This document shows, piece by piece, positions 1 to 60,201 of a stretch of DNA of 60,201 nt. The first letter of the stretch is position 1. Each line of letters opens with the position of its first letter. Both the position numbers and the translations under genes were made by a program. Under the pieces are notes generated by a model, which ran no database searches, was not told where the DNA came from, and was given only the letters and a program-made list of their open reading frames with translations. This DNA is from Girardia tigrina (lineage: Eukaryota). The stretch spans positions 2,910-63,110 of the forward strand of contig MQRK01228804.1 in assembly GCA_001938485.1 (NCBI GenBank), written 5' to 3'.

Positions 1-632
1 CGTAAGAGTAGCTTCTGCCATGTCTACCAGCAAAAATAAAATTATGTAATTATAACACACAAAAAGATATGGTGTCTATATTACGTGTTCTCAAATAGCT
101 GCCGCACCCTGTACATTTCGTTGTTTTTAATTATTTGTTGTACAAGAAAATTTGGAAACCTTGTAATTATGTTTGTATTTATTTTGGGTTATGTTTGCGT
201 TCATTTTTTTATATATTTCGTTGTATGTAAATGCCGTTTCCTATTCTGTTTCTGTGGATCGAAGTAATTTTAAATTTAATATAAAAAAAAAACAAAATGT
301 TATTGCATTTATCTATTTAAAACCTTAATTATTTTCATGAAATATTTTAATTAAGTTATCTTCAAAACTAAATTAACAAATAAATTATTCATATTAATTT
401 TTTTTATCAAATAAAATTTCAATTTGTTTTTAAGTGAGAAACGGCATTTAAAATTCTTTTGAATTTGTTCGATTTCATGAAACATTAATCCATAATAAAA
501 TTTTCAAGCAATATTTATTCTGTAATTTTGTTTAAACGAGTAATTAGCAGGATATGAATATTATTTGAAATAAAAATTTAAAATGGACCGAATCTTTTTC
601 TTTACGTCGTTTTATTTTAACTGATTCTCGAA

Positions 633-1055
633 ATGTGCGCTTTAAAACTCGTTATCAGTATCGTCAATTCTTTATTGATGATGATTGGAATTGTGCTTAC
701 GGTTATCGGTGCTCTATTACTCTGGCGAACGAATTTTTTTATGAAGAACATTTACGATATTGAAGCGCAATTTAAAAATTTCATAACTAAAATTAGAATC
801 TCATCAGCAAGTTCAGGTAGAATATTTTCATTGATGCAGCATAACGCAAATTCAATTGGAGCCATCGCATTTGGCGTTGGAATCGCGTTGATTGCTCTGG
901 CTATACTGAGCATCGTAGCGGTGCGTTGCTGTTCATTGAAGAAGATTCTGATTGTCTTAACCATTTTCTCGGTTCTATCTTGGGTTTGGAGTCGCGTGTC
1001 GGTTTCGCCGATTTTGTGGACCGCGAGTTCTCGGTCTTGAGGAAAACACAACAGT
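633..1055 (+). pseudogene. Tetraspanin-like N-terminal part (TM1-TM3), probably frameshifted or truncated
   Basis: MCALKLVISIVNSLLMMIGIVLTVIGALLLW resembles TM1 (C.K....N.L...G); GAIAFGVGIALIALAILSIVAVRCC resembles TM2; TM3 continues as ILGLE in another frame near 975; candidate donor GTATGT at ~1054; no EC2/TM4 exon found downstream. Confidence 0.6.
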
Positions 1056-1469
1056 ATGTATATAACACATGCCTGTATATTATCGTATTATATAACCTGT
1101 AATTATTTTATAAAATAAAAATATTCATTGGAAATATTCTGATGATTAAATTCATAACAAGTCATAGTTTTTGACATGAGGGTTCAGTTAGGGGAAGGGC
1201 GCTGAAAATAATCTGGCACAAAGGGCCTCTTACCCACGCGGCGGCCCTGCCTGTGGGGTAATGTATCTTGATGTATTACTCTTTTCGTGTTCGTTGAGAT
1301 GTGTGGTGTGTTTTTGATATTTATGTTGTGGTGGTTTGGGTTAGTGAGGTTGTCTTGTGACAACTGTAGTGTGTGGTATGTGGTTGTGTTGTGATGATTT
1401 TGAGTGGTGTGATTGTCTTGTTTTATTTGAGGTATGTAGGTTGTATAAAATATGTCTGGGAGCGGAATA

Positions 1470-2640
1470 CTTAAATTTGCTGCAATCAGAGATGTCTGGG
1501 ATTTATTTGATGCGAACTTGCGCTTGTACTACGAGTCAAGTGCTTCCTTAAATGTCGATAAGCAGTTATATTCTTATTGTGGTTATGTTCCTGGAAGGAC
1601 CTACATGCCATCAAAGCCTTCAAAATATGATATTAAAATAAAATGGATAAAATAAAAATAAAAATAAAATTAAAATAAAAAAAAATTTATTAAAATAAAA
1701 AGATATTAAATTAAAATGGATATGCACTGAAAGTGCTTCTGTATTCTGAGAAATAAGAATCTCGAGCTGTAGGAATAGCTCGAAAAATTGTTCTTGATCT
1801 CACCCAACCATACTTTGGTTCCAAAATAAATGCTTTTATGGAGCGCTATTTTACCTCGTTTGAATTCTTAGAAGAATTTCTGTCAAATGGACTCACTATA
1901 ACTGGGACAATCATCTCAAACCGGTATGCTGTGCCAAGTAATTTTAAGTGTCCATCAAAGAGAAATTCTGTCAACTAAGTTTTTGTGGAATCATGAAGCA
2001 AAATCAGTCTTGTGTTCTTATGTTCCCAAGAGGCACAAATACGTATTGATATTAAATTCTTTGCACATCAGCAACTCCATATCAAACCGTGACGATAAAA
2101 AAGCCACAAGTGATCATTTATTACAATTTGGACAAAGATAGGATTTGATGAATTGTTAAATTGAATATTTTAGTTGCAAATGAAAAACCAATAGATATCC
2201 GTTGCTTTTCTATTTCAACATTTTGGATGTATATTTGCTCAACTCGTTCATTATCTACAAAGGAAATGGTTTCACCCATGATAGGAAAACGTTCATCAAA
2301 CTGGTAATTTAGATTAATCTCAGTCGACTTGAGTTTGTTGAATTTTAAATTTATTTTCTAGGTTTCCGATCAAATTACCAGTAACCACATTGCCTCCAGA
2401 TCACAAAATAATACAATATATACTCAGAATAAGCAAAAGGTTTTGCAATATGGAATTAATCCCCCTTTAAATATCCAAGAAATTCAAATTTCTGGCCGGC
2501 CATGACAGTCAAGAAAAATGCAGAAAATGTACTCTGGTGACGTGTGGCATTTATTTCAAATATGTATGTAGTGATCATAAAGTTGTCAAAAGTAGTTGTT
2601 ATGATTGTTTATAGGTCAAAATAAAATTGTTTTACTTAAT
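1470..2640 (+). mobile_element. Degenerate piggyBac (PGBD4-like) transposase
   Basis: KFAAIRDVWDLF..VDKQL...YMPSKPSKYDIKIKW, IVLDLTQPYFGS..RYFTS, SYVPKRHKYVLILNSLH, RYPLLFYFNILDV and a Cys-rich C-terminus; multiple stops and frameshifts. Confidence 0.85.
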
Positions 2641-2719
2641 TTTCTGCTAAATAAAGCTTTATTTCATGGCTGTCTACAAGTGTATACAGGAGGCAGAAAT
2701 ATGATTGTTATTTACCAGC

Positions 2720-3560
2720 TAGATGAGGGTTAAAAATTATGTTCGCAAAAGTCTTATTGATCTGAGAGTCGATATAATTCTTGTTTTTGAAAAAACTCAA
2801 TTGTTATCTATACTGTTATCAGCAATAATGCCAATTAAATTGACCGTAGAAGCAATTCGCAGCAATAAAGCCACTTTATGTAGCACCGATATTTCCATAA
2901 AGTTAATGCTTGATGAATTACAAAAGCCAAATAATTTATTGAACAAAGATTTTAGTGAAGCTTTTATGTCACACATAAAATAAAGAAGATCAGCTTATTC
3001 TGATGTGCTACAATGATCTTCATAATTCAGATTTCATTTTTAATCAAGCCGAAAACTACGAATTATTTAATCAAAGCAATAAAAATAAGATTATAGAAAA
3101 ATTAATAGAATCATTTTATGATAGAAGTGAGGATGACAACGAACCTGAAAATTATGTTGATGAAGAAGTTGATATAAATTTAGTCCCTAACAGTACACTG
3201 CAAGCTGAGACGACTTTATCCACGAAGAAGAAACTTCAGTCAATTATAAATCAAAAACAAATATAAAGGAACCTGAAAGTCGACCTAAGTACAATAAAAC
3301 AAATAATAAATTAATTGAAGTAGTGAAAAGAGAAGTTCGATATTTTATTGAAGAACGAAAGAAGGGCTAATATTTTCAAACAGCTTTTGATTATTTAATG
3401 ACTGTACCATCTACAAGCGTTGAGTTCGAAAGGGCATTCTCTGCCGCAAGACAAATTCTAACAAAAATAAAATCCAGCTTACAGGATAAAAACCTGGGTA
3501 TATTATGTGTTTTGTGTTCATATTTTAATTCAGCACAGCAAAAAGAATGCTAACAAAAAA
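2720..3560 (+). mobile_element. hAT transposase remnant (C-terminal half with dimerisation domain)
   Basis: 3370-3525 reads AFDYLMTVPSTSVEFERAFSAARQILTKIKSSL, the hAT P.TS...ER.FS motif; upstream fragments broken by stops. Confidence 0.8.
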
Positions 3561-4079
3561 CCAATTGTCTTTTTATTACTATTAATAAGAAATTTTCCTA
3601 AATATTTCTTGGTTTCAATATTTTTTATATCCATAATACTAAAAAAATCATATTTTCCGGAAAATTTACAGTCCCGAGTGATAATGAAAATTCAATTTGA
3701 CCTTTAATTCATGAATTATGTTCTATAATAAATTTAAACCTTCGGATATGTCAAATTATATTTCAATATTATTTATTATATTTGATTTTGTTTAGGTCTT
3801 ATTAGTTAATTATATTGGGAAACCACAACATTTGGAGTAAACCAGTTTACTTAGTCTAACGATTTCGACGGTATATTCAGCCGTACCTTATTATAACAAA
3901 CATCGTAATAAATTAAAAGTGATTAGAAAATTCAAAATTTCGATTTGAAATACATAATGATATCCTCAGATATTCAGTGGATACTCTGAGCTAGAGTCAC
4001 TGTGTAGAACATATTTATCCTATATAGAGATTTATTAGGCAGCTGGTACATCTGCTGTGACTGAGTTATATAGATTAAT

Positions 4080-6050
4080 TGTCGCCGCATTTGACACCAA
4101 TTAGTTATTTTCGCCGTTGTTGTGTTTTCTCCAAGTCGTGGCAGAATATTTGACGTTGGAGATTCAATACATTTTTGTAAGATTTTTTTTCGTGATATCA
4201 GAGAGGTTGAGTTTCCTGAGCAGCGTGTTATTGTCATGGAGCCTAGATGCTAAACAGCCCTCGACAATGGTGCTTAATATTACAGTCCAACCTTTATACG
4301 CAGCTTTAGCTTCCTTCTTTAGATCTTTATATTTTTTTCTTGTTATCGTCCCTGGCTGTTTTAAATGCTTTAGCTGTGTGATAAGGTTTTATATATCAAT
4401 GAGCCAGAGTTCTTTCGTCCCATGGTTATATATTTGGAGATCAAACCGACTTTTAGACACAGACCATTCAGCTTCCTGATCCATTTTGATTTCAAGAATT
4501 GGCTTTTCTGTTAGCAGATCATCTCTGACAATATGTACAACTGATTTATGTCTTGCTTGTATCAGAGCGCCGTTATATTTACACCAACAGAGAACGTGGA
4601 TTTGAGTTTCCACATCCTCTACAAATTGATTCTTCCCGTTATTTCTTTGACCTGAACTTGGTTGGCAAGCTGTTGGTTCTAGCACTGTTTAGGAAGCCCA
4701 TTCTTCGATAGATACGGATTCATTATATATGATATTGGAGCTGAATTTGTGTTACATAAGTGAGGTTGCTAATATTCAAGCTATTTAGGTGATGTTCACC
4801 CAAATAATTCTATTATGCCTGTCAGACGTTTGGAAACGCTGTAAGTGAAATGACGGCAGATTAAATAAGTTGAAATTCGAGGTTATGTAATATTTATTTG
4901 GAATGTTATAACAAACTCGTTACATTTAAATTTTTTCGTAAATAATTAATAGCAACAATAAATATTGAAAAGATTTTCCTGGAAAAATACACAGATCAAA
5001 AACTGAAAATAGAAAAAAATTTACAAGTTTTTTCATTAATTAATATAACAAAAAAAGTTTTTTCTTTGATTCAAGATATTGTTGACATTTGAGTTTTAAT
5101 TTCTGGTTGAATAAAATGGTTGATAAATTGATTGTTGATTGATTTGATTTTTAGTTTGTTGGGCAGTGACAACGAACGCAACACCAGTCATCCTCTGTTT
5201 ACTCTATTTATGGAATTTCAATCTGTTATAAAGTCTATGTATGTAAATGATAATTTGTCGATCAACTGTTCACCCATAATCATTTTTTCAATAGGTGTGT
5301 GGATTTTTCAAGAGTTACCTAGTTCATTAATCACGAGCTGTATCTGTAAACCAATTGTCTTCAAATATTTAATTGAATTTCTGATTTTCGTCCAATATGA
5401 CTTGAAACCGTTTTCTTTTTCACACGAGTTGATCAAGTCAAGAGAATCACAGAGCGTCCAGTCACTTTTGGTTTCATGATACCTGTCTAAAGTGTTGTAG
5501 AGATTGATGGTGAGTTAGGTGATGTTTCATCAGAACACACCATATTTCTGTACGCTTGTATTATTGACTGCATTGAGTACACATCGCGGGCAGAAACTAA
5601 TCCTAAACCCCTTGTTCTTTGTCGGTGTAGCTATCAACAACAGTATCATATATATATATATATATATATATNNNNNNNNNNNNNNNNNNNNNNNNNNNNN
5701 NNNNNNNNNNNNNNNNNNNNNATATATATATTACTATCTTTATTCGCCAACTCAGTTGTGACATGGCTCGACCATTTGCGGAGACACATGAAAAAGAAAC
5801 TATCAAAATCGATTTAGTGAGCAGAAACAAATTACAGGACCTCAAAGCATCGGTCGATGACACTTACGCACGAAAGTAACATACTCTATATGTGACAAAT
5901 GCAATCCATTCACCTGTCCAAATCATCAACATGTCACTAAGGCTTATCTGTGCCCCTACTGCTAAAATACTATTATTGATGCCGATGCCTGAATAGTGGA
6001 GCGAATCAAGTAATACGAGTAAACATTTAACCTGATCCATCCTGGGCGTA
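4080..6050 (-). mobile_element. Decayed non-LTR retrotransposon of the restriction-like endonuclease group (R2/NeSL/Utopia-like): RT end, zinc knuckle, RLE
   Basis: Minus strand: DALRSCNLFLLTK; YTDKEQG-GLVSARDVYSMQSIIQAY (RT thumb GGLG region); ETQIHVLCWC...RHKSVV (CCHC + RH); RFDLQI...LIDIK..AFKTAR..KKKYKDL (PD-(D/E)xK RLE). Interrupted by an AT-rich insert (~4760-5130), a (TA)n run and a gap. Confidence 0.75.
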
Positions 6051-9000
6051 ATTGTAACCGATGTGAGAGTCGATTTTTTTGATCGCCGGGTCGTCCTCTT
6101 TGTTTCGGTAGTGAAAGGATGGATGAAATTTATCAACATCAAAAAAAAGGAAATCGAGTGATTTAAGATTTTTTTATTAAAACACAACAAGTATGGTTTA
6201 CATTCTTTGTTCAGGTTGCATTACGATTCGAAATTTTATTTTTGCTCATTTAATCTGTTTAAACAAAATTTAATTTTTGAATTTTTTAAATAGTTAAGGA
6301 TTTTAGTTTTTTGAATAATACATTTTATATTGATTTTATGTAGTGATTTCTATTATAATTTTTATGTTGTTCAGTTAGTCTTTACAATAACTATATTGTT
6401 TCCTTACTTTTGACAGTACTGTGTGTTAATGAATGTGTTATTTTTCAAAAATTTTGGATAATCAATTAGATTAAATTTTATTCATTACTATCTTTTGTGA
6501 CTCCTGCTTTTGAAATTGAGGAGTAAAGAAGAACATTTTGTGACGTGTTGGTTACCAACTAGTAATTCGTATCTAATTTTAAACAGAAACTAAAAAAACT
6601 CGTCAAGAGTCTGATAGTCAAATATGGGTCAATATACACATGCTTTTGTAAAAGTAGGAAAATAAATGTTGTGTACCGCGATTTTACGTAAATAAGAGCA
6701 TGAGCTTGTTTTAGTTTTTATGGTCGGGGTGCGCTTATTTTCCGAAAATGCTGGTACATGGAGTTATAATGACTTGAAATTGTTTTGTAACATTTTGTTA
6801 CATCGCGGAATGATAAGAGTTAAACCAATTAATTCCGGTTGATCACTAGTGCGCATTCGCTTTCTGGAAGCGCCTAATTTGCATTGTTGCACAGACGAAC
6901 TTTGTGTTGCTCATAACCGCTATGAAGAAGACTTTGCTTCTTTGAAACATCTGAAATACTAACTCATTCTTTAATTTATTTTAAAATTGACGATAAAACT
7001 CGAAGTTGTATCGTGTTTCGAGAAATCATCATTGAACACAAATTTAATCAAAATTAATTGTAAACTTCTGTAAAAAACGAAACTTTATTGAATTGAAATG
7101 TACCTCAGCAAATGAAATGTACGCAACTTTAATTGTCGCACATCTATTTCAGATTGACTTTATTATTTAAATTACAACTAATTGATAATTTACATTTCGA
7201 TGAACTTTCCAACTGAGTTAAACAGCCAAATGAGCAGTAAATACACATGACTTAGTAATGGCATCGAGTTAACCAATAAAACAAATTAGCCGATAAAGGC
7301 TTAACGAAATTACACTATATATATATATACATATTATATTTATATAGTCTTTTTCACCCATGTATTTTTTTCACATAATCAAATAATCAAATTAGAATAG
7401 TAAATACAGTCTACTCCGGCTAATACAAACACTGAAAAATTTCCCTACGTTTTCTAACATAAGTTTCACTGGCGAAAATTAAAACTAAAAACTAGCAAAA
7501 CCAAAAAGTGAACGACTTTAAGAAAATTGTCACAATAGATACCTTATCTATTCCGTATAGTACATAATTGCAAAATATATATTGCGAACTTAAAGTCAAT
7601 GCATTTAAAGTAATTTTCAAGTCAATAAAGTCATTTTTTTATTTCTAATAAACATGCATAAAAATAAAAATTCAGCTGCTAAACAGGCTTTTTTATTATT
7701 GCTAGCAACTTGTTTTAGGTCTACTTTCTCTTTTTGGCCAATTCGAACAGTTACTTGGATTATTCGATTTCCGACTTAACTGAACATTTTGTGAGTTTGA
7801 ATTAGCCGGTATATTATAGAAATTCAGACTAACAATAAAAGGGAAACCGAATAAAAAGTTCTTTACCAAGAGAAAAATACTACAATCGACACCGCTTACA
7901 ACGGATAATCGTTCATACCGGATGTTTTGAGGCCGGCACTTTCTATACTATATACATACAGATAGCTTTCATTTACACGGGATTTTAAAATAAATGTTTA
8001 TTAAAAGTTATATAATTTCTGTCGATTTACCGGGCTTTTTATCTCATGTGACATGGTATCCACTGTGTATGTATCATTGGTTTCAAGTTATATTTTTGAT
8101 TTAAGAAATGATTTACGGCAAACATTGTCAATAAATTATTGAAATACAATTTTTGCAATAATAATACGAAAACTTTTATACATTTTAATTTTGTTATTTT
8201 AAATATAATTTCACAATTGCATACCATTTCTGTTTGCTTTAATTGGCAATTATTTGAACACAATTCATCAAATTAAAAGGTAATGTTTTGATAAATCATT
8301 TTAACAAATAAGAAACACAAATATAAAAAAGGCATATGTAGTTTTCTTTTATAAGAAAAATTCTGAGTATTAATTCAATATTTCTTAGCAATGTCAAGGT
8401 AAAAGCAAACGCCACACACAAAAGAAAGCTTGCGTTCAAAAATATGGACAAAACATACCACAGTTCACAGAATTGAATGATTACATTTTCAAACAGATTT
8501 AACAAACAGGAATTTGAGTGCTTAATGAAACCGCAAATATCGGAAATGTAACTGAATCGAGAGATGTAACAGGTGTGTATCTTAAAAGCGTGTAAAGAAC
8601 AATACAAGAATACCTATGTAATTATTAAATAATTCTAATTAAATAATTTAGATGAGTAATAATTTGATAAAATCAAGGGAAGTTTATATTTTATATTAGG
8701 AAATGATCTTCTATTGATATAACCGAAGATAAGATTGATAATCCATAAATACTAACAACCACTCGTCGAATCTTAAACAATATGGTTGAAGTAGTTACAA
8801 CACAAAGTACCAATTAACTGTATTTTAAAATAAAAGTCCATAATTTGTAGTTTTCTGAAAAAGAATTTGTACCTAAAAAGAAATGTGAAAGATGACACTC
8901 CCTATCTAGTTCTAAATTTATTTTCTCTGATCTATTTATAAAATATTCAATGATTATTTATAACAATCTATTATTAACGTTGTTTCATTTATCGATAATG

Positions 9001-9215
9001 TTTTGATTAATTGCTTATTCCTTTAAATACTAGAACCTTACCAAATATAGGCCTCCAAAGTTAAGGTATAAAGTTTTTCTGGTAGTCCAGAGGTTCTCAA
9101 CAACAATTTTATCTTACGGGACACATGATGACCCGAAAAAATTAACATTTTAAAAGATATAATTGTAAGATTGAAATAACAAATTGAATTTTAAGAGGTA
9201 TGTAGATTAAGAATA

Positions 9216-10083
9216 CGTGGTGCGAACAATAAGTCGTGAGTCTAATATAAGAAACTTAAGATATCAACACAACATGAAAAATCGTAGGAGGGAAATCAAG
9301 GCTGTGTGGTGGTTGGATGGCACTAATTGAGTCCGCAATGCTCAATTATGGCCATGGAAATGCTGCTGGTGTGAATGGGTGCATAATCGTGTAAAAAATA
9401 GAGATCATACATTCGTGCCTTCCATACTGCACAACGCTGGAGTATTGAGAACTATTGATCTTAACGCCGGATTCAGTAAAGTCAATCAGAATAATGCCAT
9501 TAGAGTCACAAACGACCTTCAGAATGACAGTCTTTCGGTGAAAACCGCATTTTTTTAGATACAGAGACATATAGGGACAATGGTGCATCATCCACAATGA
9601 TGATGATATCAATAATAATATCTCCAACATATTCAGAACGGCATTGATCACATTTAGACTGGTTTTGAGCTCTCTCATCGTTATGCTTTGCTAGTTTTGC
9701 AAGATTGTCAGCAGTTTTTGCGTTATCTTTTGCACAATTACAGAGGATCTTTCAGATCTTTCTTTGTCCACAACGGAAGATCTACTCTAAAAATAATTGA
9801 AATAACTACAAATTGTTGCAATATTTGGGCACTCTTGTTTGTAAACAGCTTTTAGTTCAGAAAGAACCTCTTCTCTATTTTTCCTTTCAGAAAGGGAATA
9901 ACGCTACGATATTGAATAGTTTTCAGTGGCATTTTTCGAATATTCGCAAAAATTGACTTAAAGAACAATGGACTATTAAAACAAAATACATTTTCTTAAC
10001 CTATATATATATATATATATATATATATCTGTATCAACTTTTTACTATCTATATTAGTCTCACGATTTATTGAGCGCACCACG
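9216..10083 (-). mobile_element. Internally deleted mariner element
   Basis: TIRs cgtggtgcgaacaataagtcgtgagtcta / tagtctcacgatttattgagcgcaccacg with TA on both sides; minus-strand MPLKTIQYRSVIPFL...ELKAVYKQECP and KVVCDSNGIILIDF transposase pieces. Confidence 0.88.
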
Positions 10084-10088
10084 TATGA

Positions 10089-10160
10089 AAACACATGAGA
10101 ATATATTAAATCCATTTCAAGTTTATGATCTGAACACATGAGAATATATTAAATCCATTT
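10089..10160. repeat. Direct duplication of ~29 bp (aacacatgagaatatattaaatccatttc)
   Basis: Two exact copies separated by ~14 bp, immediately beside the mariner TIR. Confidence 0.85.
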
Positions 10161-11479
10161 CTGATGAAAGTTGAAACAATCATAAGTATGATTTTTAAAT
10201 GTAAATTATTTCGAGAAAATAATTAGGATACACAAAATAATATTATTTAAGCTGGCATTATTTTATTAGTTTAACTACTCAACGTAAATCAACTAGAAAC
10301 ATGATACGGAAATTTGAATAAATTTTAAGTTACTGTACTTGTTAAAACACTTGAGTTGTTAACTTAATTGTTAAAATCTTGGTAAAAGCTAAAACAAAAA
10401 TATTTTTGTAATGCATCAAAATATTTAACGTATATAATTCGGTTCATAAAAAGAACCTTTATCATAGAATTGATACTTATTTAACATGTACGAAAATTGA
10501 AGATCATAGAAATAAAGCTCAAATTTCGTTACTATTAGATAAAATGAAGCTCCATTTAGGGGTTAAGTTTAGGGATTAAGGGTCGCCTTATAGACCGAAA
10601 TATACGGTTATAAACACTCAGAATACATATAATCAGATTTACTCTTTAAAGAGAAAAGTAATTTATTTATAATTAGTAAAAAATACTAAAATGAACAACA
10701 CATCCCACAATGTAGACCAATTCATAGTAGCATAATAAATCTTATGAAACTCTTATTAAATTAGGATATTTCAAACGCTAAATAATTTGGACTTAAAAAT
10801 GCATAAGCTATCATAATTTTTTTGAAAGCGGATCAGAACTTGTTATTATGTCAGTATTTCGGTAAACACATTTACTTTCAATGACCATAAAATTTACCAC
10901 ATTAAAAACTCAGAATTGCATAAAAATATCACCTGTTAAGATAACAATTATGTACCCTCCTAATTCGTTACAAAGATTACTGCTAATGTATACAATTGAG
11001 ATTAAAACATGCAAAGTGTCCAACAAAATTAAAAAAATATGAATAGAAGAATTTGTTAAAAGATTGTAATAATAGTTACACACAATGAAACATTGGTGGT
11101 AATTCCATTTAAATAGTAAAAAACTTAAAAATTTTATATTAAAGAAACCAATTTATAGTTTTAGGTTTGTAATATTTACGAAATTGTGCCTAAACTCGAC
11201 AAATATGGTTGAGTGATTCTTAATATATTAAAATATATTTTTTAAACATTATTATTTAAACGCTCTTTCATGACTGCTTAATGAAGCACTCTATATCTCA
11301 CTATTTTATATTTTCTATAATATTATTAGATATTTTTTAAAAATTTGAATAGCTTATGTGTTAGAACTGAATCAATTCTGTTACATGTTCTCTAAGTAAA
11401 TATATAAATTTCACCAATCAACAAATTTAATCTTTTTACCTCTTTCTTTTATGAAAATCATTTTCCCCGCACTAAATCG

Positions 11480-11715
11480 GACTTGCTGATTACGAAATCC
11501 ACTATAACTTTCTTCCCAGAACCTCTAGTTTGTCTTCTACAGCTACTACTACTACAACTTTATATGATAACATTTATTTAGTTACAAATTTCATGCTATA
11601 CACAAACTAGAGGTCCTTGACAAAAATGAAGTTCAGATTCATGATCAGCGCATTCAAATTAGCTAGAAACAAGCAGTGTCAAACAGGAAACAAAACTTGT
11701 GTTTATCAGTGTTAT
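11480..11715. mobile_element. Degenerate inverted-repeat MITE-like remnant
   Basis: gctgattacgaaatc...agaacctctagtttgt pairs imperfectly with acaaactagaggtcc...gattcatgatcagc. Confidence 0.5.
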
Positions 11716-12493
11716 ATTAATCTCATTTCATACCCAATATGAATTTGTATATTTTCTATCAGTTAATATTTTACGTTTTGGATAATTGGGCAAACAATCT
11801 TAGTGCATTGAATTAAACACCAATAAGAACTTGAAATAATTTCCTGGTATATGCAACAATATCATGCATTAATAATCCGGTTAAAAGTTTGGCAATTTTG
11901 AGACGGTTAAAATATAAATTAAGGATTAAAATTCCATTCCCATTGAGATATTTTATGACTTCAAAATTAAACTATCAATTAAAACAGACACAAAACATTT
12001 TTTCAAAATTAGATAAGGAATTCTGAATCTTCAGAAAAAGGATAACAAGCCCTTCTGAATGATGAATTCAATTATCTTTATCTTTACACAAGTTATATTT
12101 TAATACATTTGTTGCATGCATATACTTTAAACATTAATGAATTTAACCGCTGTTAATTTAATTTTTGTCATATAATTCAGAGTAGACAGTAACTAGGTAA
12201 TTTAAATCGCATCTTTCAATATTCCCGCTATAATTAGAATTACATTCTTAATCAAATTTATTACGATGAAAAAAAAACTAACAGAAATAATTTATACAAA
12301 AATTGTCTTATTGAAAGTAATTACAAAGTGGTAGTAAAATAAGATGCTACGAATAATTGTACGAAGATTTTTCTATCTTGAGAAATATATTTTTTTTGAA
12401 TTGGAAATTTAAATATTTTTATAAACGACATTAAAATAATTGCAATTGAAATAAACTATAATTTTAAAATGACACACATAATTATCCAGATAT

Positions 12494-13086
12494 TTAATAT
12501 CCAGGATATTGGGGTCTGGGAGGAAATGGAGGTCGTCCTCTGTACAGAGGTTGACCTAGCGGCGGTTGTTGGTAATAACCGTGGAAATTATTTCCGAAAT
12601 TTTGACCAGGGGCTTGAGAATTCATTGCCGGTCGCGTTTGTCCAGGATGAGGATTTACCGGTCGCAAATTGGAACTGGGATTCATTGAATACGGATTGGA
12701 TTGCAATTGATTGTTTGACGAAGAGAAATTGCGAGAATTTTCTTCCATTGAAATAGCTTGCTCAGAAACATTCGGTCTGAATTGTGACTGCATTAATGTA
12801 TCCAATGCTTGTTGTACTTTCGGATTTAAGCCCATATTGTTCTTTGATGCAGAAGAGTTAGACTCATTATACGAGTTGTAAGGTTCAACATTTCCTAAAT
12901 CTGCTGAATCACCAATTATTGACGCTGATTGATTGGAAACAGGTTTTAAAATATTTAATATTTTCGAGTGTAATTGAGTTTGATGTTGGATTACTTTTTC
13001 ATCGCGCACTGGCTGATTTCCAGGCGCCATTGACATTTTAGATGACACATTGTTTGATATTGATTCAATCGGGATGCCTGGAATCG
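12494..13086 (-). CDS. NCOA5: NCOA5 exon 7 (last coding exon)
   Basis: Acceptor TTTTGCAG; [23 protein letters not shown]-rich tail ending TAA. Confidence 0.88.
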
Positions 13087-16000
13087 CTGCAAAACCATAA
13101 TAATTGATTTCTTTAAAATTCAATAATATAAAAGACAAAAAAATTTAATATTTCATATCGAATTTTTTTTCTTTTAATTACAAAAAAAAACACTTTATAT
13201 TTTATTTTATATTTTATCTTCGAAAAAAATAAATAAATAATATAAATATAAAATTTATATACGTTGATTTTTATTGATTTACTTATTTTATCTTTTCTAA
13301 AAAAATGGAAACAATGAAAATTATTTCCAAACACAAAAAGAATTTTATATTTTTTAAAAAATAGAATATCTAACGTACAAGTTTTTTCCATTGTTTCTTC
13401 AGCATTCGCTAATGCATGTATACGTTTCTGTACAAATTCAATCAGTTCATTCAGTTCTTCAATAGTCAACATTCTCGAATCAGCCAATAAATGTAAATAG
13501 TAGATTGTTTTATCGTCCGGAGCAATGAAACCTGGCGGCATTCGCGACGGATCGAATGTCGGCTTGGGAGCGATTGATTTAAGATCACGTACACGTTTTT
13601 GGTAGCTTTCAAAATTACGGGCAACAAAAGATAGAGCATTATTTAATGGCATGTTTCGATGCTCTGGAAAATGATAATTGTTAATATATTGTGAGTAATG
13701 ATTTAAAAATATGACTATCCGAGATCACCAGACTAAATGAAGTTGAATACTTTAATAATTGGTGAGAAGAATATCAATTATAAAAATACTGAAATGAAAA
13801 GCAGAGGGATTTCATATAAACAAGAATATGGCAATGATAAAGATAGAATGGATATATTAATATATAAAAAACAATTTTTAAGAACTTTAATTTTATACAG
13901 ACAACGTGAAAATAATTCCTTCTCGTCATTTTGTTGTCATTCTGTCGATATATTGAATCATGAATTATAACATAAAAAATTTTGTTTTCTATATTTATTA
14001 ACTTGAAACTCATTTTAATAAAATTACAATAAATAATAAAAGATAAAAAGTACAATATAATAATAATACCCCTACTCCGAGGGATAAAAAAATTAATTAT
14101 AAAACATGGCGAAAATAATTTATTGAATTTGAAAATTAACTAGATCATGTAAGTTTATTCAGCAGTAAATCTATCACTCACGCTGGTTTATGTTCAAATG
14201 TAGTTGATCAGTATTAACGTAATGGGAGTGACGCTACATACCTCGAAGAGACTTATCACTAACTCTGTAAACAGATTGAGGAACAAAATCAAAGGGAAAA
14301 TGATAGTAATATTTCTTCAGTGTATAAAGAACTGGTCGAATAGTAATGAAAAGAATAGGATTTCAGGTTCACAATTTAATAATTAATGGAAGAGTGATGT
14401 TTGATGCACTGATGATCCGATCCTTATATCCAAAAATCAATATGTAAACATCATCTTCGACTTTATTAAATGTATTTTTATGATTTAGAAATTACATAAT
14501 TATTGTATAAACACTACTTGATGATATAAGTGCGAATATGTCATTTAGTCTGATGATTACGGTTGTACCATCGAAATTATTAATAATATATTGTGATCAA
14601 TCTTTTTTGAGTTTTAAAAACAATTTATCATCATTTTGAAATATTTATATGAACATAAAAAATGCTTATTTTACAAAACAACGCTTATATTGTCATTGGT
14701 TCTTCATTGGAAAACTGCAGAGATCACCAAGATCTACTAAAATTTTCACGGGGCCAAAATTTGTGGGATTTTCTGCGTATGATGTGAGGGCGATAATTAG
14801 GTCCCATGATTTACCGCGGCCAGCGGAATTCTATGCCTTCTATTTTTTATTTTTCTTGTATTATCATTATTTTGTAATATTATCATTTGGTTGTATAAGT
14901 TTCCAGGGCGACACACAACATGCTGCGGTATGCCGAATAATTTGTCGTTACTTGACGCGGTAAATCGTGTGACCTAGTAATAATCCATTTTGACAGTTCG
15001 ACTTTGAATAGTAGCAATTTGATTGCTTTTTCAAAGCCACAGTCTATCGGGGTGGTCCAGATGTATTATCGCATTACCAAAACTATTCAAACCAACTCAA
15101 AAAAATTTAACCAAAGAGTTAGCCGTTGATCAGAGTCAGCTAGCTCAGTTGTCGGAGCCCTTATTAAACGATCGAGAAGTTGTTTCTGGCCATTGAATAA
15201 TTAAAGGGTGCGAGAAATGTAATCCTTAGGACAATGATATAATCCAAACAATTATTTATTAGGACAAATACGAAAAATAATAATCTTCAGACATTTGCGA
15301 AACAAGTCAACTCAATCTAAGCATGGGAAGTCGGTGAAATATAAATTTGATAAATCGTAGAAAATTAACATTCAAAAATAATTAAAATTTCTCTTTAATC
15401 GAATATAACTAATTATTTCCACACTTATATTAACTCACATCATCAATTTGTCTATGGGTTACAATGTCATGTTAATAGCGATTCATTCGTATTGTAAAAA
15501 TAAGTCTCAGACCCGAGTCAGGATTTGAAGATGGATTTTTAAAATAAAAGATTTAAATTTCAGTTGATTTCCATTCTTTGTTGTTTATCCACCAATGATA
15601 ATGCGAGACACAAATTAATATAATATAAATACAATTTAAATTTATTCGATATTTATATTGTTCGCATGGATTACGAAATAATTCAAAGTCGATTATCTTG
15701 TTATTTATTATATTATCTGATGAATTTTAATCTAAAGTTCATCAGATACGAATATAACAAAGTGATATCAATAAATAACTAGTAGATAGAGAAACTTCAA
15801 ATAATTTTAACTGGTAAATCGATTTTTAAAATTAAATGCTTTACTAGTTGAAAAAATCGCGATAATTCACTCATAACAAGCTTCTCGAAAACCATTCAAC
15901 AGTCAATAAAAACAATAAATTATATAATTAATATCAGAAAATAGAATTTTATACACAGAATTGCGACCTAAAGGAAAATAAATGTCCCACAAAATAAGAT

Positions 16001-19000
16001 TACCTTGAGGAGTTCCATAGAGAATCCGAAGAGTACAACTGAAATGTTTCTCATTCAGCCCATTAACAAGGAAAGCGTACAGTACTCCTTTATTATTCAA
16101 ATCTTCAACACAAGCGTTAGCGTGTGATTCCTCTTTAAGAACGATAATGTGAGTTGTCAGTGCAATCTGGCGTTGAAGACGCGACTCGATTGTTTCAGCG
16201 TAATTCAACAATTCACTAGACATGACAATAATAGCCGCATCGAATCCCGGACGGTCTGAAGCAATTTTATCCGTGAATGGAGGTGAATTCCATTTCGGTT
16301 CTTGAACATCTTTTGGAATAATAGGATAATCCTGTCTGGAAAGAAGAGGCCCAAATAATAAGTGATCGCGAAGACTTATTGACAGACCTAGAGCGATTAT
16401 CCTCAGCACTGCTTCGAGATCTTTCATATTTTCTAAAATCTGGCGAATTGTGTCGATCTAAATGTTAATCAACGACTTAAATAAGTTTTACTAAAGTGGA
16501 TAATTTGGAATAAAGACTTGGATATGATATTAAATGTCGATCTAAGTTAAAATTTATCGGTTTAATTTAAAAGGATAATGGTGTTTTTAATTTAAATATT
16601 TGGATTTGGTTAGAATAAAAAGATGAAAACTTTTATCTTAGACTAATATTTATCTGTCAATCCACATTGAATTTAAAACTTTTTCAGCTTTTATTTTTTA
16701 CTGAGATATTATATATTTAAGATTTCATGAAAAGTAAAACATGTACCATAACGAAAATTCGAAAAATAGTTTTATTTTGTTTTATTATATCGGAAAATTT
16801 TACATAATGAACTTGATTGTAATAAAACAATTTTAAAGATCCTTTACATTTTAATATAGAAATATTCCAATGTATAAAGTGCTATTGACTCTAATTATAA
16901 TGAATTTTTTATAATAAAATATTTCTATTAAGAACGAGAGAATATAGAAATGGATATTTAAGGTCATTATTATGTCAAATCTTCTTTAATGTTACTTTTT
17001 TGTAATTTAAATAATGTAATGTGCAAAATAAACAGATAGCAAATTATTCGTGTGAGGAATACTGGAATGTTTGATGTTGTTTGTTAATTTGGGATTGTAT
17101 GTCCTATACAAATGATAGGTTAACATATTAATTTTTATCTGAAACTAATTTGATTTAAATTAAGATTTAATACATAAATGTTTTTTAACCCTTTGAACGC
17201 GTAAATCGACTACAGTCGCCCGGATTTAATGTTTAATAATGTTTAACGCGTTCAAATGGTTAAATTAAAAGCATTATAAAATGTTGAATGATTGGATTAA
17301 TTTTCTTTTAAATTCTTAGAATAAACCAAATTAATATTTTAAAATAAATATTTATTTTAATTTTTACCAATTCACATTAAATAATTTAAATCTTTTCATG
17401 CGTCAAATTGGTTCAGTTATTCGAATAAAACGTAGTACCGTATTTTCACGCATATAACCCACACAATTTTTTCCTCGAAACAAGCATTTGAAGTAGATAA
17501 AATCACACATTAACCGTTGGTTATCATCGCAAAATGTTCGTTTTTCTCGTGTAAATTATTTTTAGTATATTTAACCCACTTTTATAACCTGCACATGATG
17601 TGCGTCGTTGATAAAATCACACAAGATCCGCGGGTTATATACGTGAAAATCCGTTAATTTTTTTTTTAACTTTTTGATGTCGATAACTGAAAGCCCAACT
17701 ATGGATAGTCTCAAGGATAATCAAAATTGTGTCTAATAAAAATTATTATCGATGTGAATTCTTAACAATTCGAATAATTCTAGAATTCCTTTAGAAGTTT
17801 GTTTTCTAATCGGTTAGTTTGAGCTCTGAAATTATTCTGGTAACACAGTAGCATTATGTTTTTTATCGGATTGAAAAAGTCTATAGGTGTAAAATAAATC
17901 ATTCAATCAATATGATAAAAATTATTTTTATAAGTATTATTTTTATTTTTTTATAGTATAAGTAACCGTATTTGATGTGAGGAAAAATATCTGATATGTC
18001 AAGTTCGAAAAGAATTCCAAAGAATTAATAATTTCTTTAATTATATTTTTTATAACTAGATTTTTCAGTAGTGATAAAAATATTCTAAAGTAACAATGAA
18101 AAAGAATATGAAGATGATATTTTGACAACCACCTACGTATTTTATAAACCGTTCTCGATGCCGAAATTAAGCAATATATTATCTCAATTGATATTAGCAG
18201 CAAATTATTGTTTCATCGAGTTTAAATATTTAAATGTAACGTTATATGTAGTGAAGCGTAAATCAATTTGAATTGGTAACATTCAAAAAAAGTTAAAAGT
18301 ACGTGTTGTTAAATAGCGATAAAATTCAAAATATTTAATTCAATTTAAGATATTGAGCGTTGAAAAAATTCTTATTATAATGATTGTATTTAATTATACA
18401 CCAACCGAAAATAGATGTAGTGTTAAAAAAAATGTAAAGCGGACATCGTAACTATTTTTAAAGTTTACTTTACATCATAGCAAATTTATTTTGCTTATTT
18501 TATTACGGACATCAAATAAAAAACAAGCACTAGAAGATTATGATTGAAGGAAGAGTGGAAGGAGAAAGACTTAGAAGAAAACCAAATGAGACAATGGACA
18601 GACGACTTACAAGAATGGAGTGTATTAAACATGGAAGGTCCGAGAAAAGAGGCTACAAATAGAGAGATGTGGAGAATGCTTGTGGAAATTGGGTGCACCC
18701 ACGGCCCATCGGCTAAGGTTTAGATTAACCTATCTTACAGATTAACCACGTCCTTTCGAGGAGTCGCTGCAGTACCTCTGCAATTTAGCATTTTTATCAT
18801 AGCTTAACCGACAAACCAACAAACTAATATTTTAGACAATTATTATGAATTATTTTAATTTAATTAATTTATTATTAATAAGTATTTATTCATACGTTTT
18901 TATTTAATTATTATTTATTAATTATTTTAAAATTTTACTTGTAATAAATTATTATATTATTTTTTTTTAATTCTCAGTAGATTATCAAGCGTGAGACACA

Positions 19001-22000
19001 AACAAACGTGCATTAATTATTTTATATTCGTGGTCGTTTATAATTTTTCATTTATTAATTGTTCATATTTAATAACCAACGAGAAAATTAAAGAAATGGC
19101 TTTTGGTGAAATGATTAAAATGAATTAACGAGAAGAAATTTGTGTATAATGTTCATTAAAATTTGTGTGAAATTAAGATTTCTAAATCTGAATCAAGCAT
19201 CATTGAAGATGATATCAATGCAACTATCAAATATATTGACGATGCCAAAGCGGCATGAAAAAACAATAAATTATTCCATTGACAAGTTATAAATTGTGGC
19301 TTTTCTAATCGAGAACTGGTGTACAATAATGATAGATATAGATTTTCAGAGATTCATAGTCGGGTCCCGAAGAAACTGTAAATAAATTAAAATGGATAGA
19401 ATGAATCATTCTTCCTATAAGTAGAAAAAAAAAGTGTGAAAGCGACTTATGTTTCATCCTCATTCAATTTGTCAATATCGATTACTTTAGTCTCCTTAGA
19501 TGAAATGAAAAATGAATTTTTAATGTTATTACCGATTAGATTTATCATTAGAATCAATAAACAATACCTTTGTAATACCGATCCCTATCGATGGGGGATC
19601 TGTCTCGCATTGATTCTCGATACGGAGACATTTCGCGCGATTCCCTCTCGTACGGCAATTGTCTGGAAAAAAATCAATTCAATTCAAGTTCGTTAAATAA
19701 TCGTGCAGTTATCGAGATCCATTGATTTAAATCAATCGCAAATGACTAGTTCGTTTACATTTAGTATCTAATGAAAATTGCAAATAAGGATTAGAGAATA
19801 TTGGATCAATTTAATTTTGTGACGGATTCGATTTTATTATAAGTAGGGCGGGCAAAAGTCAAAGATGAAAATGGTATCATGAGGTAGAAATAGTTTTAGA
19901 AGCCCAAAAGTACTCATAAATATGTACAAGGATGCTCCTCCACAAAGTTAATAGGTCAAAAAATGTCAAAAAAATTCGTTAGGTCAAAATAAGAAAATAT
20001 GTCAAAAATGTCAATTAAAAAAACGTTTTAACTCTAAAAAAAGTATTAAAGATTTAGAAAACATTGTTTTGTAATATTCAATAAGTTTTTTTCTGTTTTA
20101 AATTGTTCTAGGTTATCTTAATTGTATTTCTTCTTTATTCATTATCATTGTTCTGAAGACAATTATTGTATTCAAAACTGGTTCATGTAACCTGCGGACC
20201 TTATTTACTGCACAATTTTGGAATACAAGTGAAGACAAAATATGCAGCCGTATACAACTTGATTGCCACCGTCAAAGCCCTGACAGTAAAGAACCATGAA
20301 CGACGACACCTATTTAAAATTATTGGACAATCATCTCAGTCGGTTGTCAGATGGACCACATGGTTGCATGCAGCTTTCTACTACGCGGAGTATTTAATAA
20401 CAGTTCGACAGATTGTTAATTCTACTGAATGCAAAGAGCGCCTTCTTGCTCACGCCAAAAATGCGGTCTCAAGTTTTACTCTTTCTAAAAACTTTATCAA
20501 CATTTTACAAATCGCTTGCACACTTTGTAGAATGTTTCGAGTCTCCAACCTATCATATAGGTCAGGCAGTTAAAGACCAAAAAAATATTTCATGTTTAGC
20601 TGGATCCGTGTGCCATTAGAAAAAACTGGGATAAACGTTTTGACAGTAGTGAAATTATGGACAAACTGAAGATGGCGAGAAACGATGTGTCCCCTGACTT
20701 TTATACTTTACTGCATGAAGTGCAGCGAACAAGTGCTGCGATAGAAAGGAGGTTTTCCATTCTGAAAAGAATTTTGCGAGAATTTTGAAATTGAGAAAAA
20801 TCAGATTTATTTGGCGGTTAAGAGGAATTGTACTGTATATCGATGGGAACAATTTAACTATAACTACGTCTTGTACAATCACTATCAGGAGTTAGTTAAT
20901 TTTTAGTTCACTGATCGAAATTTAAAATTAACACTTAGGATGATACTTAAATATTTAAAATTTGAAAATATTCTTTATAAATTCATTTGAATTAAACTAT
21001 TTGAGTGTTGTTCCGTACAGGCCCAAGCAAAAATAAAAATATGACAATATGTAAAATATTATCAGTATTCCAGGAAAAATATTTTTAAATTGAAAAATAT
21101 TCAAAAAAGTAAAAAATATTCTAAAGTAACCAAATCTAAAGGAAAAATATATGTATTGATTCTGTAAAATTTTAGACTTATTTTATAAAATATTTAATAA
21201 CGATTTCAGTATTTAATAAATGTTTAAAAAAAATTAATATTTTTCCACATATGTCTAATACATTTTTATATTTAATACATTTTAAATTTAAAATTGAATA
21301 TTTTTTGGAATTTTTTCATCAATTTAAATTATTTTCAAATAAATTTTCTATGGAAAAATAAGAAATAAAAAATAATTTTAAAAAATGAAACAAAACAAAT
21401 TTAATTTAAAATTTTAGGTTACTTAAAAAAATTAAATATTTTTTTTGAATTTTTAAAATATTTTTCCAGGTATACCGATAATAATTTACATACTGTCATA
21501 ATTTAATTATTGGTTGAGTCCGGACGAAACTACACCCCAAATTTGAATTCTATTAAAAAAATTTATTAATATTTGTAAAAATTTATTTTTTTTAAATTTA
21601 AATTAAATTTAGGAAATGATTAAAAAAATTAAATATTTAAAATATAAAAAATTGAATATTAAATATATAGAAGATATTTTCAAAAATAGTAAAAATATTT
21701 TTTTGAAAAACGAAAAATTAAGAACAGCATAAAATATTTCATTTGAAAAACAAAATTATAAAAAAAATTACAATTTTAAAAGTTCAATATTTTCATAAAA
21801 ATTTGAAAATTAAATAATATTTTGATTGGATTAAAATTATAAAATGAAACATTATTAATAAATAGAGATCGGTGAATTGATTATTAAATTAAGAAAATCG
21901 TTGAAAATTTGTATAATAAATGTATAAATTGAGTAAAAATGATATGTGAAATTCATGTACATTATCTTCATTTAAATTGTCTCAATTGTTTCACATTTAT

Positions 22001-25000
22001 TAGCAATTTTTTCGTTAGTTATTTTTAAGAAGTAATAAAATTTACTACAAATTAATGTTAGTTTATTCTAAACAAAATGCAAAAAATAATGGGTACGCGA
22101 CTTTTTGGTGCTGAATTTTATATTTAATTTTTGTTTATTTAATAAAATTGGCAACCGGTCTTTTTGGCGCAGAATTTTTTTGAAAGAATTTATAGAAGAT
22201 ATAGAGAATTTTTTAATTAAATTAATTAAATATGAAATCTTTAAAAAATAAAGAAAATTCATGTTTGAAATAATTTAATTAGTTCTTATAAAGATTGTAA
22301 TGTAAGTATAATTTTTGTGAGTATTGTGAGATACACCCAACTCTTTTTACAAGATTTTTTTGCACGGTCAACTAATGAACGTATCTACGGTGCAAAAAAA
22401 GAGTTGGGTGTATATTTAACAAAATTTATGGAAATTATTAATTAGCTTTTTGACTAACTGTTTAAATAATAAATAACTGTTTATAACTAAAAACTATTGA
22501 TTTCTGAAGAATTATTGTGTTTTTTAAAGATATTTATAGCTTATTGTTTTTGTCACGTAACTTAGGATGCTGGAATTTTTTATATTTTATTACAATATTT
22601 TATAAATAATTTTAATTTTATTTTATATATATTAAATGTACTTTTGTTTATGATAACCAAATTTATAATGGCTTTAAAAATTATTTATTTTAAAAAATTC
22701 AGCTGTAAAAAATTTCAAAGTTAAAATATATTGTTTATATACAGGGTGTCCCAAAAATATGTATACACATTAAAAATTTAATTTTATTGATTAAAAAAGT
22801 AAAAATAAGTACGAGTAATATTTATTTATATTGAATCTACAAAAAACCTATTTATGTTAAAAAAACTATTTATATTAAATATAATGAAAGTTAAACATAA
22901 ATAAAATTCAATAAAATTAAATTTTTAATGTGTATACATATTTTTGGGACACCCTGTATATACTGAAGTCCATTTATTAATAACGAGAATTCATTTATTA
23001 ATAAATATTAAAAATTATTTTATGTTTTAATCATAAAATAATTATTCGATATAAAATCTATCGAAATAAATATAAATTATGGAAGAAAACTAAGAAAGAT
23101 TCGTGCGAATTTATCTCAATCTAAACGGTTTGTATCCAGTAAATCCGTTTCAAGAAGAATTCCTTATCCAAAGTAAATCTAAACCGAAAGACAAGACAGT
23201 ACTCGACTGGTCTCAATGTCGCTTACCCCAACAGAGAATTCGGAACGGCGCAATTGTCTGCTTGCCGGAACCGCCTTTCCCTTCGTACAGTCGTAATGTT
23301 GCACTCCTTCGTTGTCTGCCTTTGGTAGCCGGAAAAAATATCATGAACTGAATAGAAAAAGACCGGTTAGAGAATCCGGACCAGAAATTCCTTTTCATTA
23401 AAGCCAAATGTGAGCATTATTCAGTCCAGAAATAATGAATCGAGTGATTTCTAGAATGGTCTATTCGATCAGAGATAACATCCCGGATTCTCGACAATGG
23501 AGATTCGATAATAGAGGCTATCAATTGTACTAAAATGGCTTTTGAAACTTGTGTTTCAATGAAAATAAATATATTTTTAATTACTTTTTTTTCTTAACGT
23601 TTTGTTAATAACAAGATATTTCACGTGGAAAACTTACAATTTTTGGGTTTTTTCACTTTACCTGGGCTGATATGAACCGCCAGTTCGGTTCTTAAGCTGG
23701 AAGCTGTGTATAAATTTGATATATCCTCAAACATATTCAAAAGTTAAATATAAAGATGTTTAATTTTTATATTATTAAATGGACATTTTATTATTAAATT
23801 TAACATAAAATCATGCGTGTTTGTGGTTTTGTATGTGTGTATTTGTGTGTCGAGTATGTGTGTTTTACAGCACAGCATGTTTTTCTATAGTTAAGCTTAT
23901 TACAGTGGGGTCCATTCGTTAATAACAAGTATCCATTAGTTAATAGCGAAACTTTTTATATCGTGGATTTTTTGGATCTACATTTATTACTAATGGAAGG
24001 TAAATATTTTTATGATATATGTTAATTAATATAATAATAATTTATATAATAAATAATATTTTTTTAGACATTTGTTAATTTAAATATTTTTTTATTCATT
24101 TGCATTTTTCCATTAAATTATCTAAATTATGCTTTATATTTAAAATTATAATATTTATGAAATTTTTGAAATATTTTTTTCAGTGTAGAACTTTTTTAAT
24201 TGAAAAAAAAAATCAATTTCTAAAAATATTTATTGATTTTTTAATTAAATTTAATGTATTTTTTTACTTTGGTAATTGTTAAAAGAAATTTATGAAAAAT
24301 ATGATTGATTTTTGTAATTTAAAATAAATTTATTAAAATATTTTGATTAAAAATTTTATTAAAAACTTAATTGAAAAATTTATGAAATTTGTATGTTTTT
24401 TCATAAATTTTTCAATTAAGTTTTTAATAAAATTTTTANTCAAAATATTTTAATAAATTTATTTTAAATTACAAAAATCAATCATATTTTTCAAAAATTT
24501 CTTTTAACAATTACTAAAGTAAAAAATACATTAAATTTAATTAAAAATTTTATATTGTTAAATGGACATTATATTATCAAATGGTCCTAATATAACGTGT
24601 GTATAGGTATGTATGAATGTGTGTTAAGGGGTAGAAAATATTTTTTCATATATTTTCTATTCTCAAGTGGTATTTTATTATCAAATGGACATTTGAGTAA
24701 GTATGTTTGTTACATTAACATTTTGATTGGTTAAATTGTATATTTCTTTCAATTTTAGATATGGATTTATTATCAAATGGACTTCTTATATAATTAAATG
24801 GACCTCACTGCATTAACTGGATGTTTTTATTATTAAATGGACATCTTGTCTTTATTTTCTGTCATTTCATTGGCTAATCCTTTTATTTTTTATTTTTAGA
24901 TTATATAAATTATTATTAAGTGGACATCTCATATTATTAAATGGATTTACCAGTATATATATAAATATCATTTAAAGAAATTCAAAAAAATCTGCGCCAA

Positions 25001-26088
25001 AAAAACCGGTTCCCAATTTAATTAAATAAAAATTTCGGCTCCAAAAAGTTCTGATTCCAAAAAAATTATAATCAATTAAAGAATTAGTTTTAATATGCAA
25101 AAATTTTAAAATTGAGCGCTCAATCGGAACTGTTGCCATTTTTCTGATATTTGTTGAATTAATTTTTAATAAATTAATTTATTTCTAAAACATTAAAAAA
25201 AATTTCAGTTAATATTTGATAATTTGTTTATTAATTATTTATAAATAATTGATTCATTTATTTATAAAACTTATTTGATTTCAATTTTCTATTAATATTT
25301 TTATTTTTCACTTTATATTTGATACTTGTTGACATTTTATGTTGGTTTTAGTATTAGATATTTTATTTGTGGAATAAAATATTTTAAGAAATAAATCAAT
25401 TAATAATTATTCAAATATGAGAAACAAATTTCTCAATAAAATTATTTTTTATAATTTAAAAATAATTAAAATATTTTTTCATAATTAAAATTCAATTAAA
25501 CAATAAATAAATTACCTCTTAACATAAAAAAATATTTAAATAATTATTAATTAATTTTATACTGGAAAAAGTTATTAAATAATTATTATTCTTCAAAATC
25601 GATCAATAAATTATCAATAAAATCAATAAAAAGTCAGCGGTAGCGCCAGTCGACCCGCAACTCACCTGGCCGTAATCGGACTTCTTCCTCGAGGCGCCTC
25701 ACTGCGCGAATCCATCGGCCCGTCCGAACTCGACGCAAATCTGATATCGTATCGGTTGCCACGGTAACTCTGTCCCTTTTCTCGGTCGATGGCCTTGCGC
25801 GCGTCATTCTCTCGGTCGAATTGAACGAGGATATATCGATCGAAAAACGCCACGTCTAAAATACACACACATAAAAACACATTTATCGATTATCGATCTC
25901 TTTTTTTTACCCAAAACTTTTCCGTATTTGTTCATCCATTCGTACACCTCGCGATGCGTGAAATTCTTCACATTCGTGTTGCCGATAAACACTCGCGACG
26001 AAACACTATTAATTTCCGATGAGACTCGCGATCGGCGCGGCTCATCGCGCCCGTAATCCATGTCTCTCATTCGACTACTGCGACTCAT
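12494..26088 (-). CDS. NCOA5: Nuclear receptor coactivator 5 / Neosin-like protein, 7 exons: 26088-25911, 25855-25666, 19662-19568, 16457-16388, 16335-16004, 13663-13379, 13086-12494 (580 aa)
   Basis: All six introns are GT-AG, phases (1,2,1,2,1,1) join without stops, CDS 1743 nt. RRM (RVFIGN ... YILVQF), RDRSPI repeat region, NCOA5 core (YAETIE..., [51 protein letters not shown]), and [11 protein letters not shown] in a Q/N/P-rich tail. Confidence 0.92.
13379..13663 (-). CDS. NCOA5: NCOA5 exon 6
   Basis: Acceptor TTTTCCAG; [21 protein letters not shown]...[13 protein letters not shown]; donor GTACGT. Confidence 0.9.
14798..14976. mobile_element. Short hAT-type MITE in NCOA5 intron 5
   Basis: TIRs taggtcccatgatttaccgcg / cgcggtaaatcgtgtgaccta; flanks gcgataat and gtaataat (6/8 match, likely 8-bp TSD). 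Confidence 0.7.
16004..16335 (-). CDS. NCOA5: NCOA5 exon 5 (conserved core)
   Basis: Acceptor CTTTCCAG; QDYPII...DAAIIV...YAETIE...LRILYGTPQ; donor GTAATC. Confidence 0.9.
16388..16457 (-). CDS. NCOA5: NCOA5 exon 4 (RS-rich)
   Basis: Acceptor TTTAG; [24 protein letters not shown]; donor GTCTGT followed by a 52-bp intron. Confidence 0.8.
17189..17259. mobile_element. 71-bp piggyBac-type mini-MITE
   Basis: TTAA-ccctttgaacgcgt...acgcgttcaaatgg-TTAA. Confidence 0.7.
17436..17656. mobile_element. Tc1/mariner/pogo-type MITE
   Basis: TIRs ta-ccgtattttcacgcatataaccc / gggttatatacgtgaaaatccgt-ta. Confidence 0.72.
18530..18723 (+). mobile_element. RTE-clade LINE 3' end fragment
   Basis: [32 protein letters not shown]...[11 protein letters not shown], the typical RTE C-terminus. 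Confidence 0.8.
19568..19662 (-). CDS. NCOA5: NCOA5 exon 3 (RS/RD-rich; absent from the ORF track)
   Basis: Acceptor TTTTTCCAG; [31 protein letters not shown]; donor GTATTG; supplies the phase 2 to phase 1 link. Confidence 0.85.
19843..20900 (+). mobile_element. hAT-family transposase remnant in NCOA5 intron 2
   Basis: [14 protein letters not shown] (C.AH.LH), [14 protein letters not shown] (TRW.TW), degenerate ER.FS near 20745; TAGGG-type terminus at 19843. Confidence 0.75.
20985..21550. mobile_element. AT-rich foldback/MITE with ~110-bp degenerate inverted arms
   Basis: ttgagtgttgttccgtacaggcccaagc...atgacaatatgtaaaatattatcagtat matches the reverse complement of ataccgataataatttacatactgtcat...gagtccggacgaaactacacccc. 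Confidence 0.65.
22742..22956. mobile_element. Young Tc1/mariner MITE (215 bp)
   Basis: Perfect 49-bp TIRs starting cagggtgtcccaaaaatatgtatacac; TA on both sides. Confidence 0.92.
23079..23532 (+). pseudogene. Unrecognised ~150-codon reading frame with three in-frame stops
   Basis: GC-enriched island; a single frame runs from ATG 23079 to TAA 23532 interrupted by TAA, TGA, TGA with no frameshift needed. Confidence 0.5.
24238..24547. repeat. Near-perfect long AT-rich palindrome (~150-bp arms, ~11-nt loop)
   Basis: Arms are reverse complements with about 2-3 differences plus one N; loop at ~24388-24398. Confidence 0.92.
25666..25855 (-). CDS. NCOA5: NCOA5 exon 2 (second half of RRM)
   Basis: Acceptor TTTTAG after a 55-bp intron; [14 protein letters not shown]...RGRSPITA; donor GTGAGT. 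Confidence 0.88.
25911..26088 (-). CDS. NCOA5: NCOA5 exon 1 (ATG, first half of RRM)
   Basis: MSRSSRMRD...[10 protein letters not shown]...YGKVL; donor GTAAAA at 25910. Confidence 0.88.
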
Positions 26089-27629
26089 TTCTTTCGTTTG
26101 GTGTGTGTGAAAGAAATGGAATTAAATGTAATTGAATTGGTGAAAAAAAAAGGTATTGCGGTTTTTTTCTGGTGATTTAATGAACAATCAAAAAAGAAAT
26201 TAATGTATTGCGATATCAATAATATGTCGGCTTAATGTTGCAATTGGTTCAGTAAAACAAATTCAAATTGAAACAAATTTTAATTGGAAATTTAAAAAAG
26301 ATTAATGAATTTAATTATTAATATTATTTTGGGTTTATTAGTAAAATTGTGGAAATATTTATTACGAAAAATAGTTTTTTTTGATTACACATTTTGTTAT
26401 TTTGGAAATAATGTAAATTTTTGAAATTTTGCAATTTTTTTTGTAAAGATTTTTGTTTTGAGAATCTTTATATTGGACTGATTTTTTGATAATAATGTAT
26501 CGTCTTTGTACTTTGTAAATAAATATTTTTTGTTGATGTAAAATTCATTAGTAGAAAAGAACGTAAATAAGTTAACTCATGATTCGAATTTCATTTTTTT
26601 ATTTAATTTCTAACAAATATACTAAGACTGTTTATAAAAAGACAATTTAACCAATTAGTCATGCGATAAGGAGGAAAGTATCAAAAAAAGGTAAAATTAA
26701 GAAAATTGTTACTTTGTAGTGTTTAAGATATAAACAATGAGTCTATGCAAAAATTGAATTTCTCTCAAGTTCACAAGGCTTTTTAGGGATCCGTCCTAAA
26801 AATAATGCTAGGGATTACAAGGGCCAAATCATCGACAGTAATCGTCCACATGTGATATTTATTATACATAGATAATAAGAAACCATAATGTATGAGTGGC
26901 CCGTCAGAGCCTCGATTTACCCTGAGAACAGGGTGGTGGTAACAGTAGTGCGCAAGGATCTTATGACAATGATCTCAGAATCAGTGTGCTTGGTCCATAT
27001 TTTTAATATCAATTGAGAGAAAATATGAAGAAAAAAGAAAATGAATCGTCTTTGAAAATCATGAGTAAAATATCGAAAAATCTGTCACCACTCAAGTTGA
27101 TATTGATAATTCACGCATGTGACTTTTGAACATCGTCATTGTTTCAGTAGACAGTTTTTTACTGAAATCATAGCAGAACTATTCAAAGAATCAAATGATG
27201 TTCTTTTAATATTTCCGTCAAACTACTTGATGATCTGAAAAACAGACATTTGATCTGAGAAACAGTTGGGTCAGATAATTGAGCGCCGAACACCAAACAA
27301 ATCCTTCTGATTTCTGTGTTCAAATCAAATTCAAATTAAGTACCCAACATAATATAATTTATACATAATATTTCTTTTTTTACAGTTCAGTTTTTTTTCT
27401 GCGTTTTTTGAATTTTCCTCATCGGTAACGTTTTTTTTGTTAATTAACATTTTTACGCTGTATAGAGAACATACTATAACCAACCAACTAGCTCAAAAAT
27501 AGTTTGTCGAATTCAAAGGTTTAAAAGGTTTGATATTCATGATGCATCAACCGATTAACCAAATTATTATATTTCAACCGATTAACCGAAATCGAGAAGG
27601 AAAACGGTAAGTGGTCTAGAACTTGCAGT

Positions 27630-27800
27630 CTAATCTAATTTCCACGTTTTACTTAACTGGCTTTGGGTTCTGTCTGTCTTTCTGTTTGTTTGTGATGTTT
27701 CACTTTTCACACGCTTTTTTAGACCACTTCCACTCATCCGATCGTTCTGAAATTTTTTGTGTAGGCTTATTCTGCCTGACATTTTGAGATTTTAGCATCT
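27630..27800 (+). mobile_element. Non-autonomous Helitron/Helentron-like (DINE/HINE-type) fragment
   Basis: ctgtctgtct/tgtttgtttgt microsatellite followed by ccgatcgttctgaaatttt core. Confidence 0.5.
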
Positions 27801-27944
27801 CTGCATCTCAATAATGCTCTAATAAATTCAAATTAATTAATTTTATATGGACTAAATTAAAATATAAATTTTATAAATTATAAAATTAAATCTTGGTATA
27901 CTACTTATAATAATAAATAGTATAATAATACTACTAAAAAATAA

Positions 27945-28322
27945 GAAAATAATAATAAATAAAAAAGTTTTAAAAACCACGTTTTCATATGGACTAAAAA
28001 GAGGAAAATAATTTTTTCTAGACATGTGAGAAATTTNNNNNNNNNNNNNNNNNNNNNNNNNNNNNNNNNNNNNNNNNNNNNNNNNNNNNNNNNNNNNNNN
28101 NNNNNNNNNNNNNNNNNNNNNNNNNNNNNNNNNNNNNNNNNNNNNNNNNNNNNNNNNNNNNNNNNNNNNNNNNNNNNNNNNNNNNNNNNNNNNNNNNNNN
28201 NNNNNNCCCCACGTTTTTGGTTAGGTATAAAATTTCTCACATGTCTAGAAAAAAATTATTTTCCTCTTTTTAGTCCATATGAAAACGTGGTTTTTAAAAC
28301 TTTTTTATTTATTATTATTTTT
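27945..28322. repeat. Inverted repeat (~90-bp arms) flanking an assembly gap; likely a MITE
   Basis: aaaaccacgttttcatatggactaaaaagagg...gacatgtgagaaattt before the gap and its reverse complement after it. Confidence 0.8.
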
Positions 28323-28714
28323 AATGTATTATGTATTATAGTGAAAAACATTTAGCTCGAAATAAATATCATTTCGTGTTAAGTGTTTTTCATTGTATAT
28401 AATTTTTTAATAGTTTGAAAACAATAATTCTTTGGGATATATGTACGTATTTGTAAGCGTTCTTTATCTGCTATAATCTTTCAAATTTGTATCAAATGAG
28501 TATAAGTGAGTCAAACAAATAATTATCATAACATATAATAATTACACTGTTTAATTAACCTTTATCATACGAATGTTTAATATAATAACAACTGTTTGTA
28601 GTCGTTGTTTGCCGAATTATCTATGTAATTAATTGGATTAATTCTAATTTGCTTGAATAATATAGTTTTTTTGTAAAGCAAAAAAATCATCTTATTTTAC
28701 AAGCTATCGCGGCT

Positions 28715-29284
28715 ATGAAAGCAATCAGTAATTTAAAGAAATTTGATGGTGGGGAGGACTTCGAACGTTGGATTGACAGATCCAAGTTTGCCATCGAGGT
28801 AGACGGGCTAATGGAAAAAGAAGTCTCGTGCTTGATCACGCTGTTGGATGGTCCGGCATGCGACACGTGGAAGGGCTTATCGCCGGATCAACAGAGAAAT
28901 GCAAAGGAAATCAAAAGTGAATTGCACCGAGTGTTTGGTTTGGGGAGATTTGACTCATGGCTGTTGCTTGGTCAAAAGAAGATTCTCCCGTTTGACAGAT
29001 TAGACGTGTCGGCGTCTGAGATCAATCATTTGATACGGACCGTCGTTGGGGACCAGGATTCGTTCGATGCGTTTTGTGCAATGAAATTTATTCACAGTTT
29101 ACCGGATCAATTAAAAAGAGAGGTGCAGCCAAGATTGAACGTCGAATTCACGTTCAAGAGTGTTGTGAACTTGGTCAAAAAGATATCACCTCATCAACAT
29201 CATCAAGAAGTGATTGCCGCGACCAACAGTAAATTTCGATGTTTTGGTTGTAATCGACTTGGACACACGCAGAAGACGTGTTGA
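28715..29284 (+). pseudogene. Gypsy Gag ORF (premature stop between the two zinc knuckles)
   Basis: KFDGGEDFERW...LLDGPA; CCHC motif; the frame continues past TGA 29284 into a second knuckle. Confidence 0.8.
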
Positions 29285-29771
29285 GTTAAATGCTTTAAAT
29301 GGGGAGAAGTCGGACATATAAAAGAAAACTGTAACATGTCGGGAAAAGACAGAGGGGAGGGCGTCACGAATTGATTTTGAAGCTCAATTTGACGGAAGGT
29401 ATTGGAGTACATGATGGAGATTTGTCAATGATCATCCGGTTGGGAGTACCTCATGTGTCAATTATGATATTCCCAATGAAGATAAAGAGCCATTTCGAGA
29501 TGAAGTGAAGAAGTGGAAAGTGAAGGTGTTCTGATAAAGTAGGATGAAAAGCGATACGGGATGATTCGTAACAAGATACCGTTGATGAGAGTACAGCAAG
29601 TCAAAGGCAAAACGACACGAATACGACCGGTATTAGACTACAGTTTACTGAACGAACAAGTTCATAGCTATCTGGGCAGTAGTTATGCTAGTTGCTAGTC
29701 ACGATTACGAGAGTGGAGAAAATTGGGACCCAACTGCGGTATAATAGATTTAAAAAAGCCTTACCTACAAG

Positions 29772-31780
29772 CATACTTAATACACAGTACCCAGTGACCC
29801 AGTACTTACCGACTATCAGTTCCAAAATTTGTAAAAATGACTGACCCAGTACTGACCCGGTTTATGAATTTTTTTGGGTAATTTTTTACTGGGTCACAAC
29901 TGAGTCACAAATTAGTACTATTTAAAAAAATATATCGAGAAATTAATAAAAAATAAAAAAATAAACAAAGAAAAACAAAATTAAATAGATTAAAATGAAA
30001 ATGTTTTTTTCATCTGTTTTAAGTTTCTTTTACAATTTCAAAGATAATTGAAAGTAATTTTCTCTTTTTCCATTTTTTGTTTAAATATAACATCAAAAAT
30101 TTTGATTCAAAATGAAACGTGGTCCGAAAAGACAAGCCCCTTTCTGGGAATACTTTTAAGAAACAGAAAGAGATGGCTTTGATGGATATTAATGCAAAAT
30201 TAATCCTTGCAACTACTTTAACAAAGGTCGAAATGTCACAACATTAAAACGACATTTGTCAAGCTGCCAGAGCGATGTTCATGAGGACCTGCAATCAAAA
30301 ACTGTGTAAATTTCTGAACCAATAGTTTTAAAATACCCTTCCAATGTTCAAACATTTAAATTTCGATCTCTTATCGCAGAACTTTTCCTCCACACTCAAA
30401 TTAGTGAAAACATTATTGAATCCAAGGTATTTCGAAAATTATTAATACATCTCAATCCAAAATATGAAGAATCGATTCCTTTTTACAGTGATCTGAATCA
30501 GCTTCTTCAAGATGAATTTCTCAAAATGAAGGTAAAAGCCAAATAATTGATTAAATCAGGTAAAATCTCAATTGCAGTCGACATATAGTCCAAGAAAAAC
30601 TATTTGGAATCTTTCCTTGGTATTACCATTCAAATTCCATATAGTTCCTGTGTTAGAAACATTGCTCTCGACCTTAAAAAAATTTCTCAACCCCATACAA
30701 CAGAGAAAATTCTGTTTTGCTCTTCCAAAATCCTCGCCTCATGGAATATTGACTACTCCAATATTTCAAGAATCACAACTGATGAAGGTGCAAATATTGT
30801 AAAGGCATTTTCAAATAGTCTTTTGATGACAAAATCAATTGCAAAGGTCACAAAAATTTTCAATAATATTGACAATGAAGAGCACGTTGATTCAGAGGAA
30901 GAGTCTACTTCAGACATAGAAAGTGATATTATTTCATCCGAGAATGAAAGTGATTATTCAATCATGAATTGAATCATTATGAATATATCGAATCAAAAAG
31001 AATCTCATGTGTAGCTCATATTTTGAATTCCTCATTGAAGCATATTTTGGACAGATCATCAGTTATCAAAATCAAACAATCTGTCACTGAATTGATCAAA
31101 AAATTACAATGTAATGTAAAAAAACTGGATTTTTGAATAATATTTCTGATAGAAAACTAGTCAAAGTTGCAGCAACTAGATGGAATTCTTTGTATCTTGC
31201 TTGCCACAGAATTGTTGAAATGAGATCTAAATTGTTATTGCTTGTGACGTCTTTAATATGAAAATCGGATTTGGTTGGAATCAACTTCTTGCTCTAGAGA
31301 ATTTTTTGAAACCATTTTTTGATGCAACAAATGTCTTTCAAGGAGATGGCAATCAAATCAGCAGAGTTATCGCCCCATTGCTGGACATTAAACTTTTTGT
31401 TAAATGTTAAAGTAATAGAATTTTGGACACAAAACAAGGACAAATACACAAATATTTGGAGAGATGTGACAGAGTATTTGTCCATACAAGGAACATCGGC
31501 TTCGGTTGAAAGAATGTTTTCTATTTCTTGCTATTTGTCAAGTGATAGAAAGTCAAAAATAAGCTTTGAAAAGCTTTGAATTCGAAATCTTTGTTCTTAT
31601 AATAAAAATATTTGATTATGTCTCTTATATAATTTTTTTAATTAATCTTTTCTATTAAAATTATTTCTTAGAATATTCATTGACCCAGTTATGACATAGT
31701 ACTGACCCAGAAATAATTTTTTTTGGCAAAAATGACCCAGTAATGACTTTTAAAAAAATCTTAACTGGGTACCAAGTATG
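29772..31780 (+). mobile_element. hAT transposon (BED finger, decayed transposase ~30112-31615) inserted in the Gypsy RT
   Basis: Perfect 8-bp TSD cctacaag (29764-29771, 31781-31788); TIRs catactt...cagt / actgggtaccaagtatg; tgacccag subterminal repeats; motifs FWEYF, SFLGIT, ITTDEGANI, SCVAHILN, TRWNS, TSASVERMFS. Confidence 0.95.
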
Positions 31781-33574
31781 CCTACAAGTAACGGTGGCTC
31801 CAGATTTGTGGAAATATCAGGCGGTTATTAATATATGGAATGGCGAAATCTCTGTGATGACCAGGTTAGGGTTTGGTCTATCCTTTGCGCCAAGACTGAT
31901 GTCAAGGATAGCTGAAACTATAATCAAGGAAGAGCAGACGATAACTGCTTCTGGGTATATTGATGACGTATCCATTGCGGAAATTTCTTGTAATACAGAG
32001 GATGTCGTAGGAATTTTTCGTCGGTTTGGGTTGGAGTCTAAACTCATAGAACGGATTGACTTAGATAAAGATGTCAGGGTGCTTGGACTGAATGTAAAAA
32101 GCAATTTTCAGTGGGGAAGAGACCAAGAGCTCGTAACTAGGAAGCTTTAGATTCCAACGAGAACAGAAGTACATGGAATTTTGGGGGAGTGGATAGGCCA
32201 TGTATGAGTTGCAGGATAGTTACGAGTTACTTGTGCCTACATTCAGAGATTATCCGCAAAATAAAAGATAGACTGGAATGAATTAGTGCCAAATTAGATC
32301 ATAGAGAAAGTTAATGAAATCTGTCAAAGGCTGAGGATGGATGGAGATCCAGCAACAGGCAAGTGGGTGGTAAATTGCAATAATAATGTTGTCATTTGGA
32401 CAGATACAAGTAGTATAGCAATGAGCGTAATACTATGTGTTAACGGTGATATCGTTGAAGACGCTGCTTGGTTAAGGAAAGAAGACGATACAAGCTCTAA
32501 CATGAGTGAACTGGATGCGGCCATAATTGGAAAAAAAACTTGGCAATAACCTGGGACTTTCATAAGTTCAAGCTGATGACGGACTCAGAAACAGTGTATT
32601 GATGGCTCATGGTAGTATTCAAGAATACACACAACCCAAGAACCCGCAGATTATCTGAACATTTGGTACGCTGAAGACTCGATATTATGAGAGAGTAGAA
32701 AGATCAAGAAAAACTGGAAGTGGAACTGGAATTGGTGAAATCTCAATTGAATATGGCATATTGTTTTTAGCAGGGTTCCAAAACAATGGCTGGGAGTAAC
32801 AAATGACCATAAATCCATCAAAAAGATCCTATCTCGAATATTCAAAAAATCATTCTCAAATTAAATCCGTACACTCAGAAGTTGTATCTCATATGATTAA
32901 ACTAGTTCATTGTAATAAAGAGTCGAGTGAAATGATGATATGAATTTCGAATGTTTTGGGAGTATAATTTATCAAAGAAATTCCTTGATGAAAAACATCA
33001 AATAATGGATTTATCCGAAAAGCTGAAAATCCCAGTTATTGTTCAAACCAAAATCAAATCATCAAGACTGATGGAAAAATTTACTCATTAATTTTCTTTT
33101 GATTTCGATGGAAATATTGAACTATTAAAAAATAATAAATTGTGAATATTTTAATTTGTTCGATATAGTGTAAAAGCATTTTTGAGTGTTAATATTTAGC
33201 CATTAAAAAAAAATTAATCATTAAAAAATGAATAAACAAATCATAGAGTTTTAATTGAAATAACTGTTAATAATCATGCCAAAAATTTTTTTGGTGTATA
33301 AGCTTTTATAATTTGTCATATGTTTGCGGTTCTGTCTCTATTTCATCCACTTCCATCATTAAAAGACTTGGATTGTAGTGATCTGTAATGATTTGTTGTA
33401 CATAAATATATTCAACTGAATAATTTTCCTCACAAAAACCAAAGATGAGAAAGTTCATAGAAGTGTGATTTAAATCTGAAACAAGAAAGAGAGTTTTTAT
33501 TAAAACTTGGTCTCAATTGTCTTTAAGAACACTTACTTTTCAAGAAAATATAAGAGAATTATGAGAGAAAAAAA

Positions 33575-33725
33575 AGTGAAAAAGTGTATTGTCATCTAGA
33601 ATACATCAGTCCTGAAAGTTTCATGTCGCTAGGTAAACGGGAAGTGGATGAATTTTCGACCGCAAGATTTGATGTATCCAGACAGACAAACAAACAAATG
33701 AAACGTAATAAAAGGTTGTAAAAAA
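33575..33725 (-). mobile_element. Helentron/DINE-like non-autonomous fragment
   Basis: Minus strand begins ttttacaaccttttattacgtttcatttgtttgtttgtctgtctg, then a tgaaacttt core. Confidence 0.55.
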
Positions 33726-34086
33726 TGATGAATTTTAGTGTAAATTGAAAACAAAAAATTATTGTAAAAATTTTATTTTCGATTTTTATTCAATTTGTTT
33801 TACCGAATCAATAAAAGCATTTTGTAAATGAAAAAGATTGTACAATTTTAAATAATAATAAAAATAATAATACGTGATTGAATATCGTTCTGATTTGATT
33901 ACTTCATCGTTTGATACAATTCAGTTGAAAAGATAGGAAAAAAGAGATTTCAATTCTATAATGGAGGATTCAATCATTGAAATTTCATCCACCATCAATT
34001 ACAAGGATTTTTTAAAAACATTAATAATTATCGTGACCAAAATAATTCAATGATATGTTTGCATGTTTCGAAAATTCTCAAAATAT

Positions 34087-35364
34087 TGGGTTGGCCAAAA
34101 TGTCATTGCGTTTTTTACTAAAATATTTATAATCAAAAAATGACATGGATGCACAAATATTTTTACACGATATACTGTCCATTATTTTCAATCACTTTCT
34201 TCCACCTTTCCGGTAGCTTTATTATTCCTGATTCATAAAAACCTTTGGCTTTGTCAGCAAAAAAGCCGTCTAGGAACGATTTGATGTCATCATCACTGGC
34301 GAATGTTTTTCTGTTTAAGGAATTCTGCAGTGATCTAAATAAGTGAAAATCCGATGGGGCCAAATCTGAAGAATATGGTGGGTGCGTCCAAACCTCCCAA
34401 CCCTGTGATAAGAGTTTCTGGTGAGTGGTCAAACTTGTATGCGGTCTTGCGTTATCATGCTGAATTACAACTCCTTTTCGATTTGCCAATTCAGGACGTT
34501 CCTGTTGAATTGAATGAACAAATTTCTCCAGCTGACCACAATATCTGTCTGAACTGATGGTTTCATTCCTCGGAAGGAGTTCAAAAAACACAATTCCTTT
34601 AATATCCCACCAGACGAAAAGCATAACCCTCTTTTAGTGAATTTCTGCTTTTGGGATCGTTTTGACAGGCTCACCACGTTTTGTCCATGATCGTCGGCAT
34701 TTCACATTGTTGTAAACAATCCATTTTTCGTCACTCGTAATCAAGCGCTTCAAAAATGAATCACTTTGTTCTCGCTTCAAAAGGGAATCGCAAATGTCTA
34801 TACGTTTTACCAAATGAATTTCTTTCAGTTCATGTGGTAACCACATATCGAGTTTACTGACGAATTCAAGTTTCTTTAAATGACTTCCAACACTTGATTT
34901 TAATATTTCCAGAGTCTCTGCAACTTTTCTTGTCGTCATATGTGGATTAGGTTTGATCAGTGCTGTTATTTTGTCGCCATCAACTTCAACTGGTCGACCG
35001 GAGCGTGGTGCATCTTTAAGATGAATTTTTTCAGAACGAAATTTAGAAAACCAGTATTGACACTGTCGTTTTAATGAGTCACTACCATATACAAAACATA
35101 TCTTCTTATGAGCTTGCACAGTGGTTTTCCCTTTGTGAAAATAATGAAACAAATATGACGAATATGCTCCTTTTGATTTTCCATTTCGAATTGACGGTAA
35201 AGTAATAAATTAAAAAAAAATCAATTAATATTTTGTATAAACATAGTCTAAAAATTAAGGTTTCAGAATATATAATTGAATTTAAATTTTATCACATCGT
35301 TTTATATTTTCAAGATTTTAATTAGGACGTACTCAAAAACGCAATGACTTTTTGGCAAACCCAA
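34087..35364 (-). mobile_element. Full-length mariner (DD34D) element, inactivated transposase 35184-34163
   Basis: TIRs ttgggttggccaaaatgtcattgcg / cgcaatgactttttggcaaacccaa with TA TSD, 1278 bp; WLPHEL, TSDEKW, HDNARPH, YSSDLAPSD; frameshift near 35150 and stop at 34634-34636. Confidence 0.96.
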
Positions 35365-35699
35365 TATTAATGATTTTGGTAACGAAAAAATTCAGTGAAA
35401 ATCGATTTGTTGATCTCCAATGATACTCGGGCTCTCTGTGTGAGTAAACATTGTGAAGAGTCTAAAATTGAAATAAATAAAACTATCAATTCAATAAATG
35501 CTTATTCGTGATTGTTATGTGTCGTCTTGAAAACCTACAAGAGATTGCCGATTTGGAGTGATAAAATGATCGAGTGGTATAATGGTAAAGGGCAGTGTGA
35601 ACGGCCGCCGCGTGTTTGCAAAATCATCACCGCGGCACTGGACTGGCTCAAATAGTCTAGTAACCGGTTGCACGATCGAGTCAGTTTGGATTGTTCTTG

Positions 35700-36260
35700 G
35701 CCGGGATCTCCGACGTTTTGTAGACACCACTACATTGACTGGACATCCTTTCTTCGATCGCTCTGATGTCCTTCCGGTTACAAGTTGAACCCGATTTCAT
35801 CAATGTACATATATTGATTTATCCGCCAACCTTCTTTTAGAAACCGATTGGTGTACTGATATCGAATCTCTTTAACGCGGTCGGAATTCCTTTCCTGAAC
35901 CGTTCCTCGGATATTCTTAATCGTTATTAGCTGCCCAGTCAGGAATCAGGATATAGTTGACTTCGAAATATTGATATGCTTACTATCCTGCACATATATT
36001 TTCATTTCGGTCAACGTGGATTAGTGTTTCTCCTCAATGAATTGAATAATGAAATCCCCGATTTCATTATTAATTTCTTGTATTCTCCCCGCTTTCTGGT
36101 TGAAATTATCCCATAATTGAGGTACTTGTAATTTATTGTTTTTGCTGTACCATCTGAAATATCCAGTTGTCTGACTAAAGTCAGATAATCCTCTGACTTA
36201 TTGAAGGCTCTAATAAACTCTAATATCTTCGGATAAACTGATAAAAAAATAATTATTATT
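35700..36260 (-). mobile_element. IS630/Tc1-like transposase remnant (HTH to first catalytic Asp)
   Basis: RQLDISDGTAKTI, STLTEMK...ISKSTIS.FL..QLITIK...ERNSDRVKEIRYQY...YMYIDEIGFNL. Confidence 0.75.
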
Positions 36261-36618
36261 AATTATTGACCTCATTTCAGTGTCAGCTGCACGCTGATTG
36301 GGGAATAATGAAAATTATCCATATTTTATTGAAAATTTTTTTTTATTAAATGACGGATTTCTTATTAAATGCATGAAAATATAGTATGTAAAAGGTGTGC
36401 ATTGACTTGTGTATGCGTGTATTGTATGTGTGTTGTGTGTGTGTTTAGAGTGAGACGTTATTTTATATTTAACATTCTTATAATATACATGCAGTTTTTA
36501 TTTAAGTATGGTTTTAGTTCTTTTAATAATTTTAATTGGATATTTATTTTTAGATCTGAATTTCTTTCAAATTTTTATCAAATGCCCGATATTTTTTATC
36601 AACTGCCAGTGACTGTAT

Positions 36619-37011
36619 TTATCGTTTATATATAATGTAGTCCGGGTCACTACTCTCAATGACAGCGTACCCGACCACATAATTGTATCGCACCTCAGCA
36701 TCTCCATTTATCAACTCCTCTCGTCTCGGTTGCCGTGTGCCCTTGTTTTGGAAGGAGATCGTGTCACCGACAATCACGGGTCGGAGCTCCAGGAGAATTT
36801 CTGCAGACTGATCAGCAAGTGTCCTCTGCACGAATCGATAGGGTGTCGAGAGTGCGGGTTCTTGAAGAAGCAACGGTGCAGGAACGAAATGAGCTTCCTT
36901 TGCATTGGCTGCATCATCACCTGCTCGGGTCATCGATTGCGATTCATAGTCAGTGCAGTTTTGTGTCCGTACATTTTTACGATCATCGAATTTGACAGAA
37001 ATATACCACAC
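36619..37011 (-). other. GC-rich island with an unassigned 130-codon open frame
   Basis: About 50% GC against an AT-rich background; open frames on both strands; no recognisable domain. Confidence 0.3.
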
Positions 37012-37408
37012 ATTAGAGTCAATGAAGAAAAAGACGAAAGTGTTATACTGTACTGTTTATTTCATAAAATGCGTCTCCATTTTTTTCAAGACGTTTTAAA
37101 GATTGTGAATATTTGTTCATTAGTTAAACAACACATTAACCCTTAAATGCATGATTTTTTATTTTTTCATGAAATATTTGATGACAGCTAAAGAATTTTG
37201 ACGTTTATATCAATATTGGCGGGAGTTTTGACATGTTTTGTTATAATCGTNNNNNNNNNNNNNNNNNNNNNNNNNNNNNNNNNNNNNNNNNNNNNNNNNN
37301 NNNNNNNNNNNNNNNNNNNNNNNNNNNNNNNNNNNNNNNNNNNNNNNNNNNNNNNNNNNNNNNNNNNNNNNNNNNNNNNNNNNNNNNNNNNNNNNNNNNN
37401 NNNNNNNN

Positions 37409-37440
<32 letters not shown>

Positions 37441-37446
<6 letters not shown>

Positions 37447-37945
37447 GAACGCATTAAAATCAAATTTTATTGTCGCAATATATTTCGGTGGATTTTCCAC
37501 CATCTTCAGGCTGAATTCACAACAATTTCGCTGTCTTATATATAGCAAATTGATCATTATGTAAATATCTTACATAATAACTATAATTAAATATTTTCAA
37601 TAAATTGGAAGAGAGACGGATTCAGGAGTATGGACGATTGGGTAATGTGAGTAATATTTCTGGACATATGAAGGGTTGTAAATCGAAGGTGAAAACAACT
37701 TATTTTAAAATATTGTGCAGTAATTTCAAAAATTATTGGGAAAGACGTACTTGTGAAGCATTCAAACAGGTCTCTCTTCCAATTTGTTGAAAATATTTAA
37801 TTAGTTATTACGCAAAATGTTTGCATAATCATCAATTTGCTATATATAAGACAGCGAAATTGTTGTTAATTCAGCCTGAAGATGGTGGAAAATCCACCGA
37901 AATATATTGCGACAATAAAATTTTATTTTAATGGCGTTCTTAATT
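37441..37945 (+). mobile_element. Penelope-like element remnant: GIY-YIG C-terminal fragment between inverted pLTR copies
   Basis: RRIQEYGR...SNISGHMKGC...FKILCSN...YWERRTCEA (37605-37760); ~140-bp inverted arms at 37441-37582 and 37803-37945. Confidence 0.8.
37871..37912 (+). ncRNA. Minimal type I hammerhead ribozyme motif in the Penelope pLTR (second copy on minus strand ~37474-37515)
   Basis: CUGAAGA 37876-37882, stem II ggugga/uccacc, GAAA 37899-37902, palindromic AUAUAU stem III, candidate AUU cleavage triplet. Confidence 0.75.
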
Positions 37946-38759
37946 ATAAAATTTTGCCATTATTTTTTAAAATTTCTTATATATATATGTATATATATAT
38001 AATTTTTTCATGAGTTTTTTCTCATTGCAGGAAAATAGGAGCACCACATATGCTATAAATTGAATGTCAATATGTGAGTGTGAAATCTGTAAGACTTATT
38101 CCTTTGATCAAAATTATGCCTCAAGGAGAAAGGGAAGAATTATATCAAACGACAAGTTATACTTGTGTAAGAACACGATTTGGTAAGGGTCATACATTCT
38201 TTTTTTTGTTTAGTTATTTGCATTTATGCAAGATTTATTCCTCATAAAAGTGACGATAGAAATCTCAAGAAAAAAATGATTTTCTTGTTAAATGTAGGTT
38301 TTTGAATTAATAACAAATTCAACGGACATAATTAAATTTATATTTAGAAAATTATTCATAAAATAAACATTAAAATTTATTATGAATATAAAAAATATGT
38401 TTTCAAATTTAAGATATTTATAAGATGAAAACAAAATATTTAATTTCATAACTTAAATAATAACTCAAATTCCTTTGCTCATTTATTCCACAAGGAGTTT
38501 CGTTTATTCGAAACTCAAAGTGTATGAGAGAAGGAAAGCAATCTCCGTCTTTAAGGAATGTTTTATTTTTTAATGATTTGATGTTATTTAATAAGCGAAC
38601 TAATTTTCTTTTAAAGTGAAGTTGATTACTTTAGCTTGTGATAATATATTTTTTTCTGATTATTTTTGCTGTGATTTTCAAATGGTCTTTAAATGCATTT
38701 ATTTTGTATTATCTTTTTATTATTTTATTTTCATTATATTCAAGAATTTGAGAAAGTTA

Positions 38760-39587
38760 ATCTTTTAAAAAAATATTATGAGTTAGTTCACAAGGATAAA
38801 GGAGTGGTATCATTGGTATAGAACATAATATAGCAACAAAGAATGTCCAGAAAATAAAAGCCCAACTCGCTTTGCATGCTTTAGTCGAATCTACGACAGT
38901 TGATTCCGATGTCACTTAATCCCGAGGTAATTGGAGGTAATTTGATCCAGAAGATCTGGATCGCTAATGGAACCTTTGCACTTGCACCTACGGCGTTTTT
39001 TCAGCTTTATTCCACCCATGTTTTATTTGGAGATGGAATAAATCAAGTCGGTCGCCGCTTGAGGGGTTGTAATGCAGTTATGGCTTTTTACTTTTTAAAG
39101 TTGAACAGTGGAATCAGCACGAGACTGTAACTTCAGGGATTGTGAGAACGTCAAACTCAGTTGAATGGTGGAATCGTGACCTTCAGTCACTCTTTTAGTG
39201 TCACCACTCTACAAAGTGGAAGCTCATGAATGGGACCAGAAGGGCATCAACAAACAAGCAATAAGGTTTTACCGGCGCAAGACACACAGCTTAGAAGAGA
39301 TATCGTACTTTGAATGAAAGAGTAAAAAGAGCTGTGATCGGCTATAATCGTGTTGAGGTACTTGTGTTTCTACGTGCAATGGCTCATATGTCACACTCCT
39401 AAAAGCTAATGTTTAATTAATAATAATATTTATTGGAGACTTTTTTATTTTTTGATATTATTAAGTGTCTTCAGTAAATAATGAAATTTGGATCAAATGT
39501 CCCAGGGATTAAAGTCCTCCGGATCAAGTATCTTCGGGATTAAGTGTCCGGGATTAACTGTCTTGGGATTAAGTATCCCCGTACCGC
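38760..39587 (+). mobile_element. MULE (Mutator) transposase remnant with right-end subterminal repeats
   Basis: WIANGTFALAPTAFFQLYSTH (DGTF..P..F.QLY.IH), RTSNSVEWWN, FLRAMAH; repeated gggattaa(g/c)tgtc units at 39491-39580. Confidence 0.8.
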
Positions 39588-42500
39588 TTTAGACGGGGTT
39601 CATTAGGTGTTGCCGCCAATAAATGAAGTCCCAACTTTGTGGAAGAAATATACACTAACTGCGGGAATGTTACATAAATATCAAGACGATATAAAATTAT
39701 TGTTCATCACTGTCCTTTTAGAATAGAAATCAAATCAGAATTACTGAAGGATAAATAATGTAACAGTGCTAGACAAGAAAGACAGGAATATGGAAGAGAT
39801 ACTGAAGATTCAATGAGACATCAAAAGATTAGGCTCCATCAAGTAGTGGGTCGGTTGGAGCCATATTATAGAAATCACAACTGATTATTTTAATGGGAAT
39901 GAGGAAGTGGAACTAAAAGTTGTAGAGAAAGTATAAAGATTTTTGATGAAAACGAATTTGGTAACAGAAAGGATTATTATGGAAGCAAGCTGATAAGACC
40001 AAAGGATCTAATCAACTCGATTACACAATAATAACTGAGTTAATTACAAAAAATATGAATAAAATAGTATAAATGATAACTTGTATTAAACAAAAATTTC
40101 AGTAACGGAAAGAATTAGAATGGATCAAGTAATGGATCACACAATAGAATTGGATAGTAGAGTCAAAGAATAGATTGTTAAATAATGAATAATGAATTAA
40201 ACAGTTACTTCGAATGTCGGACCTTCAGTAGACTGTACTCAAATCGTCCAGATTCAACTGTTGGTGATCGATTACAGGTGGGACAGAAAAAACGTTTATT
40301 TCGTATTGTTGCGTTAGAATCACAATTTAATATAAAACATATAACATATAAAATTTGAGTATCGATTTAAACAAAATAATCAGAAATATCGTAAAGCATA
40401 AAAAACAAGAGAAATCACACAAAAAACATAAGAATTGTAACAAACCGGCAACAAGAAGTGCTAAAATGTATATAAATGGGATAAAAAGTGTAAATATTGG
40501 CGGAGAAGTAAATAATTACAGACAAATAATCGATAAAATCAGAATAACGCGTGCAAATGAATAGATAAAAATCCGCAAAAATAATGACAAATTCAAAATA
40601 ATTTTGTGAACAAAACAAAATAAAAAGTACGAAAATCCGTTAGGAATTCGCAGAGAAATAGCAAAATTGAAATAAAAATAATAAATCAATAAATAACGAT
40701 TAATGAACGGATTTGGATGAAATAAACAAATAAAATAGTCGGAAAAATCACTAAAATACTCGTAAAATACCAACAGATAATACAAGATAATCACATCAAA
40801 AAGCGAGAGAAAATAGCAAATAAATACAAAAATAGTATAAATTGGAACATCGCCAAATAAAGAAGTAACGATGAAATCCTCACAAAATGAAGACGAAAAA
40901 TTCATAAAATAATCGGAAAAATCCCGGAAAAACCGACAAGATGCAAAAACACCGCAATCAACACTAATCGACCAAGATTTCGAAAGAAAATAATTTAAAA
41001 TTAATAAAATTGTATTTTACTGTAATATTGCGATAAAAAACGCAAATATGATCGGAAATCGATCGATAAAAGCGGAAAAAATTTGTAAAAATTATGCGAT
41101 AGAAAATATGAAAAAATACGCAGCGAAAATAGAAAAATACGAAAAGAAACATAAAAAAATCAATAAAATCGAAAATCATTCAAAATAATAAATATTCAAT
41201 CAATCAATGAGTCCAATATTATGCGGATGCCACTGAAACAGGTTCTAATCGATTTAGAGTAACGTAAAAGGCCACGAAAACGCAATAATGATAAATATCC
41301 ATCAAATCTGCAATAAATTATAAATCAAAAATATATCAAACCGAATGAATTAGATGCGGAAAAAAATCTGAAAAATTACCAAAAAATCAGGAATAAACAT
41401 GTTGGGTGTATAAGGGTGATTAAAGGATAATTATAAAATGAAAGTAAAACAAAGATTTATTTTCTTGTAAATATTTATTTTTATATACAAAATTACAATT
41501 TCGAATTTGCAAATTTAAGAAGTCACTTAACTTATTCAAGATTTTAGAGATTGGGNNNNNNNNNNNNNNNNNNNNNNNNNNNNNNNNNNNNNNNNNNNNN
41601 NNNNNNNNAAAAATATATTAAACAAAATATATAATAATATGAATTCACGTTTTGACCCTTTTCGTACCTTTTCAATTCTCGCTATCTTAAGTTCGGAATC
41701 GTATTTTCTCAACGTTAGAATCAGTGTCAGTTTTTAATTCTCGATCCGCCTTTTATACGATGTTCAGATACTTAATTATTCAGTGGTACTGAATACGTAA
41801 TTAACCACTCTATCTGAAACTCGGTCAAGTAAAATTCTTCACCTTTAAGGTCAAATAAAATAATTCTTATTTTCTTAATTCTTCTCTTGTCTTTCAAATA
41901 AATAATTAAGGGCACTTTCTCTAGAAAATCTTTCTCTTNATATACTATTCTTCCTAAATTAAATTCCTCTTATTTTCTTAATTTAAATTCTATTTACTTT
42001 TCTGATATAAATACTTGTTATTTCTTTCCTAATTATTTATATCTTTTACTTAAATCAAATCCGATTGCTTATATATATATTATATTTATTATAATAAAAA
42101 GGTAAATAATCTTTTATTATACCTATTTAATTAAAACAAAATATTTAATTTTTAAATTTTATATTTTTATACCTAACAAACAGAGTAACGGAAATAATCG
42201 AACTCCGCATGAAAATCCGACGAAAATCGACGTAGAAAATAGAATCCGAGGAAATCACGCGCAAAACGAATATCAGCAAAATCATAAAATAATTCAAAAC
42301 GCAAAATCGATTAATGTGAGGATTACCGAGAAATACAATTACTGAAAATTCTGAAAGGTAAAATCAAAAGTTTCACTCAAAATCCAAAATTTTCGGGAAA
42401 AGTTAAAATCGAATTTATGTGAATATAATAACTAAATAAGTTCTCACTCTCCTCTGGATCGTCGCAGAGGCGGGCCTGTACATTATGCCGGCTCCAGGAG

Positions 42501-43420
42501 GTAAAAAACGAATTAAAATATATAAAAAGTTAAAGGTCAAACTAAAAAAGCGAAATTGACTTACTTTGAAACGGAATTTCCGCATGGGAATTGAATCGCG
42601 CGCGCGGAACGTCGTCGCCGATATGATATAATTGTTCCGAACAAACAACGATATTTTGGAGGTCCGGAAACAGGCTGGAAAAAATGATAAAATTATTAAA
42701 ATTAAAACAAAAAATAAAATAAACGTACTTTTAGACTTAGAAAATCGCTGAATCAGCATAAATCAGCAAGTCGCTAAAATTGGCAGTCACTAAATTTGGA
42801 AGTGACGTGCTCTAACGGAGTTGGATCCAGCGTTTTGGAACTCGACGTGGACCAATTAGGATTGAATACGAGATAATTTCAAAAGGAAAATTCAGTATAA
42901 ATACTGAACAATTTTTAGAGAAAATCAGACAATTTTTGAGAGAGGTTGGTATTGTTGAAATTTTCGCGATCGAGAGAAAGAGTAGAGGGTTACTCTCTTT
43001 CTCGGGTCCCGAATATTTAAATTTTATATTCATGCAGCGGTCGGTCACCCGATTATTAATTATGTTTTTTTTGTTATTAATTATGTCGAACTATTTTATT
43101 TTGCAAATATAAATATTTCACAACAATTTATTTTATTTAAATATTTTTGTTCTGATGATTTATTTCAGCTCGAATACCCTCGGGTAGGGCAATATCTAAA
43201 ATCACAATAATTAAAATTCTTGAATACTGGTTCCGGCATGCGTTTTAGCGCGGCCAGAATAAGTCCCCGGTTTATGAAGTCTCTGAGTGATAGCAAAACT
43301 CAAGAATTCATACCGGAAGGCAGTTTCGGAATCCGACTGCTATCTTTCATGACCGCTTCCGCAGAATAGAAATGAATTTCGATCAACGACTCATATTTTA
43401 CTCTTATTAATCTTTTGTAG

Positions 43421-43754
43421 ATGTTTCAACAAATTGAGTTAGCCCAAGCTAAGCTTACCATCGAACGGCTTCAAGCTGAAAACAAGTAAAGTTTTGATGA
43501 AAAGTAAAGCGACAGATCGCAAAGAAATATTGAATCTTCGTGACAGTGTTGAACGACTGACTGCGAGTCTAAAAGCAGTCAAGGAGGCCTCTATCGAGCC
43601 AGATGAGTACGCTCGCGTAGTGAGACGAGGTGTGGCAATGGAGAGCCGAATAAGAGAGCTTGAGCGCCTCTATTCTGAGCAGTTGCAGATCCGCATGAGC
43701 GAAAAGTTAAGGGCCGACGAAGGGAAAGAGTCGCGCACCTTAGGAACTCAATGA
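43421..43754 (+). pseudogene. Coiled-coil coding fragment, frameshifted; family unknown
   Basis: Follows acceptor TTTTGTAG; IELAQAKLTIERLQAENK then LNLRDSVERLTASLKAV...MESRIRELERLY in another frame; AATAAA at ~43849. Confidence 0.35.
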
Positions 43755-44448
43755 TGTATCGCGGATAATCGAGGAGAAGATTATGTGAATAGGCGAAAGC
43801 GTCAAAGGCTCCGTAAGAGCATAGATAATGTTGTAAAATGTTTTTCGAAATAAAAATTTTTTAATGGGTTTATATGAGTTGTTGATATGTTGTTCTAAAA
43901 TATTACAAGCACTGATTGGTTTAAAATTTTATTAGCATTTCTTTCTTTTTCTATATCACTACATCTTGACATTAAAATCACACACATAAATGGAGAATTT
44001 GCGTCAGGGTATTCGAGTCCATACTTTTGTAAATAAGTTTTATAATGATTAAAATAATAAAAGATGAAATGTTGTCATGGCTATTATACCTGCTAAGGGG
44101 GTTCAACACAAAAAGATGTAACATACAGTATCTGGAGTCAACACAACACAACATGGGGTTATTGCATTAATCCAAATCGTTTTAATCTAACATCACATCA
44201 TACCCAATATGGCTGATCTGGTCTACCTAGTCTTAAACTTGTGTAGATCTGGAAACTGGAAGGTCCTCATCACTTATCCCTGCGTGCAGATGGTATGCTG
44301 GGTGAGAGGCAAGTTGTGGTCGTAGATATTGAGAGATTAGGAGTTAAAATATACATGCAGAGGCTATATTAGTATGATAGCGTTTTATGGTTGGTTACCG
44401 ATAACCTGGGGGCTCAAAGCCAAAGCTTCCCAAGATATGTTCACATGT

Positions 44449-44667
44449 TTAAAACATCACGTAACCACAACAGAATGATAAAATAAAGGAAACACTGGGA
44501 TACAGAGTTTGGTTTTGAATCTTGAATTTTTGTCGTGGAAATTGTTGAATTAAATTGATTGATGTTCTCGTTTGAATGCGGTCGAAATCGCTTCTGTAAA
44601 AAGTTACCGCAAAAATAATAACTGTTCCCGTATCGTCAAAGATCAACAGATTAATCAATCCGCTGAC
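44449..44667 (-). pseudogene. Tetraspanin-like exon fragment (TM3 to EC2 CCG)
   Basis: Acceptor GACTTAG, hydrophobic VSGLINLLIF...VIIFAVTFY, 41 residues, then CCG; stop soon after. Confidence 0.4.
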
Positions 44668-45569
44668 CTAAGTCAAAATAAAATACGGAAAGTTAATTTT
44701 CTTTCTTTGGAGAGTTTTCTGGTTAAGAAATCGTTTCTCTGAATCGTATCAACAATTTTATTTCATTTTTTAATTGTGATCGATTCATCGATTTTTTTTT
44801 TCAATTTTTTAAAATTTCGTATTATATTGCTCATGGCAATATTATAATTAATTTACTTTAGTCAGCTTTTCTGGCTAAAGTGATAAAAATAAAAATAAAC
44901 TAATAAAAATAGATTTTTTTGTACGTTCAGACAGACTAACTAAATAAAATAAAAAAACAATAAATAAATTGTGGTAAAATAAAAATCGTCGCAGGCCAAA
45001 TTTTAAAAAAAATAGAAACACAAAAAATATCTACGTACCAGAGGGAAAGTTACAAGAATCAATCTGAGATAAAAAAAATACACAGACAATCGACATAAAA
45101 ATTTTAAGCATCATTCGAGAACCATAGTATATCTGTCAAGAAAGCAAAGTTCGCTACACTGATATTAGTAAAGAAAAGCTTAAATTTACGAGTTACACAA
45201 ATTGATTTTTTTGTACACTAAGGTGCATGAAAAGTGTAGTATTACAGGGAATATTCAGAGAAATGAGTTGAATACTTGAATACAAGACGAGAATCAATTC
45301 GTGAAGTTCCGCTATTTTACAGGAATTACAAAACATATTATTAAATTAATAAGAGGAAAGTTGCGCAAACGAAAATCAGTAGTAAAAAAGGAGGAAAATA
45401 TCAAAATAGTTCATTTTTTATTGTGAAAAATGTGATTCCACATTTTAAAATATAAATCAAAACGAAACAATCTTTTTAACGATATTTGTGTTTCTCGACT
45501 TTCAAAGCAATTTTCCCACATTTAAAAAATCTACACTTTTACCCTTTTTAACAACGAATTTAATTGTTG

Positions 45570-45925
45570 TTAATTTTCATCATCATACGTCCCGGGATCT
45601 CATTATCATAAATCACGTACTCACTGAACCAAACAGGTAATCATCAAGTTCTCTGTGGTACAATACAAGGAACTGTTCTCGAATACCGCATCACATCATC
45701 AATTGAAAGATCTCTTCTCGCAGTCGCTAATTCATCTTTGCATTCCGCAGCTACTTCAGTAATCACATTTTTCGGCTTTGGTGTTGCATACCTCAGGTTA
45801 GCCTCGTGCCTCGGAATCCCGTCTATTTCAATAGATTTTCCAAAGTTAAATCATGACAAGATCCCTCTTTGCCATCGCGTCGTGCATCACGCTCCGCCGG
45901 TTCCATGTAGACCTGATCATTTGGT
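45570..45925 (-). mobile_element. Gypsy pol 3' end (post-integrase) fragment
   Basis: CTTRWQRG...SIEIDGIPRHEANLR...QRT..LPVWFSEYV, same style as the pol tail of the 54870-56596 element. Confidence 0.7.
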
Positions 45926-46086
45926 GTTCGGGATTGAAATTTAAAAATAAAATATTTTACAATTTAAAAAATTACTATTAATAAATTATAATTATTTATA
46001 AAATTAATTTTGTAAAATTTGTTTTCATTTATGATTTTGTATTTTAAAAATGTCGTTTTCGATATTTTATTAGAAGTTTTATTTAA

Positions 46087-46302
46087 AACTAAAATACCGG
46101 AGCGGTCATTTTTGACTGAAACCGAATCTTATTTAAGACAATAAATCCTAATGATTTGATTTTTTCTAGTTCATATCAATATTGTTAATATCTATCGAAA
46201 TTATAAGTCTCGAAAATTCAAGTTGATAGAAATTATTGTCTTGAAATTGGCGCTCGTTAAAATTGCTTAGCCGTCAAAAATGACCACTCCGGCATTCTAA
46301 TG
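46087..46302. mobile_element. piggyBac-type MITE
   Basis: TIRs ccggagcggtcatttttgac / gtcaaaaatgaccactccgg; TTAA on the left, TTAT on the right. Confidence 0.7.
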
Positions 46303-49300
46303 TTATTCTTTTTAAATTACGTTGTTTAAATGCATCTGATTTTAGAAAATATTTACTATCTACTTCGGCAGCCTACATGACCACTTGGATTGAACTCAGT
46401 CTCTCAGTGCCGTTCTTCTATGGGTTTAACCATTGAGAACCATTACTAGTATGAATAAATTAAATTATTAGGAACCGACTTACGACTCGTCCAAATTTTT
46501 GGTGTTGTATTTTAATAAAATACTAAATCTAACTCGTTAGTGTCACTTCTTTTATCATGTGATGATTCTTTTCGATGTTGGCGTTTTTTTATGGTCTTTA
46601 AGCACATCGATACCTATTGATACATTCTGAAATTTTCCCAGACTTTGTAATTTATCTGAATCGGAAATATTTGCAATCATAGCACAACAGTTCATTAGGT
46701 GGTCCCCTCTAGGAATATCTTGACCAATAGTTCTGGAACGGACTCAGCACCATCGTTACTTAATTGTTCCCAAATTGCAAAACAGATCAACCCATAATTA
46801 ATGAAAGTGCAATAAATTGTTAGTTATGTCAAAAGTATGGCGTCGTCAATTATTCGACACTTCCAAATTGGAAGTTCCAATTCATCTTTGCTCTACTGCA
46901 ATGAGCTTGAATCAATCAATAAGCAACGGTCGCCTTCTTCTACTACTGTCACTGCCATATCTCCATTTGCTGTTCCGTAAATTTTTCGAATTGAGAAAAT
47001 AGTTCTTTTGACACCATAAAACAGCAATGAATTGACTGTTTTCATATCTTAAATCGATGTTTAACTTTCGAAACTGACTGTCAGAAAACATTTTTGAAAT
47101 TGTTACTACCAATTTGCGAGCAACCTAGTCAGTATATCAGATAAATCTTCGATGGATTTCACCAAAGAAATTGTCAACATCCTATAACATTCCTGTAAAA
47201 AATTTTCCAACAAAATAATCATCGTTTAACTAACATTTCAGAGAGTCCATGCACTTACATGCAAATTTCATATTAACTCCTTTTAAAGGTGCTTCCAATT
47301 CCATCAATTGATAGGACGTACATCATTTTTTTCAGCAACCAACAATTGCCTTTGTGGTGTTTTGTGAGTATATTGAGTAGGTGTTGATGGCTGTCGTAGT
47401 GGACATTTCCTTAGTGGAGGAGTCGTCTTTCATGCCTCTCAGATTCCGGTTATTACCCCAACTCGTATTTTCGACTTCGACCTTTTTGCAAACCACGTGG
47501 ATGAATCCTTAACCGACACCTTTGATCACGGTCAAAGAGTAAACTATATTTTGTTGATCGTCTATGTTCATGTTCATGACTCGAAAAATGTGATGGAGTT
47601 TCGGTAGAATTATCAGTTGCGTTTTAAAATCTTTATTCAACACCATTTTTAATTCAAAACAATTTTCAGCGATTATAATATATTTGTTCATTAAAAAATT
47701 ATTTGTACATGTTTTATTAAATACAAATTAATTTTTTTATGACACAAATTTTAAAAAAAGAATGCATAAACACATTGTTGTGGTACATAACATAGCCCAA
47801 CCCCATCCACTGCGTGAGAAAAATAGTGTTTTGACCAGTTTAAAGAGACTTCACTATTTGGGATGACGGCTTCACAAAAAAGATCAGTTATGTTGGGTTT
47901 TAAATTATTAAAAATTATCTTGAATTCAATTATTCACTTTTTAAAATACAAATCTTAAATCTCTATCTTTAATCGTAAATCTCTTTTCTTAATTCTTTAA
48001 TCAATAATCTTTAATCAATAATTCTCAATCAATAATCTTTTNNNNNNNNNNNNNNNNNNNNNNNNNNNNNNNNNNNNNNNNNNNNNNNNNNNNNNNNNNN
48101 NNNNNNNNNNNNNNNNNNNNNNNNNNNNNNNNNNNNNNNNNNNNNNNNNNNNNNNNNNNNNNNNNNNNNNNNNNNNNNNNNNNNNNNNNNACAATCAATA
48201 TTTCGTGCGAGTTAACAGATTACAGTAAAAACTGTGAATCTCCCAAAACGAACGATGCTTTGATTTAAACTTAGAACTCTTCTGTAAACCTTGTTCTCCA
48301 ATAGAGGATGATACTACAGGTTTTGTTCAAGTTTGAAAAATATAAAGTAAATAATAACTCTACTTACGAACAATTCTCTTCAGTTAAAATTTCTTGCAAA
48401 TATTTTTGGGCAAACTAAAACTGAATTTGATGTTGTTTATATAGTAATTTTCCTCAGCCTTGAAAATTGATGAGATAAAACAAAGAGTAAANNNNNNNNN
48501 NNNNNNNNNNNNNNNNNNNNNNNNNNNNNNNNNNNNNNNNNNNNNNNTTGTTAAACTAAGTATTATTTTGTTTGAAATTAATAATTTTACTAAAAGAATT
48601 ATTTAAAAATTTTCCTTTATAAAATTTTATCAAAAGTGTTCACATGTATTTTTTCGGAACCCTAACAGTTATATGGATATAAGTTGTGTTTCTACTGAAG
48701 ATTGGTTGTACCAGTGGCTGTACGTGTGGGTATTCAGGTGGAAAATCTCTGTGGTTGGTATCTCTTGTTGCCCTTTGTTTGTTTTGTGTGAAACAGGACA
48801 ATATGGTAAGGTTTCTGTAGGTTGTGGTGAGTAACGTTTATGACGTGTAATGGTATGTGTATCCTGATTCAAGTTATTAAAATTTAGGTTTGGTAGTGTG
48901 AAAGAAACGAGTATTTGGTGGTATACTTTGTGCAGATCGATAGTTTGAAAAACATTAGTTCCTCCGAGTCAGTGAAGAGTACAAGTTATGAGTAGGAGGG
49001 GATAACTGTCAGATTGAGTTCCATTGTTTAGTTCCGTCTATTTTGAGCACAATATGAAGTGAGCACAATACTCATTCGAGATCCAGGAACTGATTTTCTG
49101 CTTATAGAACGATGGTCGGGTGTAAAATTTGAAAATTTCCCCTTTAATGTACATTTGTTACTTTTTCACAAATTTTCATAAGTAATTTTATCATATCATA
49201 AATAAATTCTTAGAAAAAATGTTTTGTCGTTTGAGCAAATAATTTAATTTAATTTTAACTGAATATTGTAATTGCTCATTATATGATCTAAAATAAAGAG

Positions 49301-49785
49301 AATAATTATCTGAAAATAATTTAATTTAAAATTTTAAATTTTAAAATTATGAATTCGCAAGGTAAAAAATAAATTCGGAGTTCAACTTCCATATTATTGG
49401 ATATTAAAATTAAAATTTAATTTATCTATTAAAGATTTTAAGAACTACAACGGACTTACTTTACACCTTTTGAAAAGTTCTATATTGGCTGTAGTGGCAT
49501 ATTAATATTAATTCACAGGACTGCAGCTCGTATTGTGAAAGAAAGATATATGGTAGAATAGAAAACTAATCATTTGAAACAAGAGATTCTACTCTTACAA
49601 TGCCTCCAAATCACCATCCTCATTTTGAATTGCTTTATCTATAAACTCTCATGAATTATTTCCATTAAATTTTTCTAGACACTCGAAATTAGTTTTATTC
49701 TTGATATGATAGGATAGCTTGTAAGATAAGAATAAATTAACATAATTAAATTTAATTTCAGTTACAATATATATATATATATATA

Positions 49786-52084
49786 TAGTGCCCCCCAGTA
49801 AACCGCGGCTGGATGTATGGATCCCAAATTTTTTTTATTTGTTGGCGTTTTTTAAACCTGATATTATTATTAAAACACGGCAATAATACATAACAATGCT
49901 TATATAAATTTTATTTATTGTTATAATTTTTAAAAAACTACAATATAAAATAATTTTATGTTTTAAGAAAAATTTATGGTTCATCTATTGTTTGAGAATC
50001 GAACAAGAATTTCTTTTCGTGAGTTGGTGATGGAATTCCGTCGCAACCAAGCCGTTTTGTTTTTTTGTTTTAGATTAAATTATGTAAAAAAATTTAATAG
50101 TTAGAAATTTTATATGTTAATTATTTAGATTTAATTTATTAACTTATTATTATTGTAAATAGAAAAATGTAGGTTAAAATTGTATTATGAATTGCCTTGT
50201 TTTAATGTATTATTTATTATATAGTTTTGAGAGAATAAAAATTACTAAGCAATATTGATTTTTGTATTGGCTTTTATTATCATTGTTAAAAGTAAAAATA
50301 AAATAAATGAGAACTGGATCTTATCCAACGAAATCGAAGCGCGAGATGTCTTTCGAGAATGTTCACAAGATAAATTTGTCTTTGAATTTGAAAGATTCTT
50401 CGAATGATTATCTTTCTGACATTAAACAATTTTTCAAGTCCAACAGTGGAAATTCAACCGATATTCCACAATTAGATGCTCTTTTCCTAGGACTTGGTCA
50501 AGATGAACATACAGCCTCTCTGTTTCCAAATCACCGATTGTTGAAGGATACTGAAAATCTTATTGCTTGCTTTGACGATAGTCCAAAACGTCCCATTGGG
50601 AAATTGAAAGCAGAAATTGTCAAGAATTGTATCAATGATTTCAAACTTGGTGATTGTACAGAAAATTGCGAAAGAAATACGGTCCTTTTAAGGACAAAAA
50701 CTGATAATTGAGTGCTATACAGTGATGAGTTGGGAAGACGGAGTCGCGGTGCAGAGTTGCGGCGGGAGTCTGAGCGCTTTTGCTCTCTGAAGGTTAGAAA
50801 CGGTAAAATTTATCTCGGAGCAAATTCGGCATCTCCGAGGATAGGGTGCGGCAACCTCGCTACGAAGATCGTTGAACGATCAGGTTGGGGTTTAGTTTTC
50901 ACCCCGGAATGTTTTCGGTTACCATGATTTGTAAAATATAGATGATATAAATACTTCTTATAGTAAAATTTCCTTTCAAATCATATTCCTAATGAAAAAA
51001 AACATGAAATAGAAAATAAAAATTAAAATTGAAAATACTCGGTATTTTTTTAAAAATTTAAATTCGAAGCTACTACAAAAAATTATAATTTATGCATAAA
51101 AATTTGAAATTAATTAATTTGTTTAAATTGGTGTATTTATAATAAATTTTAAATTTTTCAGTCAAATTTATCTCTATCTGCTTCTGCAATATTCGAGCAA
51201 GTAAGTTAGTTGATGACATTCATATATGACATTCATTTCATTTTTTGGTTTTTAGAATGTCAAAGCGAAAGCACACTTCATTTTCAATTGAGCAAAAGCT
51301 AGCCATTATTGATCGCGTTAAAAAAGGTGAAACTAAAGCTGCAATTGGGAGAGAACTTGGATGTGGAGAGTCAACAATCATGGATTGGGTCAGAGATGAG
51401 CATAAAATTTGAGAGTTTATCTCCACCTTAGATGAGGACGTTGGTTTAAATCGCAAACGTCTTAGAACAGCAGAGAACGATGGTCTGGATGAATTTATCT
51501 GGCTCTGGTTTCAACAACAACAAGGAATGGGAGCCAATGGTACTCGAGAGGATAGTCCTAAAGATGATGACGATGGTGGAGTTGTGATTCCTGTTCCAAC
51601 TGCTGCAGAAGCCATCAAAGGAATTGAAATAGCAATCCTCTACTTTAAAACTAAGCCGAATAATTTTGCTAAGCTTCTCATGATGAACAGACTTATTTCT
51701 GATATCAAACTTCAAAATCAACCAAAACAGAAAAGAATCACAGACATTTTTCAAGTAAATACATAATAGACTAAACACTAACACAAAATGACTGTGATTA
51801 AATTTTACGACTTTATATTTAATTTGAATAAATAAATTTATTGGAACCGTCTTTAGTTTCAATTAATTCGCGGAGTTAAATACATATGAACCATTTTATT
51901 ATGAACCATTTGTATTTAGATATTTTTAAATAAGCGTTGAGTATGCTTATTTTGGATGTGTAACTGTCCTAAAATTTCATATTTTACAAATATGTAATTT
52001 TATACTGCTACAAATGCTAACTTTCAGTAAACCGCCGGTTAATTTAATGACTCCCAGCACCTGCGGTTTACTGGGGGTGCACTA
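49786..52084 (+). mobile_element. Tigger/pogo element, internally deleted, with an inserted cargo region
   Basis: TIRs tagtgccccccagtaaaccgc / gcggtttactgggggtgcacta inside (TA)n; 51257-51766 encodes a CENP-B-type HTH (MSKRKHTSFSIEQKLAII...RKRLRT...IWLWF) fused to the acidic tail ending QKRITDIF; DDE core missing. Confidence 0.9.
50307..50711 (+). pseudogene. PGLS: 6-phosphogluconolactonase fragment
   Basis: NVHKIN...NDY...IPQLDALFLGLGQDEHTASLFPNHRLL...DSPKRP matches the 6PGL motif P.FDL.LLG.G.DGHT.SLFP...DSPKPP; the RIT segment is missing and GKLKAEIV follows directly. Confidence 0.82.
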
Positions 52085-52868
52085 TATATATATTCATATT
52101 GTTCGGATATGAGAGATGTATGTGTGGTATAAATATACATACATACATAACATACCTGTTGTTATCGTTTTGTTAGTTAATTCAGATATGAAGTAAATCA
52201 AACAATAAAATAACGGATATGAAGTAAATTAAACAACAAAACGTCTAAATATATTTTTTATTGATTATTTAATTAATGTTATTAGCTTTCGCTATTGTTA
52301 GTGTTTAAAACAAATTATTTTTATATATAAAAATTTTGTACAGGAAAAAATCACTTAACATATTTTTTTACATTTTTTACATAAATAACACGTTCAAAAA
52401 AATAAACAATTTTTGTAAGTAACAATTTCAATCAACATTCATAAAAATAAACATATTTGAATTGAAAAATACATTATTATCTTTTGAACAACACAACACC
52501 TGTTTTCATATCTGGATGGCTCGTTCTTTATAATGCGTTAATGTGAACTCGGCTGCTGTTCGAAATGCAATTCAGATACCAAAATTTTCGATGTTTAGGA
52601 TAACGAATACATCAAAAACACGGACTACATAAACAAGTCCGGCAGTAACGACTCGGATTTAGCTGCATGGAAACCGTACTTTATTAATCACTACAGAATC
52701 ATGTCTGAATTTCCTCTGGGAATCCACTTTGGCTCACTAGAGAGACTTTGGAGCTTTGTGTTGTTGGTGCCCGATATTGACGAGTCGCTTTCAAATTTTT
52801 TGAAATCACGACAAAATTCCATTGAACTTGGTAAAGAAAAAGACCATGTTTAGATGTTTTGTTCTGAT

Positions 52869-53235
52869 AATAATGAAGCAATCTATGATATTTTAAAAAG
52901 AAAATTGGATATGGAAAAGTCGACCTATGCTAATTTGAATAGATTAGTAGGTAAAGTAATGAGTTCCAATACTAATTCTCTACATTTTGATGGAGCCATT
53001 TATGTTGATTTTACTGAGTCTCAAACCAATTTAGTTCCGTGTCCTCGTGTTCATTTCCCACCAGATACATTTGTGCTTGTTATATCAGCATAGAAGGTCT
53101 ATCATGAAGAACTGAGTGTTGCTGAGATTACCAGTGTGTTCTGAGCCTTCTAATTAAATGGCAAAATGTGATCCTCGTTATAGTAAAATATGGTGGGTTG
53201 TGTGCTTAATTATAGAGATCTCGTACCAGAATGAG
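52869..53235 (+). pseudogene. TUBA: Alpha-tubulin pseudogene fragment (about residues 205-327)
   Basis: [27 protein letters not shown]...[25 protein letters not shown]...VISA*KVYHEELSVAEIT...KCDPR; stops, frameshifts, no intron. Confidence 0.93.
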
Positions 53236-53821
53236 GAAAAGCTCACTTAAGAGCTATTAATTATGATTATTGGAGAAATGCAGAGGAAATAGATGTGATG
53301 AACTTTCAAGAAATACTGGCAATGATATAAAACCCTTGAGAGACGCCGAGACGTCTTAAGGTCACGCGGATAGGGACATCGTTATGAGCACAATACCAGA
53401 GCTTTCAGATATATATATCAAACGGAAATCCTTCTTAATTTTTTATATAGGATGCGTGTGTAAATGATTTGATTGAGCTGATATGAACGATCATATCAGT
53501 AGAAAGGATGATAGAAAAGCGAGCCATGAGTAACTTGTCTTGAGTGTCAAAATAATCATAAAGGAATTCTGAAACGAATCCCAAAATCCCACTTAATCAA
53601 GTCGAATGACTCGTAAAATAAATTCACGATACTACCATGATGATGAGCTAACGCACATATAATGAATATTCAAACTAATATTCGTTAAAAAATATTTTAA
53701 TGCATTTCCACAGATCATTTACAATTACTTTAAATTTTATAGAGTCAGTGGAGAAACCTGCCGTGCATTCAGAAAATCTGATAACTAATGCACGACGGGT
53801 ACATCCACTAGTACTATAATA

Positions 53822-54814
53822 CAGTGCGTTCAAAAAGTAACTGTGCACCTGCAATTTCAAAACAAGAACGATATCCTGTGTTCTAAAAATCAATAACAAA
53901 ATATTTTAAATAGTCAATTTTATGTGAAGAACAATGACCGTCTCTTAATTTATTAAAAATAACAAGAAAAGAGTCACAACAACTGCTGGAAATGCCCACC
54001 AAGTTCGTGAATACAAACGTTAATTCGAGTTTCAAGTTTTTGAACACTCGATAAATTTCCTCTTGGGTGATGGCTTCAATTTGGTGTAGGATGTTAACAC
54101 GTAGGTCTTGCAAAGTTTGTGGTTTGTTTCGGTAAACCTTTTGCTTTATCGCTCCCCACAGGTAAAAGTCCAAAACACTTAGATCTGTGGATCTTGTAAC
54201 AAGTAACACGATATGGATATAAGCTTAAAGTTTTCCTCACGGCGGCATGTGCAGTTCCAACGGATACACTCACTTCTTGAGATAAACGGCGCACTGACTT
54301 TGTTGAACTCTGGCTCATGGCTTTCGAAATAACATTGACTTTTTGCTCCGTTAAAATCGTTGGTCGACCTGAGCGGGAGGCATCATGAACGGATCAAGTT
54401 TCTCTGAACTTGTTCACTAACGCTCGAACTGCATTTCGATGAGGTATTGCTGTTGCGGGAAACTTTTCGGCAAATTTTTCCTTCACTGCTTCTGTGTATT
54501 CATCATTCGCACGAAAGACATGTTCGATCAAAAATATTCTCTCCTCCGTTGACAAAACCATTTTCAATTGGAATTAACTTCAGAATAAATTGACTTTCGT
54601 CAATGATTAGATTGAATATCAAAATGATATTTTTTTTTAAAAAAATTTAAAAAGCTCAGTGTCAAGGTCAAAGTGTGTAGGTATGTTTTTTGTTCACGAA
54701 TCTATTTCATAGTTCGATTTCATAGAAATTTGCATTTAAAAGTCTGCTACAATGCTGATTATCTAAAAATAAACCAGACAATGAAAGGTGCACAGTGACT
54801 TTCTGAACGCACTG
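53822..54814 (-). mobile_element. Internally deleted Tc1/mariner element (DUF4817/rosa-like)
   Basis: TIRs cagtgcgttcaaaaagtaactgtgcacct / aggtgcacagtgactttctgaacgcactg, TA TSD; ATG 54561 MVLSTEERIFLIE...RSGRP...SVRRLSQE...LYPYRV joined to RSTDLSVLDFYLWGAIK. Confidence 0.92.
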
Positions 54815-54869
54815 TACTTTAAATACATATGTATTTTAATCATACAATCCGCAAAATGTTATAATGTAT

Positions 54870-56596
54870 TTTTCGTCGGAAAGAATAAAGTTACACGCTG
54901 TGTAATGTGCATTTTTCAAAATTAAATCACAAGCAGCAGTTCAATCATTCAAACAAATTAATTATTAATTCTAATTCATTTTACACGCCCCATTACCCTC
55001 AGTGCACTCAGACATACCGAGTTTGAGCAACGGAGTATTCGTTCTCCACTTCTTCCAGCACTCGCACAGATATAATCATCAAAACGCACTGGTTGACGAA
55101 TCGCCATGCAGGGTCTCTTCTCCAATGAGTCCGTCTGTTGCAGTTTTGCATCCTCGTTCTCAGATTCATCTCTTTCGTCTTGTTCAAACTGCACCACACT
55201 ATTTTCTTCAGTTGCCTCATCCCTACCAACTTCATCTTCAAGTTCGGCTGCTGATGTCGGGTTCAATCTGCGAACATGACTGACTGATACGGAGTTCCGT
55301 CCACTTCCACCTGCTGCTGATGGCATCCCTGTCACTTTCGCACATTTCAACTGGGTAATGTATGTATTTCGGCGTGGGCTTGACGAATACTTCGTCTCTG
55401 ATTGCCAACTTCGAATATGTTCTGGCTCGCTGCTGCTCTGGCTGTACCTGAGAAAATGTCCTTGTTAGCAGCAGCCTACTTTAGTGTCGCGTTATACCAA
55501 GCGACCATTTCGTACACTTCTCTGCCGTTCCGCGAGACCATCCTTTTAATCGTACGGTAGCTCCGTTCCACAATGCCATTGCCGCTCAGATGGTTCACGC
55601 ATCGATATCTTGCTCAACCCCAGCTTTTTCCAGCAGGATCTTTATCCTTGCTCCTTTTAATGTTCTGAAATTATCTAAAAGGACTTCTTCTGGTGGTCCG
55701 AACTCCCACAAAATACTATTCATTGCAGCGTATATATCGGATTCGTTTTCTGAAGCACTCTGGCCCGCAATTCACGACTGTAAGGAATTTTACCGCCCCC
55801 ATGTGCTCCTCTTCTGCGACCTGTTTAAAAAGATTATTGCTGCGCCTGATTAATAAATCACTCAGCGCCTGAGATCTAATCTATCCCGCACCGGACACTG
55901 CATTCGTGAGCCACTAGCACACTGCAACCGAGTCTGTTAAAAGCACGATTTCTCTGAGTCCCATTTGATAAACCGGTTTGCCGCATTGAGTTCGGCCAAA
56001 TTTATGTTACTGTAATTTTCTTTTGGCCGGAGCCAGTAAGAATCTTCGACAATCTTTCCCCTCCCCCCGATCTTGACGCATACACCAATTGCCATTGAGC
56101 TGGTATCACACCACACTTTACCATTATCAGTCTTCGGAACTTCCCAAGGACCTCGAACTGGGTCTTCTGCTTAGATTCTCATTTACAATTGCTTTGCCAT
56201 TTGCAGTCGATTCCGGTTCAACCTTAGTATCCAAGTTTCGTCCTTCAGCGACAATCTTCATGATACGGCAAGTGGGCCTCAACCACCAGCACATTGGGTA
56301 ATGACCCACTAACCATCCAGTCCATACAAAAAGACTTCAGCGAGCTAGTTTATCTTTGAGTTCCGGAACATCGCCGTCACGCCTTCATTGAATCGTTCCT
56401 TTTGCCGCTGCTTTAACCGCCAATCCCAGGATGCGCACCGAATCTGTGAATTTTATCCCCTTCATCGATACCGCGAGAGCTGGTCGTCGGAAAGAATAAA
56501 GTTACACGCTGATTAATATACATTTTTAAAAATTAAATCACAAGCAGCAATTCAATCATTCAAACAAATGAATTATTAATTATAATTCATATTACA
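54870..56596 (-). mobile_element. Internally deleted Gypsy LTR retrotransposon with both 116-bp LTRs
   Basis: LTRs 54870-54985 and 56481-56596 (about 90% alike), TG..CA, 4-bp TSD GTAT, purine tract gagggtaatggggcg; RT end VRILGL, GHYP..WLR, RNase H IVEDS.WLR, integrase GNGIVER pieces. Confidence 0.93.
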
Positions 56597-57418
56597 GTAT
56601 TTTTTCGTAAAAAAATTTTGATGCCGACTAAGTGTGTTATCTTTTAAATTTATTCTAACTCGTACAATTAAGGGGTACCACAAATCCCTTTAACAAAACT
56701 TCTTTTATATAAAAAAAAGTTTCTCTTGTTTTTTTTATATTCAAAAAAATGAAGTAATATAAATCAACGATTTCTTAATATTTATCACATTAAAAAATTT
56801 TATTGCTGCTTCATTATTAAAATTAAATAAATGAATTTAGTCCTGAAAAATTAATTGTTTCCCAATTGTCAAATACCACTTAAATTATTTATTAAAACCA
56901 AAAGTAACATAATGAGTTAAACAAAATTTATAAATAAAATTGTCAATCGTTTTCTGTTTATTCATAAACAGTACGATTATTTATGTTTTCAATTATTATT
57001 CAGTAAATTCAACATAAAATTTCCTACCCTAAAATTTAGCAACAAATTGTTTTTGTAAACACTGAAATTAATTTTTGCTTTATAATCTCCACAAAAGTAA
57101 ATCAAAGTTGCAAATAATTAAACCGAAATTTTTGATTGATAAAGAATTTTTAAGCAAGGTAAAGGTATATCGGTTTCATAAACGAAGTACCTTCAAATCC
57201 CTTATAAAATAATTTTTGGGAAAGGTAAGGGAGGAAATTGCTAAATTGGAATATCATCTTTCTTTTTTATTTAAGAACAGGATAAATTTTATTTAATTCT
57301 ATATTAAACCATTATAGAGATGCACTATATTAAACCAGGACGCATGTGAGCAAATGATTTGAAATTTCTAAAATAGAGATAATTAATGTCTATGAGTAAT
57401 TACAGCTAATTTGAATAT

Positions 57419-58043
57419 AATCAGACTAAAAGAAGTGTCATTTCCAGACTGTCCTCATATGAGGACATGTATTCACGGAGAGAAAAAATTTACATATAAT
57501 TTTATATTTCGCTTGCTATAACACATTTATGGCAGATGATACGGCAAAAAGAAGACAACACATAACGTTACATCACAATTAATACAATAACTACGAGGCA
57601 TCGATTCACAGTCTTTACTTTGGCAATACCGCTAATTTGGACGGAGACAGATGAAATGACCAGTATTATCCAAGTGAATCACGTCTAATGGACAAGTATT
57701 CAGTATATACGGAGGTGGGTTTCTGCATATTTTGCAACCTCTTAACATAATTCTTAACATAAATAAGATAAAAATAATTTGAAAATTTGAAAAGTAAATA
57801 ATTTATAATTTTTGACAGTACTGCGATGTTTTCTTTTATCAACGATATATGTATCCGGGTTGTCCTTACATTCCTTCTCCTTCGGTATTATTGTGTCCTC
57901 AACCTTAGATCATAGTTTTTAGCAGTCTTCTTTTGCAATATCATCTGTCACAAATGTGTTATAGCAAGAGAAATATAAAACTTTTATATGTAATTTTTTT
58001 ATCTCAATGAACAGATGTCCTCATATGAAGACAGTCTGGAAAT
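57419..58043. mobile_element. MITE/foldback with ~140-bp TIRs
   Basis: aatcagactaaaagaagtgtcatttccagactgtc... and its reverse complement ...gacagtctggaaatgacacttcttttagtctgatt; outer ~35 bp perfect. Confidence 0.88.
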
Positions 58044-59680
58044 GACACTTCTTTTAGTCTGATTTTAACCAAATTATTATTTTACAATTGCTATCCCTCT
58101 CCCAAAACCACTGATGATTTCTAGCCTTCTCTACTCCTCTATAGTCTAACGGTTAGATATCTATGTACTCATTTGTTCTTCCGATACATTCCACTTCGAC
58201 ACGGCACTACTATATTCGTCATCAGGGTTCTAAGTATTTTGATGCAACATCCCTTCGAACTACTATCAACATTCGCCCTTGGGTTAACATTTCCACATTG
58301 ATACTCCACAGATAACATGTACCTTTGACTAGTATATTTAATTCATTATTCATTTATAGAGTCCACTAAAACCACTCCATGTGGACTAAACCGCAATTAA
58401 CAGTTCACATTCAGCCTTTAAATTTCTCAACCTCTGCCACACAACTATTTATGATAACAACCATTCATTTTTTCATTACTCTTTGTGTAAGACAGACGAC
58501 TTGTCTACAGAGCAACCAGCTATGTGGAAACACTTATATTTTTTCATGTCTTTTTTCTAATTTTGCCATTAAGGTTATTAATCAGTTTAACTGATTTTCC
58601 CATAAAAGTCGTCCATGAACGGATTACCTTGTAAACATCCATATATACGTATGTAGCGGGGACAATAGAATCACCAAGATTGCTTACTCCTTGGAGGTGG
58701 AAGATCCGACTCCACATATAACTCCTCAGAATGCCGTCATATCAAATATTTATTAGTGGAATAGTTACTAGGACATAATGCCTTCTTACTAACATCTTAT
58801 ATCCTTTAACTTGAAAATAGTAAGTCAATTATTTGACTAATTTGATATTGAAAATTTTTATTAAGTAAATTGTGGTACGGACAGCTGCATGGAGTAGCCA
58901 TGTTCGAGCCATTTAACCGTGGAGGGACCCACCCGCTCCAGATATGAGTGGAACTGCGCGTCCCCGTAATAATTAACCGGAACTGAGCTAGCGTCATATC
59001 AGTGCTTATCGATTTACGGTGCTCATTATCACAATCCAAGATTGAGAACGAACAATGGAAATCATTATCGAATTTATCGATTGATTTACCGACAGTACTT
59101 TGCACGTCGATATCCATTGAGAGTTACAAGAGACTGATAGAAAAAGAGAGAGAAAGAAATAAAAAAATCGCTAAAAATTCATACGAAGTTTTATTTTATT
59201 AAATCGTAGCAATGCTGTAAACAAATTTAAATCATTAACATAAACAATATTTTTAAAACACGACCATTTACTTAATTGTTTTTTGTTAATAAAATTGATG
59301 AAATGGCTGTTTTTTTGAAAATCACTCCACAGAAGTACCATATAAATACTTTAACTATTATTCTGTAACCTAATGTTAAATCCAAATAGTGTTTATGATT
59401 ATTTAGTTTCAATTTAAAAATCAATTATTTGAAAAAAATTAATATTATTATTAAAGAATTTGTTCTTCACATTTTCTTGTTTCTTAATGAAATAACAATT
59501 TTACGTAATGTGTCAACGAAGTTTCCGGCCTTTCTCAATTTAGCAACTATAAATCCACTGAAACTTAATTTTTTAATTACCAATAACAACACTTTCTAAA
59601 CAAATTATCACAGGTATTCAAAACAAATAATGGTGAAAGTAGGGAGAAAATGGGCATTCGGCCTACACCCCCCCCTAGCC

Positions 59681-59920
59681 GTAACCATGGCAACGATACC
59701 TGTTATCGCGGTTACCATGGCAACGGTCGCGATTACCATAGCAACGGTCGCGGTTACCATGACAACGGTCGCGGTTACCATAGCAACGGTCACGATTACC
59801 TTAGTTACGGTCGCGGTTACCATGGCAACGGTCGCGATCACCTTAGTTACGGTTGCTAAGGACCGTTGCTAAGGACCAGTAACCTGATCTAGGTTGCTAG
59901 GTGACCGTTACCATGGCAAC
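59681..59920. repeat. 21-bp tandem array (ggtcgcg-gttaccatggcaac) of X-box-like palindromes, probably the subterminal region of a TE
   Basis: Seven units with cores at 59711, 59732, 59753, 59774, 59795, 59816, 59837; extra cores at 59681 and 59907. Confidence 0.9.
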
Positions 59921-60201
59921 CGTTGCTAAGGGCCTTTTTATTGCTCCATTGGATAGCCCTCTTGCTAAGGAGTATATATTACTATGGGTTGCTAGGCAAA
60001 ATCTCAGGGTAACTATGAGTAATTGCACCGTAACTAAGTGCAAAAAATTTTAGAAAATCGATTATATCTCAGCTCCCATTCCTGTTGTAGACCTGAAAAT
60101 TGGCACACCGGGACAAGTTGATGTGCTGAATCCGAAAAATGTGAAATTATCGATTTCCAATAATATCGATTTTTTGAAATTTTCTACAAATCGATCACTG
60201 C

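Follow-up and report, generated by a model that had tools for sequence, protein, structure and literature searches.

A putative primer-binding site complementary to the 5′ end of host tRNAs in a DUF7047-marked clade of LTR retrotransposons

The window analysed here (the whole stretch of 60,201 nt of Girardia tigrina DNA) contains a broken LTR retrotransposon in which the 5′ LTR is directly followed by a putative primer-binding site (PBS) complementary to the first 12 nt of tRNA-Phe. Sites of this type were found throughout a clade of related elements, here called the DUF7047 clade, and sequence comparison across hosts argues strongly that the site is real, clade-wide, and tied to tRNA 5′ ends. 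Priming from a 12-nt 5′ tRNA fragment would be the best explanation for the pattern in this clade, with a probability that we put at about 0.8. The accessible part of a primer survey lists three primer types for LTR elements, i.e., the whole tRNA, a half tRNA produced by cleavage in the anticodon stem, and a self-primer (PMC6317226); a 12-nt 5′-terminal tRNA site fits none of these.

The 5′ LTR of the window element (28624–28701, plus strand; 78 bp, TG...CA) matches both LTRs of the full-length copies L072, L077, and L084 and ends in TTACA. The putative PBS, AGCTATCGCGGC (28702–28713, plus strand), follows with zero spacer and is separated by one T from the gag ATG at 28715, confirming the position given in the initial annotation; the reading of this 12-mer as the complement of a tRNA-Phe-type 5′ end also held, as it is the exact complement of nt 1–12 of tRNA-Phe(GAA). 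The gag ORF (28715–29284, plus strand; 189 aa) ends past the first CCHC knuckle, and a 90%-identical relative has 243 aa. A pol piece with the start of the RT (29372–29771, plus strand), recognized by blastn to L072 and L084, has a broken frame and is preceded by a gap of ~600 bp in the protease region; a second pol piece (31781–32791, plus strand), representing the RT, DUF7047, and RNase H region, lies beyond an unrelated, repeat-rich 2-kb insert (29772–31780). No integrase or 3′ LTR of the element was found in the 60,201-nt window. Elsewhere, the window contains a mariner-like transposase remnant (34163–35209, minus strand), an exon (15903–16457, minus strand) that we take to resemble NCOA5, and an array of 21-nt tandem repeats (59685–59873).

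A second LTR copy was present in 9 of the 19 family copies fetched, and the repeat ended exactly at the CA before the site in seven of them, in agreement with the LTR end at 28701 proposed from the window alone. Full copies are ~3.9 kb long, with LTRs of 75–78 bp and a purine tract ahead of the 3′ LTR; the two TG..CA LTRs, the polypurine tract (PPT), and the target site duplication (TSD) identify them as LTR retrotransposons. An exact 5-bp TSD was found in L072, L083, and L075, as well as in L222 of the Lys family and L131 from outside this genome (both described below), and a TSD with one mismatch in L079, L084, and L228; L073 presented no TSD. The LTRs are AT-rich, and gag starts 1 nt past the site in the window element, L072, and L084, leaving little room for a promoter, R region, and leader. 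Short LTRs are a feature of Mag-like Ty3/gypsy elements.

Exact copies of the 12-mer numbered 1122 in the 1.43-Gb genome, versus 8 for the reversed control pattern. The first 30 of these loci fetched all shared the LTR-end/ATG setting of the window copy: CA preceded the site in 28 and a gag start (called at a profile score of at least 15 bits) followed it in 26, each with the ATG at an offset of 0–12 nt; two of the misses were contig ends. The 29 loci that could be scored represented 20 different LTR-end groups, and none of the 30 loci contained a tRNA gene. In a set of 30 close copies, the site was exact in 10 and presented scattered changes in the others, as expected for old copies that are ~90% identical. 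In the Lys family, which carries a site of a different type, a 135-bp LTR also ends at the site (L221 and L222); L221 consists of two Lys-type elements in tandem with one common LTR (LTR-internal-LTR-internal).

A 14-mer that extends the complement of the site into the D arm occurs four times in the genome, each time as the start of a tRNA-Phe piece. The initial annotation had called for a host tRNA with this start, and such a start was found in these pieces and in the intact tRNA-Phe-GAA of a planarian tRNA table (accessible part of supplement 4 of PMC7722302), which begins identically and is consistent with the assembly pieces; similar tRNA-Phe entries appear in the available supplement rows of PMC7962491. 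Neither ARAGORN nor Rfam recovered an intact tRNA-Phe gene from the assembly, and none was present among 66 genes in 34 tRNA loci (Rfam scores covering the best candidates only); the missing gene probably reflects a collapsed array. Instead, tRNA-Phe is represented only by tandem-array pieces (L031–L034, L036, and L039), and other tRNAs are found in short tandem arrays on small contigs. The tRNA-Phe 3′ pieces overlap one 5′ piece by 16 nt, and one locus has a tandem arrangement of 3′ piece, spacer, and 5′ piece; a processed tRNA-Phe 3′ piece with a terminal CCA is present at three loci. For the other site types, intact host genes are available: the first 12 nt of the tRNA-Lys(TTT) genes are complementary to the commonest site class, and the start of the intact tRNA-Lys(CTT) gene is the exact complement of its own site 12-mer. 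The sole 12-nt match to the Lys-type site among the 66 host tRNA genes begins at nt 1; the remaining matches are of 7 nt or less, save one Lys copy. No 12-nt match of the Lys-type site to an anticodon-stem region was found among the 66 genes.

Several tRNAs thus have matching sites within this one genome. With the four middle letters of the pattern left free, 1545 genome matches were obtained versus 5 for the control, and the first 100 comprised 65 Lys-TTT, 14 Phe, and 1 Lys-CTT sites, with 20 within 1–2 changes; among 100 sites examined within a Lys family for re-copying of the site from the primer, 85 were Lys-TTT, 2 Lys-CTT, and 13 other. Sites of foreign type were at background in this host (human-type Phe 3 and another Phe type 3, among 18 matches versus 20 for the control), and gag-bearing host copies with foreign-type sites are L237, L238, and L243. 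Met-type sites were absent (0 of 37), and the first 100 of 141 matches included one Ile-type and no Thr-type site; the near absence of the Met, Ile, and Thr types suggests that some tRNAs with the right frame go unused. Ty1 and Ty3 are reported not to copy the PBS from the primer (PMC7472051).

Outside the host genome, 733 related cluster representatives were identified at E ≤ 0.001, those with a name being from barnacle. An alignment of 50 relatives yielded 78 metagenome loci (the best 80 of 125 were kept) and 8 loci from bacterial bins, 86 in total; the latter (L169–L176) belong to an animal-type clade and are likely to represent contamination by a eukaryotic host, and no clade relatives were found in viral contigs. 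The gag was located by profile, and 66 loci were informative, as the region was missing in 20. A tRNA-start site was present in 64 of these 66 (57 non-redundant), the informative loci L119 and L126 having no full site, and the repeat ended at the site in the five outside loci with a complete second LTR (L117, L121, L131, L132, and L170). Conservation spans the LTR end and positions 1–12 and falls to ≤0.3 bits from position 13; within the site it reaches 1.5–2 bits facing the invariant tRNA bases and is low facing the variable acceptor stem, with the conservation of the first five letters partly built in because the site finder demanded them. All sites face A9 of the tRNA and never G9, a pattern also partly built into the finder. 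Facing A9 only would fit avoidance of m1G9.

Exact matches to a documented tRNA start were found for 40 of the 64 outside sites, namely 17 to human tRNA-Phe (the commonest outside class; start taken from the accessible part of PMC11706605), 10 to planarian-type Phe, 8 to a Phe gene from a viral contig, 3 to Lys(TTT), and 2 to Lys(CTT). The other 24 have no exact match to a documented tRNA of eukaryote type: 13 match viral-contig tRNA starts only, in four further classes (weak matches, as the frame is common), 2 are near Met, 5 are deviant, and 4 were not compared. The two near-Met sites differ from the host Met by one base and have C, not A, as their first letter, as an elongator tRNA-Met with G at nt 12, such as that of the host, would require. 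L147, L148, L162, L174, and L092 retain the first 9–11 letters but differ in the final three, as though a G had dropped out or pairing to tRNA nt 1–2 were dispensable. A quick tree of this clade only was built from 71 rows, of which 8, among them all 7 copies from the host genome, were removed because their unbroken RT stretch was short; site variants recur on separate branches of this tree. Pairs from the same assembly had an identical 12-mer in 14 of 49 cases versus 5.9 in shuffles, kinship not being controlled in this comparison. The site remains at the LTR in L142, L152, and L167 even though these have a long leader. L142 also presents, between site and gag (1845–1948), a tRNA-like stretch with a B-box-like motif and a T run, perhaps a captured tRNA or a Pol III promoter; ARAGORN and Rfam were negative for this stretch.

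The elements resemble Ty3/gypsy in having gag followed by PR-RT-RH-IN, CX2CX4HX4C knuckles, an H2C2 integrase, TG..CA ends, a PPT, and a 5-bp TSD, and differ from typical Ty3/gypsy in having DUF7047 after the RT (PR-RT-DUF7047-RNase H-IN), an RNase H of RVT_3/RNase_H-like type, and no TGG site. The "Gypsy" label of the initial annotation is therefore only partly supported: it agrees with the domain order, which BEL/Pao and Troyka share, and fits the typical Gypsy RNase H profiles poorly, the RT and RNase H both being divergent. The RVT_1 scores are 24–30 bits (cut-off 29.6), there is no significant RT_RNaseH match, RT_RNaseH_2 reaches E 0.05 in one of four, and a weak Pao A17 match has E 0.0065. 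From sequence, the clade (P0156 and relatives) may represent an unnamed deep LTR lineage. Troyka elements are likewise small LTR elements of aquatic animals with the Gypsy domain order and divergent enzymes; however, membership in Troyka was rejected because, as given in the accessible part of PMC12440569, Troyka has CG..CG ends, a 3-bp TSD, and CX2CX8-10HX4C knuckles, all of which differ from the DUF7047 clade. Primers go unmentioned in that part of the paper.

Among known priming systems, half-tRNA priming (Drosophila copia, Ty5, and the plant elements Osser, Bryco, Gymco-II, and Bianca) likewise uses the 5′ piece of a cut tRNA and not the CCA end; the cleavage there falls in the anticodon stem, and the accessible part of the plant survey reports such systems only for Ty1/copia with Met or Ile (PMC6317226). 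In contrast, the DUF7047 clade has a site that pairs with nt 1–12, an implied cut in the D stem, matches to Phe, Lys, and probably Met, and the order PR-RT-RH-IN. The Tf1/sushi elements Tf1, Tf2, and Tj1 resemble the clade in another respect, as their primer is only 11 nt long, comes from the very 5′ terminus of an RNA, and is released by RNase H (available portions of PMC7175516 and PMC4600332), whereas in the DUF7047 clade there is no complement in the LTR or elsewhere in the element and the matching RNA is a host tRNA. The Conserved Hairpin Site of the fungal GalEa elements and the internal tRNA-Lys site of FunCo1 are further non-canonical sequences at the PBS position, but these are copia elements with a palindrome/hairpin or an internal tRNA region instead of tRNA nt 1–12 (PMC5445492).

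In the mechanism that we propose, the tRNA, or a longer 5′ tRNA fragment (tRF), would anneal to the site through nt 1–12, with the site replacing the strands to which these nucleotides pair in the acceptor stem and D stem of the tRNA; cleavage or trimming of the RNA between nt 12 and nt 13 would then leave a 3′-OH beside the LTR end, and the RT would extend the 12-nt fragment into minus-strand DNA. By antiparallel pairing in the sequence, tRNA nt 12 adjoins the last LTR base, and the 12-bp tRNA:site duplex has a predicted energy of ~ −23 kcal/mol. The site stops at G1 with the next base free, which points to a mature tRNA end, and the complement of nt 13–14 is absent, so that a primer must end at nt 12 and cleavage would have to occur within the D stem, an unusual position. 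On this evidence, all of it genomic, tRNA nt 1–12 very probably represent the primer. If so, a cut by the element's own RNase H is slightly favoured by analogy with Tf1, in which RNase H cuts after an 11-nt duplex (available portion of PMC7175516); the same reaction would here be carried out in trans on a tRNA. The D-E-D-D acidic residues of the RNase H are kept in 49–50 of 50 relatives. Overall, the clade-wide pattern supports the earlier suggestion of priming from a very short 5′ tRNA fragment cut near the D arm, the identity of the primer and the cut being what we infer. The fuller picture, of an old, deep-branching, DUF7047-marked lineage with a fourth priming mode, in which RNase H cuts the host tRNA after nt 12 in trans and which switches among Phe, Lys, and Met and tracks the host tRNA, is offered only tentatively.

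A primer made by the host would leave the main claim intact and differ solely in the cutter: a host nuclease would yield 5′ tRFs of 14–24 nt that an exonuclease trims to 12 nt, or a ready 12-mer would be captured, with the element's RNase H uninvolved. Planarians contain 5′ tRFs in abundance, Lys-TTT 5′ halves among them, with tRF-5s of 18, 21, and 24 nt in a data set covering 18 nt and longer only (accessible part of PMC7962491), and half-tRNA primers are themselves cut tRNAs (accessible part of PMC6317226); however, the Phe, Lys, and Met types all stop at nt 12 across hosts, which would better fit a cut measured from the duplex or the LTR, and we therefore regard a host-made primer as plausible and as the less probable of the two origins. 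Another small RNA with a tRNA-like 5′ end, such as the RNA of a tRNA-derived SINE, a spliced leader, or a piRNA, would be compatible with the tRNA-derived repeats present in the genome and with a Phe start seen in the assembly only within gene pieces. Spliced leader primers are known from the Oikopleura Tor elements. Such an origin is nevertheless very unlikely here, as three site classes correspond to three intact-type tRNA starts in one host, which a single leader RNA cannot explain, a fourth class follows the G12 change of Met, and the four matches of the 14-mer are tRNA-Phe pieces and not a high-copy SINE.

Two further explanations dispense with a tRNA-derived primer. Self-priming of the Tf1 type, in which the 5′ end of the element transcript serves as primer, would account for the similar primer length (11 nt in Tf1) and the zero spacer, and the initial annotation had pointed to an 8/12 match at 28611 as a possible complement. 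That match proved to lie outside the LTR, in flanking target DNA (28552–28623, strand not assigned) that is a piece of a separate small dispersed repeat holding the element insertion; moreover, no self-priming complement was found in the LTRs of family copies or at outside loci, the longest exact LTR complement being 4 nt in the window and at most 5 nt in 10 copies from this genome, and the longest upstream of the site in 49 outside loci at most 7 nt (mean 5.4 versus 5.6 shuffled), making self-priming highly improbable unless the transcripts gain a non-templated 5′ end. The site might also pair with the 5′ end of an uncut tRNA and act in packaging, dimerisation, or gag translational control, with priming by some other route. 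The gag ATG is often 0–10 nt from the site, in line with such a role. Ty1 and Ty3 use additional boxes that pair with the tRNA. Pairing between tRNA and PBS can also serve other functions (accessible part of PMC13537249). This explanation is unlikely, however, because, in the orientation of the pairing, nt 12 falls precisely at the LTR end and no spacer intervenes, because the long-leader relatives keep the site at the LTR and not at gag, and because no alternative primer site is present: TGG was seen close to the LTR end at 13 of 57 loci, mostly as gag ATGG and at no fixed place, and a canonical TGG site 0–5 nt past the LTR, able to pair with the CCA end of a tRNA, was found in neither own nor outside copies, bearing out the initial observation of no TGG at this position.

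No description of a PBS complementary to tRNA nt 1–12 was found in the openly searchable literature, Repbase and closed journals being beyond reach, and a query with six of the site sequences presented no retrotransposon paper among the matches listed. The PBS goes unmentioned in the main text of mollusc and annelid LTR surveys, the RT motifs of the clade were not found in the readable supplements of these surveys, no paper naming DUF7047 was found, and the accessible part of the Saci2 paper contains no 5′-end site. There is an appreciable minority chance of a prior mention in Repbase reports, subscription journals, bioRxiv supplements, or supplement files. The PBS search methods examined, as described in the available part of PMC6317226, use tRNA 3′ ends only, so that elements of this kind are scored as having no PBS.

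If priming by tRNA nt 1–12 is correct, a 12-nt 5′-terminal tRNA primer would constitute a fourth primer type of LTR elements and a clade-wide mode, with thousands of copies in a single animal genome and further occurrences in many other hosts. Such priming would imply an as yet undescribed cleavage within the D stem of the tRNA and would provide a concrete role for very short 5′ tRNA fragments. The mode would also represent a possible intermediate between tRNA priming and the self-priming of Tf1; in the fuller, tentative picture given above, it would form a mechanistic bridge between the two and let the elements escape silencing by 3′ tRNA fragments.
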